Assembly (NCBI GenBank): GCA_965197905.1
Contig: CBDAOB010000004.1
Coordinates: forward strand, 1,696,001-1,760,000
DNA: 64,000 bases
Direction: 5' to 3'
From: Candidatus Latescibacterota bacterium
Lineage (GTDB): Bacteria; Latescibacterota; UBA2968; UBA8231
Below, piece by piece: positions 1 through 64,000 of the stretch. The position numbers and the translations under genes were made by a program. Every line of letters starts with the position of its first letter. Within the stretch, counting starts at the first letter, position 1. The notes under the pieces were generated by a model. The model was given only the letters and a program-made list of their open reading frames with translations. It had not been told where the DNA came from and made no database searches.

Positions 1-1225
1 GGACCGAGAGAACCTCCCGCGTCTCGGCGTGAAATATGATTTTTATCAAGCCGGTTGTATCCCCGGCAATGGGGCCGCGCGCCACCTCATCGTACTCGGC
101 TCTTCCCACCACGTAGTGCACACCCTTCTTTTGCAGCTCCTCCTCCGTTGGACCGACGCTGGAAATCTCGGGAATGGTATAGATTCCATACGGAAAAAAC
201 TCGGGGAAGTGGTGACTTTTCAACATGAACGCGTTGCGCACCGCCAACCTGCCTTGCTCCACCGAGGTTGAGGCCAGTCCCGGCGGACCGATAACGTCGC
301 CGGCGGCGTAGATTGTGGCGCAATCGGTCTGAAACAGAGCGTTGACCGGAACGTTCCCCATTTTGTTCAGGCTGATGCCGGCGCCCTCCAGATTCATGCC
401 TTCGACGTTGGCCACGCGCCCCATCGAATAGAAGCAACGATCCGCCCGAATCGAACCCCCATCCGACAGCGCGATCTCTGCGGCACCATTGTCCGCCTTC
501 CGTAGCTCGTCGATCTTGGTGCCCAAGCGGATGTCGACGCCGATTTCTTCGATGTACTGGCGGAACCGATCCCCCACCTCCACGTCGACCATGCGCAACA
601 CTTCGTCTCGCCGGTCGACCAGGAGCACTTTCACCCCCAGCGCGGCAAACATGGTGGCGTATTCGCAGCCGATGATTCCGGCGCCCAGGACGAGGATCGA
701 TTTCGGCAGGTCCGGCATGCGGAAGACCTCGTCCGAATCCATGAAGAGATGGGGTTCCTCGGGTATGTCGATCGGATGGCGCGGCCGGGATCCGGTGGCG
801 ATGAGCGCAAACTGACATTCGATCTGACAGTTCGGTTGCTCATTCTCGTCGAGAATTTCGATAACGTGCTCGTTGCGAAAACGTGCCGTTCCGTAAACGA
901 CCTCAACGCCGTTTCCTTCGCACTGGTTCTGCAACATGCCGTTTTGATCCTCGATCACCTTATTGATCCGAAAGGTCAAATCGGACATGGAGACTTTGCG
1001 GTGCTCATGGCCGAAATAAGCTGACTGAAGAAATCCCGTCAGGTCCAGAATGGCACGCCGCAAAGCCTTGGAAGGAATGGTTCCATGGTGCAAACAATGG
1101 CCCCCCAGCAAACCCATGCGGTCAACCAGCACCACTTTCTTGCCGGCTTTGGTGCCCTGTATGGCCCCCTTTTGGCCCGCAGGACCTGCTCCTATGACAA
1201 CCAAATCCGCTTCAATCGACTGCAT
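1..1225 (-). CDS. sthA: Soluble pyridine nucleotide transhydrogenase (3' end runs off the window)
   Basis: Manual translation from ATG at 1225: MQSIEADLVVIGAGPAGQKGA...GGHCLHHGTIPSKA...VLGAGIIGCEYA...IYAAGDVIG...GIYTIPEIS. The CxxxGT motif in place of a redox disulfide is typical of SthA. Absent from the ORF track because its stop lies outside the window. Confidence 0.88.
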   Translation of the reverse strand, partial: MQSIEADLVVIGAGPAGQKGAIQGTKAGKKVVLVDRMGLLGGHCLHHGTIPSKALRRAILDLTGFLQSAYFGHEHRKVSMSDLTFRINKVIEDQNGMLQNQCEGNGVEVVYGTARFRNEHVIEILDENEQPNCQIECQFALIATGSRPRHPIDIPEEPHLFMDSDEVFRMPDLPKSILVLGAGIIGCEYATMFAALGVKVLLVDRRDEVLRMVDVEVGDRFRQYIEEIGVDIRLGTKIDELRKADNGAAEIALSDGGSIRADRCFYSMGRVANVEGMNLEGAGISLNKMGNVPVNALFQTDCATIYAAGDVIGPPGLASTSVEQGRLAVRNAFMLKSHHFPEFFPYGIYTIPEISSVGPTEEELQKKGVHYVVGRAEYDEVARGPIAGDTTGLIKIIFHAETREVLSV

Positions 1226-1300
1226 CTTTTCTTGCTCCCCTATATGCTCCTGCTTGCTCCTCTGCTCCCCGGCCTGGCCTGGTCTAGAGATGCTCCGGCT

Positions 1301-2620
1301 TTAATGCATCTGAGCCGCCAGGTCATTGGCTTCGACTTCCAGCGCGGCCAGAACGGTCGCCACATCCGCTCCGTCTGCCGTTTCTACAATGGCGTCCGTA
1401 ATCAGTTTTCGAACCGCCTCGTAGCTAATCACCGTCGGTTCGGACTTGCCGTAGGTCAATAGGCGGTAGGCGCGCTCGTAATTCGGGTTTTCGGCGAAGT
1501 AGTCGCCGAGCTCCTTGGCGGTGCTCTTGCGGACAGGAAAATAATTACTCGCTCTCACCCACCGCGCCTGCTGCTGAGGTTCGGTAAACCATTTTAAGAA
1601 CAGCCAGGCTGCCAGTTGCTGCGGCGGGGTCGTTCGACAGATCGAAATGCTGGCGCCGTAAACGTTGACCACGGGGCGATCGCCGTCGAACGGGGGCGCG
1701 GCGACGCGCCAATCGAATCCCTCTCCCGATTCCACGCCGCTCTTGACAAACGGTAGGCCGGAGGAGCTGCGCAAGGCGAACAGAACGGTGCCGACGCTGA
1801 ATTCCGTGGTATCCCCATAGCGCTCGCTCAGCAATTCGACACACCTCTCTCCGATGAGCTCTTGCATGAGCTCTAGCGACGCGCGGAGCTCAGGAGTGTT
1901 GAGGGTGTAGGTCGTCCCGTCCGCGGATATGAAGTCGCCTCCGCGGCTCATGGTCATGCTCGCGGCCCGACTGGCGTCGGTATCGAGCAAGAAACCGAGG
2001 CTACGGTTGGGGGTGTGCGAGCGACTGAACGGCTGCGAACGGGCTTTGCGGCAAAGCACGGCAAACTGCGCCCAGGTGCGCGGTGGCTCCGAGCGTCCCA
2101 GCTCCTGCAACCAGTCCTGATTGTAATAGAGCACCTCCATGGACCGGTTGGGGGGAAACCCGATCTGCACGCCACCGATCTCGTCCTGCTCTAGAAACGC
2201 CTGGAGGTAGTCGGTGTTGGCCGCGGGTGACAGCCCCCACCTGCGTGAGTTCATGTACGGTTTGATGTCCACCAGACCGTCGGCCCGGTGATACGCCTGC
2301 GCCTGGTTTTGGTAGGCGACAACCAACTCGGGCAGCTCTCCCCCCTGCAGCCCCACCACCATTTTGTTGTAGATGTCGGAGTAGGCGCCGGCGTACTCTC
2401 CCTTCACCGTGATCTGGTAGTCGTTGGTGCGGTTGAACTCGGCGATCATGTCTAGCAGGGCTTCCTCGCGCATGCGCGTGTGCTGGTACCAGAAAACTAC
2501 CTCTTGCCCCGTCGGATCGACCGCTTCCAGGTTGACGACGGGCATCTCAATGCGCTGCGCATCCCCGCATCCACCCAACCACAGGGCAATGATGAAAGGG
2601 CCGATCAGCTTGGAAAACAA
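1301..2620 (-). CDS. Carbohydrate ABC transporter substrate-binding lipoprotein
   Basis: Lipobox LGGC; SBP family 1-like sequence (UgpB-like); follows two permeases. Start moved to TTG at 2620, just after the upstream stop. Confidence 0.85.
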   Translation of the reverse strand: MFSKLIGPFIIALWLGGCGDAQRIEMPVVNLEAVDPTGQEVVFWYQHTRMREEALLDMIAEFNRTNDYQITVKGEYAGAYSDIYNKMVVGLQGGELPELVVAYQNQAQAYHRADGLVDIKPYMNSRRWGLSPAANTDYLQAFLEQDEIGGVQIGFPPNRSMEVLYYNQDWLQELGRSEPPRTWAQFAVLCRKARSQPFSRSHTPNRSLGFLLDTDASRAASMTMSRGGDFISADGTTYTLNTPELRASLELMQELIGERCVELLSERYGDTTEFSVGTVLFALRSSSGLPFVKSGVESGEGFDWRVAAPPFDGDRPVVNVYGASISICRTTPPQQLAAWLFLKWFTEPQQQARWVRASNYFPVRKSTAKELGDYFAENPNYERAYRLLTYGKSEPTVISYEAVRKLITDAIVETADGADVATVLAALEVEANDLAAQMH

Positions 2621-2625
2621 CGGCT

Positions 2626-3471
2626 TTACCCTTTCAGACCGGACATCGAGATTCCTTCCGTGAACTCCTTCTGAATCAAGAAGTAGGCCGCCAGTACCGG
2701 CAAGGTGGCGATAACCGCCCCAGCCATTTGTAGATGCACCTCCGGCCCGGCTTCGCTGACAAACTGCTGCAGTCCCACCGATATGGGTCGCCAGTCCGGC
2801 GTGTTGGTAACCAACAACGGCCAGGCCAGTGAATTCCACGAACCAATAAAGGTGAACATGGCGACGGTCAGCAAGGGGGCGCGGCACAAGGGGAGCACGA
2901 TCTGGAAGAGAAACCGAAGGTGGCCCGCCCCGTCGATGCGGGCCGCATCCCACAAATCATTGGGAATGTTGCGCAGGAACTGGCGCAACAGAAAGATGCT
3001 GAAAGCGCTGGTCATGAAAGGAATCGTCAACGCCGGCCAGCTGTTCAACCAGGCGATGGGAGAGTTGCGATGCAGCCACGACACGGTGAGAAAGTTCGGC
3101 ACCATGGTCACGGTTTCGGGGATCATCAACGTGGCCAGAATCGCCGCAAATATCAGATCCCGTCCGGGAAAGCTCATGCGGGCAAGGGGGTAGGCAGCCA
3201 AAAGCGAAAACAGAAGGGTGCCGCCCACCTGGATCGCGGCGATGATCAGGGAATTCTGGAAATACAGACCGAAGTCCGCTTCTCTCCAGGCTTGGACGTA
3301 ATTGCCCCACTGGACGGTCTCGGGGGCAAGCACGCGGCGCATGGTTTCGCCTTGGGTCATAAACGATGCTAGCAGCATCCACAGGAAAGGGAACGCGGCG
3401 GCAAGGCCACCCGTTGCCAGGGTGGCGTAGATCGTCCACCTGCGGCGGCGGTTTTTTACGTCACTCGCCAT
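2626..3471 (-). CDS. Carbohydrate ABC transporter permease (MalG/UgpE-like)
   Basis: EAA loop DAARIDGA; six hydrophobic segments. Confidence 0.92.
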   Translation of the reverse strand: MASDVKNRRRRWTIYATLATGGLAAAFPFLWMLLASFMTQGETMRRVLAPETVQWGNYVQAWREADFGLYFQNSLIIAAIQVGGTLLFSLLAAYPLARMSFPGRDLIFAAILATLMIPETVTMVPNFLTVSWLHRNSPIAWLNSWPALTIPFMTSAFSIFLLRQFLRNIPNDLWDAARIDGAGHLRFLFQIVLPLCRAPLLTVAMFTFIGSWNSLAWPLLVTNTPDWRPISVGLQQFVSEAGPEVHLQMAGAVIATLPVLAAYFLIQKEFTEGISMSGLKG

Positions 3472-4600
3472 AGAATACCCGTGCTCCCAGCAGGCGATTC
3501 TGCGCCAGCGTGAGACCGAGAATCACCACAAACAGCACAAACGCCATCGCCGCGGCATACCCGGCGTTGTGGTACTCGAAGATCTGATCGAACACCGCGA
3601 CGCTGAGAACATCGGTGGTGTCTCGAGCTCCCGCGGTGCGCATGATGTAGATATGGTTGAACGCCTTGAAGGTGCCGATCACCGCCACCATCGACAGAAA
3701 AAACAGGATGGGAGAGACCAGCGGCAATGTTATATGGCGGAACACCTGTCCCGGACTGGCTCCGTCGATCTCGGCCGCTTCGTAATAGTGCCGTGGGATG
3801 GCGCTCAGGCCAGCCAGCAGGATCACCGTGTCGTAGCCGATGTAAACCCAGATGTTGTAGAGGATGATGGAGACCAGAGCCAAACTCGGAAACCAGTCGT
3901 CGACCCAGGGTGGATAGGCAAGATCCAGACCGCTCAGAATCAACGCCACCACCGACTTGCTTTCGTAGAGCCAGCGCTGGTTCTCCATGCCGAACCAAGC
4001 CCAAAACCGGTTAGCCCACGACGAAGGGTGCGGACTGAAAATGGTGCGAAAAACCACCGCCGTAGCGATGGTGGGGGTGACATACGGCAAGAAAAAGAGC
4101 ACGCGAAAGAACCCTTTCGAGCGCAGGCTTTTCATGAGCAAATATGCCAATGACATGGAGATGGCAAGCTCGGCCGGGATCGTACCCAGAACATAGAATA
4201 CGGTTACCTTGAACCCGTTGTACATCCGGTGATCCCCGGTCTCCACCATGCCGCCCAAACCCACAGCAACAGACAGCCAAATAGCAAAAATCGCAAGTGG
4301 GATCGCGGCTACGTAGCGCCACCGCTTCGCCCTCAGCGTGGACGGGTCGTGGTGGGTGTAGAGGCGTAACGCTCCCCAGGCCGCACCGAGACCAAGTAGA
4401 AAACAGAGGACGTAGACCGGATCGCCCAAGGCGCGAGCGAAATTTCCAAAACCGATGAGCTCTTCTTTGCGAATACGCCAACGATGCAATCCGACGTAGA
4501 CCGCGTACGCGATGGGGAAGAGGCCGAAGGCGAGAAGAATGATGACGGCCGGGGCGAGGAAGCCGAACGCGGCGAACGAGTCCCCGGATTTAGGGCGCAT
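3461..4600 (-). CDS. Carbohydrate ABC transporter permease (MalF/UgpA-like)
   Basis: EAA motif YYEAAEIDGA; multiple TM segments. Confidence 0.92.
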   Translation of the reverse strand: MRPKSGDSFAAFGFLAPAVIILLAFGLFPIAYAVYVGLHRWRIRKEELIGFGNFARALGDPVYVLCFLLGLGAAWGALRLYTHHDPSTLRAKRWRYVAAIPLAIFAIWLSVAVGLGGMVETGDHRMYNGFKVTVFYVLGTIPAELAISMSLAYLLMKSLRSKGFFRVLFFLPYVTPTIATAVVFRTIFSPHPSSWANRFWAWFGMENQRWLYESKSVVALILSGLDLAYPPWVDDWFPSLALVSIILYNIWVYIGYDTVILLAGLSAIPRHYYEAAEIDGASPGQVFRHITLPLVSPILFFLSMVAVIGTFKAFNHIYIMRTAGARDTTDVLSVAVFDQIFEYHNAGYAAAMAFVLFVVILGLTLAQNRLLGARVFYGE

Positions 4601-4775
4601 AGGGCAGGGTTGCAGGTCTCGTCGGCGGGAGAATGTTGTTTCGCGACTCGCTCTTGTCTAGTCGGCAGCGACCGCTTCGATGGTTAGCGGTACCTTCACC
4701 TCGTCCTCGACGATTCTGGCTGGATCGGTCCGCTAACCCTTTATCGCAACGTCGGGGACCCTTCGTGCGCGGCGT

Positions 4776-4815
4776 ACGAAGAATGTCCTCCGGAACATCG
4801 CTGTTCCGGAGGACA
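4776..4815 (-). terminator. Probable terminator of the tRNA operon
   Basis: Perfect 14-bp stem TGTCCTCCGGAACA (4784-4797/4802-4815) with a GCGA loop on the minus strand, followed by TTCTT, just 3' of tRNA-Gln. Confidence 0.55.
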
Positions 4816-4821
4816 ACAGAT

Positions 4822-4895
4822 TGGCTGCGCCCCAGGGATTCGAACCCCGATAACATGATCCAGAGCCATGTGTCCTACCATTGAACGAGGGCGCA
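4822..4895 (-). tRNA. tRNA-Gln(CTG)
   Basis: Cloverleaf; anticodon loop CTCTGGA; GTTCGAATCC T-arm; encoded CCA. Confidence 0.95.
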
Positions 4896-4904
4896 GCTCG
4901 TTTG

Positions 4905-4997
<93 letters not shown>

Positions 4998-5021
4998 GTA
5001 AGTGCGAACCGGGTGCTCAAC

Positions 5022-5108
5022 TGGCGGAGGGTGAGGGACTCGAACCCTCAAGGGCGTGAGCCCGGCGGTTTTCAAGACCGCTGCCTTACCAATTAGGTCT
5101 AACCCTCC
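5022..5108 (-). tRNA. tRNA-Ser(TGA)
   Basis: Anticodon loop CTTGAAA; long variable arm; GTTCGAGTCC; CCA. Confidence 0.95.
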
Positions 5109-5127
5109 TCAAAGACTAGGTTTACAA

Positions 5128-5156
5128 AATATACAAGGGCGGATTTTGAGCGTCAA
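5128..5156 (-). promoter_or_regulatory. sigma70-like promoter of the tRNA operon
   Basis: TTGACG-N17-TATATT on the minus strand. Confidence 0.65.
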
Positions 5157-7642
5157 CCCGGTGGCGGCTCGACCTCCTCCTGGCCATTCGTCCCGGCTTC
5201 GTCGTCGTCGGCATCGTCGTTCTGAACCACCCGCGTTATGTCGATTACGCGATCGCCCTCGTCCAGATTTATGACGCGAACTCCCTGGGTGTTGCGCCCG
5301 ATCGCCGAGATGCCGGTGACCGGCAGGCGAATAACAATGCCGTTGGCGCTGACGATCATCACCTCGTCTTCCTCCTGCACTTCCAGACAGGCCACCACTC
5401 CCCCGTTGCGATCGGTAGTCTTGATGTCGATGACTCCCTTGCCGCCGCGGTGGATCGCTGGGTATTCGGCGGTCTCGGTGCGTTTGCCGTAGCCGTTTTC
5501 GCAGACGGTGAGTAACGCCGCCTCCTTTTCGACCACGACCATATCGACAACCTCGTCACGGGCTCCCAGAGAGATTCCCTTGACCCCCGTTGAGGCGCGG
5601 CCCACGGGCCTGACCTCACTTTCGTTAAAACGGACACACATGCCAGTCTGGGTCGCCAGTAGAATGTGCTGCGAGCCATCGGTGACGGCCGCCCCGATTA
5701 GCGCGTCATTTTCCTGGATGCGCAGCGCGCGGATTCCGTCTCGGCGAATGTTCTTGTAGGCGGACAGGACCGTTTTCTTGACGATGCCGCCCCGCGTTGC
5801 CGTAAACAGGAAGCGATCGTCAGCAAACTCTTGAACCGGTACGACGGCGGCGATCTTTTCATCGGATTCGAGCATCAAGAGGTTCACGACGCTGCGTCCT
5901 CTGGAGGTGCGCTCGCCCTCGGGAATGCGGTAGACCTTCAACCAGTGGCATCGCCCGTTGGTGGTGAGGAACATGAGATAGGCATGGGTCGAGGCGACGA
6001 ACAGGTGCTCGACGAAATCTTCTTCCTTAGGTTTCATGCCGGTGACACCCCGGCCGCCCCGGTTTTGGGTGCGGTAGGCTTTAGGCGACATCCGCTTTAT
6101 GTACCCCGAACGCGAGATGGTCACCACCATCTCCTCTTCCTGGATCAAGTCTTCTAGGTCGAACTCTTCAGCGGAGTAGACGATCTCCGTGCGCCGGTTG
6201 TCGCCGAAGCGTTCCTTGATCTCTAGAATCTCATCCTTGATGATGTGCATCTGCTCATCGCGGCTTGACAACACCGCGCGCAGACGTTCGATGAACTTGA
6301 GCAGGCCGCTGTATTCGGTGTCGATCTTGTCCTGTTCGAGGTTTGTCAGGCGTTGCAACGGCATGCTCAGAATCGCCTGGCTTTGAATCTCGCTCAGTTC
6401 AAATCGCTCCATCAGGGCCTGTTTGGCTTCTTCTGGGTTGCGCGAGGCGCGAATCAACCGAATGACCTCGTCGATTTCCCGCAAGGCGATGCGCAAGCCG
6501 GCGAGGACGTGTGCTCGCGCTTCGGCTTTCTCCAGCTCGAAACGGGTGCGCCGCAGCACCACCTGATGGCGATGGTCCACGTAGTGGTGGAGCATCTCCT
6601 TGAGGTTCAACACTTTCGGCTTGGCGTTGACGATCGCCAGCATGGTTACGCCGAAGGTGGTCTGCAGCATGCTGTGTGAGAACAACTGGTTCAGCACCAC
6701 ATCGGCGTGGGCGTCGCGCTTGAGCTCGAAGACGATGCGCAGACCGGCGCGCCCCGACTCATCGCGAATGTTGGAGATCCCTTCAACCGTCTTGTCACGC
6801 ACCAGGTCGGCGACCTTCTCCAGCAAGTTAGATTTATCGACCAGAAACGGGATCTCGGTAACGATCAGGTTTTCGCGCCCGTTTTTGAGAGTTTCCACAT
6901 CGGTGCGAGCGCGAAGATAAATCATGCCGCGTCCGCACAGATAGGCCTGTTGGACACCGGTTATGCCGTGGATAACGCCGCCGGTGGGGAAATCGGGTGC
7001 CTTGATATGTTCCATCAAACCACCGATGGTGATGTCGGGATCGTCAATCAGAGCGGTCAGTGCATCCGCTACCTCGGAGACGTTGTGGGGCGGGATCTTG
7101 GTCGCCATGCCAACGGCGATACCCACTGAGCCGTTGCACAGCAGGTTGGGAAACTTGGCGGGCAACACCACCGGTTCGTTTCGAGTCTCGTCATAGTTAC
7201 CCTGAAAATCTACCGTGTCCTTGTCCAGGTCCTCCAGCAGCTGCATCGCCGGCCAGCTCAAACGCGACTCGGTGTAGCGCATGGCGGCCGGTGGGTATCC
7301 ATCGATGGAGCCGAAATTCCCCTGGCCGTCCACCAGGGGGTAACGCAGGCGAAAATTCTGCGCCATGTGCACGAGGGTAGGGTACACAATCGCTTCGCCG
7401 TGCGGGTGGTAATTGCCGGAGGTGTCGCCGGCGATCTTGGCACACTTGCGAAATCCACGGTTGGGGGCTAGGCTCAAATCGTTCATGGCCACGAGAATCC
7501 GTCGCTGGGACGGCTTGAGCCCGTCCCGCACATCCGGAAGCGCGCGCGCCATGATCACGCTCATCGAATAGTCGAGGAACGACGTCTTTAGCTCGTCTTC
7601 GATCTTGACCGGTAGGATCCGGGGTTCCGGCTGTTCCAGCAT
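5153..7642 (-). CDS. gyrA: DNA gyrase subunit A
   Basis: ALPDVRDGLKP, HPHG, AAMRYTE (catalytic Tyr), GyrA-box QNRGGRG. Confidence 0.98.
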   Translation of the reverse strand: MLEQPEPRILPVKIEDELKTSFLDYSMSVIMARALPDVRDGLKPSQRRILVAMNDLSLAPNRGFRKCAKIAGDTSGNYHPHGEAIVYPTLVHMAQNFRLRYPLVDGQGNFGSIDGYPPAAMRYTESRLSWPAMQLLEDLDKDTVDFQGNYDETRNEPVVLPAKFPNLLCNGSVGIAVGMATKIPPHNVSEVADALTALIDDPDITIGGLMEHIKAPDFPTGGVIHGITGVQQAYLCGRGMIYLRARTDVETLKNGRENLIVTEIPFLVDKSNLLEKVADLVRDKTVEGISNIRDESGRAGLRIVFELKRDAHADVVLNQLFSHSMLQTTFGVTMLAIVNAKPKVLNLKEMLHHYVDHRHQVVLRRTRFELEKAEARAHVLAGLRIALREIDEVIRLIRASRNPEEAKQALMERFELSEIQSQAILSMPLQRLTNLEQDKIDTEYSGLLKFIERLRAVLSSRDEQMHIIKDEILEIKERFGDNRRTEIVYSAEEFDLEDLIQEEEMVVTISRSGYIKRMSPKAYRTQNRGGRGVTGMKPKEEDFVEHLFVASTHAYLMFLTTNGRCHWLKVYRIPEGERTSRGRSVVNLLMLESDEKIAAVVPVQEFADDRFLFTATRGGIVKKTVLSAYKNIRRDGIRALRIQENDALIGAAVTDGSQHILLATQTGMCVRFNESEVRPVGRASTGVKGISLGARDEVVDMVVVEKEAALLTVCENGYGKRTETAEYPAIHRGGKGVIDIKTTDRNGGVVACLEVQEEDEVMIVSANGIVIRLPVTGISAIGRNTQGVRVINLDEGDRVIDITRVVQNDDADDDEAGTNGQEEVEPPPG

Positions 7643-7686
7643 CGCTTTCTATCTCTTGATTCTAATGAGGTTCTTCTGCAGTCTGA

Positions 7687-9636
<1,950 letters not shown>

Positions 9637-9654
9637 CTAGTGCTGTTCCTCCAC

Positions 9655-10050
9655 CTAACGGGCCTCGCGCGAGCCGCCGGTTCGTTCTCTGCCGGCGGAG
9701 TTGACTCCGCGTCTGTGCTCAGCGGTTACAAAGATCAGGTCTGTGACGATCTCCGACCCGGCCTCGACGTTGATCCTCCTCAAGATTTCCCTTTTCATGA
9801 AACTCAGTTGGCTGCTCCAAACTGGAGAGCTAACTGCCACCTCCATCCGCCCCCTTTTGACGTTCATCGGTTGTGCGTGCTGCGCCAGCTGCTCGCCAAC
9901 GGCCCGGTCCCAGGCCAGTTGCGCCCGGCATTCTGCCACCTTCTGCCCCAGTCCGAGCTCGGAGATCACCGCATTGAGCAACCCCGAAAGCGCGACCGGC
10001 TCGCCGTCGGAACGCTCACCCGGCGAGGCGGATTTCCGAGAAGCGGTCAC
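9655..10050 (-). CDS. dciA: DUF721/DciA family helicase-operating protein
   Basis: W..AVG...AQH and W...LSFMK..IL..IN pattern; canonical position between recF and gyrB. Confidence 0.8.
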   Translation of the reverse strand: MTASRKSASPGERSDGEPVALSGLLNAVISELGLGQKVAECRAQLAWDRAVGEQLAQHAQPMNVKRGRMEVAVSSPVWSSQLSFMKREILRRINVEAGSEIVTDLIFVTAEHRRGVNSAGRERTGGSREAR

Positions 10051-11089
10051 GGACGGTGCGATCGAGCTGGTTAGGGGTGGTCAGCAGTATCTGGTCGAAT
10101 TCCTCCAACTGATCCAGTAGACGATCGATCCGCTGCTCGTCCAGCTCGGAAAAGAGATCGTCGAGAAGCAGTACGGGTTTCTTGCCGGTGGCCGCCTTGA
10201 GGTAGTCGAATTCCGCGATCTTCCAGGCAATCAAGGTGGTCTTCAGCTGGCCTTCCGAGGCAAAATCGTGAGTGGCGGCTCCGTTGAGCGTGAAAACCAG
10301 GTCGTCTCGATGCGGACCGCACAGGGTGTGACCCTGGCGTCGTTCGGCCTCCCGCTGTTCCTCTAGCTGAGTCTGCAGCCCGTCCAACTGGTCTGGGGCC
10401 AGCGGACCATGATAACGCAGCTCGGCAACCTCCTCCGCCGGCGAAAAACGGCTGTAGGCGTCGCCAAACGGAGCGGACAACTGGTCAATTGCACACAGGC
10501 GCCGTTCCCGAATGCGAGCTCCCAGCGAACAGAACTGCCCGTCCCATGCTTCGACCGCGCTCGAGTCCCGACGGGGACCAAAGTTAGCCGTTCGCAACGC
10601 CCGATTGCGCTGTGCCAACACCCGGTTGTACTGCTGTAGGTCACGTAGATAAGGGGTCGACGCCTGGGAGATAAGAATGTCGAGGGCTCGCCGTCGTGCG
10701 GCGGAGAAACGCAATACTAGCGATACATCTTCCGGGGCAAAATGGACGGTCATGAAAATCCCTACCAGGTCCGAGACCCGGGGCAGCGGAGATTCGTCGC
10801 AAAAACTCTTCTTTCCCGAACTCTTGGCATAGTAGATCCTCAGCTTGTGCTCGCTCTCGCCATCGCTGCAATGGGCTTCCACGTCAAAGTGTTCACCGTC
10901 GTGGGGAATGGCCATCTGGTCGCGTGATCCCCGCACCGATTTTCCGATCGACAAATACGATATCGCTTCCAGGATGTTGCTTTTGCCGAGCCCGTTGGCG
11001 CCCGAGATAAGAACGCGATCGGCATCTACTGTAAGGCGTTTGTCTGCGAAATTACGAAACGGCTTGAGGTTTATTTCGCGAATCCTCAA
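10016..11089 (-). CDS. recF: DNA replication/repair protein RecF
   Basis: FRN, Walker A GANGLGKSN, GPHRDDL, SEGQ, LLLDDLFSELD. Confidence 0.97.
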   Translation of the reverse strand: MRIREINLKPFRNFADKRLTVDADRVLISGANGLGKSNILEAISYLSIGKSVRGSRDQMAIPHDGEHFDVEAHCSDGESEHKLRIYYAKSSGKKSFCDESPLPRVSDLVGIFMTVHFAPEDVSLVLRFSAARRRALDILISQASTPYLRDLQQYNRVLAQRNRALRTANFGPRRDSSAVEAWDGQFCSLGARIRERRLCAIDQLSAPFGDAYSRFSPAEEVAELRYHGPLAPDQLDGLQTQLEEQREAERRQGHTLCGPHRDDLVFTLNGAATHDFASEGQLKTTLIAWKIAEFDYLKAATGKKPVLLLDDLFSELDEQRIDRLLDQLEEFDQILLTTPNQLDRTVRDRFSEIRLAG

Positions 11090-11103
11090 CGCGCCGGCGT
11101 ATC

Positions 11104-12270
11104 CTAGCCACTCGGTCTCAGAGGCATCAAGAGACAGAAGTAGTCTTCGTCCGGTCCCTGGTCCACTGGTCGCAAGAGCGCTGCTGTAACGGGGTTGTTG
11201 AGCGCGAAACGTACCTCGTTGGAATCTATCTTGCGCAAGATCTCCAGGAGGTAGGTAGCGTTGAATCCGATCTCCATCTCTTCGTCTTGGTAAACCGCCG
11301 GCAATTGCTCCCTCGCCTCCCCTCCGAGTTCCTGGCTGGATGCGGAAAGCTCTACGTTGCTGGCGCCAAGCCGCATGCGCACCTGGCGGGTGTAGCTGCT
11401 TGAAAGGATGGATACCCGGCGAACAGTGGGTAATAACTGTTCGTTTGAGATGCGGAGTTCCTTGTTGTTGTCTTTGGGAATTACCTGACTATAATCTACG
11501 TACGGGCCCTCGATAAGGCGCGTAAGCAGCCGCGTCTCCCCCATATCGAATAGCACTTGACTTCGATCCAGGGTTACATGCTCTACCTCATGCTGCTTAC
11601 CCACAAGCTTCACAATCTGCGCCAGTGATTGAGGAGGCACGATGACTTCTGATGCCTCTTTACCCTTGACTTGGTCTTTGAGATCGAGGTTGCGGCGGTA
11701 ACAGGCCAGACGCGAGCCATCGGTCGCCACCATATCCATACCGTCTTCACCAATGCGCCAAAACACGCCGTTGAGGACCGGTCGGGTATCATCCTTCGAT
11801 ACCGCAAAGGCCGTCTTTTCGATCATCTTACTCAAACTATCGCCGTCCACGGCCGGTAGCTGCGTCCAGTCGATCGACAGTCCGTCGAGGGACGTGGGCA
11901 TTTGCGGAAACTCTTCAGGGGGGATGCCCGATAGCGTGTAGGCGCCTTCACCGCCCTCATCTGCTCCCAATCTCCCTGAAAGCTGGATCCTTTCTCCCTC
12001 GACGACAATATGTAAGGCGGTTTCAGGCCATTCCCTTGCGATTTCCGCCAGGGTCCGAGCCGGGACCGTTACGCTACCTCCCTTTTCGATAGCGGCGGAC
12101 ACGCTTGTTTTGATCGAAAGATCCAGATCAGTGGCGGCCAACGAAAGTCGATCCCCTTCCGCGCTCAACAGGAGATTGGACAGAATAGGCATGGCCGGCT
12201 TTGCCGGAACCACATCTAGTACCGTTTCGATGCCGCGCCACAACTCGTTGCGTTCGACGGTCAAATTCAT
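11104..12270 (-). CDS. dnaN: DNA polymerase III beta clamp
   Basis: ATDLD, ATDGSRL, RLIEGPY, C-terminal LLMPLR; synteny. Confidence 0.97.
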   Translation of the reverse strand: MNLTVERNELWRGIETVLDVVPAKPAMPILSNLLLSAEGDRLSLAATDLDLSIKTSVSAAIEKGGSVTVPARTLAEIAREWPETALHIVVEGERIQLSGRLGADEGGEGAYTLSGIPPEEFPQMPTSLDGLSIDWTQLPAVDGDSLSKMIEKTAFAVSKDDTRPVLNGVFWRIGEDGMDMVATDGSRLACYRRNLDLKDQVKGKEASEVIVPPQSLAQIVKLVGKQHEVEHVTLDRSQVLFDMGETRLLTRLIEGPYVDYSQVIPKDNNKELRISNEQLLPTVRRVSILSSSYTRQVRMRLGASNVELSASSQELGGEAREQLPAVYQDEEMEIGFNATYLLEILRKIDSNEVRFALNNPVTAALLRPVDQGPDEDYFCLLMPLRPSG

Positions 12271-12787
12271 CGAGGACTGCGTTATCTAAACTCCAAGCAC
12301 ACTAGATGGGGATAGAAGTGATCTATTGCAGTTATATAATAGGTATATAAACTTAGCCTTGGAATAATGAGATGTCAAGCAAGCCAGAGTTGTTCGTTGA
12401 GGAGGGATGAAGCTCGAGAAGCGAGTATCTTGATTGGTCATGGATCTTGTGTATATAGTTGAACATTTATACACACGACTAGTAGTTTTAGTACACAAAC
12501 TTGTACCTATGTTCTTTATCTAATAATCATAATATGGCGTAAGGAAAAGTGGATAACCTCTGTACATTCTAATTAGAGGCAAGGTAACCTTATGATAATA
12601 ATCAATTTATTGGAAGAGGGAATGACATGCGAGAGTGGGGGGCGATTGTGGATAAAAAGAGGTTTTCGAGATCACCCTGATCGAGGGGATAGCGATTGGA
12701 AAGGCTTTCCACATCTCCACAGGTTGTCCACATCTCCACGGAGCCATCCTGTGGACAAAATGGGGATAACTTAGGCAAGAAGAGCGA
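12271..12787. other. oriC: Chromosomal replication origin oriC (dnaA-dnaN intergenic)
   Basis: AT-rich region with DnaA boxes: AGTGGATAA 12548-12556, perfect TGTGGATAA 12647-12655, CTTTCCACA 12705-12713, TTGTCCACA 12724-12732, TGTGGACAA 12750-12758, TGGGGATAA 12761-12769. Confidence 0.88.
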
Positions 12788-14200
12788 CTATCCCAGGGAA
12801 TACTTTTTCTCAATCGACTCGGAAAGCTGCTCTACGGTTAGGGCAAAGGAACGGTCAGCTTTGCACCTTTCTTCCACCGTTTGCACGGCGTGGATGACGG
12901 TAGTGTGGTCGCGGTTGCCGAAGTGAAGCCCGATCATCTTTAGTGGATTCCGGGTAAAGCGCTTGGCCAAGAACATGGCGATTTGTCGCGCTTGAGAGAT
13001 CTCCTGCTTGCGGGTCCTGCCGATCAACAATTCTGGGGTCAGGTCGAAGTGTCGAGCCACTTGTTGCTGAATGGACTCGATGCTAAGCTCGGTCGACTGA
13101 CTCGGGCCACGCTCCAGAGCTATTCGGCGCGCTGCTTCGACGGTCAATTCCGCATGATTTACCGAGCAGTAAGCCATCAAGTGGATCAGTGCACCCTCCA
13201 GTTCGCGAATGTTTGAGCTCACGTTGTTGGCCAGGAAAATGGCCACATCATCCGCCAGAGGTATGCTGTTGATCTCTGCTTTCTGTTGCAGAATGGCGAT
13301 GCGCGCTTCCAGATCCGGAGCATCGATACTGGTGACCAATCCCCACTGAAAGCGCGAGATGAGACGTTCTTCCAAACCCTCCAGTCGTCCCGGGGGGCTG
13401 TCGCAGGTCATGACGATCTGTTTGCCATTCTGGTGCAACGCATTGAAGGTGTGAAAGAACTCGTTGCGCGTTTGCTCGCCCTTGAGCAGGAACTGAATGT
13501 CGTCGACGAGGAGAATGTCGGCCGAGCGGTAGCGGCGCTGAAAATCCGCCGTGCTCTGGTTGCGGATGGCTTCGATGAAATCGCTCATGAATTTCTCAGA
13601 AGCCACGTAGGTAACCTGGTTTGCGGATTTGCGGTCCAGCGCGTCGTGACCGATGGCCTGCAGCAGATGGGTCTTGCCGAGACCAACGCCGCCGTAAATA
13701 ACCAACGGGTTGAACTGCGTTTTGCCGGGGGACTTAGCCACCGCCCACGCAGCCGCGTGGGCGAATCGGTTGAACTCGCCAATGACGAAGGTGTCGAAGG
13801 TGTAGCGCTCGTTCAGCGAGTTTGAGGCGCCGCCGCTGGCTATGGGCGCAGGATGTAGGTGCGGTAGCTCTAACTGCTCGGCGTCAACGTCTAATTTCTG
13901 GTCGGGGGTTGGTGAAGGGTTTGGTTCCGCCGCCGCCGAGGCAAGATCCTTTTCGGAAACAATAAAAGAAATCTTCGGCTGCAGTTGGGTTACTTCGAGC
14001 ACAACGCTGCTAATAAGGCTGAGATAGTTGCTTTCAACCCAGTCCGCAAAGTAGGTACTTGAAACTTCGATTTCGAGACAGTCGTTGTCGAAGCGGCGGG
14101 CGGTCGTCGGGCGAAACCAAGTATTAAAACTCTGCGGTCTGACGCGCTGCTCAACGCTGAGCAGACACCGAGCCCACAATTCTTCAGGATCTTGTGACAT
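12788..14200 (-). CDS. dnaA: Chromosomal replication initiator DnaA
   Basis: NPLVIYGGVGLGKTHL, DDIQF, SRFQWGL, NIRELEG, RDHTTVIHA; start taken at ATG 14200. Confidence 0.98.
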   Translation of the reverse strand: MSQDPEELWARCLLSVEQRVRPQSFNTWFRPTTARRFDNDCLEIEVSSTYFADWVESNYLSLISSVVLEVTQLQPKISFIVSEKDLASAAAEPNPSPTPDQKLDVDAEQLELPHLHPAPIASGGASNSLNERYTFDTFVIGEFNRFAHAAAWAVAKSPGKTQFNPLVIYGGVGLGKTHLLQAIGHDALDRKSANQVTYVASEKFMSDFIEAIRNQSTADFQRRYRSADILLVDDIQFLLKGEQTRNEFFHTFNALHQNGKQIVMTCDSPPGRLEGLEERLISRFQWGLVTSIDAPDLEARIAILQQKAEINSIPLADDVAIFLANNVSSNIRELEGALIHLMAYCSVNHAELTVEAARRIALERGPSQSTELSIESIQQQVARHFDLTPELLIGRTRKQEISQARQIAMFLAKRFTRNPLKMIGLHFGNRDHTTVIHAVQTVEERCKADRSFALTVEQLSESIEKKYSLG

Positions 14201-14229
14201 GCGTGTAATTCTATTCGGCGAGGAGCGCA

Positions 14230-14320
14230 AACCTATAGTCCGCGTGTGCGAACGTCAAGATATCTTTTGCCTATTTGTACAAATCGCATTGTTTGACACA
14301 TTATGTGGATTCTCTATATT
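14230..14320. promoter_or_regulatory. Divergent dnaA/rpmH promoters with a DnaA-box-like site
   Basis: Minus strand TTGACG-N17-TAGGTT (14258-14230); plus strand TTGACA-N16-TATATT (14293-14320) containing TGTGGATTC at 14304-14312. Confidence 0.5.
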
Positions 14321-14403
14321 GTTTTGTTTCAATCTGATTGGGCAATCGTTCCGACATAATTTTTTTTTGATGAGAACACGCGTCGTTCGATGAGAACAGC
14401 CTC

Positions 14404-14538
14404 GTGAAGCGAACATATCAACCAAGCAGACGCAAACGCCGCAACAAACATGGCTTCCGCAAGCGCATGAAAACGGCGTCGGGCCGAGCTATCATAAACC
14501 GTCGGCGGCGGCGCGGACGCAAACGGCTCGCCGTATAA
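14404..14538 (+). CDS. rpmH: 50S ribosomal protein L34
   Basis: Manual translation [44 protein letters not shown] (below the ORF track cutoff). Confidence 0.97.
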
Positions 14539-14559
14539 ATCGATCGCCGCAGCGGATGT

Positions 14560-14811
14560 ATGGGCTGGGTCAAGGGCCAACATCTGTGGATGCGCTCTGG
14601 GCGCGAATCCGAGGGAGTCGTGCTGGTTGTCCGGAAGAAGCTGGGCAATGCCGTGCGGCGGAATCGATTGAAACGCAGGCTGCGAAGCATCCACCGACAA
14701 CTCAAACCCCACCCGCGCGGCAGCCTTGTTGTTCTCGCCCAAACCAACGCCACAGAAACCCCCTACGATCAGCTCGAATCGGAGTTCGCGCGGTTGCTTT
14801 CCCAACTCTAA
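14560..14811 (+). CDS. rnpA: RNase P protein component (short form)
   Basis: KKLGNAVRRNRLKRRLR RNR motif; rpmH-rnpA-yidD synteny. Confidence 0.85.
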   Translation: MGWVKGQHLWMRSGRESEGVVLVVRKKLGNAVRRNRLKRRLRSIHRQLKPHPRGSLVVLAQTNATETPYDQLESEFARLLSQL

Positions 14812-14826
14812 TTAGTCCGGTGACGC

Positions 14827-15033
14827 ATGGTACGCTTTTTCGTTTTCCTCATTAGAGTTTATGCGCTCTGTGTGTCACCGTTCCTACCACCAGCCTGTCG
14901 CTTTCAGCCAACCTGCTCCGAATACGCCGAACAAGTGATGGAAAAGTACGGGGTTGTACGGGGCAGCTGGCTAACCTGGCGGCGGTTGCTGCGATGCCAC
15001 CCCTGGGGTGGTCACGGGTACGATCCGTCCTAG
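14827..15033 (+). CDS. yidD: Membrane protein insertion efficiency factor YidD
   Basis: [10 protein letters not shown] and [12 protein letters not shown] motifs. Confidence 0.95.
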
Positions 15034-15083
15034 AATCACGAGAACAGGGACCTCAATGAAACCGAGCCAAACTAGGTAGATTC

Positions 15084-16769
15084 GTGGAAGACAAGAGGAC
15101 GCTTCTAGCGTTTCTGCTCATCGGGCTGATCCTTCTAGTATTGCCGTACTATTACGAAATGGTGGGGCTTGCCCCCGGAGAAGACGATGAGGAGTTGCCT
15201 CCCGTCGTCGAACAGTCCTCCGAGCCGCCCGCGAGAATCGTGCCCCAGGAGACAACTCGACCTGATCCCCGCGTGCGGGAGAAGACTCCGCAAACCGAGC
15301 CAGCGCCGCGGGACGAGCTGGTGGGTGAGCCGTTCACGCCGCAGGAGGTATCGGTGCGGACCCCCTTGGTGGATCTGCTGTTTTCATCGGCGGGCGCAAC
15401 CCTGGTTTCGGTTCAGTTACCGCAATACCAAACGCCGGCTGGCCGCCCGGTCGAGCTGATCAGCGCCGGACATCGCGGCTTGGGTTTGCGTTTGAAAACC
15501 CGCGAAGAGGTGCTAGACTTGTCGAAGGTGGAATTCAGACCCAACCGGGAACAGGTGGTGGTGGATTCGGGCGACGTGGCGACGTTGCGCATGACGGCCG
15601 ATCTCGGTAACGGCCGATCGGTGTACAACACCTACGAGTTTGCCGGTGACAACTACGCTGTTCAATTGGAGATAGAGGTGGTCGGCTTCGGCGACGACGC
15701 GGAGTTGTTTACCCAATGGGAAGGCGGAATCGCCAACACCGAGGGACAAACGGTGGAGTCGTCCCTGTTTTTTGCAGCTCCAACCGTACGCCGCATGATG
15801 ACCTATTTGAACGAAGAGCGGATCGACCACGAAGCTGATGACAATCAGCCAACCTCCACCGAAGACAAAGGGCCGGTGAAGTGGGCGGCGGTACGGAACC
15901 AGTATTTTATGGTAGCGCTTGCACCCGAAGGCGAAGGCCCTTACCGCGTCGGCCTTCACGCAGCGCCGTCGCGCAGCGCGGCGCTCAAGGACGAGGTGCG
16001 ATTCGAGATCGGTGCTCGCGTCGTGCCAGGACAGGCCGCGAGATCCCTTCTTTACTTGGGTCCGCTGTCGTACGACAGGCTGACCAGCTATGGGGCAGAA
16101 CTGGAAGCGGCCTTGGACTTAGGTTTCCCGATCATTCGCGAAATCAGCAAGGTACTGATGGTGGTTTTTGTGGCCACCTACGACTTCGTTCCCAACTACG
16201 GAGTCGTCATTATTTTGTTGGCAATCGCCATTAAAATCCTGGTCTATCCGCTGACCCACAAGTCGTACGAGTCTATGGCCAAGATGCAGCAGCTGCAGCC
16301 GAAAATGGCGGCACTGAAAGAGAAGTACAAGAACGACAACCAAAGGCTAAGCCGTGAAACAATGAAGCTGTACAAGGAAGAGGGGGTAAATCCTCTCGGC
16401 GGTTGTCTGCCGATGCTTCTTCAAATGCCCGTATTCTTTGCGTTATACAGCGTTTTCAACAGTACCATCGAACTCCGACAAGCCCCGTTTTTTTTGTGGA
16501 TCACCGACCTCAGCAAACCGGACGTTCTGCCCTTGGGGGGATTCGATCTTCACGTCCTGCCGTTGCTCATGGCGGGATCCATGTTCGTGCAACAGAAGAT
16601 GACGATGAAGGATCCCAAGCAGGCCATGTTGGTATACATGATGCCGGCCTTCATGATCTTCATCTTCTGGAGCATATCCTCCGGGTTGGTCCTGTACTGG
16701 ACGATGTTCAACGTGCTTAGTGTCGGCCAGCAACATCTGATCAACCGACTGAAAGACTCAAAAACTTAA
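15084..16769 (+). CDS. yidC: Membrane protein insertase YidC
   Basis: N-terminal TM plus periplasmic domain; NYGVVIILL, NPLGGCLP, WITDLS, GLVLYW. Confidence 0.96.
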   Translation: MEDKRTLLAFLLIGLILLVLPYYYEMVGLAPGEDDEELPPVVEQSSEPPARIVPQETTRPDPRVREKTPQTEPAPRDELVGEPFTPQEVSVRTPLVDLLFSSAGATLVSVQLPQYQTPAGRPVELISAGHRGLGLRLKTREEVLDLSKVEFRPNREQVVVDSGDVATLRMTADLGNGRSVYNTYEFAGDNYAVQLEIEVVGFGDDAELFTQWEGGIANTEGQTVESSLFFAAPTVRRMMTYLNEERIDHEADDNQPTSTEDKGPVKWAAVRNQYFMVALAPEGEGPYRVGLHAAPSRSAALKDEVRFEIGARVVPGQAARSLLYLGPLSYDRLTSYGAELEAALDLGFPIIREISKVLMVVFVATYDFVPNYGVVIILLAIAIKILVYPLTHKSYESMAKMQQLQPKMAALKEKYKNDNQRLSRETMKLYKEEGVNPLGGCLPMLLQMPVFFALYSVFNSTIELRQAPFFLWITDLSKPDVLPLGGFDLHVLPLLMAGSMFVQQKMTMKDPKQAMLVYMMPAFMIFIFWSISSGLVLYWTMFNVLSVGQQHLINRLKDSKT

Positions 16770-16832
16770 TAAAAACAGTAACTTACGGTATTCTTTGTAA
16801 CCGGCAGTGTGTCCGGCTATAGGAAACCTGTC

Positions 16833-18191
16833 ATGGACTACACCGAGACCATTGTCGCCATTTCGTCGCCGCGCGGGGAGGGAGGTGTGGGCTTGGTCCG
16901 CCTCAGTGGGCCGCGGGCCATGGAGATTGGTCGAGAGGTCTTCCGCAGCACGCCCCCGTTGGGCTCGAGACCGCGCCACGTGGAGTATGGCAGAGTCACG
17001 GAAGCCGGACGAATCCTCGATCGCGGACTCGCATGGTTTTTCGAATCTCCCCACTCCTATACCGGGGAGGATACGGTGGAAATAAGCACTCACGGGAGTG
17101 TTGTGGTGCTGGAGGCGTTGGTGCAAGCGGCCATCGCCTCCGGGGCTGTGTTGGCGGCCCCTGGCGAGTTTACTCGGCGCGCCTTCATCAACGGCCGGCT
17201 GGATCTCCTTCAGGCGGAAGCGGTCATCGACATCATCCGCACGAACAGCCGCACCGGTCTTGACAACGCCTATGGTCAAGCCAGCGGGCGCCTGTCACGC
17301 CTGGTCAACGAGTTGAAACAGATAGTGGTATCTATCATCTCGTTGCTGGAGCTCGAACTTGATTTTTCGGAAGAGGACAATGAAACGGCAAGCGCGGAAT
17401 TGATCCGGCAAGAACTCCAACGTGCGTTGACTATCGCATCCCGCCTCATCGATACCTTCGAAGGAACACGCCGCCGCCAAACCGGTGTTGTCGTCTGTCT
17501 CCTCGGGCTTCCCAACGCGGGCAAGTCGACCTTGTTCAACAGCATGCTGGGCGAAGACCGGGCCATCGTTGCGCCCAAGCCGGGAACGACACGAGACGTT
17601 ATCGAAGCTCGCACGATGTGGTCTGGAGAAACGGTCCGCTTGATGGATACGTCAGGTTTCCGGATTGCGGGAGATGATGATGTGGAGCGAGAGGGCGTCC
17701 AACGAACGCTACGTTGCGTCGCGGAAGCCGACCTGGTCCTAGTCGTGGTGGATAGCTCCGAGACATGGCGGGAGATCTACGAGGATCTGCTCAGGCTGGC
17801 AGGAGACAAAGAGGCCGTTCTGGTGTTGAACAAATGCGACCTACCGAACCGTTTCAGCCCTTTGCCCGCGCACATCTCGATACCTGCCGCGGAGGTTTCG
17901 GGTCTCCAAGGAAAAGGGGTCGCCGAGCTCCAAAATCTAGCGGTACGTCACCTTCCTCAACCCAAGACCGTAGATGGGATCGGACTGGTCCATGAGCGCC
18001 ACCATGACTGCCTCCAACGAATGGCAACAGCCGCCGCGGCGGCCCTGGACGGGGTATCCGACGGCCAGCCGTATGAATGCGTCGTAGTCGACCTGCGAAC
18101 TGCCTTGGCGGCCTTGGCTGAAATGCTGGGAGAAACCCTGGATGAGGAGATTCTCGACCGCGTGTTTGCCGAATTCTGCATCGGAAAGTAG
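16833..18191 (+). CDS. mnmE: tRNA modification GTPase MnmE/TrmE
   Basis: SYTGED, GEFTRRAF, GLPNAGKS, GTTRD, NKCD, C-terminal FCIGK. Confidence 0.97.
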   Translation: MDYTETIVAISSPRGEGGVGLVRLSGPRAMEIGREVFRSTPPLGSRPRHVEYGRVTEAGRILDRGLAWFFESPHSYTGEDTVEISTHGSVVVLEALVQAAIASGAVLAAPGEFTRRAFINGRLDLLQAEAVIDIIRTNSRTGLDNAYGQASGRLSRLVNELKQIVVSIISLLELELDFSEEDNETASAELIRQELQRALTIASRLIDTFEGTRRRQTGVVVCLLGLPNAGKSTLFNSMLGEDRAIVAPKPGTTRDVIEARTMWSGETVRLMDTSGFRIAGDDDVEREGVQRTLRCVAEADLVLVVVDSSETWREIYEDLLRLAGDKEAVLVLNKCDLPNRFSPLPAHISIPAAEVSGLQGKGVAELQNLAVRHLPQPKTVDGIGLVHERHHDCLQRMATAAAAALDGVSDGQPYECVVVDLRTALAALAEMLGETLDEEILDRVFAEFCIGK

Positions 18192-18193
18192 GC

Positions 18194-18209
18194 TGTTTCA
18201 CGTGAAACA
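18194..18209. promoter_or_regulatory. parS: parS centromere site 1
   Basis: Perfect palindrome TGTTTCACGTGAAACA, matching the ParB consensus. Confidence 0.92.
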
Positions 18210-18252
18210 GCACCGGGATCGGCCGAAGAACCATCCAAGGGTGTCGCGAGTC

Positions 18253-18268
18253 CGTTTCACGTGAAACA
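18253..18268. promoter_or_regulatory. parS: parS centromere site 2
   Basis: CGTTTCACGTGAAACA, 15/16 match. Confidence 0.9.
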
Positions 18269-18283
18269 GACCGACGGACCTTC

Positions 18284-19669
18284 GGTAATGTCCTAGGTTT
18301 TCTGCAAAAAGAAACAGCGTGAAGTACCTTCCGAAGGAATTCAACAAACCTTTGGAGCCCGCTCTGGGCAGGAAGGAGTTCACGCTGTCATGCGGAAAGT
18401 ACAACCGAGCGATCGACTTCGCAAAGAGATTCAAACGTTTTTTGAGGGCATGGGTTCGGTGGACAACGGGGCCGAGGCGCTGAGCGAGCTGGTGCGTCTG
18501 GCGTCCACGCTTATGGTGCAGGAAGGCCTGGAAGCCGAGCAGGCTGATTTTGTCGGCCGCGAGCGCTACCAACGCGGTGAACGCAATGGCTATCGGAGCG
18601 GGTCTAAACCGGGTAAGCTGGACACGGCCGAAGGGCGGTTGCAGGTCGATGTGCCGCAAATTCGGGATGCGCAGCAGCCCTTTCGCTCGAAATTGTTTGA
18701 CCTGCTGAAGGGCGATTCGCAGATGCTCGAGTATCTGGCGACGGAGATGTATGCCCGCGGCTTGTCTACCCGCGACATCGCGGCCGCCTTTACCGACGAG
18801 GACGGTGTGTGCCTGTTGTCGCGTTCCGGTGTCAGCGAGGTCACCGAAGTACTGTGGGAGCAATACGAGGCCTTCCAGCAACGGGACTTGAGGGATATTC
18901 CGGTGCTGTATCTGTTCCTCGACGGGCTCTACGAGCCGCTGCGCATGCATGGGGTGAAACGCGAAGCGGTATTGTGCGCCTGGGCGATTACTACAGAGGG
19001 ACACAAAGTGCTGTTGTCGCTGGCGCTGGGCAACAAAGAGAGTTACGACGCCTGGCTTGGCTTCCTTCGCGACCTGGTGAGCCGCGGCGTGCCCGTGCCG
19101 CTCACCGTCACCAGCGATGGCGCTCCTGGGCTGTTGCGTGCTATCGACGAGGTGTGGCCGAAGAGCTGGCGCATCCGCTGTTGGGTACACCGCATGCTCA
19201 ACTTCAAAGCGAAGGTGCCCGATCATCTGTGGCCCGAAGTCAAAGCCCATCTGCAGGCCATTCGAGATGCCCCTACCCGCGAAGCCGGTGAAGCCACGGC
19301 TCGAGATGTGTTGAAACGCTTTCGCAAAGACTGTCCGAGTCTGTGCACCGCCCTCAGCGACGACCTGGAGGCCTTGCTCAATCACCTGCGCGTCCCCTGG
19401 CGCCACCGAAAACACGTACCAGGAGCTCGAGGAGCGACGACGGACTAAAGCTTCTTCACCGAAAAAAGCTGCCTGAAGCTCGTGCACGCGACGTTGATTC
19501 GCGCCGCCGACACCTGGCAGCGCATCGGTATCACGGCGACCGAACACACCCAGCTAAACCTCCTCTATCAGGAGCTGAAACATCGCGCCCGCTAATGAAA
19601 TAAGCGCCGTAGCCTGATCGGAAGGTCTTCAGGCTGCGGCTACTTTTGCAGAACTCTCAGGACTTGACC
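18284..19669 (+). mobile_element. IS256-family insertion sequence (~1386 bp)
   Basis: Imperfect 26-bp terminal IRs (GGTAATGTCCTAGGTTTTCTGCAAAA vs GGTCAAGTCCTGAGAGTTCTGCAAAA, 20/26) and 9-bp direct repeat CGGACCTTC at 18275-18283 and 19670-19678. Confidence 0.92.
18390..19595 (+). pseudogene. IS256/Mutator-family transposase with a disrupted C-terminus
   Basis: RNGYR, MYARGLSTRDI, YLFLDG, SDGAPGL, RCWVH. The frame breaks at about 19417-19450 where the TTNxxER motif is expected; EERRRTK and FFTEKSCLKLV continue in other frames to a TAA at 19595. Confidence 0.8.
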
Positions 19670-19697
19670 CGGACCTTCACCCGACTCCCTCCGTAAA

Positions 19698-20309
19698 TTG
19701 GAGGTCGATCTGGACCAACTGCGGGTTCGACTGCAGGGTGTGGGTGCCTGCCTGGACGACCGCTGGATACCGCACCTGTGGAAGTATGCTTGTTTGCTAC
19801 TGCACTGGTCGCGCCGGATGAATCTGGTGTCGCCGCGAGACCGAGCGAAGATTTTTACCAAACATATTGGTCCCGCCTGTCTCATGGCCGAGTTGGTGAA
19901 ATCGGTACCGCATTCGACCGTGGTTGATTATGGCAGTGGCGCGGGTCTTCCCGGAATCCCCCTCAGGATTGTTTTTCCGCATTCGCACTTCTATTTAGTC
20001 GAATCGCGTCGCAAGCGCGCCTCCTTCTTGCGAACGGTCATTCGAACGCTCGAGTTGCCTAGGGTTACGGTGGTCAACCAACGTCTCGAAGAGTGGAGAT
20101 GTCCCGCGGGGCTGGTCGATCTGGTGGTCTCCCGCGCGACCACGAGGACCGACCTGGTAGAGCGGGTTCGTGCGCATCTGGCCCCCCATGGATCGATCGT
20201 GACCACCCTGCAGAGCACCGATGTGGACCCCAATAGGCCGTTTTGCGGAGTGCGCAAAGAATTTTCGGGTTTTCCTACCGTCGCCCTGTTCAGTCCCCTC
20301 GATAGATAG
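19698..20309 (+). CDS. rsmG: 16S rRNA m7G527 methyltransferase RsmG (GidB)
   Basis: W...MNLVS, DYGSGAGLPGIPL, LVESRRKRASFL, SRA. Confidence 0.93.
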   Translation: MEVDLDQLRVRLQGVGACLDDRWIPHLWKYACLLLHWSRRMNLVSPRDRAKIFTKHIGPACLMAELVKSVPHSTVVDYGSGAGLPGIPLRIVFPHSHFYLVESRRKRASFLRTVIRTLELPRVTVVNQRLEEWRCPAGLVDLVVSRATTRTDLVERVRAHLAPHGSIVTTLQSTDVDPNRPFCGVRKEFSGFPTVALFSPLDR

Positions 20310-20310
20310 G

Positions 20311-20448
20311 TTATCAACACTTTTCCACAGCGTCCTGTCAGTAATATACGGGCGCGCCAAAATAGTCTATAACATTAGTAATAACAACAATTTGAGGTAG
20401 TTCCAAGGGGAGTCTAAAGGGCGTAGGTCGTCGGCAATATGTGGATAA
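20311..20448. promoter_or_regulatory. Secondary DnaA-box cluster
   Basis: TTATCAACA 20311-20319, TTTTCCACA 20321-20329 and perfect TGTGGATAA 20440-20448 around an AT-rich stretch. Confidence 0.6.
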
Positions 20449-20538
20449 CTAGTCTCGCTCCGCTCGCAGCCCAGAACGACCGGGAAAATTAGCTATTGCC
20501 ACCTTACCCGCTGACCACTTATATTTTAACCCCGAATT

Positions 20539-21183
20539 TTGTATCCGCCTTCGATTGGACCGTACCCTCTGCTTGATAAATTCCTGAAATCGTGGTTCGC
20601 CGATAAACTCAGACCGATCGCCCGCTTGTTCATTCGTCTCGGCGTGCGCCCGGACTGGTTGACGTTGTCGGGGTTGTTGTTGAACCTGGTGGCCACCGCT
20701 GCTTTTGCACGTGGACATCTGCAGTGGGGCGCTGCGATCATGCTACTGGCGGGCCTGTGTGACTTTCTGGATGGGCAGGTGGCTCGCGAAGGCAGAAAGG
20801 AAACCAAGTTCGGTGCCCTGCTTGACTCGACGACGGATCGATATTCGGAAATATTCATTTATTTTGGAATCGGCGCCTATCTCATTCAGCAGGAAAAGTG
20901 GATCGTCTGCGGAATCCTGTTCTTTGCGTTGTCAGGCTCATTGATGGTCAGCTATGTACGCGCCCGAGCTGAAGGGTTGGGCGAGGATTGCAAGGTTGGA
21001 TTCATGCAGCGCCCGGAACGCATCGTCGCCCTCGGCCTAGGCGGATTGGTGGGTCACGAGGGACTGGTGTTGGTTCTTGTCGTCTTGGCGTTAGCGACGA
21101 ACTACACGGTCATCGAGCGCCTTGCCTATATCCGCAACAAGTGGAAAACGAGCGCCACATCGGCGCCGGCGCAAGGTTCCTAG
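20539..21183 (+). CDS. CDP-alcohol phosphatidyltransferase family protein
   Basis: DFLDGQVAR...GALLDSTTDR signature, SYVRARAE, RPER; start uncertain. Confidence 0.9.
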   Translation: MYPPSIGPYPLLDKFLKSWFADKLRPIARLFIRLGVRPDWLTLSGLLLNLVATAAFARGHLQWGAAIMLLAGLCDFLDGQVAREGRKETKFGALLDSTTDRYSEIFIYFGIGAYLIQQEKWIVCGILFFALSGSLMVSYVRARAEGLGEDCKVGFMQRPERIVALGLGGLVGHEGLVLVLVVLALATNYTVIERLAYIRNKWKTSATSAPAQGS

Positions 21184-21227
21184 GTCGCGCATCCCCAACC
21201 CCTCCGCTGTTTTGGCGGTTGTCTCCA

Positions 21228-21872
21228 TTGCCTCTGCCCCTTTTCATCGCGTTTGAAGGTATCGACGGTAGCGGCACCACGACGCAATGCTGCTTACTCC
21301 AGCAACACATCGAGGAGCACTTTCACTGCCCCGTCGTCGCCACCCGAGAGCCGGGGGGCACTCCCGCTGCAGAGCGTATCCGACAGCTGGTACTCGACCC
21401 TTGTCTGGTTGAGCTGGACCCGCTCACCGAGCTTCTCCTTTATGCCGCCGGCCGGGCCCAACACGTGCGCGAACGCATTGAGCCGGCGCTGGCAGCTGGA
21501 ACACCCGTTCTCTGTGACCGCTACACCGCATCGTCCGTCGCGTACCAAGGCTTTGGCCGCGGTCTGGCTGTGGACCTCGTCGAGAAGGTCAACGCCATTG
21601 CGACCGGTGGCCGCCGTCCCGACGACACGATCTTTCTCGATCTTCCCGTCGAACAAGCGCAGGCTCGCTTATCGCACCGAGGCGAGCGACGCGATCGACT
21701 CGAGATGGCGGGGATCGACCTACAAGAGCGGGTTCGCGGGGCCTATTTGGAGATTGCCGAGCGCAGCCCAACGGTTTCAATGCTAGTAGACAGCTGCCCG
21801 CCAGCGAGTGAGGTCGGCAACGAAATTCTTCGCGCGTTGAGGCACAGGTGGCCAGGTTTTCCGTTCAAGTAA
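21228..21872 (+). CDS. tmk: Thymidylate kinase
   Basis: FIAFEGIDGSGTTTQ, REPGGT, DRYTASSVAYQG; start adjusted to TTG 21228. Confidence 0.93.
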   Translation: MPLPLFIAFEGIDGSGTTTQCCLLQQHIEEHFHCPVVATREPGGTPAAERIRQLVLDPCLVELDPLTELLLYAAGRAQHVRERIEPALAAGTPVLCDRYTASSVAYQGFGRGLAVDLVEKVNAIATGGRRPDDTIFLDLPVEQAQARLSHRGERRDRLEMAGIDLQERVRGAYLEIAERSPTVSMLVDSCPPASEVGNEILRALRHRWPGFPFK

Positions 21873-21885
21873 TGGAGATTCGAAG

Positions 21886-23757
21886 GTGAAAACGAGATTA
21901 GCAGCCACGTTTGTATGGGTGGGAATGATCGTCCCCGGGTTGTTGGCGGCCAAGCCGGCGGATCGGTACGCCGAGACCAATGCGGGATGGGATCGGTTTG
22001 GGGCGGTCTACGCGCGTGTAGTTGACAGTTATTACGATTCGCTAAGCCAGGCCGATCTGTTGCAGGCGGCTATCCACGGGGTGTTGGGTGAACTCGACTC
22101 CTACAGTCAGTATTACGACCGAGAGGGGTTGCGTCAGCTGCGCCAGGACACGACCGGGAAGTTCGCTGGCCTGGGGATTACGGTAGCGGTAAAAGATTCT
22201 TACCCGATCGTGATCGCCCCGATCGAAGGTACGCCTGCCGACCGCGCCGGGTTGCTGCCCGGTGACCTGATCGTCGCGGTCGAAGACCAGGATACCTTCG
22301 GGATGAGTCTAGACACGGTCGTCGGCATACTGCGGGGAGAGCCTGGAACCACCGTCCGTATTGGTGTCGCCCACAAACGGGGACAACCTCCCCGCCGTGT
22401 TGCCATCCGCCGTGAGGTGATCAAAATCCGCAGCGTCGCGTTAGTCGAGCGGATAGATCCGGCTATCGGGTACATAAGCATGCGCCAGACCCGCTTCTCC
22501 GAAGAAACAGCCACCGAGGTGCAGAGCGGTTTGCAGGACCTGACTGCTTTGGGCGTCAACAGCTTGATCCTGGATCTGCGCGGCAATCCCGGCGGTTTAC
22601 TTAGCCAGGCCCAGCAGGTGGCCGATCTCTTCCTGCCTAAGGGGGTGCCGATCGTTTCGGTTCGCGAGCGCGACGGTCGTCGCGAGGATACCAAATACTC
22701 TCTAAAGACTCCCATGGCCGTCGACATCCCACTGGTAATACTGATCGATGAGGGCAGTGCTAGCGCCGCCGAGATCGTGGCCGGTGCCGTGCAAGACAAC
22801 GACCGCGGCATCATTGTGGGAAATACCTCGTTTGGCAAGGGGTCGGTACAGACCATATTCGATCTCTATGAAGCAAATGACAGCGCTTTGAAGCTGACTA
22901 CGGCCTTATATTACACCCCCAGCGGCCGCAGCATTCACCGCCCGGGCGGGCCGACCATCCGCAGTATGAGCGCACGCCAGATCGGTGGTTTGAACCTACC
23001 CGCCCAGGCCGTTGTCAGCAGCCTCCTCAGCGCCGAAAATCGATCCACCGCCGTTGCCGCCCTCCGCGTCGCGCTCGATGTGGATCAAACCCAGGCCGAG
23101 CGCATCCTGGCGGCGCCCCTCGGGGCGCTGGTCGGCCCAAAGATCGACACAAGCGCCGTAACCGACAGCGGCGCCGCAACCATGGAGGAAAACGATCGAT
23201 ACTTCCGCACGCGGCGCGGCCGCAAGGTGTTTGGTGGTGGGGGAATTACCCCCGACATCATCGTCGAGCGAGATACCTGGCCCGGGTTCGCACGACATCT
23301 TGAACGAAGTCGTTTGTTCTTCGATTTCGTAGTCGACCAGGTTCCCGCCGACTCGATCTCGGCACTTCGCGCCCGCGGGTATACGGTCAATGAAGACATG
23401 GTACTGGCTTTTCGACGGTTCATCGACGCATCGCAGTATGCTCGCGACGGACATCTCAGAGCCGACGCCGAACTCGAAGAGCTGCGGCAGATCGCCGCGC
23501 AGATGGGATGGACCGCAGAGACGCAGGACGGCATCGATCGCCTGGAGTCGGTGATCCGGCAGGAGGAGAAAACGGGGTTCGCGCCTGAGTTAGAACCGTA
23601 TATTAGAGTCGCCTTGGAACGCGAGCTCTCTCTGCGTCTGAGCGGTCGCAAAGCGCAGCTCAGATCGGTCCTTGAAAGCGATCGACAACTCAAAGCTGCC
23701 ATAGAGATTCTGGGCGATCCCGATCGCTATCGAAAAGTTTTGCAAGGAACTACCTGA
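21886..23757 (+). CDS. S41 family C-terminal processing protease (CtpA/Prc)
   Basis: Signal peptide, PDZ (GLGI), DLRGNPGG, SASAAEIVAG, GKGSVQ. Confidence 0.93.
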   Translation: MKTRLAATFVWVGMIVPGLLAAKPADRYAETNAGWDRFGAVYARVVDSYYDSLSQADLLQAAIHGVLGELDSYSQYYDREGLRQLRQDTTGKFAGLGITVAVKDSYPIVIAPIEGTPADRAGLLPGDLIVAVEDQDTFGMSLDTVVGILRGEPGTTVRIGVAHKRGQPPRRVAIRREVIKIRSVALVERIDPAIGYISMRQTRFSEETATEVQSGLQDLTALGVNSLILDLRGNPGGLLSQAQQVADLFLPKGVPIVSVRERDGRREDTKYSLKTPMAVDIPLVILIDEGSASAAEIVAGAVQDNDRGIIVGNTSFGKGSVQTIFDLYEANDSALKLTTALYYTPSGRSIHRPGGPTIRSMSARQIGGLNLPAQAVVSSLLSAENRSTAVAALRVALDVDQTQAERILAAPLGALVGPKIDTSAVTDSGAATMEENDRYFRTRRGRKVFGGGGITPDIIVERDTWPGFARHLERSRLFFDFVVDQVPADSISALRARGYTVNEDMVLAFRRFIDASQYARDGHLRADAELEELRQIAAQMGWTAETQDGIDRLESVIRQEEKTGFAPELEPYIRVALERELSLRLSGRKAQLRSVLESDRQLKAAIEILGDPDRYRKVLQGTT

Positions 23758-23764
23758 ACAAAGC

Positions 23765-24334
23765 TTGATGGAGCGCTGAATCCAATGTATTTTAGATGTA
23801 TCGTGCCGTTTTCGGCTTCGACCGGAAACTGCATTCGGGCATTGAGCAATTAACTCGTGGAGCCTGACTCGGCGGCTCCAAATCAGGGAATTTGTACCGT
23901 AATTGCCGGACGTGGAACCGTCGCAAGTAATCCACGTTATTCAACGAAAATCGTGCGCCAGGTGGGAATGAAAGAGGTAGACAGCAGACAGAGGGATCGT
24001 AGCGCACGTTGAAGCAAACCAAACCTACAGCCGCAGAGGGCATGTCGTGCGCCCGTCAACCCTGTTGATATGCGGCCGGAATCGCGCACCTCAGCACACG
24101 CCCGTTTGCCGGGTACAATACCGCTCGTAGGTCCGGCAAAGCGCAAGGCGCGAACCGTCACGTAGTAGACCGACCGGCAGCAACACCCCACCCTGATTTG
24201 ACTCGCCTATCCAGCACGTTGCTGGATTCCGCGCGAAATAGCCTCCGCGTAAGGGCCCCTCATTTATCTTCTCCCGCACCGTCCGCAACGGACGAGGTCT
24301 GGAGATACATACCCACTAGTATTTCAAGGATTAT
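23765..24334 (+). promoter_or_regulatory. Promoter plus long structured 5' leader of rng/rne
   Basis: TTGATG-N17-TATTTT (23765-23793); nested helices 23879-23888/24191-24200 and 23903-23911/24131-24139 plus several local hairpins; no credible ORF. Confidence 0.6.
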
Positions 24335-25867
24335 ATGCACACAGAAATTCTAATAAATGACGGCACGCACGAGTCGCGCATCGCCATCGTCGAAGACGGC
24401 AAGGTTGCCGAGGTTTGGGTAGAACGCCCAGAAAACGAGCGCATGGTCGGAGATATCTACAAAGGACGTATAAGTGCCGTTCTCCCAGGATTGCAGGCCG
24501 CCTTCGTCGAAATCGGGCAGGATCGCACCGCCTTCCTGCAAGCTCGCGACATGATGGAAGCAGACAACAAGGATATGGAAAATGGCGGCGGTTCACGCGG
24601 CGGCAGGCGGTCTCGATACGCGCCGACCCCGCCGATCCAAAAGCTCGTCCGCAAAGGGGATGAGGTCCTGGTTCAAATCGCCAAGGAGCCCATCGGCACC
24701 AAAGGCGCTCGCGTTACAACCCAACTCTCCTTGGCGGGCCGCTTCATGGTGCTGGTACCTGGCGGCAACTGGGCAGGAGTATCGCGGAAGATCTCCAGCT
24801 ACAGTGAGCGTCGCCGGCTGCGGGATCTGGTAAACAGCCTGCGGCCCAAAGGCTACTCTGTCATCGTGCGCACCGAGGGACGGGGGAAGACGGAAAAAGA
24901 GTTTCGTCGCGATTTGAAGAATCTCGTCAAGATTCACGAGCGGATAGCGAGGTTGGAGAAAAGGACCGACGCACCAGCTCAGCTGCACAAGGAACTCGGC
25001 ATGACCTCTAGCATCATTCGCGACTTGTTTACCGACAATGTCGATCGAATGGTAGTGGACACCAAAGAGCTCTACCGCGAGATCATCGCCTATTTGCGTA
25101 CGGTGTCGCCCGATTTGCGCAAGCGGGTCGAATATTACCGCGATCGCAAGCCCATTTTCGACGCCTTCGGAATCGAAGAAACCTTGGAGAAGCTAACCGG
25201 GCGCAATGTGCGTATGAAAAAGGGGGGCAATCTGGTCATTGACCACGCCGAGGCCGGCACCTTCGTCGACGTGAACTCGGCGCGGTACGTAGGATCGGAC
25301 GATCAAGAGACGAACAACCTCAACACCAACCTGGAAGCGGCTCGAGAACTCGCCCGCCAGCTGCGGCTGCGCGACATAGGGGGCATCATCGTCGTTGATT
25401 TTATCGACATGAACGACGAAAAGAATCGCCGCAAGGTAATCGAGGAGATGATCAGCGAAGCCAAGAAGGACCGTGCCAAGATGTCGATCAGTCCGCAGAT
25501 AAGCGAGTTCGGATTGGTCGAAATGACGCGTCAACGGGTCCGCCCCAACCTGCTACACACCCATAGCGAACCCTGTCCTATCTGCCAAGGAACGGGCCGG
25601 GTAACCGGTCCGGACACCACCGTCACAAAGATCGAGCGCTGGTTGCGGAGGTCGTATGCTGCCACCAAGGAACGTCGTTTCGTGCTCCGCGTACACCCCG
25701 AGGTAGCAAGCTACATGCTGGAGAATCGCGAGATCAGGCTGAAATCGATCCGCAAGGCGACCCGAGCGCGGCTGCAGTTGGAGCACGACGCTACCCTGTC
25801 CACGGACGACTACCGTTTCTTTTCTACCAAACGAAATCTGGATGTGACGGCGGAGTTCCAAATTTGA
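24335..25867 (+). CDS. rng: Rne/Rng family ribonuclease (RNase G-size)
   Basis: GDIYKG S1 domain, KEPIGTKGAR, DVNS, QLRLRDIGGIIVVDFIDM, CPICQG zinc link. Confidence 0.93.
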   Translation: MHTEILINDGTHESRIAIVEDGKVAEVWVERPENERMVGDIYKGRISAVLPGLQAAFVEIGQDRTAFLQARDMMEADNKDMENGGGSRGGRRSRYAPTPPIQKLVRKGDEVLVQIAKEPIGTKGARVTTQLSLAGRFMVLVPGGNWAGVSRKISSYSERRRLRDLVNSLRPKGYSVIVRTEGRGKTEKEFRRDLKNLVKIHERIARLEKRTDAPAQLHKELGMTSSIIRDLFTDNVDRMVVDTKELYREIIAYLRTVSPDLRKRVEYYRDRKPIFDAFGIEETLEKLTGRNVRMKKGGNLVIDHAEAGTFVDVNSARYVGSDDQETNNLNTNLEAARELARQLRLRDIGGIIVVDFIDMNDEKNRRKVIEEMISEAKKDRAKMSISPQISEFGLVEMTRQRVRPNLLHTHSEPCPICQGTGRVTGPDTTVTKIERWLRRSYAATKERRFVLRVHPEVASYMLENREIRLKSIRKATRARLQLEHDATLSTDDYRFFSTKRNLDVTAEFQI

Positions 25868-25934
25868 CAGATCGCCGCAACGCCCATAATTTCCGTGTTC
25901 TGGTTGATTTTCACCATGTTGCAGGATCCTCCTA

Positions 25935-26252
25935 ATGTTCGCTGTCGTCGACATTGCCGGTTCTCAAGTTCGAGTGGAAAAGGGGCGCACCTTGCGGGTG
26001 CCTAGATTGGCCTCGGAAACCGGAGCTCAGGAACGTTTTCCCAATGTGTTGCTGGTCAGCGACGCGGGCAAAACCAGTACCGGCAAACCGTTTGTGGAAG
26101 GGGCGGCGGTCGAAGCTACCATTATCGGCCACGGCCGCGGCGAGAAGGTGATCGTCTTTAAGATGAAGCGACGCAAGAAGTACAGACGACGCAACGGCCA
26201 TCGCCAAGACTTTACCGAGATTCGAGTTGACGAGATTACCTCACCCGGTTAG
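25935..26252 (+). CDS. rplU: 50S ribosomal protein L21
   Basis: [21 protein letters not shown]. Confidence 0.97.
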
Positions 26253-26272
26253 CGCCAGCTAGGCAACCACAA

Positions 26273-26533
26273 ATGGCACACAAAAAAGGGGTTGGAAGCT
26301 CTAGAAACGGTCGCGACAGCCATTCGAAACGGCTCGGTGTGAAACGGTTTGGGGGTGAAAAGGTAGCGGCGGGTACCATCCTTGTGCGCCAGCGCGGAAC
26401 TCGAATTCATCCGGGTGTCAACGTGAAGAAGGGGGGCGACGATACCCTATATGCCGTCGGCGACGGGGCCGTCAAGTTCGAACGCTGGGGCCGCGATCGA
26501 AAAAGGGTCAGTGTCTACGCACTAGCCGAATAG
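26273..26533 (+). CDS. rpmA: 50S ribosomal protein L27
   Basis: [16 protein letters not shown]...RQRGT. Confidence 0.98.
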
Positions 26534-26564
26534 CGCTCAGCTGCACCCTGACAAACGCCATAGA

Positions 26565-26605
26565 GGCCACCGAGAATTCAGCTTCGGTGGCCGTTTTTGT
26601 TTTTT
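26565..26605 (+). terminator. Rho-independent terminator after rpmA
   Basis: GGCCACCGAG...TTCGGTGGCC stem followed by a T-tract. Confidence 0.85.
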
Positions 26606-26632
26606 GACGCCGCACTCCGTGCAACCTATTAT
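26604..26632 (+). promoter_or_regulatory. sigma70-like promoter of the frd operon
   Basis: TTGACG-N17-TATTAT. Confidence 0.6.
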
Positions 26633-26703
26633 AGGGCGATCATTTTGGACCTAGAGCGAAACTCCACCCCAAAAGATTCATCTATTAGACCCACCATGAC
26701 TGC

Positions 26704-28407
26704 ATGAACGCGTTGGCTCACGATCTTCTAATCGTCGGTGGTGGGGGCGCTGGACTGCGGGCGGCCATCGCCGCCGCCGAAGCGCATCCGGATCTCACGA
26801 TAGGTCTGCTTTCGAAGGTCTACCCGATGCGCAGCCACACGGTTTCGGCCGAAGGCGGGGCCGCCGCCGTTATGCGCGCGGAGGACAGCTTCGATTCCCA
26901 CGCCTTCGATACGATAAAGGGGAGCGACTTTCTCGCTGATCAGGACGCGGTCGAAGCGTTCGTCCAGGAAGCGCCGTCCGAGATTGTCCAGATGGAGCAT
27001 TGGGGGTGTCCCTGGAGCCGAGATTCCGACGGCAAGGTCAGCGTCCGAGCGTTTGGGGGCATGAGTACAATGCGCACCGTGTACGCCGCCGACAAGACCG
27101 GTTTCCACATGTTGCACACGCTCTTTCAGACTTCTCTAAAGTATGAAAGCATAGAGAGATACGATGAGTGGTACGCGACGGCCCTGCTGCTGGACGAAGA
27201 CCAGGTTCAGGGCGTGGCGGCGTTAAACCTGCGTTCCGGCGACCTACACGCGCTGCCGGCCAAAGCAGTGATCCTCTGTACCGGCGGCGGCGGGCGAATT
27301 TTTCCGTTCACGACCAATGCCGCGATCAAGACGGGTGACGGCATGTCGCTGGCCTACCGCGCTGGATGTCCCCTGAAGGATATGGAGTTTGTGCAGTATC
27401 ACCCGACCGGCCTTCCGGGCACCGGCATACTCATGACCGAGGCCTCCCGGGGCGAGGGGGGGTACCTGACCAATAAGGACGGGGAACGCTATCTCGAGCG
27501 TTATCTTCCCGAAAAAATGGAGTTGGGACCCCGTGACATGGTGTCGCGCGCATTCGTACACGAAGAAAGGGCGGGCCGCGTCTACGAGGGCAAGTACGGC
27601 AGCTACATTCACCTCGATCTGCGTCACCTGGGGGAGAAGGTGATCGATGAACGGATCCCTTTCGTCCGAGAACTGGCCAAAAATTACGTTGGCATTGATC
27701 CGGTGCATGAACCGATTCCGGTGCGGCCGGTGGTGCATTACATGATGGGGGGCGTCAGCACCGACATCGATGGAAAAACGCCGGTCGATGGGCTCTACGC
27801 CGCCGGCGAGACCGCCTGCGTCTCCATCAACGGAGCTAACCGACTGGGGTCGAACTCGCTGGCGGAGTGTCTTGTTTTCGGTGCCCGCGCTGGCCTGGCA
27901 GCCGCGCGATACACCATGGAGCAGGAGTTCGGCTCCTCCGGGGTGCTAGATCAACTCGTGCAGTTCGAGGAGCTGGAATTGCGCGAGAAGTTCAACGCCG
28001 AGGGTTCGGAGAGTATCGCCGGCATTCGCACCGAATTGCAGATGGCGATGGAAAAGGGCGCCGGGATCTATCGGCAAGAGACGGAGCTGAAGGCTGCTTG
28101 CGAGCAGGTTGCCACTCTGAGAGAGCGCTACCAGAATCTACGGGTCGAGGACAGCTCGGAGGTCTATAACACCGAGCTGATCTCCGCCATCGAACTGGGC
28201 TGTATGTTGGATGTGGCCGAAGCGGTGGCCAACTCCGCGCACCAACGGCAAGAGTCGAGGGGTTCGCATGCGCGCTCCGACTTCGAGTCCAGGGACGATG
28301 ATCGTTTTCTCACCCACTCACTCGCGTTCAGGACTGAGGACGGACCCCGAATCGAATACGCTCCGGTTACGATTACGCGTTGGCTACCGGAGGAACGGAC
28401 CTATTAA
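26704..28407 (+). CDS. frdA: Fumarate reductase/succinate dehydrogenase flavoprotein (E. coli FrdA-like)
   Basis: [17 protein letters not shown] (covalent FAD His), [21 protein letters not shown]. Confidence 0.9.
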
Positions 28408-28480
28408 TTTTAACATCGTACACCGCACCTGTGTTCGGGGGTGGTTCGAGGACAACGGCGGACAAGCTAACAGGACCTAG

Positions 28481-29224
28481 ATGAGCGAACAGACGATCGG
28501 ACTGCGAGTCAGCCGGTATAACCCCCAAAAGGACAGCGAACCCAGCGAACAGCGGTACGAGGTGCCGTACCACGACGACTGGGTGGTGCTCGACGCCTTG
28601 AACCACGTGAAGGACCAGATGGACGGCACGCTCTCCTACCGCTGGTCCTGTCGCATGGGGGTGTGCGGAAGCTGCGGAATGATGGTCAACGGGGTGCCCA
28701 AGCTAACCTGCGCGGTCTTTCTGCGCGATTATTACCCCAAGGAGATCCGCATCGAGCCGCTGGCCAACTTTGCCGTCGTCCGTGACCTGGTGATCGAACT
28801 CGACGATTTCGTCGGTCGGTTGCAGGCGGTGAAACCGTGGCTGATTCGCGATGAGGAAACGCCGGTAGAGCAGGGCGAATACCTCCAATCACCCGATGAA
28901 CTGGCGGAATTCAAGCAGTTCAGCATGTGCATAAATTGCGCTCTGTGTTATTCGGCTTGTCCGGTGTTTGGACCGGATTCCGATTTTATCGGGCCGGCGG
29001 CACTGGCGTTGGCCCATCGCTACAACGTGGATTCCCGTGACCACGGCGAAGATCAGCGCAAGGACGTGGTGGCCAGCGAGGAAGGGATCTGGAACTGCAC
29101 CTTTGTCGGCGAGTGTTCCACGGTATGTCCAAAGGATGTGGATCCCGCCGCCGCCATCCAACGAACCAAGGTCGCCACCACGGCGAACTGGTTCAAATCG
29201 GTACTGCCCTGGGGACACCGATGA
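28481..29224 (+). CDS. frdB: Fumarate reductase iron-sulfur subunit
   Basis: [34 protein letters not shown]. Confidence 0.9.
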
Positions 29225-29649
29225 ATACGCACCGCCGCCGCCGACAGAACGAGGCCGGCTACTACAAATACGATCTCTACAAACCTGAGAAATCCGCCAC
29301 TTGGTGGTTGCGCAACGGCAAATATTTTCTGTATATGATGCGCGAACTGAGCAGCGCCGTGATCGCCATTTTCTTGCTGCTTTACCTTTACGAATTTTTT
29401 CTCCTGAGCAAAGGAGAGACGATATTTAATACCTTTCAGGGATCCCTGAGAAAACCTGCTTTTCTGGTGTTCTATGGGGTGGTTTTTCTCTTTGCACTGT
29501 ATCACTCGGTGACCTGGTTTGCCGTGCTTGGCCGCGTTCAGGTCGTGCGTCTCGGCAAACTTACCGTGCCGCCGTCTTTGGTGACGGCAAGTGCCTTCGC
29601 TGGCTGGGTGGTGGTTAGCGTGGCCTTGGCGTTTTACTTAATCAGGTAG
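29221..29649 (+). CDS. frdC: Fumarate reductase subunit C
   Basis: WW....Y..YMMRE and LYHSVTWF motifs; ATG overlaps the frdB stop. Confidence 0.85.
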
Positions 29650-29652
29650 CTG

Positions 29653-30012
29653 ATGTACAAGATGGATAAGAAGGAACCGTTTTGGTGGGGCCTGTTCTCG
29701 GCCGGTGGTGTGGTCGCCGCTCTCTTCGTTCCCATTCACGTCTTCGTGGACGGTCTGGCAGTGCCGCTGGGATTCATGGATGAGAGCGCGGTTTCTTTCG
29801 AGCGTATGCGAGATCTTTTGGCACACCCGGCAGCAAGGGTGTACTTCTTTGTGCTGGTGATCCTGCCGCTGTTTCACGCCGCTCATCGCGTCCGTTTCTC
29901 GCTTTACGAGCTCGGGGTGCGCGATTTCCAGATCTCTATGGACCTATTATGTTACGGAGGCGCCGTCGTCGGAGCGGCGCTCTGCGGCTACGTCTTTTTT
30001 CAGTTGCTCTGA
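29653..30012 (+). CDS. frdD: Fumarate reductase subunit D
   Basis: EPFWWGLFSAGG and LPLFHAAHR motifs. Confidence 0.88.
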   Translation: MYKMDKKEPFWWGLFSAGGVVAALFVPIHVFVDGLAVPLGFMDESAVSFERMRDLLAHPAARVYFFVLVILPLFHAAHRVRFSLYELGVRDFQISMDLLCYGGAVVGAALCGYVFFQLL

Positions 30013-30021
30013 GGATTGGCT

Positions 30022-30519
30022 ATGTTCGAGCTCAAAACCATATCGCAAGCAGCCATCCCGCAATCCCTTGAACGCGTGGAGCGCTACCGCCTGCTAAACG
30101 AACCCACCGTCGCCGAGAGCATATGCCTGGACATACTCAAGGTCGATCCGGACAACCAGCAGGCTGTGGTAATGCTCATTCTGGCGTTGACGGATCAGTT
30201 CGTCGAGAATCCAGCTCTCAACGTAGCTCGAGTGCTGGAACTGGTTCCCAAACTCGAGAGCGAGTACCAGCGCACCTATTATTCTGGCATCGTCTACGAA
30301 CGGCAGGGAAAGGCACGACTAAAGCGGGAATATCCCGGTGCCGGCTTCGACGCATATGAGTTGCTGCGCGAAGCGATGCACTGGTTCGAAACGGCGGAGC
30401 CGATCCGCCCGGAGGCCAACGAGGATGCCGTCATCCGCTGGAACAACTGCGCGCGGCTGATTGAGAGCAATGGGCTTACGGCCAGGCCAGAGGACGAGAC
30501 CCAGCTTTCTTCGGAGTAG
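30022..30519 (+). CDS. Hypothetical alpha-helical (TPR-like) protein at the end of the frd operon
   Basis: ORF 9 nt after frdD; helical repeat-like composition. Confidence 0.7.
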   Translation: MFELKTISQAAIPQSLERVERYRLLNEPTVAESICLDILKVDPDNQQAVVMLILALTDQFVENPALNVARVLELVPKLESEYQRTYYSGIVYERQGKARLKREYPGAGFDAYELLREAMHWFETAEPIRPEANEDAVIRWNNCARLIESNGLTARPEDETQLSSE

Positions 30520-30559
30520 CAAGGGTCCCTGACCTCTGCTACCGTCTCCGTCCACCCAC

Positions 30560-31300
30560 CTACCACACAATCGATTTCAGATATTCGCGGTTCAGAAAAG
30601 CGATGCTGTCCGCGGAAATCTCCTTCGGGCAGACCGCTTCACACTCGTATTCGTTGGTGCAGTGACCAAACCCCTCGGCGTCCATAGTAGCGATCATGGC
30701 CGCCGCCCGGCGGCTGCGTTCGGGCTGCCCCTGAGGCAGCGTGCCCAGGTGTTTGACCTTGGCGCTGACGAACAACATTGCGGCCGAATTCTTGCACGCT
30801 GCGACGCAGGCTCCGCATCCGATACAGGCCGCCGCATCCATCGCCCGTTCCGCCTCTTCTTGGGAGATCAGAATGGCGTTGGCGTCCGGAGACGAGCCGG
30901 TATTTACAGAGACGTATCCGCCGGACTGAATCAGCCGGTCGAAGGCGGAGCGGTCCACCACCAGATCCTTGACTACGGGAAAAGCGGTGGCGCGCCAGGG
31001 TTCGATGTAGATGGTGTCGCCGTCCCGGAAAGACCGCATATAGAGCTGACAGGTAGTTGTTCCAGTGCCGGGCCCGTGGGCAACGCCGTTGATCACCAAT
31101 CCACATGATCCGCAGATGCCCTCGCGGCAGTCGCTGTCGAACGCGATCGGGTCTACACCCTTTCGGTTCTGCTCCTCGTTGACGACATCGAGCATCTCCA
31201 AGAACGACATTTCGGGCTGAATCCGGCCCGCGTCGTAGGTCTCCAGCCGGCCTTTTTCGTGCGGGCCTTTCTGGCGCCAGACCTTCAGCGTCAGGTTCAT
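30560..31300 (-). CDS. sdhB: Succinate dehydrogenase/fumarate reductase iron-sulfur subunit (type B-like)
   Basis: [34 protein letters not shown]; start may be 31324. Confidence 0.9.
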
Positions 31301-31357
31301 GCCTGCGCGGCGCTTGTTATCCATATGAGCGTTCGACCCTTTCCTCCAGGTGTCGGT

Positions 31358-33271
31358 CTATTTGTAGCTTCGTTGCGTCAGTGCCACGTTTTCGAACACG
31401 AGACGTTCGAGGTTTAAGGCGGGTTCATGGCCCACACCGGTGTGTTCCCACGCCGACACGTGGGTGAAGCGCTCGTCGTCGCGCAGTGCCTCGCCCTCTT
31501 CGGTCTGATACTCCTCGCGGAAATGTCCGCCGCACGACTCCTCGCGGGTCAAGGCGTCGTGAACCATCGTCTCCCCAAACTCTAAGAAATCGGCGACGCG
31601 ACCAGCGCGCTCGAGAACTTGATTGAACTCACCGGGCGTCCCGGTGACCGTCAGATTCTGCCAGAACTCCTCGCGAATGTCGGCTACCTTTTCCCGGGCG
31701 CTGGAAAGGTCGGCAGCGTTGCGTGCCATGCCGCAGTGGTCCCACAACAACAACCCCAGTTCCCGGTGAAAGTCGTCCACGGTGCGGTTGCCCTTCACCG
31801 CCAGCAGCTGGCTGATGCGGTCCTTAGCGGCGTGCTCGGCTTCTTTGAACGCCTCGTGGTCGGTGTTGATCGACGGCATCGATTGGCCGCCGATGTACCC
31901 GCCTACGGTATGCGGGATGACAAAATACCCGTCCGCAAGGCCCTGCATGAGGGCGCTGGCCCCTAGACGATTGGCCCCGTGATCGGAAAAATTGGCTTCA
32001 CCCATGACGAACAAACCCGGAATATTGCTCATTAGGTTATAGTCTACCCACAATCCCCCCATCGTATAATGGACCGCGGGATAGATACGCATCGGCATGC
32101 GGTACGGATTTTCGTCGGTAATCTCTTCATACATCTGAAAGAGGTTGCCGTACTTCTGGTGAATCGTATCCTCGCCATCGCGCTCAATGGCGTGGGCGAA
32201 GTCCAGAAAGACCGCGCGCCCGGTGATGCCGACACCGCGTCCCTCGTCGCACACCCCCTTGGCGGCCCGCGACGCCACGTCCCGCGGTACCAGGTTGCCG
32301 AAGCTCGGGTAACGCCGCTCGAGGTAGTAGTCGCGCTCTGCCTCCGGGATCTGTTCGGGAGACCGGCGATCTTGCCCTTCTTTGGGCACCCACACCCGAC
32401 CGTCGTTGCGCAGGCTTTCGCTCATCAGGGTGAGTTTCGACTGAAAGCTGCCCGAAACTGGAATGCAGGTAGGGTGAATCTGCGTGAAGCAGGGGTTGGC
32501 GAACAGCGCGCCTTTTCTGTGGGCTCTCCAGGTTGCGGTGACGTTTGAAGCTTTGGCGTTTGTCGACAGGTAAAAAACATTCCCGTACCCACCCGTGGCC
32601 AAGAGAACCGCATCGGCTGCATGAGACTGGATTTCGCCGGTAACTAGGTTGCGTGTGACGATCCCGCGGGCACACCCGTCGACCAAAACCAGCTCCAGCA
32701 TCTCATGTCGTGGGTAGAGGTGCACCTTTCCGGCGCTCACCTGCCGCATCATTGCACTGTAGGCGCCCAACAACAACTGCTGACCCGTCTGACCGCGGGC
32801 GTAGAAGGTGCGTGAAACTTGGGCCCCACCGAACGAGCGGTTGGCCAGGGTGCCTCCATATTCGCGGGCAAAGGGCACCCCCTGAGATACACACTGGTCG
32901 ATGATCTCGGTACTGATCTGCGCCAGACGGTAGACATTCGCCTCGCGGGCGCGGTAGTCGCCTCCTTTTATGGTGTCGTAAAACAGGCGGAAAACGCTGT
33001 CGCCGTCATTCTGGTAGTTCTTGGCCGCGTTGATCCCGCCCTGGGCAGCGATGCTGTGGGCTCGGCGCGGGCTATCCTGCAGGCAAAAGGAGTGGATGTT
33101 GTAGCCCAACTCCGCCAGCGAAGCGGCGGCGGACGCGCCCGCCAGCCCGGTGCCGACCACGATGATGGAGTGACGGCGTTTGTTGGCGGGGTTCACGAGC
33201 TTGAGCTCGAACCGATGCCGGTCCCACTTCTGCTCTAAAGGACCACCCGGGACGCGACCGTCCAGATCCAT
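31358..33271 (-). CDS. sdhA: Succinate dehydrogenase/fumarate reductase flavoprotein (type B-like)
   Basis: [33 protein letters not shown]. Confidence 0.92.
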
Positions 33272-33279
33272 CGTCTACC

Positions 33280-33909
33280 TCATTGATTGAAGAAGATGGC
33301 CAGCGGAATGATGCCGAATCCGCCGGCGATGACAATGCCCAGCAACACACTGACGGTTTTGAGTTTGGGACGCGCGCTCCAACCCAACGATTGAAAGGCG
33401 CTGTGAAACGCGTGCCAGAGGTGGAACCCCAAGACCAGCATGGCTATGACATACCATGCCACATAAAGCAGATCGCTGAAGGTTCCAACTACGAGATCGT
33501 ACAGCGTACCCCCTGCAAGATCGCCGTATTTGAAGGTCTTCAGATGGATGACCACAAACACCAGGATGACGAGCCCCGAGTAGATCATCGTATACGAGGC
33601 CGCACTCCGCCTGCCGACGGCCTTGGTTTTTACGTAGTTGCTGTTTCTAGCCCGCTTGCTGTCTCTGCTAACGCTGATTGCCAGGTAGACGTGGAGAAGG
33701 AAAATCGCCACCAAGCCAATCTCGACTGGAATCAGCAGTGGGTGACCGGTGAGAAAATCAGAGTAGGCGTTGAACTCCGCACCGCCGTCGGTCTTCAGCA
33801 GCAGCATGTTGCCGGCCATGTGGCCAAGTAGGAAGCCGTATAACAACAGACCGGTGACGGCCATTCCTATCTTTTTGCCAATCGAGGACGAGAACAGTGT
33901 TGTTCCCAT
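33280..33909 (-). CDS. sdhC: Succinate dehydrogenase cytochrome b558 subunit
   Basis: SSIGKK..MAVTG; five TM segments with conserved His residues; RBS AAGGAG. Confidence 0.88.
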   Translation of the reverse strand: MGTTLFSSSIGKKIGMAVTGLLLYGFLLGHMAGNMLLLKTDGGAEFNAYSDFLTGHPLLIPVEIGLVAIFLLHVYLAISVSRDSKRARNSNYVKTKAVGRRSAASYTMIYSGLVILVFVVIHLKTFKYGDLAGGTLYDLVVGTFSDLLYVAWYVIAMLVLGFHLWHAFHSAFQSLGWSARPKLKTVSVLLGIVIAGGFGIIPLAIFFNQ

Positions 33910-34074
33910 TGCGCTCCTTCCTATCCGCATTACCAGGCCGTATAACTAACCAATATTACCGTCCTAGTTCAAATTTTCCAGCGGCAACGACCGACAGCGC
34001 GGGTACCCCTCCTATCTTGCTAGTCAGGTTCTGAATGCGTACCCTTAGGACCTCTCATTCGCCGAGACACATAG

Positions 34075-35235
<1,161 letters not shown>

Positions 35236-35248
35236 AGCCGATTGATCC

Positions 35249-36118
35249 ATGACAATACTCGTTGACAACAATACCAGGGTACTAGTTCAGGGCATCACCG
35301 GCGGCGAGGGTTCGTTTCACGCCCGCCAGATGGTGGAATACGGAACCAATGTCGTCGGCGGCGTGACTCCTGGGAAGGGCGGACAAAGCTTTGAGAGCAT
35401 TCCGGTGTTCGACGGGGTGTCGCAGGCAGTCGACGCCACAAGTGCCAACGCGACCGTGATTTTCGTCCCGGAAGCATTTGCCGCCGATGCCATCATGGAA
35501 GCAGCCGACGCCGGCATCGCTCTGGTGGTGTGCGTGACCGAAGGCATTCCGACCGCCGATATGGTCAATGTGCACCAGTACCTGGAATCGCGACCGACCC
35601 GGCTCATCGGTCCCAACTGCCCCGGGATTATCTCCCCGGGCAAATGCAAGATCGGCATCATGCCCGGGTTCATCCACCAAGAAGGTGGCGTCGGTTTGAT
35701 CTCCCGCAGCGGCACCCTGACCTACGAAGCGGTAGGCCAGCTGAGCGAACGTGGAATCGGTCAATCTACCTGCATAGGAATCGGGGGCGATCCTATTATC
35801 GGCACGCATTTCGTCGACGCACTCACTTTGTTCCGCGACGACCCGGACACGGATGCGGTGGTGATGATCGGCGAAATCGGCGGCACGGCCGAAGAGGATG
35901 CCGCCGCGTATATCGCCGCCACCTACGACAAACCAGTCATCGGTTTCATCGCTGGCCGCACGGCGCCGCCCGGGCGTCGCATGGGCCATGCCGGCGCCAT
36001 CATCGCCGGCGGCAAGGGCACCGCTGCAGAGAAGATGGAAGCGATGACTAACGCCGGGATTCACGTCTGTGAGAGCCCGGCGGATATCGGCGCTACGGTA
36101 GAGCGGGTACTGGTCTAA
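35249..36118 (+). CDS. sucD: Succinyl-CoA synthetase alpha subunit
   Basis: [26 protein letters not shown]. Confidence 0.97.
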
Positions 36119-36146
36119 TCCTTCACAACGTCGACTCGCCCAGCGG

Positions 36147-36980
36147 TTACGGCCGTGCCAAGCCGTAAGCCGCAGGGGACGGCAAGGGAACCAGAGTCGG
36201 TTGGCGTTTCAAGAGTAGAAGCCCGACCACGAAGATCACGCCAGCGGGAAACAGCAGAACCGCTGGCGCGGCAGCATCCCCGGCTAGAAGCTCGATCCCA
36301 AAATGGGTTTGCAGATTGAGGCCCACCAATGACACGAGATTATTAATCATGTGGGCGAGGATGGCCGGGTAGATGCTATGGGTCAGCCACACCAGCACCC
36401 CGAAGGTAAGGCCCAGTAGAAACACAGCGGGGAAATGCCACGGGTCGAGGTGAAAAGCCGCAAATAACAGGCTCGAGGCGAAAAGCGCGACGTGCGGTCC
36501 GCGGTAGAAACAAAGACCTGCAAAGACGAATCCCCGAAACGCCAATTCTTCCATAACCCCCGGCACCAGGACCACGACGGCCAACCCTTCTCCAAGTTCC
36601 CCTAAGGTCTCAACCACCTGAATCTTCAGCAGTAGCCGTTGTTGGTAGAGCGGGAACTCAGCGCCCAGGGTGTACATGAAATCGGTCAACGCGCTGTGGC
36701 TCTCCGCCACGAGCACACTGGCACTCGCCGCCACCAAAGCGCTGAGGGTTAGACTGCGTCCGGAGACGGCATTCAACAGCCAAACATCCGCCGGACTCAT
36801 CGCGTTTAGACGCATGTATCCGACGATGACGGCAAAGAAGCTGAACTCGGCGACCAGAAGCGCCAAGCGCGGTGGCACGCTGGCCACCGCCTCACTCAGT
36901 GCAACGCTTGCTACCAAGCTGGCAAGGAGGGCCGCAATATAGACTTGCAGGATCTGCCGCAGGCTCGGGAAAACGATCAT
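36147..36980 (-). CDS. CPBP (CAAX/Abi) family intramembrane metalloprotease
   Basis: EELAFRG, FAAFH and AHMINN motifs; multi-TM. Confidence 0.88.
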   Translation of the reverse strand: MIVFPSLRQILQVYIAALLASLVASVALSEAVASVPPRLALLVAEFSFFAVIVGYMRLNAMSPADVWLLNAVSGRSLTLSALVAASASVLVAESHSALTDFMYTLGAEFPLYQQRLLLKIQVVETLGELGEGLAVVVLVPGVMEELAFRGFVFAGLCFYRGPHVALFASSLLFAAFHLDPWHFPAVFLLGLTFGVLVWLTHSIYPAILAHMINNLVSLVGLNLQTHFGIELLAGDAAAPAVLLFPAGVIFVVGLLLLKRQPTLVPLPSPAAYGLARP

Positions 36981-37077
36981 CTTGGGTCAGGGGAAACCAC
37001 GCACCCAGTAGCTGACTTGCCGAGCGTCCGTCGACCTCACCGGATCCCGTGGAGGGTCCCGGTCCACAGGCGCTGCC

Positions 37078-37554
37078 CTAATGGGTGTGGGTCAAAAAGT
37101 GCAGCTTGCCATTGTGACAGGTGGCGCAGTTCACCGCCTGGCCTTGAGGTGGCAACGGGAGCCGTTTCTGGTGGACCTTGTCATCAGCGGTTTTGGCAGT
37201 CAGATAGATGCCCGCCGAATCACCTTTGGCGACAAATCGGGCGGTCAGATCGGTTTTCTTCTCGTCTTCAACCAAGGTTAGCTCGATCTGCCCTTTGTGG
37301 ACGAGGCTGTCCACAAAAGCGGTCTTCATGGACCTGGCAATCTCTTTTTCGGGTGTGTTTTTCGGGTACAGAATCTTGCCACCTTCTTTGACGTGGCAGT
37401 GCAGGCATTTCACGCCGAGAGATTTCGCGACCATCTTCATCGCTTTGAGGGTCGCCTTCTTGTTCTCACCGAAGATGGTTTTTCCGTCCTGGGCATACGC
37501 CGGAGCGATTGCCAAGACGATCGCGAAAGAGATAACGGACACCGCTTTACGCAC
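37078..37554 (-). CDS. Secreted diheme c-type cytochrome (PufC/RC-cytochrome-like pattern)
   Basis: Signal peptide (AYA); CLHCH and CATCH; LGVxC and ARxM motifs; GTG start after AAGGAG. Confidence 0.78.
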   Translation of the reverse strand: MRKAVSVISFAIVLAIAPAYAQDGKTIFGENKKATLKAMKMVAKSLGVKCLHCHVKEGGKILYPKNTPEKEIARSMKTAFVDSLVHKGQIELTLVEDEKKTDLTARFVAKGDSAGIYLTAKTADDKVHQKRLPLPPQGQAVNCATCHNGKLHFLTHTH

Positions 37555-37639
37555 GGAGCACTCCTTTCTGAAATCCGAAAAACGGTTCACAATCTACGCA
37601 AGCGCCGGTGCGAGGGAAAGTCCAAAACCACGATCCCAC

Positions 37640-38602
37640 CTACGACGAAGGATCCCGTTGTTTCTTGCGATCCATGGCGCGCACATACGCCCGCGTTCGG
37701 TGGCACCACAGCAGGTAGTCGAAGAAAATCGACGGAACGGGCCCCCGCGGTAAGCACCGAAGCAGGAGCGCAACCGGCACCTGAACAAGGGGCGAAAGCG
37801 CCAGTTGATGCGCCCACCTGACAGGAGCGCTGGGATCCATCAGAAAGCTCAATCGCAACAAAGATGCCAACTCCGGGTGTTTCTCCAGGATGAAGGGTAT
37901 CGATTCCGCCCCGTAGGCGCTCATCAGATCGCACAACTCTGCCAGGCTGCGAAGTTCGTGGTGGTTGGATATGGCGGTCGCTTCGTAATAGAAGGCAACG
38001 CCCGCGGACGACAGCCGATAGCCCAACTCCAGATCTTCACCGCCATAAGCGTGGAAGTCTTCGTCGAATAGGCCGACAGTCACCAACGACTGCCGTCTAA
38101 TCGATGAGTTCCCGGTGACGAAGCAGTTGTAGGGCACCACGCTGCCCGATTCAAACCGGTGCACGCCACGTCCTTCGATATAACGAAACAGGGCGTTAGG
38201 TCGGATACTCGTGGCAAAACGGATATTGCCGATACAGACGCAGCTGGCCTCGTGGATCTGGTGAAAGGACTTGTGGGAATGCAGAAAATCCGGCTCAACG
38301 GTCATGTCCCCATCCAGAAACACCACCACCTCCCCGCGGGCGGCGCGTATCCCTGAATTCCGCGCTTTGGCGCGCCCCTGGTTGACCTCGTGTCGTCGCA
38401 ACAACAGCTGAAACGGTTCGGCAATTGCGCGGAGCTCTTCCACCGTTAGAGCGGGAAGACTGCCGTCGTCGACCACAACGATCTCCACATCCGCCGCCGG
38501 AAACTGTTGCTGAGCCAGACTGTCCAGGGTTGCCCGCAGCCGCGCGGGTTCATTGTAGGTCGGGACGACCACGCTGAGGAACGGTTTCAAAGCGACGGGC
38601 AC
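37640..38602 (-). CDS. Glycosyltransferase family 2
   Basis: SVVVPTYN, VVDDGS, FLDGD, GEDLELG. Confidence 0.9.
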   Translation of the reverse strand: MPVALKPFLSVVVPTYNEPARLRATLDSLAQQQFPAADVEIVVVDDGSLPALTVEELRAIAEPFQLLLRRHEVNQGRAKARNSGIRAARGEVVVFLDGDMTVEPDFLHSHKSFHQIHEASCVCIGNIRFATSIRPNALFRYIEGRGVHRFESGSVVPYNCFVTGNSSIRRQSLVTVGLFDEDFHAYGGEDLELGYRLSSAGVAFYYEATAISNHHELRSLAELCDLMSAYGAESIPFILEKHPELASLLRLSFLMDPSAPVRWAHQLALSPLVQVPVALLLRCLPRGPVPSIFFDYLLWCHRTRAYVRAMDRKKQRDPSS

Positions 38603-38607
38603 GGTGG

Positions 38608-39726
38608 TCAAAAACGGGCGTAAAGAGCGGTCAGCTTCTCCACCTCGTGCTCCCAACTGTAGGTGCGGGCCGCCACTCGAGCTGCCTCGGCATAGCGAGC
38701 CATACGGTCGGTATCCGCGATCAAGAGATTGACCTGCTCGGCAACTGCGGCGGGATCCCGTGGGTCGGCCAGGATGCCGGCGCCGCTGTTGCGAACGACG
38801 GGGCCTATTTCCGGAAAGTCACTGGCAACTACAGGCAAACCGGCCATGAAGTACTCGAACAGCTTGTTGGGCATGGAATAAAAGAAACTCTTGCCGCTGT
38901 TCTTGATCAGGCACAACCCTACATCGGCAGAGCAGGTGTACTCATGGAGCTCGGCAAACGGAACTCGGGGCAGAAAAAACACCGAGTTGCCCAACCGGCG
39001 CTGGTCGACTTTCTGCCTGAGCTCGGGCTCGCAAGGCCCGCCGCCCATAAGTACGAGCACAGACTTGTCGAACAGTGCGGCCGCATCGATCTGTTCTAGC
39101 AGGCCATTTTCGGTCAAGAACCCACCTTGATACAGGATTACCGGACGCTGGTCGTCCAATCCCAATGTTTCTCTAATGCGGTTGCTGGCGACAGGATCCC
39201 GGAACACGGGCAGATTTCGCAGGACCGTAACCCTATCTAGTCGATAACGCTTCTCCAGCGCCGCTTTGATCCCCTTGCTGACGGTAATCGTATGGTGAAC
39301 CTTTCGTACCAGACGTTGCTCCAGCCAACTCCAGAACCGCTGAATGGTGGGACGGCTGACAACCCCGGACTGTTCTGTCCAGAATTCGTGGGAGTCGTAG
39401 ACCAACAGGGAACCTTGGCGGGTTGCCACCCGCGCCGCGGGCCACAGGGCATCCAGGTCGTGGGCGTGGTAGACATCGGCTGACAGCGAAGGTAGAGCCC
39501 GTGCGGCCTGCCACCAAAAGGATGGGTACAGGAGGCGTAGGGAGCGCCTGCGGTCCACCGGTATTAGACGAGTCTCGAAACGCCGCCACGGCGCTGAGGT
39601 AATTGCACCCGAGAACGATGAAGAGACGATGGATACGCGATGGCCAGCGTCCTGCAGAGCCGTCGCCTCCCGGTAGATCCGCGCGTCGAAACGCAGGTCC
39701 GTAAAGGCGACCATACACACATGCAT
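38608..39726 (-). CDS. Glycosyltransferase family 4
   Basis: YHAHD, YDSHE, PNKLFEYFMAGLPVVASD. Confidence 0.9.
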   Translation of the reverse strand: MHVCMVAFTDLRFDARIYREATALQDAGHRVSIVSSSFSGAITSAPWRRFETRLIPVDRRRSLRLLYPSFWWQAARALPSLSADVYHAHDLDALWPAARVATRQGSLLVYDSHEFWTEQSGVVSRPTIQRFWSWLEQRLVRKVHHTITVSKGIKAALEKRYRLDRVTVLRNLPVFRDPVASNRIRETLGLDDQRPVILYQGGFLTENGLLEQIDAAALFDKSVLVLMGGGPCEPELRQKVDQRRLGNSVFFLPRVPFAELHEYTCSADVGLCLIKNSGKSFFYSMPNKLFEYFMAGLPVVASDFPEIGPVVRNSGAGILADPRDPAAVAEQVNLLIADTDRMARYAEAARVAARTYSWEHEVEKLTALYARF

Positions 39727-39770
39727 GGTCGAAACTAGAGGGGGGACATCAAGACAAGGCGGGCAGGGAT

Positions 39771-39804
39771 AAAAAAGCAGTCCATCCGATGAAAGATGAA
39801 CTGC
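39771..39804 (-). terminator. Rho-independent terminator of the candidate ncRNA
   Basis: Minus strand GCAGTTCATC-8nt-GATGGACTGC followed by T6. Confidence 0.8.
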
Positions 39805-39986
39805 TCATTCGAGAAAATCAAGAGTGTGGCGATCGTGCGGTGTGTGATCGAGAGCCGCAGACGAGACCTTCAAACGAGGCGGTGTGGGGAGGTATTACTT
39901 TGAAGATCCCGATACCCGAAAAGGGGAATTCGAGTTCTGCGGCACTTCCCGATCATTAGTCACACGCTCAGCGGATCGCCACACTC
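39771..39986 (-). ncRNA. Candidate structured ncRNA (~215 nt, rod-like)
   Basis: 13-bp perfect closing stem 39822-39834/39974-39986 and nested stems. G-U pairs work only on the minus strand. TATAAT lies 6 nt upstream and a terminator downstream. Confidence 0.68.
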
Positions 39987-39992
39987 GAAGCA

Positions 39993-40157
39993 ATTATACA
40001 CTTTTTTGTGTGCGCTACGAAACGTGAACGTATTGCGACTTGCCTACGGTCGACACACAATTTACACACCCCACTGTGTATTGTCAAGAAGAATCTGGGG
40101 CTGATCCACTCACAACCTCAGAGAGAAAATGACACAAAACTGTGTATGCCTTATTAT
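39993..40157. promoter_or_regulatory. Three ACAC-N6-GTGT operators overlapping three sigma70-like promoters
   Basis: Operators at 39998-40011, 40066-40079, 40132-40145. Minus promoters: TATAAT (39998-39993) and TTGACA-N17-TAAATT (40087-40059). Plus promoter: ATGACA-N17-TATTAT (40129-40157). Confidence 0.7.
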
Positions 40158-40204
40158 AGGTAGCGGGCATTCCTCTACATTACATAAAACCAGACGGTAG
40201 AGAC

Positions 40205-40723
40205 ATGGCATTTGCTGAAATAATAAAGAAAGCACGCAAGCGGTTGCGGCTAAGCCAAGCCAGCCTTGGTGGGGAGATCGGGGTGTGGAACACCTACGTC
40301 GGACAGATCGAGAAGGGGGAAAAGGTCCCCTCAGATGAGGTGGTCATAAAACTCGGGAAGGTTCTCGACCTCAACCTGAACGAGTTATTATTGTCAGCGT
40401 ACAAAGCAAAGGCCGACTCGGCCGAAGCACAAAGCCTGTTCACCCAAATGGAAACCGCACTCAACGACCCTGTACTGCAACAGATCGTTTCTTCCACCAA
40501 CCCCATACACCCGGGCGTACTGGCCGCTTTGAGCGACGAGAATATTCGCGCCGCCCTCACCCAAGAAACATGGAGAGAAAGTTTCTCTCGGTGTTACCGA
40601 ATAAACAGCCGCAAAAAACGGAATATTCAGGCGCTGTTGGCGTTGGTGGAAGCGATGAACGACAAACAGTATTCAGCGATGATGAATCTTTTAGAAGCTA
40701 TGGAGCTAGAAGCAGGAGAGTAA
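40205..40723 (+). CDS. XRE-family HTH transcriptional regulator
   Basis: ARKRLRLSQASLG...YVGQIEKGEKVPS HTH_3 pattern; unrecognised C-terminal domain. Confidence 0.88.
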   Translation: MAFAEIIKKARKRLRLSQASLGGEIGVWNTYVGQIEKGEKVPSDEVVIKLGKVLDLNLNELLLSAYKAKADSAEAQSLFTQMETALNDPVLQQIVSSTNPIHPGVLAALSDENIRAALTQETWRESFSRCYRINSRKKRNIQALLALVEAMNDKQYSAMMNLLEAMELEAGE

Positions 40724-40726
40724 TTC

Positions 40727-41257
40727 TTACGGGGTCTGGGGTGCGGCTTCTGCGGCCAAACGCGCTGCTTCTTGTGCCAATCGATCCGCCTCCCGGTTGG
40801 AAAGGACCGACAACACCTTTTCGCGAACGAACGGATTTGGATCGCGCACTGCGGAAAATAGGTACTTATTGCCGTATTTTTCCTCCATCCTGCCCAGTTT
40901 CTCGATGACTTGAAGGCGGATTCCGGGATCCCTGTCTTTGAGCGCTACGCCGAACACTCTGGCCACTTCCTTTTTGGTGCTTTCCCTATCACTCTCGCTC
41001 AGAACGCCCAAAAGCTCAATCGCCTGTGCCCGGACCGCGACGTCGCGATCTCTGAGGGCTCGAGACAGCACTTCCGTAGTGGCGATCTTCTTCTCCGCAC
41101 CAAGCAGAGGAACGAACTTTATGGGTGGCAACGTACGCAAGCTGCAGGCCCCTAGTACAAACCACAACAGGCACAGGACGCCCGCTAAACCTGGATGACG
41201 GTAAACCGGCCGCGGGCAGTTGGCTTTTCCTACTCGACTGAAACGATGCAAGGTCAT
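40727..41257 (-). CDS. HEAT-repeat (lipo)protein
   Basis: LGAC lipobox; repeats ALRDRDVAVR, ALKDRDPGIR, AVRDPNPFVR. Confidence 0.75.
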   Translation of the reverse strand: MTLHRFSRVGKANCPRPVYRHPGLAGVLCLLWFVLGACSLRTLPPIKFVPLLGAEKKIATTEVLSRALRDRDVAVRAQAIELLGVLSESDRESTKKEVARVFGVALKDRDPGIRLQVIEKLGRMEEKYGNKYLFSAVRDPNPFVREKVLSVLSNREADRLAQEAARLAAEAAPQTP

Positions 41258-41458
41258 ATAGTTAATATCGGTCGTTACCGTAGGTTCTAAAGTCTGGGGA
41301 ACCACGGCGCCGTCGCGAACGTCTACGGCGCAGCAAACCAGCATCGCCAGCGCTTTTGGTGGAGCGCCCAGCTGCCGGTTGGCGCCGTTTTCCTCCTACT
41401 CCACTACGACCAGCTGGCCGTACTTAGAATTAATGGCTGGTCTCCGTCACTGAGCGCT

Positions 41459-41797
41459 TTGCCGCCGCTGGTCAGCGTCCACGGGTTCGCGGCTGCGCTC
41501 TTGCTGATTCTTTGTTTGAGCGGCACCTGGAATTGTCGCGACTGGCGCCGCGACCCACGGCACGGGCTCTTGCTTTTGTCCGCAATTTCGCCGCTACTAG
41601 CCTGGCTGTTTTTTCCCGGTCAGCTGTTGATGCTCTTGTCGTTGCCGGCGCTGTTGGTACTGACTTCCATGGGATCCGACTCTACCCGCAATGGATTCGT
41701 CAGCTGCTGTGGAGCGCCCTGGTTGTGGTGTACGGCGCAGATTATTGGCGCATGTTTGGAAGCGGCTGATTTCGGACGCTCCACCTCCTGGAGTTGA
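41459..41797 (+). CDS. Hypothetical membrane protein
   Basis: Hydrophobic ORF whose stop abuts the hrpA start; the frame is open further upstream, to about 41294. Confidence 0.4.
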
Positions 41798-41798
41798 C

Positions 41799-44700
41799 AT
41801 GTCCCCCTTTTCCAGCTTCGACCCCATGCCCGACTCGGCTAGCCATCCGGATACCACCCTCGCTGAACTGCGCGAGCGTTTATCCACGTGTATGCTCCTG
41901 GATCGGGCTCGCATAGAACGGCGACTTCAGCGACTCGACCGCCACAAAGACCGGGCGAAGGAACTCGGCATTCTGCAGGAAAAGGTCGAGCAGTCACTCC
42001 GTTTGCTTGAGCGCCGGCGGCGGGGGCTGCCGCCAACAAGCTATCCCGAGGAGCTGCCTGTCAGCTCGCGCCGCGCCGAGATTCAACGCGCCATTGAAGA
42101 AAACCAGGTCGTGGTGGTCGCTGGCGACACGGGGTCCGGCAAGTCGACGCAGCTGTCCAAGATCTGTCTGGATGCGGGGCGTGGTGTGCTGGGAAAGATC
42201 GCCTGCACCCAGCCGCGTCGAGTAGCGGCCCTCTCGGTGTCGCGGCGAATCGCTGAGGAGCTGGGCGTAGCTTGGGGACGGGAAATCGGGAGCAAGATTC
42301 GCTTTAAAGACCACACCGCCCCCGAGACCTACATCAAGATGGTGACCGACGGCATCCTCCTGGCAGAGATACAGGGAGACGCGGATTTGTTGGAGTACGA
42401 TACCATCATCGTCGACGAAGCCCATGAGCGCAGCTTGAACATCGATTTCCTCATCGGCTATCTGCGTCTGCTGCGTCGGCGCCGTCCCGACTTGAAGATT
42501 GTCATTACCTCTGCAACCATCGATACGGAAGCGTTCTCGGAGGCATTTGACCAAGCCCCGGTAATCCAGGTGCACGGGCGAATGTTCCCGGTTGAGGTCA
42601 GGTACTGGCCCCTGGAAGAACTGCTCGAGAACCGCGAAGAGTACACCTACATCGACGCCGTGCTCACTGCGGTGGAACAGACCCTTCAGGAAACTCGGGA
42701 AGGGGATGTGTTGGTGTTCCTACCGGGGGAAAACGACATCCTCGAGACCCGCGACCGCCTACGGGACCGCGCCGAAGGGGTGGAGATTCTACCTTTGTTT
42801 GGACGCTTGTCCGCCGCCGACCAACAGCGCATTTTTCGGCGCGGAGACCGCCGGCGCATCGTATTGTCCACCAACGTCGCGGAAACCTCGTTGACAGTTC
42901 CGGGCATTCGTTACGTGGTCGATACGGGCATGGCTCGCATCAGCCGCTACAATGCCCGCACCCACACTCATCGGTTGCCCATCGAACCGGTGTCGCAGAG
43001 TTCGGCGGATCAGCGCAAGGGTCGCTGCGGTCGGCTCGAGGGCGGCATCTGCATTCGGCTCTACGGGGAAGAAGATTTTGAGTCGCGTCCCCGATTCACC
43101 TCTCCCGAACTGCAGCGGGCCAACCTCGCGGACGTGATTCTGCGCATGTTGGCCCAGCGGATCGGCGACGTGCGCACGTTTCCCTTTCTGGACCCTCCCG
43201 GGGAACAGGCGATCCAGGGGGGCATCCAGCAGCTCCAGGAGCTGGGGGCCCTAGACCAGCGCCAACGACTCACCCGCTTGGGTCGGCGTATGGCGCGGAT
43301 GCCGATTGCGCCCACTGTGGCCCGCATGGTGCTGCAGGCAGACCAGGAAGGGGTACTGGGAAGAGGTGCTGGTGGTGGCGGCGGCCATCAGCGTGCAGGA
43401 CCCCCGCGAACGGCCGATGGAGCTGAAGGCTCAAGCGGATGAAATGCACCAGCGCTGCGTGCATCCCGAGTCCGACTTCCTCACCCTGACCAACATATGG
43501 AACGCCTATCGCGGATTGGGGGGGCGGCCGACCCAGGGCCACATGCGCCGGTTCTGCAAACAAAACTTCCTGTCGTTCATGCGGATGCGGGAATGGCACG
43601 ACGTCCACCAGCAGATCAAGGAGACCCTGCGCGAGCTGGGCGGTTTCAAGTGGGGCGGGGGTAAATCGAGCTACGAGGGTGTGCACCGTTCAGTGCTTAG
43701 CGGCCTCTTGAGCAACGTCGCCTTGAAGCATGAACGGAATCTCTACCGCGCCGCCCGTGGCCGTGAGGTGATGATCTTTCCCGGCTCGGGCTTGTTCGTG
43801 CGCGGGGACGCCAAGAAATCGGCCAGTCCAGAGTGGATCGTCGCCGCCGAAATGGTCGAGACATCGCGGCTGTTCGCGCGAACGGTGGCGCGCATCCAGC
43901 CGGAATGGCTCGAAGACCTGGGCACCCACCTGTGCCGTTACTCCCACAAGGAACCGTATTACAACGCGCGCTCGGCGCGGGTGCTGGTGCGCGAGACGGT
44001 AACCTTGCATGGGTTGGAGGTGCTGCAGCGGCGCGTACCGTTCAAACGGATCGATCCCGGAGCGGCGACCGAGATTTTTATTCGCGCGGCCCTGGTTCCG
44101 GGCGTGTTGCGAACCCCGCATCGGTTCCTTGAAAAGAACCTGGAACTGCAAAACAAGGTGGAAACGTGGCAGACGCGCATACGGGAATACCACGGTCTGG
44201 ACGTAGAGGAATCCGCCTTCCAGTTCTCCGCCGCCCGCCTGGAGGATGTTTCATCGGTGCACGATCTGAACCGGGTAGTGCGCGACCGCATTTCCGACGA
44301 CGCGGATTTTCTCACCATGAGCGAGCGCGACTTGGTGGGCACTCGGGACACGGCCGTCAACAGGGTGTCTTTCCCGGATTTCCTGCAGGTGGAAGGCCGT
44401 CAGCTTCCCCTGAGCTACACCTATAGCCCCGGCGCGGAAGAGGACGGGCTGACCCTCGCGCTGCCGTATAAAATGGTGGAAGCCGTCGACCCGGAGGTGC
44501 TCGAGTGGCTCGTTCCGGGGTTTCTGGAGGAGAAGGTGGTCCACCTCCTGCGATCGCTTCCCAAAGCGCTGCGCCGGCAGCTGATCCCCATCCCGCAGAA
44601 AGCCCGCGAGATCGCCGCGGACCTGCGGCCGGACGGAGGGCTGTTCATGGAGACCTTGGCGGCGTTTATCGAGAGCCGCTACGGACTGCGGATCTCACCC

Positions 44701-45720
44701 CAGGATTGGGGTGGGGACCCGCTCCCGAAGCACTTGCAGATGAGGGTTGACATTCAGGGCGCCAATCGACAGACGTTGGTGGCGGGGCGCAACCTGGCCG
44801 GCATGGTTGACCAGCTGGAGCGCCACGATACGCCAGTGGAACTAGAAGCCTGGAAGCAAGCCTTGGAGGAGTGGGAACAAACCGAGCTGCAGACCTGGAC
44901 GTTTGGAGATCTGCCGGAGCGAATCGAGATCACCGAAGTCACCGGAGTTTCGCTGGTTGCCTTTCCCGGAATCGAGGTGGGAGATCGCGGTGTCGATCTG
45001 CGGCTGTATCGAAATCGCCGCGAAGCGCAGACGGCCAGCCGATCGGGGATCTTCCGCCTAACGCAGATTCAATTGGAAGAGGAGCTCGCCTGGCTCGAAC
45101 GAAGTTTGCGGGACCTGGATCAATTCCACCAGACAACCCGGTTCATCGGTGATAAGCAAGCGGTCCGCGAGGCGGCGATGGACCATCTGCAACGGCATCT
45201 CATCTTGGTGCCGGAGCCGCCGGCGCTGCAGGTGACTGCGTTCGAGAGCCTGGTGCAGCGCGCGGTAACCGAATCGAAAGGAATCGGACCGCGCTTTCTC
45301 GATCTGTTTGGCGCAATCATCCATCTGCGGATGTCGATTCAACGCCACCCCCATCCGTACCCTGGCATCGAGGACGATCTCCAGCGCCTTGCCGGCACCG
45401 ATTTCCTCTCAAAAACCCCGTTTGCGCGCCTTCCCCACGTGCAGAGGTATCTCAAGGGGGTTGTCATGCGCGCCGATCGCTTCAGGCTGGACCCGGCCAA
45501 GGACCGACAGAAGGTCGGCCAGCTCGAACCGTTCCAGCAGCAGTTTCAAGAACGCGTCGGGGAACGGTACTCGAGGCAGCGATCGGCAATTCTGCAGGAG
45601 GTGCGGTGGATGCTGGAGGAGTTTCGCATCTCCCTATTCGCTCAGGAGCTGGGCACTGAGCAGCCGGTGTCGGCGAAACGACTGGATCGAAAGTTCGAAG
45701 AGCTGCGGTCGTCCCTGTAG
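41799..45720 (+). CDS. hrpA: ATP-dependent RNA helicase HrpA, split by a 1-nt frameshift at ~43358-43360
   Basis: [24 protein letters not shown]; second half with DPRERP and [13 protein letters not shown]. Removing one G from CTGGGAAG joins the two frames. Confidence 0.88.
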
Positions 45721-45877
45721 TGGTGTGTGGGAAGGCGGTGCTAAACTCGCGAAGATTGCTTCCGATATATCGGAGACGTCTCCTCCTGTCCGTCGAGGGT
45801 CCGAGAGACTGTTGGCTTGATTAATTCTGTGGTGGGATTATCTTTTCTCTCTACCGCGATTTAGCTGGGGATCCATA

Positions 45878-46197
45878 ATGGAAGCATTGGAAGTAATCTT
45901 CATGGTGGCGGCCCTAATATTGATGTTCGCCGCTGTGGGGGCCAAAATCTTGACGACGCAACTGATCGGGCGCATGAATCGTCATATTAGCCAGGTTGCT
46001 CAGGTCAAATCCGAGGCAATGGGTCGCTTGAAGGGTGCGCAAAATCAAAAGGCGGTCATCGAGCAGAACCAGAATGTGCTGCTTAGCAAGAAGAATAAAA
46101 TCGCCAAGAAACTCACCCGCCTGAAAAAGAAATGGGCACGTTGCAGGATGAGGAGAGTCAGCGCAAGCAGCGTTCCAGCATGCGCAAGGTCGACTGA
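45878..46197 (+). CDS. Small membrane-anchored coiled-coil protein (apparent -1 frameshift at 46124-46129)
   Basis: N-terminal TM and coiled coil. Adding one A gives LKKEMGTLQDEESQRKQRSSMRKVD*, ending just before a terminator. Confidence 0.6.
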
Positions 46198-46223
46198 TCC
46201 AAGTGGCTTTCTGATCAGTCTGA

Positions 46224-46255
46224 ATCGTCGGCCATCACGGGCTGGCGGTTTTTTT
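46224..46255 (+). terminator. Rho-independent terminator
   Basis: ATCGTCGGCC/GGCTGGCGGT stem (G-U rich) followed by a T-tract. Confidence 0.55.
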
Positions 46256-46276
46256 GTGCCCGTTTCGCGCCGCGGC

Positions 46277-47116
46277 TTACAGGTTGGCCGCCATCCACTG
46301 GTAGCAGCGTGCGTACCCCCCGCCCTGGGCGGTCTCGTCCCCTTCGTATTCCGCCGTCCACACCCCTTCATAAGCGTCCAAGCAGTTCAATGCATGATCC
46401 AGGTGGATTTCTCCTTCGCCGAGGACCCGGCCGCGGTAGGCGTCGCGACTGCCGACCCCGTCCTTGAGATGGACGTGAAAGACGTAAGGTGCGAGGATTT
46501 CGTAGAAGTGGTCGACGCGGGCGAGATCGTGGCCGAACCACCGGTAGTTCATGGTATCGAGATTGACGCCGAAACGAGGTGATCCGAGCCGTTCGATCAG
46601 ATCCAGTTGCCACTGACCGTCGTTGGTGGCCAGACCGTGGTTATCGAGAGCGATCCGGACCTGAGTCTCTTCGGCGATCTCGGCGCAGCGTTTGAAGGCG
46701 CCTTCCAACATCGCATCCCACTGCTCGGTGGGCACGAGCCCAGCCCGATTCCAGCCGCCGTCGGTGCGCAAAAGATCGGTGCCCAGAATCGGGGCCAGTT
46801 GGCAGATTTTGCGATAGCGCCTCAGCTGCGCCGTCAGGTCATCCGCATCCGCCTGGAGGAAGTCGTTTCCTGCGGCGATGGCTGAAACAGGCAACCCGTG
46901 GCGGTCCAGAATCTCCCTTGCCGCTGCCGCCGACGCCTCGCCACTGGCCGTTTCTTTCTCGTTCCAGAAATCTGCCGTTTGCAGCTCGCAGTGACCGTAG
47001 CCGATCTCCACGGCTCTCTGGACAAAAGTTTCGAAGTCGTAGCCCGGCCAGTTGTAGTGGATAACACCTAGTCGGCGGATTTGGCCGTCGCTTGTGCTTG
47101 TTGTTCCCGTCGCCAC
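46277..47116 (-). CDS. Sugar phosphate isomerase/epimerase (TIM-barrel, AP-endonuclease-2 family)
   Basis: DNHG, NLDTMN, HVHLKD, AEYEG. Confidence 0.82.
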   Translation of the reverse strand: MATGTTSTSDGQIRRLGVIHYNWPGYDFETFVQRAVEIGYGHCELQTADFWNEKETASGEASAAAAREILDRHGLPVSAIAAGNDFLQADADDLTAQLRRYRKICQLAPILGTDLLRTDGGWNRAGLVPTEQWDAMLEGAFKRCAEIAEETQVRIALDNHGLATNDGQWQLDLIERLGSPRFGVNLDTMNYRWFGHDLARVDHFYEILAPYVFHVHLKDGVGSRDAYRGRVLGEGEIHLDHALNCLDAYEGVWTAEYEGDETAQGGGYARCYQWMAANL

Positions 47117-47775
47117 GGTGGCACGTATCTTCCCTCGACCTTTAGCAGCTCGACCTCATAAATGAGCAGCGAGTTGGGCGGCACGATGCCGGCTTGTTTG
47201 TCCTTATACCCCATTCCCGCAGGAATAATAAACCGTGCCTTGCCCCCCTCGCGCATCTCCTTGATCGCCTTGGTAAAACCGAACGTCGCATAGATGAGAT
47301 TGAGCGGCACGGGTTGATCGTAGTAGTCGTGGAAAACAGTGCCATCCATTATGGAACCGCGATACCGCACGAGAATCGAGTCCTTTGCCCCGGGCCGTTC
47401 GCCGGTTCCCTCTTTGAGCTCCTGGAACACGATGCCGGATGGCAGTCGCCGGGCTCCCTCTTCTGTAGCGGCGTGTGCCAGATATTCTTTCTGTTTCCGG
47501 AAGCGCATCTTCTCAGCCAACGCTCCGACCTTTGGCAAATATTCGCCCAGGTCAACGGCCGCGTCTTTCTTCCGGGCCACGTCGAGGAGACCACGCTTGA
47601 CCGATTTCAACTCGTCCGCGGTGATGTAGCCCTTGAACGGGCCCAGCTTCTCCGCCAGGGTCAACCCCAGAGCGTATAGATTCTTCTCTTCTTCGGTTTG
47701 CTGAACACCCACCCCGCCGCAAGCAACGAACATCCAGGCAGCGGCAGAGGCAATGTAAATGACTGACAAACGCAT
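47068..47775 (-). CDS. FKBP-type PPIase homolog (lipoprotein, divergent active site)
   Basis: YALG N-domain; YRGSIMDGTVF, IPAGMGY, PPNSLLIYEVEL. Confidence 0.8.
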   Translation of the reverse strand: MRLSVIYIASAAAWMFVACGGVGVQQTEEEKNLYALGLTLAEKLGPFKGYITADELKSVKRGLLDVARKKDAAVDLGEYLPKVGALAEKMRFRKQKEYLAHAATEEGARRLPSGIVFQELKEGTGERPGAKDSILVRYRGSIMDGTVFHDYYDQPVPLNLIYATFGFTKAIKEMREGGKARFIIPAGMGYKDKQAGIVPPNSLLIYEVELLKVEGRYVPPWRREQQAQATAKSAD

Positions 47776-47789
47776 TTTCTCCAGGCCTC

Positions 47790-48467
47790 CTATTCGATTC
47801 CGAGCAGTTCAATTTCGAAGACCAGCGTAGAGCCGGCGGGGATTTTTGGCGTCGGGGGATTGTCGCCGTACGCCAGATCGGAAGGAATAACCAGACGCGC
47901 CTTCCCGCCCACCTGCATCAACTGCAATCCCTCGGTCCATCCTTTTATGACTTCCGTCACCGCAAAGACGATCGGTTTACCCCGTTGCACCGAGCTATCG
48001 AACACCGTTCCGTCGGTCAGCGTGCCGTGGTAGTGTACTTTGACACGATCGGAAACCTTGGGGTGGCTTCCCGTGCCGGCGGTCAGCTCCTGGTACACCA
48101 AGCCGGAGGGGGTCCGGCGGGCACCAGATTCGGACGCGGCTTGGTCGAGAAACGATTCTCCCTTCGATTTCTCGGGGGCGGCGGCGGCCGCCACCCGGGC
48201 TTTTTCCATGGACCTTAACTTCTCCACGCGGTCGGAGGTCAGCTCGAACAATTGGGGGTTGCCGAGGGCGGCATCTTCGAAACCCTTAAGCACCGTATTC
48301 AATTCCTCCTCCGTCAACTTACCCTTCAACTCACCCAGACTCTCGCCAACTGCGAGACCTAGGGCGTAGAGGGTCTTTTGCTTGTCCGTCTTCAGGTCGG
48401 TATCGGCTGCAAGGTGCCCTGGGACACAGAGCGCCAGCCAACCGCAGAGAGCTACCAGGCGAATCAT
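47790..48467 (-). CDS. FKBP-type peptidyl-prolyl isomerase (FkpA/Mip-like)
   Basis: HYHGTLTDGTVFDSS, VIKGWTEGL, IPSDLAYG; start ATG after AAGGAGG. Confidence 0.92.
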   Translation of the reverse strand: MIRLVALCGWLALCVPGHLAADTDLKTDKQKTLYALGLAVGESLGELKGKLTEEELNTVLKGFEDAALGNPQLFELTSDRVEKLRSMEKARVAAAAAPEKSKGESFLDQAASESGARRTPSGLVYQELTAGTGSHPKVSDRVKVHYHGTLTDGTVFDSSVQRGKPIVFAVTEVIKGWTEGLQLMQVGGKARLVIPSDLAYGDNPPTPKIPAGSTLVFEIELLGIE

Positions 48468-48555
48468 CAGTTCCTCCTTCAATCCTGCGATGCCAACGAT
48501 CGAAACTTATAATGAAGAGATTGGCGGTTGAGAGTGCAACAGTGAGGTCCCTGTC

Positions 48556-49536
48556 TCAGGCGGGTCGGTGTTCGCGCGCGTAGTGCAGGCGCAGGAAATC
48601 AACCGCGAAATCGTTTTGGATATCGCGCCATACGGCATGGATGTGGTTGGCGTCGTTCTGGGTATTGTCATACTCCGCCAGAAAATTTGACCCCCGGATT
48701 CTGTAGTAGTGTGGAGCACCCAGGTTGGAGGATCCCGCCCAGGCGAAAAGGCAGTTTTCCTGTGAACCCACCGCCACCCGGTTCGTTTCGAGTTGAGCCA
48801 GCGATTCGGGCAGTCTGTCTACGTAGATCTGCACCAGGTCAGCCAGGAGCTCCTGCTGAGCCGCTGTCATTTCCGAGGTGCGGAGCCCTTCGCCGTTGAG
48901 CTCATTCTCCACGTGGGGCAGATTGCGGGTCAGGATATCGCTTGGGGCCTCAAGGCTGAACACCGCCTTGCCGCGTTGATCCTCGTCCAGCATCGACACC
49001 AACGCCCGGCCCAGGTCCTCCTCCTCTTTGAGCGCGCGGAATCCGCTTTTCTCGCCGTGACGCACGTGGGCAGGATTGGCGCCGAAAAAGAGGGGCGCCG
49101 TCCCGAGCTCTCGTCCGTTGACCACCGTAAAGTTGAGTGAGACGTGGTGGCCCTCGAAGCGCCATCCCCAGAGCAGATCGGCCACGGGGTTACCAAAAAT
49201 GCTGACGAAATAAAGTTCGGGATCCCTGGTGAATTTTCGCCCAGGACCTTCGACTGCGGCCAGCACCGGCTCCAGGTCGATGATGGCGCAAACCTTTTCG
49301 TAAGCCCGCTCGCTGAGGCCCGTTTTCACCAGATCGTGAGCCAGCAGCCGCTGCGGAGGGTCCATCTCTTTGAGCGGCAGGCCGGCGCGGTCCCGCGGAA
49401 TATAGTGCCAATTCTTGCGCTCGGTCTCATCGTCGAAGACGAGCACCAACCTCTGCTTTTGCTCCTGGCGCAGCGATTGGATCAACGCGATCGCCGCGTC
49501 CTGCATGCGTTTGATACCGTCGCTTGTCGCGGTCAC
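48556..49536 (-). CDS. DUF3500 family protein
   Basis: WHYIPR, WGWRFEGHH, PLFFGANP, EYDNTQNDANHIHAVWRD. Confidence 0.85.
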   Translation of the reverse strand: MTATSDGIKRMQDAAIALIQSLRQEQKQRLVLVFDDETERKNWHYIPRDRAGLPLKEMDPPQRLLAHDLVKTGLSERAYEKVCAIIDLEPVLAAVEGPGRKFTRDPELYFVSIFGNPVADLLWGWRFEGHHVSLNFTVVNGRELGTAPLFFGANPAHVRHGEKSGFRALKEEEDLGRALVSMLDEDQRGKAVFSLEAPSDILTRNLPHVENELNGEGLRTSEMTAAQQELLADLVQIYVDRLPESLAQLETNRVAVGSQENCLFAWAGSSNLGAPHYYRIRGSNFLAEYDNTQNDANHIHAVWRDIQNDFAVDFLRLHYAREHRPA

Positions 49537-49543
49537 CGGGTAG

Positions 49544-50287
49544 TCACTCCCTTCCTGCTGTCCGTCCCGCCAGATCGTCGTGCAGATCAATGGTTGAAAA
49601 GGTCTCTCCGGCCGCGGCCACCGCAATCCGCAGAAATTCCAGCTCATCCTCATGCGGATTGAAGATCCCGTGGCCCTGCTCGATCCCCTGCCAGGTGACC
49701 GAGTCGGGAGCGACTTCGAAGGTGCGATCGTCGATGGTCATCAATCCCCGTCCCCGCAGGATAAAAAAGGATTCCTCGAGCGCCTCGTGGTAATGGTAAC
49801 CCACCGACCCGCCGGACTCGAGGATCGCATGATCCAGATAGGTAAAGGTGCTGGTAAAATCCTTCGGGCCCCAGATGTGTCGTGTGGCAATGCGACCGAA
49901 GCCCCCGTGTATCGCCGGCTGCCAGCTCAGCTTCGTCGCATCAACGGTTTCCCTGGCCGGGGTTCGCGACGCAGCAGTTGCGTTCGTTTCGACGGCCACG
50001 TGTAGGAAGCTGGCTTGCTCATCTTCGCTGTTGATCGCCGAAAACTGATTACCTAGAAACAGATCGCCAGCCCCAAGATTCCCCAGCTCCTCGAGGCTAA
50101 TTCGCCCCTGCAGCACCACCAAAACGCGCTCCTCACCCGTCTCTTCCCTGCAGCAGGTTGCGCCACGGGGCAGTTCGACGTACTCCCAACGTCGCCACGG
50201 AGTCGCAAAAACGTCTGCAAATAGGGCAACGGCACGGGTTTCGCGGGCGGCCAACCGGCCGAGGACGACGTGGTCAGGCACGAGCAT
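49544..50287 (-). CDS. Cupin-domain protein
   Basis: GYHYHEALEE...HGIFN cupin motifs. Confidence 0.8.
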   Translation of the reverse strand: MLVPDHVVLGRLAARETRAVALFADVFATPWRRWEYVELPRGATCCREETGEERVLVVLQGRISLEELGNLGAGDLFLGNQFSAINSEDEQASFLHVAVETNATAASRTPARETVDATKLSWQPAIHGGFGRIATRHIWGPKDFTSTFTYLDHAILESGGSVGYHYHEALEESFFILRGRGLMTIDDRTFEVAPDSVTWQGIEQGHGIFNPHEDELEFLRIAVAAAGETFSTIDLHDDLAGRTAGRE

Positions 50288-50495
50288 CAGGTCGTTTCAT
50301 GCCTCTTCGATGGTGATGGGCAGACAGCGAAGCCGCGCGGGCGCCAAACAATACTCTGTAACCGCACGGTTTGAAAAATAGGTGGCCTCTGTTCGAACAA
50401 CAATAGGAGAGGGTTTGCCTTCAGTTACGATTGATCTTAGGCTTCATACCGCATCTCGCAAAACCTTGAAAAACCGCCTGTCGCGGAGGGTTAGT

Positions 50496-51587
50496 CTGGC
50501 CAAACGCGATCCAATCGGTGTGGCAATCCTTGGCCTGGGCCGCAGCGGCTACGGGATCCATGCCCGGTGGTTGTCGCAACAGCCGGGAAGGTTTCGCATC
50601 GTCGCCGTGGCCGACCTGTTGGCGGACCGCCGAGATCGGGCCAAACGCGAGTTCGGCTGCGATGCCGTTCGCGACGGCAGAGCGGTTTTGGGCAGAGATG
50701 ATATCGATCTTGTCATAAACGCGCTGCCCTCCCATCTGCATCCGCATGTTTCCATCCAGGTGTTGCGCTCGGGGCACCACCTGGTCTGTGAGAAACCAGT
50801 CGCCAGGAAGACCGCTGAATTCGACCGTGTGGTGGTGGTGGCTCGGCGCGCGCGTCGCATCTTCGTGCCGTTCCACCAGCGTCGTTTCTCACCCAGTTTT
50901 GAGAAGATCAGGTCCGTGATCGACTCGGGGGTTCTGGGCGAGATCGTCAGCATCAATATCGCCTTCAACAGTTTTTCCCGTCGGTGGGACTGGCAGACCT
51001 TGCAGGAGTTCAACGGGGGCAACTTGCTCAACACCGGTCCGCACGTGGTGGACATGGCGTTGTGTCTTCTCGATTTCCACAAGCCGGACAAGATATTCTG
51101 TGCCGTGGGGCGCGCCAACACCGCAGGGGATGCCGAGGACCACGTCAAGCTCGTCTTGCACACGCGTCGCCAACCCGTAGTCGACATCGAGATCTCGTCC
51201 TGCGCGGCTTATCCCACAGCTACCTTCACCATCAATGGCACTCGCGGCGGCTTGACTGGCGGATCCGACGGACTCCGCTGGCAATACTTCGACGCGAAAC
51301 AGGCACCGAAGTTAACGTTGAGCCGCCAACCGATTCCGGGGCCGGCTTACTGTCGCGAAGAATTGGCTTTCACCAAGCGGAGTTGGAAAGCCCGCGGTCG
51401 ACAGGTGGACGAATTCAGCTACATGTGCGGGGCATTCTACCATCAGCTATACGACGCGGTGCGTAGTGGAGCAGCGGTGCCCATTGCCGGCCGTGAGGTT
51501 CGGGTTCTGGTGCAGGTGTTGGAGGAGTGCCGCCGTCAAAACCGGCTGGTTAGGCTGCCCGCAGAAGGCTGGCCGGACTCGGACTGA
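50496..51587 (+). CDS. Gfo/Idh/MocA family oxidoreductase
   Basis: GLGRSG, CEKP, GGNLLNTGPHVVD; start uncertain (CTG after GGAGGG chosen). Confidence 0.88.
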   Translation: MAKRDPIGVAILGLGRSGYGIHARWLSQQPGRFRIVAVADLLADRRDRAKREFGCDAVRDGRAVLGRDDIDLVINALPSHLHPHVSIQVLRSGHHLVCEKPVARKTAEFDRVVVVARRARRIFVPFHQRRFSPSFEKIRSVIDSGVLGEIVSINIAFNSFSRRWDWQTLQEFNGGNLLNTGPHVVDMALCLLDFHKPDKIFCAVGRANTAGDAEDHVKLVLHTRRQPVVDIEISSCAAYPTATFTINGTRGGLTGGSDGLRWQYFDAKQAPKLTLSRQPIPGPAYCREELAFTKRSWKARGRQVDEFSYMCGAFYHQLYDAVRSGAAVPIAGREVRVLVQVLEECRRQNRLVRLPAEGWPDSD

Positions 51588-51589
51588 GC

Positions 51590-52726
51590 TTGAAAAATAC
51601 CCCGACAATCATCGACAGTGGTGCGGCGCTGAAGAACCTGGCAGCCCGGGCCCGAGGTTGTGACCGCATAGCTCTCGACACCGAGTTCGTGTGGGAACGC
51701 ACCTACTATCCACGTCTCGGGTTGATCCAGGTGGGTTTGTCGATGGAGGAATGTTATCTCGTCGACGTGCCGGCCATTGGCGACTTGAAGGTCTTGGGCG
51801 AAGTGCTGGAAGAGCCGACCGTGCAACTCGTGCTGCACGACGCTCCCCAGGACCTGTCGATATTGCGCCGGGTTACCGGAGCTTACCCACGCCACATCTT
51901 CGATACCCGTTGCGCGGCCGGATTTGCGGGGCTTTCCTCCACCTTGTCGCTGAGTGATCTACTCGACGAGCTTCTGGATGTGAGCCTGAGCAAAGCGGCC
52001 TCCCGCACCAACTGGTTGCAGCGGCCCCTGACTGCTGCACAGCTCGACTATGCCGCGGGCGACGTTTGCTACCTCATAGCAGCGAGCGATTGCCTGCTGC
52101 AGTGCGCTCGCGAGCGGAGTTCTGAGGGTTGGCTGGCCGAGGAGATGCGCGCCTACGACCGACGCTCACTGTACGAGGAACGGGATGAGCGAGAGCAGTA
52201 TACGCGGTTAAAGGGTATTTACCGCTGCCAACCCCGGGAGCTGGCCGTGCTGCGCGAACTCGCCGCCTGGCGGGAGCGGGAAGCCCGGCGTCTGGACCGG
52301 CCGCGCTCCCATATCGTCGGCGACCGCACGCTGGTGCATCTGGCGCGGAGTAAACCGAAAACGCTGGAGGATCTCAAGGGATTTCACGGTTTGTCAGAAC
52401 GCAAGATACGCCAATGCGGCGTGGAATTGGTGGCCGCAGCCGCGGCCGGGTTGCGCGCCAAAAAGTGTCCGACCCTGCCCCCGCGTCCACGAGACCCACG
52501 GGCGCGCAAGCGTCATATCGATGCGTTGCTCGATTATGTTCGCCGGCGAGGAGCTGACGTGGGCATCGACCCGCAGCTGGTGACCTCGCGGGCGGAACTC
52601 AAGGACCTGTTTAATGGGGGGGAACAGGCCGTCACCCAACGCATTATGGGCGGCTGGCGCAAGGAATTCATGGGTGATCTGAGTACGGTGGGCGGCGGGG
52701 CCGCCCTGGGTCTGGGTGCTGCCTGA
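51590..52726 (+). CDS. rnd: Ribonuclease D
   Basis: ALDTEFVWERTYYPRLGLIQ, FDT, NWLQRPL, YAAGDV, HRDC domain. Confidence 0.93.
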   Translation: MKNTPTIIDSGAALKNLAARARGCDRIALDTEFVWERTYYPRLGLIQVGLSMEECYLVDVPAIGDLKVLGEVLEEPTVQLVLHDAPQDLSILRRVTGAYPRHIFDTRCAAGFAGLSSTLSLSDLLDELLDVSLSKAASRTNWLQRPLTAAQLDYAAGDVCYLIAASDCLLQCARERSSEGWLAEEMRAYDRRSLYEERDEREQYTRLKGIYRCQPRELAVLRELAAWREREARRLDRPRSHIVGDRTLVHLARSKPKTLEDLKGFHGLSERKIRQCGVELVAAAAAGLRAKKCPTLPPRPRDPRARKRHIDALLDYVRRRGADVGIDPQLVTSRAELKDLFNGGEQAVTQRIMGGWRKEFMGDLSTVGGGAALGLGAA

Positions 52727-52736
52727 ACAACGGCGC

Positions 52737-53024
52737 TTACTGTCCTAGGGTTTTCTCAGCTACTTCCTGGCGTATCTCTACTCTGGTTTTCCATTCGATC
52801 TGGTAGCGTGCCCCCTCGGAGTATTTGCTGGTGATGAAGGCGTGGGCAAGCTCAGCCCCGCGCTCGCGGGCTTCGTTCTTCGTGGGAAACTCAGACTCTT
52901 CCTTGATCGGTACGTTAGCCACGTCGACGCGATCTCCGTGATCGTCTCTTACCTTGATCTTTTCCACCTTGTATCTACCACCATGCATACGCACGATTCG
53001 AATACGCGCGGTCAGTCGGGACAT
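52737..53024 (-). CDS. Hypothetical small protein
   Basis: 95-aa ORF with AAGGAG RBS. Confidence 0.65.
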   Translation of the reverse strand: MSRLTARIRIVRMHGGRYKVEKIKVRDDHGDRVDVANVPIKEESEFPTKNEARERGAELAHAFITSKYSEGARYQIEWKTRVEIRQEVAEKTLGQ

Positions 53025-53104
53025 CGCACTCCTTTCAACTCACTCCGTCATTTCGGGGAAAGAAGGGTAGAATATACAGCTTTCTTTCCTTATTCCAAGT
53101 GGGC

Positions 53105-54661
53105 TTAATCTTTCTCATGCGCCTGCGGCGGCGCAGCGATAAAGTCCTCCCCCGCTTCTCTTTGTAGATAGCGATTGAAATACGCCAGCAATGAATCCCA
53201 CATTGCTCCCAGCGATTGCGCCTCGTCTTTGATCTTGAGGTATTTTTCCTTGTGACTGATCGGACGCAGGCCGATCCGATAGCTTCCCGCCAGACCCAGA
53301 GGAAAATCGTCCAGGGTCCGGTCCTTGGCCGCCACCGTCAGGGAGCCGGCTTCGATCCAAAAATTTCTCGATCGCGGTCCGGAGTCTATCTTCTCCACGC
53401 GCCCGTACACCACGGCATCGAAATCTGCCACCTCCTCGTCCAGCATGAAGTTTACCGGGGAACCGATCTCGACCCCTACCATTTTCGCCCGCGGTAGTTC
53501 GAGACCGATTCGTTTGCGCTGGGCTCCCACCCATATCTCGGCAACGAGCTCCCCGCGTTTGACCTGCGACGTCGAGCGCGAGCCGGCCAGATGGATCAGC
53601 TCACCATGACTCCATCCCGTTTCTTTCGATCCGGCAAGTCCGGGCGGAGCAAGACCCGGTCTCGTGGCCAGCACCTCGCTGGATTGGGCGCGGTCTTTGG
53701 CCTGGCCGGGTGCCGCCACATAGGCCAGGTGGGTAAGCCACTCGCGCTGTGATTCAGTGCGGAATTTGAGAAAGTCCGTTTGCGCCTTCTCATAGCGATA
53801 CTCTTGCTCCAGCACGTTGCTCGTTTTGCCGTCCCCGAGTTCGGCGCTGAGCTGGCGTTCCTTCAGGCCGAGTTGGGCATGGGAGGTTTTCAGGCGCTCG
53901 TACTCCCGTTCGACCTCGCGATACTCACGTTTGGAGATCATGCCTCGATCGAGCAGTTTGCGATATGCCTCCAGAGTTGAAGTTTCTCCGGGCGTTTGGC
54001 CCTCGAACTGCTCCTTCTCGAATCCCACCTGCTTGCGCTCCAGCTCCCGCACCCGCAATTCGGTGCTGGTTTCGCGCCGCTCGCGCAGATGTTGGGAAAG
54101 CAAAAGGTCGACGTAGGCTTCTCGCGGTCGCACCTCCTCCTGCAGCTGGGCCAGCTCCACCACCTCCTTGGCGAAGTCGGCGATGAGCAGGCGCTCTCCG
54201 GGATAAATGGTCTCCCCGACCGACTTGAGCCGCGCCCCGATGAAGAAATCGTCCTGGGCGTAGAGTCGTACCACGTCGCCGGTGTGAGGAATGATCCGGG
54301 CCCCGTCTCCAGAAATGAACTTGAAGGTCGTGCCTTCCAGAAAACGACCGACCTTCGGCACCACCGCCACGATCTGGTAGATCACCAAAGCGACCACCAA
54401 TGCCAACAGCAACAGTCCGTAAACCGATTTCAAGAGGCGGCCCAGAAAGCGGAAACTCAGGGGGATGAGTACCAGCACCAAAGCCACCAGCGGTCGAGCC
54501 GCACCCAGGGCAATGCCGAGGCAAACGAGAACCCAGACGATCCACCAGAAGTTGCGCCGCACCAGCACATAACGACTGCCGCGGTGCGCCAGGAAGGCGC
54601 GGTCGCGAATCTTGCCGATCGCCTCTTCTGCCGACTTGGCCAGCACCCGGATCTCGTTCAT
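53105..54661 (-). CDS. Divergent membrane-fusion (HlyD-like) protein
   Basis: N-terminal TM helices, long coiled coil, VKRGELVA hybrid motif, C-terminal beta domain; ATGA overlap with the ABC gene. Confidence 0.6.
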   Translation of the reverse strand: MNEIRVLAKSAEEAIGKIRDRAFLAHRGSRYVLVRRNFWWIVWVLVCLGIALGAARPLVALVLVLIPLSFRFLGRLLKSVYGLLLLALVVALVIYQIVAVVPKVGRFLEGTTFKFISGDGARIIPHTGDVVRLYAQDDFFIGARLKSVGETIYPGERLLIADFAKEVVELAQLQEEVRPREAYVDLLLSQHLRERRETSTELRVRELERKQVGFEKEQFEGQTPGETSTLEAYRKLLDRGMISKREYREVEREYERLKTSHAQLGLKERQLSAELGDGKTSNVLEQEYRYEKAQTDFLKFRTESQREWLTHLAYVAAPGQAKDRAQSSEVLATRPGLAPPGLAGSKETGWSHGELIHLAGSRSTSQVKRGELVAEIWVGAQRKRIGLELPRAKMVGVEIGSPVNFMLDEEVADFDAVVYGRVEKIDSGPRSRNFWIEAGSLTVAAKDRTLDDFPLGLAGSYRIGLRPISHKEKYLKIKDEAQSLGAMWDSLLAYFNRYLQREAGEDFIAAPPQAHEKD

Positions 54662-56658
54662 GAGCGATCCTCCGGCAAACTGATAAGCTCCAGGTCGAGA
54701 CTCTGCAAGCCCAGAACGTGGCGCACGTTCTCCCGGGCCAGCGCCCTGAACTCGGGACAGGTTTTTAACAGTTCGCGGCGTTGGCCGGCGCCGATCAGAC
54801 GCCCGTTGTCCAGGAATACGAAAAAGACCTTGTCGTCCGGCAGCGCGAAGTAGGGGGCCAAGGTGTGCGCCACGACCACTACCGTCCGGTCCTGTTGAGC
54901 GAGGCCGGAGATGGTGTCCACCAGTTCGTTCTCGGAGAACTTGTCCAGACCGCTGGTCGGTTCGTCGAATAGCAGGATGGGGCACCGGGTCAAGAGCGAG
55001 AATCCGATGCTAACCCGTTGTTGCTGGCCGCCAGAGAGATTTCCAGAGAGACCGGCCATGCGGTCGAGCCCCTCGCGGCGCTCCATGAGTTCGACCCGCC
55101 GCGGCTCAAAGCCAAACAGCGTACGCCCTATCCGTTGCAGGGGACCGCTGCGGACGTCGTAGGCGGACACTCTGACCTCCTGCTCCATTGCCTCGATCTC
55201 TTCGAGCACCTTGGCCATGCGCAGCGCCTGCTGCAGGTCTTCCTCGTTGGACTTGGGCGAGAGCAGCTCTGCATTCTGCAGGATCGACATCGACAACAAC
55301 GAGATCTTCTGCGACAGGTACGCCATCAGCAGGGAAAGGCTCTTACGGTCGATCTCACGCACGTCGGTGCCTCCTAGCAGCACCGTGCCTTCGCGGGATT
55401 CAAGGTTGCCCCGCAGCAGTTTCAGCACGGTCGATTTGCCGCAACCGCTGGCTCCGCAGAGTACCGTCATCTGTCCCTCTCGAACCCGAAAGGAGATATC
55501 CTCCAGCGCTGGGCGGGCGGATTCCGGGGTGTCGGGATAACGAAAGGTGACCTGCTTGAATTCGATCTCGTGATTGGTGATGGGTAGCTGTTTGGTATGG
55601 GCTCCGTTGTTAGTCCCCTGAGCCTTATCGAAGAATTCTTCGCTCCACTGCACACTAACCATCAAAGGGATGATGTCCTGCCACGATCGAATCACCGCCA
55701 TGATCGGATTGAGAACCCGCTGGGCGTAGGCATTGATCACGATGTAGAAAGTCAACGAGATTGCCCCTTCGATCACTTGCAAACCGGCGATGAGAGCGAT
55801 ACCCACGGTGAATGTTATCGAGACGGAGTTGCTGCACGCGATCCAGGCGTTGCGATAGTTTCTTTGCTGACGTTGCTGGTTGATCATACCCTCGACCGTG
55901 GCCAGGGTTCGCCCACTCATGCGATCGACCGCGTCGAACGACTTTATCAAATCTGCGTTTGCCAGTGACTCGTTGAACATGGACATCGCCTCGTCACGCA
56001 AGCGGCTGTGTTTGCGGCGATTTGTGCGAATGCGGGAGCGAAAGAACGACATGACGAACACCTGCACCGGTAGGACCACTAATAGCAAGGTGAATATCGC
56101 CGGGGACATGAAATAGATAACAGCAAAAGTAGCGACGATGTTGATGAGATTGGTGATGAGTCCAGGGAGAAAATCGCTGTAGAACTGGGTATAAGCCGGA
56201 AGGTCGCTGCTGTAGGTGGTGTAGAGTCGGCCGAGCCCAAGTGATTCCTTCGACTCCTCGTTCATCTCTTCCATGTCGCCGAGAAAACGCCGGCGCAGGT
56301 CGTACATGAGGTTGAAGGAACCCTCGGTGGACAAATACTGATACGCCATTACCACGATCACCCGAATCACTTCCAGTGCCGCCCAAATGAGACATACGGT
56401 GATCAGCGCAAAGCTGCTCTCCTCCAGGTCGACGACCAGGGGCAGAATGCTGCCGATGATGATGGCGCTGGGGATGGGCCGCAAAAACTCGATGCCGACA
56501 TCCACCAAGGCCACGAGAATGGCGGTACAGTACCAGTGCAGACTGACCGCGCCCCGTTTCAACATAAACCAGACTAGCTGATGGCCCTTTAACCGTCGCT
56601 TTTCCTCGGTGGCCAGGCGATATTCCAGCATTCTGTCCGCAGCCGCAATTCCGGTCAT
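54658..56658 (-). CDS. ABC exporter, fused permease plus ATPase
   Basis: TMD; GASGCGKST, LSGGQ, LLFDEPTSGLD, VAH. Confidence 0.9.
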   Translation of the reverse strand: MTGIAAADRMLEYRLATEEKRRLKGHQLVWFMLKRGAVSLHWYCTAILVALVDVGIEFLRPIPSAIIIGSILPLVVDLEESSFALITVCLIWAALEVIRVIVVMAYQYLSTEGSFNLMYDLRRRFLGDMEEMNEESKESLGLGRLYTTYSSDLPAYTQFYSDFLPGLITNLINIVATFAVIYFMSPAIFTLLLVVLPVQVFVMSFFRSRIRTNRRKHSRLRDEAMSMFNESLANADLIKSFDAVDRMSGRTLATVEGMINQQRQQRNYRNAWIACSNSVSITFTVGIALIAGLQVIEGAISLTFYIVINAYAQRVLNPIMAVIRSWQDIIPLMVSVQWSEEFFDKAQGTNNGAHTKQLPITNHEIEFKQVTFRYPDTPESARPALEDISFRVREGQMTVLCGASGCGKSTVLKLLRGNLESREGTVLLGGTDVREIDRKSLSLLMAYLSQKISLLSMSILQNAELLSPKSNEEDLQQALRMAKVLEEIEAMEQEVRVSAYDVRSGPLQRIGRTLFGFEPRRVELMERREGLDRMAGLSGNLSGGQQQRVSIGFSLLTRCPILLFDEPTSGLDKFSENELVDTISGLAQQDRTVVVVAHTLAPYFALPDDKVFFVFLDNGRLIGAGQRRELLKTCPEFRALARENVRHVLGLQSLDLELISLPEDRS

Positions 56659-57000
56659 GACGGCTTCCTTTCGCGCCCGAGCAGCGTTGGCCGACCAGGC
56701 GTTGAGTCCGCAGGCATATTAGTAAACTGTTGGAAATAATATATTTGTGTGCAGAAAGGGCGGCGGGCGTTCATAACGATGGTTGATAACTACTTGATAA
56801 ATATAGAGATTATCGGTCGATAAAGCCACGTTGGCGCCCGGCCAGTTGTCGCCATCTTGAACGTATTATGTGTAAAAACAAATAGTTATGAAATATGTCG
56901 TGCTTTCGGTTGGGTGAAGGCGTGCCCAGTCAGGCCGTGACAGCGTCGACCGGCGCCGAGGCAGGATCTAGGGAAGATCGACAGTTCCTCGGCGGGTTTC

Positions 57001-57861
57001 TTGCCTCCTGAAGCGTTCGCGCTGGCCATGGCCTCCGCCGTGTGCCACGCTCTCTGGAACCTCGCCGCGAGGAGGGTGTCTGGCGATCTGGTGGTTCTGT
57101 GGCTTGGATTCGGCGCCGCCGCGACTCTGATTTTTCCGTTTGCCGCTGGCTTGCTGTTTTTAGGTGCTTCGGGGACCGACCTTTCTTTGGAATCGTTCAC
57201 CTTCATGCTGGTTTCCGGCGTTGTACATACGGTATACACCCTGCTGCTTTCCTTCGCCTATCGCCACGGTGAAATCAGTGTGGTGTACCCCGTCGCCCGC
57301 GGTTCCGGAGTGGCCATGACGGCGGTGCTAGGACTCCTCCTCTTCGGTGAGCAGATGTCGCAGCCCGGTCTCCTGGGCATTCTTCTGGTGTTAGTAGCCA
57401 CGCTCTGCTTCGGAATCCCGGCGCTGCGTGCATCCGGGTCTCGTCACGGCTACCTTTTCGCTCTGGGTGTGGGTTTCACCATCTCTATCTACTCGCTGGT
57501 GGATAAGGCCGGGGTTAGCCGGGTGCATCCGGTGTTATATATCTGGGCAATTTTCACCCTGTCCTTTGTCTTTTTGTGGCCAGTGGTTGCCCGCCTGAAC
57601 GAGGGGGAACCCATCCACCGTCGAGCCCGCAGGCTTTGGCGTTATATAGGTATCGTCGGTCCGGGTTATCTGGTTTCCTATCTGTTGATGCTGTTTGCTT
57701 TATCCCTCGGCCCGGTCAGCTACGTGGTCGCATCGCGAGAGAGCTCAGTAGCCTTGGGAGCGGCGTTGGGCATTATATTTCTAGGGGAACGACTTACACC
57801 GGTCAAAGTGCTGGCCATCATCCTGATGACCGGCGGCCTGGCCTGTCTCAAGTTTGGATGA
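57001..57861 (+). CDS. DMT/EamA family transporter
   Basis: HALWN, ISVVYPVARG, RESSV, LGERL. Confidence 0.88.
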   Translation: MPPEAFALAMASAVCHALWNLAARRVSGDLVVLWLGFGAAATLIFPFAAGLLFLGASGTDLSLESFTFMLVSGVVHTVYTLLLSFAYRHGEISVVYPVARGSGVAMTAVLGLLLFGEQMSQPGLLGILLVLVATLCFGIPALRASGSRHGYLFALGVGFTISIYSLVDKAGVSRVHPVLYIWAIFTLSFVFLWPVVARLNEGEPIHRRARRLWRYIGIVGPGYLVSYLLMLFALSLGPVSYVVASRESSVALGAALGIIFLGERLTPVKVLAIILMTGGLACLKFG

Positions 57862-59924
57862 TGGCGAAACGCTCACCTCGTTTCGAAACCTTGAAAGCCG
57901 CCGCTGCCGCGGTTCTCCTATCGATGACCGCGTTGGCCGCGACGGAAAACCACTCAGCCGATCTAACCCTGCTCAGCCTCGAGCAGCTGATGAATCTGGA
58001 AGTGACCATGGTCTCGAAGCGGGAGCAGACCCTCTTCCGTTCGCCGCCGGCGGTTTTCGTGTTGACCCACAGTGACTTGAAACGGTCGGGAGCCACCAGC
58101 ATCCCGGAAGCCCTGCGCCTGGTCCCGGGAATGGAAGTGGGTCGCATCGATGCCAGCAAGTGGGCGGTGAGCGCGCGCGGCTTCAACGCGCAGTTCGCCA
58201 ACAAGCTTTTGGTGTTGATTGACGGTCGCAGCGTTTATACGCCGCTCTTTTCCGGTGTATTGTGGGACACCCAGGACATTCCGCTGGAGGAGGTGGACCG
58301 CATCGAGGTTGTTCGCGGTCCAGGCGCCGCGCTATGGGGCGCCAACGCCATGAACGGGATCGTGAACATCAAAACCAGACACGCCGCTCAAACGCAGGGC
58401 AATGCGGCCACGATCGGTGGTGGAACGGAGGAGGAGGGGTTTGGATCGGTTCGCCACGGCGGCCGGCTGGGTCGTTCGGTTTCCTACCGCGCTTATGCCG
58501 CATACCACCGCCGTAGTGATTCCTCAAACGCGCTGGGGAGCACCCTCAACGACGGCTGGGATCACTGGCGTGGCGGGTTTCGTGTCGATGGTGACCTCGC
58601 CAGCCGTCGGTCGCAATGGATGTTCAAGGGAGAATATTATGAGGGCGACATCGGTCAAACCATCGTTGAGGCGCCTATCGGGCTCGACCCACCGTACACC
58701 GCCACCTACAACAACCAGATCGGCATCTTCTCCGGTATGTATCTGCAAGGCCGCTGGGTAGGTCGGTCGGAACCCCGAGGCGAGCTGACGGTTGAGACCT
58801 ACTTCGACCGCACGCGCCGGGGCGATCGGTTCAACGGGGCCGAGCACAGGAATACCTGGGACCTGGAGCTGCAGCAACATCGCCTGAGCAGTGGGCGGCA
58901 CAACCTGGTTTGGGGGCTGGGTCACCGGATCACCTGGGATGATTACCACAACACCTTCGCCGTGGCACTCAGGCCCGAGACCCGAACCTTGCATACGACC
59001 AACGCCTTTCTGCACGACGAGGTCGCTATCGCCAACCCCCGCCTCTGGCTGTCACTGGGGACCAAACTGGAGCGCCACACCATCTCCGGATTCGAGCTAC
59101 TGCCGAATCTGCGCCTGTTGTGGGCACTACGGGATACGCAGGTATGGTGGGCGGCGATGAGCCGCGCCGCGCGTACGCCGTCACGGTTTGAAAGCGACGG
59201 CCAATTGGTTTTGGGGGTTCTGCCGCCCGAGACCCTGGGTCCTGGGACAACTGTGGGTATACTCACCGCCGCCGGTGACCCCGACCTCAAAAACGAGACC
59301 ATGTGGGCGCTGGAAACGGGGTACCGGGTTCGCGTAGACCAACAGGTAACGGTGGATGTGGCAGCTTTGTACAATACCTACGACCATCTGCGTTCGACGG
59401 AGCTGGGATTGTTGACCGATGCCCAGGCAGACTCGAGTACGACCTACTTCGAATTGCCGTTGATGATTGGCCATAACCTCAAGGGACACAGTTGGGGCGC
59501 TGAGTTGGCTGTCAACTACCGCATCAGCCGATCAACGCAACTGGGGGCCCGCTATTCCTATCTGCGGGTCGATCTCGACCTGGCAGAGGATAGTATGGAC
59601 CCCGGCGTCTCGGTCGCGACCGAGGGGAACAGTCCCCGTCATCAGCTGGGTCTGGGATCTGCCCATGACCTGCGGTGGAATCTGCGGTTCAACGTCGACC
59701 TGCGGTATGTTGGAAAGCTGACCAGCCTCCCGGTCGACGGATATCTGACGGCCGACGCCAGAGCCGGTTGGCGCCCGTATGCCGAGGTCGAGCTCGCCGT
59801 GGTCGGGCGCAACCTGCTGCGTGATAAGCACCTGGAGTTTCCAGCTGACTTCAGCGGGGGACGCTCGCTCACCGAAGTGGAACGGAGTCTCTACGGGGTC
59901 TTGACGTGGCGCATTGCGCGTTAG
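57858..59924 (+). CDS. TonB-dependent receptor
   Basis: Signal peptide; LSLEQLM, LVLIDGR, RIEVVRGPGAALWGANA plug; beta-barrel C-terminus. Confidence 0.92.
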   Translation: MMAKRSPRFETLKAAAAAVLLSMTALAATENHSADLTLLSLEQLMNLEVTMVSKREQTLFRSPPAVFVLTHSDLKRSGATSIPEALRLVPGMEVGRIDASKWAVSARGFNAQFANKLLVLIDGRSVYTPLFSGVLWDTQDIPLEEVDRIEVVRGPGAALWGANAMNGIVNIKTRHAAQTQGNAATIGGGTEEEGFGSVRHGGRLGRSVSYRAYAAYHRRSDSSNALGSTLNDGWDHWRGGFRVDGDLASRRSQWMFKGEYYEGDIGQTIVEAPIGLDPPYTATYNNQIGIFSGMYLQGRWVGRSEPRGELTVETYFDRTRRGDRFNGAEHRNTWDLELQQHRLSSGRHNLVWGLGHRITWDDYHNTFAVALRPETRTLHTTNAFLHDEVAIANPRLWLSLGTKLERHTISGFELLPNLRLLWALRDTQVWWAAMSRAARTPSRFESDGQLVLGVLPPETLGPGTTVGILTAAGDPDLKNETMWALETGYRVRVDQQVTVDVAALYNTYDHLRSTELGLLTDAQADSSTTYFELPLMIGHNLKGHSWGAELAVNYRISRSTQLGARYSYLRVDLDLAEDSMDPGVSVATEGNSPRHQLGLGSAHDLRWNLRFNVDLRYVGKLTSLPVDGYLTADARAGWRPYAEVELAVVGRNLLRDKHLEFPADFSGGRSLTEVERSLYGVLTWRIAR

Positions 59925-59973
59925 TTTCGGGTATCCGCTCGGGGCTAGCCGGATTGGCACGTGTGTTGTGCTC

Positions 59974-60780
59974 TTACGGCGCCTCCATGAATTTCGTATG
60001 GCTTGTCTCCCACTCGGACGGCGTGATGTAGCCGCCGTCGACCACCAGCGAGGTTCCGGTAACCCCCGCTGAATCTTCGCAGGAAAGATACAACACGGCC
60101 CGGGCGATTTCGTTGGGCGCAATGATGATGCCTGTTGGTACCCGTTTGAGGCGGGCGGCGAGGGTCGCTTCGGGATCGGGGGTGGTGCCGATGTGAAATC
60201 GCAACATCGGGGTATCGGTGATTCCCGGGCAGACACAGTTGCAACGAACCCCGTCGGCGGCGTAGTCCACGGCGATATTGCGGCTCAGCCCGAGCACGGC
60301 ATGTTTGGAGGCGATGTACGCCGGCGTCAAACCCTGACCGATAAAACTCCCCACCGAGCCGATGTTGACAATATGGCTGCGTTGGTTCTCACGCAGGTGG
60401 GAAATCCCATGTTTGACCGCAAAGAAGATGGCCTTCACGTTGACCCCCATCAGCAAATCCCAGTCATCCTCAGAATACTCGTCGAGAGGCGCCACGTGGG
60501 CGATGCCGGCACAGTTGACCAGAATCTGCAGCCCTCCGAAGTCACCGACGGTCTGGTCTAGAGAGTCGCGCACCTGATTCTCTTTGGTAACGTCGCATTC
60601 GTGAAACCGAGCTTCCCCGCCAGCTCTTTCTATGCGCGCGACAACCGCTTCGCCGCGGTCCTTCTGCACATCCACCACCGCAACTCGGGCTCCCTCCGCC
60701 GCGAAAAGCTCTGCCGTCGCTTCCCCCATGCCCGAAGCGGCGCCAGTTATCCAGGCGACCTTGTCCTGTAATCGACTCAC
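59974..60780 (-). CDS. SDR family oxidoreductase
   Basis: TGAASGMG, NCAG, YIASK, PG. Confidence 0.92.
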   Translation of the reverse strand: MSRLQDKVAWITGAASGMGEATAELFAAEGARVAVVDVQKDRGEAVVARIERAGGEARFHECDVTKENQVRDSLDQTVGDFGGLQILVNCAGIAHVAPLDEYSEDDWDLLMGVNVKAIFFAVKHGISHLRENQRSHIVNIGSVGSFIGQGLTPAYIASKHAVLGLSRNIAVDYAADGVRCNCVCPGITDTPMLRFHIGTTPDPEATLAARLKRVPTGIIIAPNEIARAVLYLSCEDSAGVTGTSLVVDGGYITPSEWETSHTKFMEAP

Positions 60781-60813
60781 GTTTCTTCTCCCTGTCTAAA
60801 TCACGGCTTTGTG

Positions 60814-61866
60814 TTACACGACCTGCAATCGCTTCCACTTCTCGCGAAACCCCGGTTGATCTAGAACAACGCGGTTTACCACTGCGCGGGGCATGCGGCC
60901 CATGGCCAGTTCCGCGACGCCTCGAATCGCGGCGGCCCCGACGTCACGAAACAGCTCCTCGGTCCAGGCGATGGCATGGGGAGCGAGCAAGATATTCTCG
61001 AATTCCCCGAAACCATGGGGTTCGGCTAAGGGTTCGCCATCGAAACAATCTATCGCCGCTCCGGCAATCCGCTTGGTGGCAAGGACCTCGTAGAGCGCAT
61101 CCTCGTTGATGATGCCGCCGCGGGCGGTGTTGACGAGGTACGCCTCCGGTTTCATCAACTCCAGCTCGCGCCGACCGATCAGGTCGCGGGTCTCCTCGGT
61201 GAGCGGGCAATGTACGGAGATGAAATCAGCGCGGCGCATGAGCGCATCCAGCTCGACCTGTTCGACCCCAGCCTGCGCTGCAGCCGGGGGGGCCAGGTAG
61301 GGATCGAAGGCCAACGGTTGGTTCATGCCGAAGACACTCAGCAGGCGAATCGTCTCCCTGGCGATGCCCCCCAAGCCAACCACCCCGAGGGTGCGGTCGC
61401 GCAACTCAATGCCGTGAAACATGGTGCGATCGTCCCAGGCCCCGGTGCGCACCAATCGGTCTTTCGCTTTGATATGGTGAGTGAGTGCGATCAGCCAGCC
61501 AACCGTCGCCTCGGCTACGGACCGGTCGACGGCGCCCGCGGCGATCAGCAACGCCACGTCATTTTCGGTGCAGGCTTCAACGTCGACCGAATCATAGCCC
61601 ACGCCGATGCGGCTGAGTACAAGGAGGTCGCCCGCGTTGGCCACCGTCTCTCTGGTCACCTTGCCGCCGAATACTACCATGCCGTTCGCTTCGACCAGTT
61701 GATCTGAACCGATCTCTGGTCGCGTTTCCGACAACACGAATGATTCCACCAACGGGTACTCTTCGAATACGCGAAGCCCCATGTCTTTAAACCTGAGGTT
61801 GCCGTCACCGTCGAAGATGTCGGGCGGCATGGCGATGCGGAATTTCCTGGTTCCTATTTGACTCAT
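60814..61866 (-). CDS. D-isomer-specific 2-hydroxyacid dehydrogenase family protein
   Basis: GVGYD, GLGGIA, NTARG, EP, PH. Confidence 0.9.
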   Translation of the reverse strand: MSQIGTRKFRIAMPPDIFDGDGNLRFKDMGLRVFEEYPLVESFVLSETRPEIGSDQLVEANGMVVFGGKVTRETVANAGDLLVLSRIGVGYDSVDVEACTENDVALLIAAGAVDRSVAEATVGWLIALTHHIKAKDRLVRTGAWDDRTMFHGIELRDRTLGVVGLGGIARETIRLLSVFGMNQPLAFDPYLAPPAAAQAGVEQVELDALMRRADFISVHCPLTEETRDLIGRRELELMKPEAYLVNTARGGIINEDALYEVLATKRIAGAAIDCFDGEPLAEPHGFGEFENILLAPHAIAWTEELFRDVGAAAIRGVAELAMGRMPRAVVNRVVLDQPGFREKWKRLQVV

Positions 61867-63521
61867 TTCAGGATGTGCCTACTCCCCTCTCCTGCCCAAG
61901 GGTCGGCCTCGGCGCAGGTGGCTTCTACGACCAGGTAGCTCGATTGGGAGCCGGCACAGCCCCAGAGCATGACCACCGGCTCGGTTCCCTCGTTGGCAAA
62001 ACTGTGAACGCGTCCACGGGGGAGCAACATCGCGGCGCCTTCGCCCACCGTATAGGTCCGGCCCTCCACCAAACACCGGGCGGATCCCGCCACGACAAAG
62101 GTGGCTTCGTCCACTTCGCGCAGGTGTGCCTCGGTGCGGCCGTTTGGGCGCACGATGCCGTAGCCGAAGCTCACCTCCAGGCCGGGCATCAACTCGCCGT
62201 TGCAGTAATCCACATACTCTGCGTCGGGACCGGTGGGATACCGCGGCGCGTCGGCGAGTCGAGCTAACTGTTCGGCCCCGGGCTGCCCGCTCGCGTCGGC
62301 AGGCATGCTCCGGCGCGAAAAGAAACGCTCGTCCAGCGTTCGCTCCAGACGGGTCGTCGGTACCGCGGCATAGAGAATGGCCTCTTCGCGGGAAGACGGA
62401 TTGAAAGCGGCATGGGCCAAACCGGCAGGGATCGTGATGTTGTCCAACGGCGACAGCGCATAGATGCGCCCTTCCACTTCTATCAGTACCTCGCCCCTGA
62501 GCAACGTCAAGGTTTCAGCGTACGGATGCTGGTGATAAGGCAGCCGGGCACCCGGATGGAATGTAGACAGTCCGGTGGTCAACCCTTCGGCTCCGTTGTG
62601 CGAGCCCGTTGCGGCCTCGAATTCCACGCCCCCGACGATCTCGACCGCGGGTCGGCTGCCCGGTTTGTCGACCACCTCGGCCCGATCGGGCCGCAGTGCC
62701 TGCGGAGGACGCGGTTGGGGTTCGAAGCGCACCCGTCCAAAGGCCGGGGTCATCGGTCGGTCCCTACCTACGTGAGCCAGCGCCCCGCGAATGCTGCGCA
62801 GCAGGAGACCGCCGTCGAGCCCCAGAGCCAGCATGCGGAACCCCTGGCTTCGCCGTTGGTCGAGGTTTTCGTTGCTGGTGGCAACCACCCCACAGTTCTT
62901 GCCAGCCGCGCGGATGGCGTCTTTGGCTGCCAGGATCTGGGCCGCAACACCGGGACCTTCCCATTGTCCGGGGAATCCGGCGGTGGATGAAAAGTCGGCC
63001 GGACCAAAATAGAACAAATCGGTTCCGGGAACCTCCAGCAGGCGTTCGATGTTCTGGGCTCCGGTTACCGACTCGATGATCGGCACGACCAGGACGTGCT
63101 CGTTGGCCTCTTCTACGTGCTCGACAAAGCAGTGGCCCCTGGCGCGTTCGGCACCGATGCCGCGCAATCCTTCAGGCGGATAATGGGCGAAGCGAATGGC
63201 GGATTCGAGTTGATTCACCGATTCGATCCACGGAACCACCACCCCGTCAGCGCCGATGTCCAGCGCCCGCTTGATGAGGCCGATGTTGACCTCTGCCAGT
63301 CGCACCAACACCACCGTATCGCTGCGCACCGTGGCGCGGATGTGTTCGAGAATGTCGCGCCAATCCAGCTGACCGTGTTCCGCGTCCACGACGACCCAAT
63401 CGAGCCCCAGTGCCACCGCCATCTCCGTAATACTGGCGGATTCCAGGGTTACCCACAGACCGTACACCGGCTCGTCGGCGGCCAGCTTCTGACGCAGCTT
63501 GCGTATGGCCAGACTTTTCAC
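61863..63521 (-). CDS. HpcH/HpaI aldolase fused to two cupin domains
   Basis: DAEHG, LDIGADG, IES, GPAD; then HQHPYAE...HAAFN and HLREVDE...HSFAN. Confidence 0.85.
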   Translation of the reverse strand: MKSLAIRKLRQKLAADEPVYGLWVTLESASITEMAVALGLDWVVVDAEHGQLDWRDILEHIRATVRSDTVVLVRLAEVNIGLIKRALDIGADGVVVPWIESVNQLESAIRFAHYPPEGLRGIGAERARGHCFVEHVEEANEHVLVVPIIESVTGAQNIERLLEVPGTDLFYFGPADFSSTAGFPGQWEGPGVAAQILAAKDAIRAAGKNCGVVATSNENLDQRRSQGFRMLALGLDGGLLLRSIRGALAHVGRDRPMTPAFGRVRFEPQPRPPQALRPDRAEVVDKPGSRPAVEIVGGVEFEAATGSHNGAEGLTTGLSTFHPGARLPYHQHPYAETLTLLRGEVLIEVEGRIYALSPLDNITIPAGLAHAAFNPSSREEAILYAAVPTTRLERTLDERFFSRRSMPADASGQPGAEQLARLADAPRYPTGPDAEYVDYCNGELMPGLEVSFGYGIVRPNGRTEAHLREVDEATFVVAGSARCLVEGRTYTVGEGAAMLLPRGRVHSFANEGTEPVVMLWGCAGSQSSYLVVEATCAEADPWAGEGSRHILK

Positions 63522-63598
63522 GGGATCTCGATCCTACCCATCTTGAAGCTGCTGAATATAGAACATGCAATTTGCCGGCGAAAACGGGGGTGTTTGAT

Positions 63599-64000
63599 TC
63601 AGGATTGGGCCTCGTTCCACTCGCCCAGCCAATCGCGAGGCCGCAGAAAATCGCGGTACAGCCGCGCCTCGTCCGAATCCGGATCGGGATGCCAGTCATA
63701 CTTCCAGGTGACGTGCGGGGGCAGAGAGACCAAGATCGATTCGATGCGACCGCGCGACTGCAGGCCAAATAGGGTACCGCGATCGTAGACCAAATTGAAT
63801 TCTACGTAGCGTCCCCGGCGATACAACTGGAACTGTCGATGTGCGTCGGAGTACGGCATCTCTTTGCGACGGACAAGAATCGGCTGGTAGGCGGGCAGGA
63901 AATGGTCGCCGACACTGCGCGCGAAAGCGAAGGTTGTAGCGAAATCCTGCAGTTGCAGATCGTCGAAGAACAGGCCGCCGATGCCGCGGGTTTCGTCGCG
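63599..64000 (-). CDS. hemF: Oxygen-dependent coproporphyrinogen III oxidase (3' part)
   Basis: [39 protein letters not shown]. Confidence 0.95.

Follow-up and report, generated by a model that had tools for sequence, protein, structure and literature searches.

The window, a 64,000-nucleotide stretch of one contig from a Candidatus Latescibacterota genome (G000), carries a structured RNA element on its minus strand, with two glycosyltransferase genes (GT4 and GT2) downstream and a divergent gene for an XRE-family helix-turn-helix protein upstream (Table 1). The element begins with a branched rod of 165 nt (39986-39822), which a spacer of 15 nt separates from a terminator-like hairpin; a sigma-70-type promoter and three operator-like palindromes, O1 to O3, are predicted in the region between the rod and the XRE gene. 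A sequence-only reading of the window had proposed a novel rod-shaped small RNA (sRNA) with a C-rich, anti-Shine-Dalgarno-like loop here, and had named a divergent 6S RNA and an attenuating leader as alternatives. It overlooked four things: the XRE gene and the three operator-like sites that go with it, a second hairpin, the probable trimming of the RNA to ∼165 to 169 nt, and a back-joined form of the RNA. Elsewhere in the window, an HrpA-like DEAH helicase gene (41691-45720, plus strand) appears split into overlapping frames (41691-43442 and 43306-45720) by a frameshift or an assembly error. In several searches of G000, the contig regions C1:146-149 kb and C2:458-461 kb gave the same sequence, an assembly overlap or a duplication.

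Table 1. Features of the RNA locus in the window, with an example of the related locus in other families.
Feature	Position	Strand	Basis or remark
GT2 glycosyltransferase gene	37640-38656		Follows GT4
GT4 glycosyltransferase gene	38608..39726	-	Downstream neighbor; probably outside the mechanism
Intrinsic-terminator-like hairpin with U tract	39771..39806	-	Hairpin 39806-39775; pattern search
Branched rod, likely mature RNA, 165 to 169 nt	39819..39987	-	Fold, covariation, RNA-library contig on exactly this span
P1, 3' strand	39822..39834	-	Varies mostly from C to U, keeping a G-U pair
Apical loop, 24 nt	39875..39898	-	UCCCC and CCUCG motifs; closed by P5 (39911-39899 with 39874-39862)
P4 side hairpin	39914..39935	-	Loop UUCCCCUU (39928-39921); fold, alignment, pairing probabilities
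P1, 5' strand	39974..39986	-	Inverted repeat; GUGUG in 55/55 distinct homologues
Extended -10, possible second promoter	39993..40000	-	TGTATAAT; seen in this genome and G002
Palindrome O3, operator-like	39996..40015	.	In the leader, over the extended -10
RNA promoter, sigma-70 type	40059..40087	-	TTGACA-17-TAAATT; predicted start near 40052
Palindrome O2, operator-like	40062..40081	.	In the RNA promoter spacer, touching its -10 box
Palindrome O1, operator-like	40128..40147	.	Overlaps the predicted XRE promoter (40129-40157, +) at its -35 box and spacer
XRE-family protein, 172 aa	40205..40723	+	Divergent; Pfam HTH_3, E 1.7e-10
Sister RNA (loci L193-L217 and L222)	L200:2123-2346 (example)	-	Upstream of XRE

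Folding of the minus strand across 39986-39771 gave a minimum free energy (MFE) of -99.1 kcal/mol (z -9.0), which none of 200 shuffled sequences equalled; the plus strand of the same span folded less well (-86.7 kcal/mol, z -5.3). The many G-U pairs likewise fix the element on the minus strand, as had been proposed. Every stem that had been folded by hand was recovered in the MFE structure, including the 13-bp terminal helix, which is a perfect inverted repeat; the one feature that had to be redrawn was a supposed 25-nt side bulge, which is actually a 7-bp hairpin with an 8-nt loop. The rod comprises the terminal helix P1, helices P2 and P3, the side hairpin P4, and the apical helix P5. The 24-nt apical loop and the UUCCCCUU stretch were unpaired with a probability of 0.87 to 1.0, as had been expected of them, and the terminator hairpin formed with a predicted probability of 0.98 to 1.0 in three transcript lengths. 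A small protein was rejected as the product of the locus: of 55 homologues, only 4 have an ATG that opens the internal frame of 28 codons.

No Rfam family matched over the RNA, at gathering level or at E values up to 10, in keeping with the novelty claimed for it; the only gathering-level matches in the window were three tRNAs in a row at 4825-5108 on the minus strand. BLAST found the region in 20 of 36 genomes of the same family (f1), and a covariance model, R1, was built from these 20 loci, the window's own included. R1 identified a single copy in each of 56 of the 75 f1 genomes, representing 16 of 18 genera, and nothing in 86 sampled genomes from 13 other families of the phylum. Second R1 matches in G030 and G156 proved to be the opposite strand of the same place, and a DNA match in the f2 genome G044 (query bases 353-391, E 0.002) was dropped because R1 gave nothing in f2. 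In G019 and G119, assemblies of one or two contigs that are 94 to 95% complete, GT4 directly follows the upstream lipoprotein-like gene, with the RNA absent between them. An R1 run on G017, G027, G032, G019, and G119 at E values up to 5, in which no positive genome was included, gave no match. The RNA is not universal in its family.

The helices covary among homologues, as the sequence-only reading would require. In a structure-blind MAFFT alignment of the 20 homologues, 95.4% of 818 cells pair, a level reached by none of 500 shuffles, with slid controls pairing at 39 to 48%, and 14 of the 41 pairs changed on both sides; the scored structure was derived from the same 20 sequences, which favors it, and related sequences are not independent, so that this alignment-based covariation is support for the fold rather than proof. 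The six modeled pairs of P4 hold in 98% of cells, two of them having changed on both sides. A model-fitted alignment of 55 distinct rows, which leans toward the model, raised the number of pairs changed on both sides to 25 of 41, and the core length in these homologues was 147 to 172 nt (median, 156). In one homologue (L108:3022-3201), 11 nt of the P1 3' strand are duplicated in tandem, and L109 has an identical core length. We conclude that the conserved structured noncoding RNA is real.

Across the 55 homologues, the loops are conserved while the stems vary. The deepest constants, besides GUGUG in P1, are CCC in the P4 loop (54/55), UCCC in the apical loop (53/55), and the closing CCUC-purine or UCUCG of that loop (54/55); P4 CCCUUU was kept in 45 homologues and the full 18-nt core of the apical loop in 40. 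The spacing from UCCC to CCUC is held at ∼7 to 9 nt, and the letters between them vary. ACCUCC had been equated with the anti-Shine-Dalgarno core of 16S rRNA, and the 16S end of this genome indeed reads ...GAUCACCUCCUUUCU; ACCUCC itself is kept in 42 of the 55, less than UCCC. The C-rich motifs match the Shine-Dalgarno usage of the genome (GGAGG, GAGG, GGGAG). Among the 20 closest homologues, the seven loop changes between CCUCC and CCUCG are all C to U or A to G; they fall in five rows, or about four lineages, and transitions are common anyway. Because the 5' strand of P1 is near-constant while its partner drifts from C to U, P1 may be read by a protein or nuclease.

The RNA is preceded by a promoter of the form TTGAC-N18-TAnnnT in 54 of 57 loci, with 4 to 125 nt separating the -10 box from P1; at the longer distances, the 5' end probably arises by trimming or, here, from a second promoter. 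A transcription start at the first paired base had been predicted; the extended -10 behind it is present in this genome and in the congener G002, but the promoter conserved across the family lies further upstream. The three palindromes share the consensus AnACACAC-n4-GTGTGTnT and are spaced by 66 bp here and by 64 to 67 bp in most relatives. The nearest solved relative of the XRE protein is the P22 c2 repressor domain (E 1.6e-05), and the ESM Atlas returned generic helix-turn-helix clusters only. XRE adjoins the RNA in 44 of 57 loci; operator-like sites were found in 42 of these 44 and in 2 of the 13 loci without an adjacent XRE gene, kin not being independent, and the two exceptions (G031 and G036) have an XRE-like match elsewhere in the genome. 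Thus XRE may be lacking where the RNA and its promoter are present, and the palindromes accompany XRE. A weight-matrix scan of G000 gave 44 sites above 12 bits, among which the three local sites rank 2, 6, and 8; the top match recurs in paralogous sequence, and no XRE regulon stood out. From this arrangement, the XRE protein is predicted to repress both itself and the RNA.

Several loci depart from this layout. In six homologues without XRE (L099-L102, L110, and L111), an A/T-rich stretch, which we take to resemble an IHF site, occupies the place of the third palindrome, at most 45 nt upstream of the first helix. The XRE match in G020 (L059, G020:C1:2198918-2200503) is in two pieces ∼1.1 kb apart, with stop codons, and in G044 (L057) a transposase-like insertion parts XRE from a sister RNA by ∼1.9 kb; these two disruptions are natural mutants for the regulation.

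The sister RNA was found in families f2 and f4, where the orthologous XRE gene faces an RNA of ∼210 nt with five predicted hairpins and a different scaffold. The promoter and palindromes are laid out as at the window's RNA; the neighbors of XRE are different, presumably rsmG- and mnmE-like genes. Of 26 sister loci, 22 were folded (the last four were left out) and 16 of these entered an alignment (A4), in which the predicted loops contain CUCCCCA in the first hairpin, invariant, and UUCCCCU in the last (16/16). A covariance model of the sister RNA, R2, matched 25 of 31 f2 genomes, 5 of 22 f4 genomes, none of 3 f3 genomes, and none of 75 f1 genomes, so that this RNA occurs in 30 of the 132 genomes of the class and never together with the window's RNA; R1 gives no score on it. 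The same regulator and the same loop words on another scaffold provide the best argument that the words, and not the rod, do the work. Two unrelated scaffolds with the same loops under one repressor amount to a natural experiment in the requirements of an sRNA.

The region 39300-40700 was compared with four RNA runs of three studies, listed as marine and sponge metagenomes and chosen because they contain the stretch. The data are assembled contigs, relatives included, which carry no information on strand, ends, or level and in which DNA can be present. Contigs of all four runs cover 39819-39987, which hints at the discrete transcript that the sequence-only reading would require, and one in X1 spans 39827 to 40027, into the leader. 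No contig lay on GT4 or the terminator and almost none on XRE; a hole in contig cover proves nothing. In X2, a single 199-nt contig reads to 39987 and continues at 39819. The shorter of its two parts counts 78 letters, the joint has no shared letters, and each part contains one differing letter. Since 199 equals 169 plus 30, the contig has the form that a closed cycle would take in a 31-mer assembly. The joined order is absent from the genome, which points to a circular RNA or to a ligation or reverse-transcription artifact across the paired ends. The back-joined form was seen in this one contig of one of the four runs, and the RNA may be circular: it is either a closed 169-nt circle or a library artifact. 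A search for circle junctions in metagenome contigs gave 38 matches, every one an unrelated hairpin without the loops of the RNA, on a contig at least 1.6 kb long, so that it does not bear on the circle. G000 encodes an RtcB RNA ligase elsewhere (G000:C4:622909-624009, L235).

The proposal of a C-rich, anti-Shine-Dalgarno-like sRNA stood as regards a novel structured RNA with unpaired, conserved loops, but no conserved target emerged from searches with those loops. Elsewhere in G000, perfect complements of the apical loop reached 14 nt at most, the others being 11 to 12 nt with no pattern, and duplex scans over 4,908 start regions, called crudely, gave no outstanding match. A lead to yebC was rejected, its site not being conserved. 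The one surviving lead, the ribosome-binding site of rpoC, is weak, and we consider it an improbable target. Its AAAGGGG, complementary to the P4 loop, occurs in 33 of 57 rpoC loci and is missing in all eight f1 genomes of the genera g16, g18, and g9 that gave no R1 match. It is also present in genomes or genera where neither RNA model matched (G040, G052, G057, G055, and G059), and missing in G004, G020, and G022, which have a near-canonical C4-5/U3-4 P4 loop. The lead is weak because the site looks ancestral for the class, occurs without the RNA, is absent where the loop is kept, and has undergone few independent changes, only a handful on a quick rpoC tree of 57 rows, one of them too short for it. 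Independently of the RNA, most rpoC genes of the class seem to have GTG or TTG as their start codon, preceded by an AAAGGGG-type sequence (33/57), an unusual conserved ribosome-binding site.

Our best reading is that the locus encodes a trans-acting, XRE-repressed sRNA that blocks translation by pairing its C-rich loops with ribosome-binding sites, which we hold tentatively, at somewhat under an even chance. The sigma-70 promoter would drive the RNA and be repressed by the divergent XRE protein; XRE would bind the three palindromes, whose distance of about six helical turns suits a looped or wrapped repressor complex. The leader and terminator would then be cut off, trimming the RNA to its terminal helix, and the invariant P1 would be read by a nuclease, a ligase, or a protecting protein. 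The two C-rich loops would pair with G-rich ribosome-binding sites without Hfq, which was not found in G000 (91% complete), and a circular form would serve as a stable reservoir or as a more stable active form. Two features typical of sRNAs of the LhrC/RsaE kind are present, namely, UCCC motifs that are conserved and unpaired and a stand-alone gene with its own promoter and terminator, the latter recognized by consensus patterns only. Against the sRNA reading, sRNAs that act by base pairing usually manage with less than a large, stable scaffold and an invariant terminal helix. In a bolder version of this proposal, possible but doubtful, the repressor-switched chromosomal sRNA would mature family-wide to a closed 169-nt circle, with P1 as the cleavage and ligation signal and the two C-rich loops displayed on a nuclease-proof rod. 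That the same circular regulator tunes the supply of RNA polymerase through the rpoC ribosome-binding site would be a long shot.

The C-rich loops could equally be read by a protein. The RNA would then be a decoy or scaffold whose repeated YUCCCC loops are bound by an RNA-binding protein (KH-domain or cold-shock-type, for example) and titrate it under XRE control, much as CsrB does with CsrA. Such a role, which we regard as rather unlikely, fits the repeated motif as well as the sRNA reading does: the motif occurs twice in f1 and at least three times in f2, it survives a complete change of scaffold, the UCCC-CCUC spacing is kept while the intervening letters vary, and no conserved mRNA target emerged. 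However, no candidate protein other than XRE is encoded beside the RNA, the motifs match the genome's Shine-Dalgarno usage, and all seven of the loop changes would keep pairing with a fixed partner, common as transitions are. The two alternatives raised by the sequence-only reading, 6S and attenuator, are weakened. A highly diverged 6S- or Ms1-like RNA, binding RNA polymerase as a promoter mimic, is unlikely in our estimate, the reason being that no conserved central bubble is predicted, which makes this role less likely than that of an XRE-repressed sRNA. The 6S slot is open, given that RF00013 matched in none of 41 genomes of the class, RF01685 did not match in G000, and the transfer-messenger RNA (tmRNA), RNase P RNA, and signal recognition particle (SRP) RNA lie elsewhere in G000; for that reason we also rejected the last three as identities of the element. 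The RNA is single copy and rod-like, with paired ends and a length of 147 to 172 nt, compared with ∼160 nt for Aquifex 6S and a 6S length class of ∼160 to 200 nt (PMC9130861), and the P1 5' strand equals E. coli 6S at 14 of 16 bases. That likeness was noticed post hoc and was reached by 25 of 2,000 shuffles, and no more than 6 of the 20 homologues stay below the 5% mark against shuffled sequences; the matching E. coli strand borders the bubble, whereas here it ends the molecule. No Rfam 6S score was obtained at E values up to 10. Outside hairpin loops, the maximal unpaired run in centroid folds is 6 nt in the median and 12 nt or more in 9 of 55 homologues, against 17 in E. coli 6S; in MFE folds, 3 of 55 reach 12, and E. 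coli 6S itself reaches only 9. The sister RNA has no rod, and the RNA is cleanly absent from the locus in G019 and G119. A Y RNA was also considered and rejected, as the TROVE protein (Ro60/Rsr, PF05731) was not found in G000 at its 91% completeness.

The position of the element ahead of GT4 and GT2 would also suit a cis-acting leader or attenuator of these genes, the short RNA being a by-product of termination. GT4 lies within 900 nt downstream in 55 of 57 loci, and the stretch from terminator to GT4 is short and by eye shows no conserved Shine-Dalgarno sequence or promoter, so that read-through may feed GT4. We nevertheless find the attenuator very unlikely. The terminator forms almost completely in all three transcript lengths and no antiterminator was predicted (ligand- or protein-driven switches lie outside the model); in G011 and G020 the RNA is present but no GT4 gene lies within 900 nt, G004 has ∼200 extra bases between the two, G019 and G119 keep GT4 without the RNA, and the sister RNA precedes a different gene. 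It is more far-fetched still that the circle itself is the point, in a structural or parasitic RNA that is viroid-like or ribozyme-processed and whose loops are incidental. One contig does close on itself without shared letters at the joint, and an RtcB ligase is encoded elsewhere in the genome, but the joint appears in one run of four, the RNA occurs once in the chromosome, where the order of genes around it is fixed, Rfam contains no matching ribozyme or viroid family, and a 20-nt loop pattern has no exact match in viral contigs.

What the analysis provides is a well-supported noncoding RNA family and a sister family, for a lineage in which no described small RNA was found by a search on Latescibacter(ota), subscription journals and supplements being outside its coverage; the predicted regulator and operators make the proposal testable in a surrogate host. 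Catalogues of unnamed small RNAs from ocean metatranscriptomes could hold this sequence. If the preferred sRNA reading is true, regulation through UCCC loops would reach beyond the low-G+C Gram-positive bacteria, into a lineage of high G+C content for which no Hfq was found. Should the RNA bind RNA polymerase instead, it would take the vacant place of 6S in the class; it resembles 6S (RF00013, RF01685) and Ms1 in rod, paired ends, single copy, and the 14/16 local match and roughly in size class, and differs from them in its lack of an Rfam score, its large conserved apical loop and side hairpin, and its loss from some near-complete genomes.

For the circular form, the closest parallels are DucS and the circular SRP RNA of Bacillus, which are noncoding RNAs that likewise have a stem at their ends and that show back-joined reads (PMC10504365). 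The DucS authors suggest RtcB or Rnl ligases and caution that reverse transcription can fake back-joined reads (PMC10504365). For DucS, RNase R treatment and junction probes supplied the proof of circles (PMC10504365), whereas the circle proposed here is represented by one assembled contig in one of four runs; sequence relation to DucS was compared through Rfam only, and the window's RNA is conserved over 16 of the 18 genera of its family. Should the circle be real, it would offer a conserved model of bacterial RNA circularization, a matter that the DucS paper leaves open (PMC10504365). The XRE gene recalls phage-type divergent switches such as P22 c2 and RstR, in which an XRE helix-turn-helix protein and three palindromes over back-to-back promoters are also found. 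Here, however, the divergent partner is an RNA and not a protein gene, the sites are 64 to 67 bp apart, and the locus is surrounded by chromosomal genes of housekeeping type, no phage gene having been noticed next to it.

The nearest functional parallels are the UCCC-motif sRNAs, LhrC of Listeria, RsaE and RNAIII of Staphylococcus, and FsrA of Bacillus, with which the window's RNA shares several UCCC motifs in loops and its own promoter and terminator and would share pairing with G-rich Shine-Dalgarno sequences (PMC4132741). LhrC binds a G-rich site ahead of the start codon by means of three UCCC motifs, which lie in loops and in a single strand, and similar binding is cited for RNAIII, RsaE, SprD, and FsrA (PMC4132741). 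There is no sequence or Rfam relation to these RNAs, so that the likeness is one of working only, and the host belongs to a different phylum with 58% G+C, the UCCC motif having been called characteristic of low-G+C bacteria (PMC4132741). The loops are carried not by simple hairpins but by a closed three-way rod whose terminal helix is invariant, and control appears to be exerted by a dedicated divergent XRE protein with three phased sites. The RNA represents a genuine new family, which may well work as the UCCC-loop sRNAs do and which differs from them in its scaffold, its predicted dedicated three-operator switch, and perhaps its circularity.

Follow-up and report, generated by a model that had tools for sequence, protein, structure and literature searches.

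Adjacent pairs of a transcription factor and a small RNA (sRNA) are known in bacteria, GcvA/GcvB and SgrR/SgrS among them, and clustered operators beside a regulator gene are familiar from phage lambda, whose operator triplet is spaced by about 24 bp from centre to centre. According to published accounts of 6C and related RNAs, sRNAs with C-rich loops pair with the G-rich ribosome-binding sites of mRNAs without the help of a chaperone (PMC6486639, PMC10470900), and RoxS is described as being restrained by a repressor together with a G-rich sponge (PMC8216469). Literature searches on the small RNAs of Candidatus Latescibacterota found nothing relevant, and those on XRE regulators with a divergent anti-SD sRNA, on marine psRNAs and on 6S RNA in these phyla, mostly in non-subscription journals, found nothing usable. 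Here we describe from this phylum what we judge to be a real, conserved and previously unannotated three-part RNA circuit, made up of a structured RNA, the XRE regulator encoded back-to-back with it and a distant pairing partner.

The source lineage belongs to uncultured marine bacteria and its genome is 91% complete; the window, by which we mean the whole 64-kb stretch of DNA analysed, carries the XRE gene and the structured non-coding RNA, both of which are kept across relatives in Ca. Latescibacterota. The XRE/HTH_3 regulator (172 aa, 40205..40723, plus strand) has an N-terminal HTH and an all-helical C-terminal part without a recognised fold. On the minus strand, the structured core of the RNA (165 nt, 39822..39986) was delimited by folding, alignment, covariation and RNA contigs, and its intrinsic terminator (39771..39806) was found by a scan as a hairpin at 39806-39775 followed by a U tract. 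Just past this terminator, on the same strand, lies the gene of a family-4 glycosyltransferase (38608..39726), absent from the sequence-only reading that preceded this work, whose start is 45 bp beyond the terminator and which may receive read-through. Elsewhere in the window, the genome's single RNase E/G gene is found at 24728-25540, 14 kb from the RNA, and two overlapping ORFs (41691-43442 and 43306-45720) make up a region, 41691-45720, that we take to encode an HrpA-like helicase; their split suggests either a frameshift or a sequencing error.

The palindrome ACAC-N6-GTGT occurs exactly at 39998, 40066 and 40132, with gaps of 68 and 66 bp, and nowhere else in the window; a count of three compares with 0.45 expected and is attained in none of 100 shuffles, so that the three copies claimed from the sequence alone are confirmed. 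O1 (39998..40011) overlaps the -10 and spacer of a candidate proximal leftward promoter and falls within the leader transcribed from the distal promoter, O2 (40066..40079) lies between the -35 and the -10 of the conserved promoter that drives the RNA leftward, and O3 (40132..40145), the weakest of the three sites, is located at the XRE promoter. The sigma70-type RNA promoter, TTGACA-17-TAAATT (40059..40087, minus strand, predicted start near 40052), and the predicted XRE promoter, ATGACA-17-TATTAT (40129..40157, plus strand), which overlaps O3, were both called by a promoter scan, while the proximal leftward candidate (39993..40021, minus strand), with a perfect -10 (39998-39993) and a -35 that matches at only 3/6 positions, was missed by it. 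The earlier proposal that each operator has a promoter of its own is thus supported for two promoters and is weaker for the third, even though the predicted start of the latter coincides with the first base of the closing stem of the RNA (39986). A second possible XRE -10 is present at 40176-40181, the same position as is used in homologues.

The arrangement is conserved. The exact motif is found within 700 nt upstream in 65/69 XRE homologue loci (some of them duplicated between searches), and wherever RNA and XRE adjoin there is a leftward TTGAC-17-TAnnnT promoter whose spacer holds a site, degraded in two loci (L075 and L077); the placing of an operator in the spacer of the RNA promoter recurs across families. 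Together with the conservation of the divergent structured RNA in relatives, these counts bear out the homologue comparison that had been proposed for the locus. Two or three operators are found per locus, neighbouring ones upstream of the RNA being mostly 56-71 bp apart, and no strict helical phasing of their spacing is apparent across the homologue loci compared. As a side observation, two XRE homologues (L084 in G003 and L086 in G010) have no leftward RNA promoter; the former retains a pair of operators with a spacing of 56 bp.

Across the genome the bare motif shows no enrichment (43 sites, against 27-68 for other spacer lengths), so it is the clustering that is the special feature. A position weight matrix (PWM) was built from 69 sites, in part the very sites under study, and applied with a cut-off of 11 bits; it gives 18.4 bits for O1, the best site in the genome, 16.7 for O2 and 11.5 for O3. 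Among the 106 genomic sites of at least 11 bits, O1 and O2 score highest, and the only pair of PWM sites 55-72 bp apart in the genome is at this locus. For these two reasons XRE looks dedicated to its own locus, and the genome scan for the motif, uninformative for the bare palindrome, singles out the cluster by the PWM. A wider XRE regulon was considered and dropped, the other PWM sites being scattered and mostly inside genes. It is likely, judging by sequence, that XRE binds the palindrome and that it shuts off the RNA promoter; repression is inferred because, by established promoter logic, an operator sits in the 17-bp spacer of a near-consensus promoter.

Turning to the RNA itself, the stretch 39771-39995 folds at z = -8.4 relative to shuffles, and across 27 diverse copies the core is built from a closing stem of 13 bp, followed by an irregular rod and by a three-way junction that bears two C-rich loops. 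Loop 1 (CCCCUUUU, 39919..39926, minus strand) was placed by folding and alignment; loop 2, C-rich and about 24 nt long, spans 39870..39897 (minus strand) with its flank and is complementary to the distant tal/zwf partner element discussed below. In the alignment 90.5% of cells are paired and 21/37 pairs show double changes; 1/500 shuffles scored as high, and slid controls reach 37-51%. When read on the minus strand, G.U pairs outnumber A.C by 138 to 25, which identifies that strand as the one that carries the RNA. The closing stem is invariant and without covariation, which suggests that a protein may recognise it, a feature for which the pairing model favoured below does not account. It was also considered as an operator mimic and rejected as such, because it is unchanged where XRE is missing. 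The terminator forms a hairpin of its own, and most of the 34 homologues compared have both this hairpin and the U tract. No conserved ORF exists among the 34 leftward transcripts (the longest in this window has 32 aa), so that the unit has no Cro, and the earlier description of it as devoid of a protein gene, here and at homologous loci, is upheld.

The RNA does not belong to a family already catalogued, as a search of the locus against Rfam at E up to 10 returned chance matches only, and readings of it as SRP, 6C, Y RNA/Ro60 or CsrB-like RNA were dropped for lack of a match or because the RNA in question is elsewhere, absent or on the wrong strand. A covariance model (R1) finds a single copy in 35/101 genomes of the class, all of them within the family of the window. 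In a sister family the same promoter and operators accompany an RNA of different build, which shares just the C-rich motifs. At loci of families f2/f4 (L033-L039, L088-L091), the same XRE, promoter and two operators occur with an RNA that is a string of hairpins and that R1 fails to find; in the one genome of this type checked, no partner was found upstream of zwf. Hfq was not found in this 91% complete genome, and no partner was found for loop 1.

RNA copies from relatives are present on contigs of eight metatranscriptomes from six studies, together spanning 39819-40027, and several of these contigs are 98-100% identical to the locus over 88-200 nt. Because the contigs are assemblies from runs that had been selected for holding the stretch, they give neither strand nor level. 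One contig, from a close relative, extends to 40027; a 5' end lies at 39987 in one library, 1 nt before the stem, and two libraries run into adapter at 39827. The contigs stop at the core and leave the terminator uncovered in all eight runs; a lack of cover there and over the neighbours proves nothing on its own. In one run (X2) a 199-nt contig contains a head-to-tail joint, 39987/39819, without microhomology, whose 3' end lies 3 nt beyond the stem and whose 5' end lies 1 nt ahead of it; this joint did not recur in the other seven runs, and it reflects either a circular RNA of 169 nt or an artefact of the library. Circular sRNAs have been reported in bacteria (PMC10504365), and the genome carries RtcB as well as RNase E/G. 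Taken together, the accumulated RNA looks like a species of about 165-169 nt and the 215 nt of the full unit like its primary transcript. Given the AU-rich flanks beside the core in RNA copies and the presence of RNase E/G, the transcript is likely trimmed to the closing stem. The hairpin RNA of about 215 nt first described therefore stands as a structured RNA with its own terminator, with the amendments that it contains a three-way junction and that its accumulated form is apparently shorter.

The regulator is a resident of the chromosome. Pfam HTH_3 matches residues 7-61 (E 1.7e-10), and the AlphaFold model (pLDDT 91.6) is all-helical and has no beta strands. The HTH has the cI-like five-helix fold, its best structural match being P22 c2 (Z 11.6, rmsd 2.0, 65 residues aligned), and it resembles other XRE domains as well. 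Pfam finds no S24 peptidase domain in the 172 aa, and the C-terminal part of about 100 residues has no Foldseek match (best Z 3.0, Atlas below 0.8), in agreement with the initial account of a C-terminal domain that is unrecognised and lacks S24. A weak likeness of this part to STI1/HOP DP was seen in 10/28 members (best E 0.002), and its coding region (40415-40720) specifies repeated short helices led by DP; such a domain might bind a hydrophobic helix. An XRE profile detects the protein in 68/101 genomes of the class, nearly always in single copy, and homologues in five genomes from two other families of the phylum. In a tree of 37 XRE proteins, 14 genus groups require 13 label changes, which is the minimum (shuffled mean 23.2), gene neighbours are conserved within families, and the IMG/VR viral contigs yielded one HTH-only match to XRE and no match to the RNA. 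By these sequence comparisons XRE is a chromosomal, vertically inherited regulator, and the absence of a phage context noted at the outset is corroborated. Separately, at four loci of family f4 (L081-L083, L092) the same HTH is fused to what we take to be the large subunit of methylmalonyl-CoA mutase (600-670 aa); one operator is retained upstream in 3/4 of these and no RNA promoter is seen. Two further XRE matches (G137:C57 and G102:C466) each run across one stop codon, which may be a real break or an alignment run-over beyond the gene end.

Genomes that lack the regulator help to order the parts. Twelve RNA loci have no XRE inside 1.5 kb, and all of them retain the RNA promoter; ten of the genomes concerned have no XRE match at all and two have a diverged XRE elsewhere. 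In these two the RNA promoter keeps two operators, 65 bp apart, and the relocated XRE gene that was examined has lost its own upstream operator. Among the ten XRE-less genomes, one has a site of 8.9 bits and nine lack the operator, scoring 5.3 bits or less; being incomplete (76-96%) and mutually related, these genomes do not provide independent counts. In metagenomes, 34 of 41 RNA loci have enough flank, and an operator of at least 11 bits accompanies 26/26 loci with XRE, whereas 7/8 loci without an adjacent XRE are of the relocated type and keep their operators. This pattern of loss indicates that the RNA promoter is the conserved target of the operators and the RNA the durable part of the system. 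Autoregulation of XRE is by the same sequence evidence the less conserved arm, as the relocated XRE lost its own operator and the RNA promoter kept two. The proposal of an autoregulated repressor-sRNA module thus holds insofar as the operator tracks XRE, and is weakened as regards the operator of XRE itself. As far as sequences tell, the RNA appears to be the core, while the repressor, its operator and the partner seem to be kept or lost as a set.

The partner was encountered when the genome was searched with the RNA at the DNA level, which gave one non-self match (G000:C4:635765-~635710, minus strand), 1.1 Mb from the RNA locus. A predicted promoter, TTGACA-17-TACCTT, is followed there by a seed rich in G and by a predicted intrinsic terminator, for a total of about 55 nt, and loop 2 is complementary to this element over 17-22 nt. 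Among 100,918 intergenic windows it is the best for loop 2 after the RNA's own antisense, with a pairing energy of -41.8 kcal/mol compared with -34.8 for the next and a mean of -10.9. Of 27 candidate partner loci, 22, from eight genera, share the promoter-seed-terminator build and five were set aside as chance matches; a synteny check in four further XRE-bearing genomes located the partner in three, the contig of the fourth being too short, which brings the total to 25 loci. In one genome (G101) a compensatory change from C-G to U-A links the two RNAs, the single such pair seen. The element heads genes for transaldolase (tal) and glucose-6-phosphate dehydrogenase (zwf) and is co-oriented with one or the other in 24/25 loci, even where tal has been lost; at the exception, L277, the ORF that follows is one we read as glucokinase-like. 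In eight XRE-less genomes no copy was found upstream of zwf/tal, and in four XRE-less genomes a genome-wide search for the partner pattern, which did detect the partner when run on a control genome, returned only the RNA itself and one coding match. Its promoter scores 2 bits by the operator PWM, and an Rfam search at E up to 5 gave chance matches only.

The seed of the partner sets in 7-12 nt downstream of the predicted start and, in 24/25 loci, extends over the 2-3 pairs at the base of the terminator (there is no overlap in G056); removing the G residues of this overlap costs about 4-11 kcal/mol. An internal promoter follows the terminator in 7/25 loci and none was found in 18/25; in four loci without a detectable promoter there, the zwf start follows the hairpin by 20-28 nt. 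A second hairpin-U tract precedes tal here and in five relatives. The seed has no outstanding mRNA complement, the longest among 5' regions being 11 nt.

The reading that we prefer, and hold with moderate confidence, is that the RNA of this locus is a chaperone-free base-pairing regulator, repressed by XRE and bound by the G-rich partner of about 55 nt acting as a sponge. An XRE dimer would bind O2 between -35 and -10 and so block the near-consensus RNA promoter, aided, via looping or wrapping, by sites at a distance of 56-71 bp, while O3 would afford a weaker autoregulation. A signal acting on the helical C-terminal part of XRE would lift repression, and the transcript would be trimmed at its AU-rich flanks to the closing stem. 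The C-rich loops could then cover the G-rich ribosome-binding sites of several mRNAs, as in 6C/B11 and RoxS, whereas the partner, transcribed from its own promoter before tal/zwf, would titrate loop 2 and might tie the circuit to the pentose-phosphate or redox state. Since the C-rich loops persist in genomes where neither XRE nor the partner was found, the RNA is most likely the effector, and the other two its brakes. The weakness of this reading is that the search for mRNA targets yielded none: loop 2 pairs with 5' regions no more strongly than with coding controls, sucA and acpP were rejected as candidates because their pairing is not conserved in relatives, and the tal/zwf-linked element is the only conserved complement.

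The same partner can also be seen as the leader of the tal-zwf operon, in which case the XRE-gated RNA would antiterminate tal-zwf in trans, from 1.1 Mb away, as a natural counterpart of small transcription activating RNAs (STARs): once derepressed, it would kiss the small hairpin loop of the leader and zip 17-22 bp into the base of the terminator, and polymerase would read through into transaldolase and glucose-6-phosphate dehydrogenase. We regard this as the main alternative, though a rather doubtful one. The early seed that reaches into the terminator base, the energetic cost of losing the G residues there, the co-orientation with tal or zwf, the four loci with a closely following zwf and no promoter found, and the failure to find the partner in the XRE-less genomes examined all speak in its favour; yet only 2-3 terminator pairs would be invaded where engineered STARs take the whole 5' half, seven loci have an internal promoter, six genomes including this one have a second hairpin-U tract ahead of tal, and G056 does without the overlap. 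The RNA also persists where no partner element was found, so it has a further role. On sequence grounds the seed-terminator overlap and the 18/25 loci without an internal promoter fit antitermination as well as a sponge, and the two effects could coexist. The roles might instead be reversed, the G-rich RNA of about 55 nt being the regulator and the 165-nt RNA its sponge under transcription factor control, as with QrrX/QrrT. A 5' seed followed by a terminator is indeed the classic build of an sRNA, and a sponge encoded next to its own transcription factor has been described (PMC9732341), but the large RNA, its promoter and its C-rich loops are kept where no partner was found and the partner seed lacks an outstanding mRNA complement, which makes this reversal quite improbable.

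The remaining explanations do without pairing as the main activity or confine it to the locus. The RNA exists in one copy, its ends are paired, its closing stem does not vary and it occurs in eight RNA libraries, all of which would suit a stable protein-binding RNA, be it a scaffold, a decoy or a highly diverged 6S RNA, with the loops of secondary importance. The 6S RNA often lies in the gap between zapA and rny. In this genome zapB-zapA-rny (G000:C4:1094710-1096950) leaves a gap of only 25 bp that holds no 6S, a 6S profile from other classes finds nothing in the genome, and no 6S was detected in 31 relatives, although the Rfam 6S model (RF00013) is insensitive in this phylum. In other classes of Latescibacterota, six 6S-like RNAs below the Rfam cut-off were seen (L132-L137), with clear promoters and, in five, terminators. 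The RNA studied here has no Rfam match and is unlike those 6S-like RNAs; its folds are a rod ending in a three-way junction and its conservation resides in terminal loops, not round a central bubble. The sister family shares only the C-rich motifs within another architecture, a complementary partner exists, Ro60 was not found and SRP RNA is located elsewhere in the genome. Hence a stable RNA of this kind is unlikely; a diverged 6S keeps this low probability because none was detected in the class, but the build of the RNA speaks against it. If the RNA were a leader or attenuator acting in cis on the glycosyltransferase operon that follows, the presence of that gene directly after the RNA in 32/34 loci would be accounted for, but it is absent in the other two, other genes follow in the sister family, the RNA contigs stop at the core ahead of an independent terminator hairpin, and a trans partner exists, so that we consider this reading very unlikely. 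Least credible is the lambda-like bistable cI/cro switch with an RNA in the place of Cro that the sequence-only reading had put forward. The cI-like HTH and the three operators over divergent promoters do recall it, but four tested features of such switches, a Cro-like protein, an S24 autopeptidase, closely spaced operators and a prophage or mobile context, are all missing. The operators are variable in number, inheritance is vertical, the RNA survives the loss of XRE, no conserved pairing of the RNA to the XRE message was seen, and no sign was found of the RNA acting back on XRE.

These findings define an RNA family absent from Rfam along with its regulator, operator and pairing partner in an uncultured phylum, in which natural loss lineages order the parts. 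The parts are all short and of sigma70 type, which makes E. coli a suitable host for reconstructing the circuit. Were the partner a regulated leader, it would constitute a natural case of a mechanism that, in a limited literature search, we found described only as engineered, with a transcription factor controlling a distant operon entirely via RNA-RNA antitermination by an abundant, processed RNA; sRNA control of Rho-dependent termination is listed in a review (PMC6582626).

Among known systems, 6C/B11 (RF01066) is similar in having two C-rich single-stranded loops that pair without a chaperone, and no Hfq is detected here; the present RNA is nonetheless twice as large, carries its three-way junction on a long closing stem and comes with its own XRE and a partner element, and the RF01066 covariance model gives no match, a result whose control is weak since no control genome passed the cut-off. 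RoxS/RsaE with RosA/RsaI likewise combine a repressor-controlled C-rich sRNA and a stand-alone G-rich pairing RNA in central metabolism, as far as described in PMC8216469, but here the repressor is a local XRE and not Rex, and the partner is about 55 nt long, has one seed, which overlaps its own terminator, and heads tal/zwf; homology was not detected. The location of a regulator gene beside its RNA is shared with AbmR/Mcr11, which is also divergent, and with QrrT/QrrX (PMC7064933, PMC9732341), AbmR and QrrT being activators whereas XRE, with an operator in a 17-bp spacer, is a putative repressor. With the cI-cro systems of lambda, P22 and 434 the locus has in common the HTH fold of XRE proteins and divergent promoters overlaid by several palindromic operators, and it differs in lacking Cro and an S24 peptidase, in its widely spaced operators and in its chromosomal, vertically inherited, phage-free setting. 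Engineered STARs, according to the account in PMC5648800, are trans RNAs complementary to a linear toehold that continues into the 5' arm of a terminator upstream of genes, a layout that the predicted pairing here resembles; the pair described in this work is natural, covers just 2-3 stem pairs and is a candidate for antitermination. What the locus shares with trans-acting sRNAs at large is a predicted promoter and terminator, the lack of coding capacity and a conserved loop seed, and with sRNA-sponge pairs the conserved, extended complementarity of two non-coding RNAs, including one compensatory pair.
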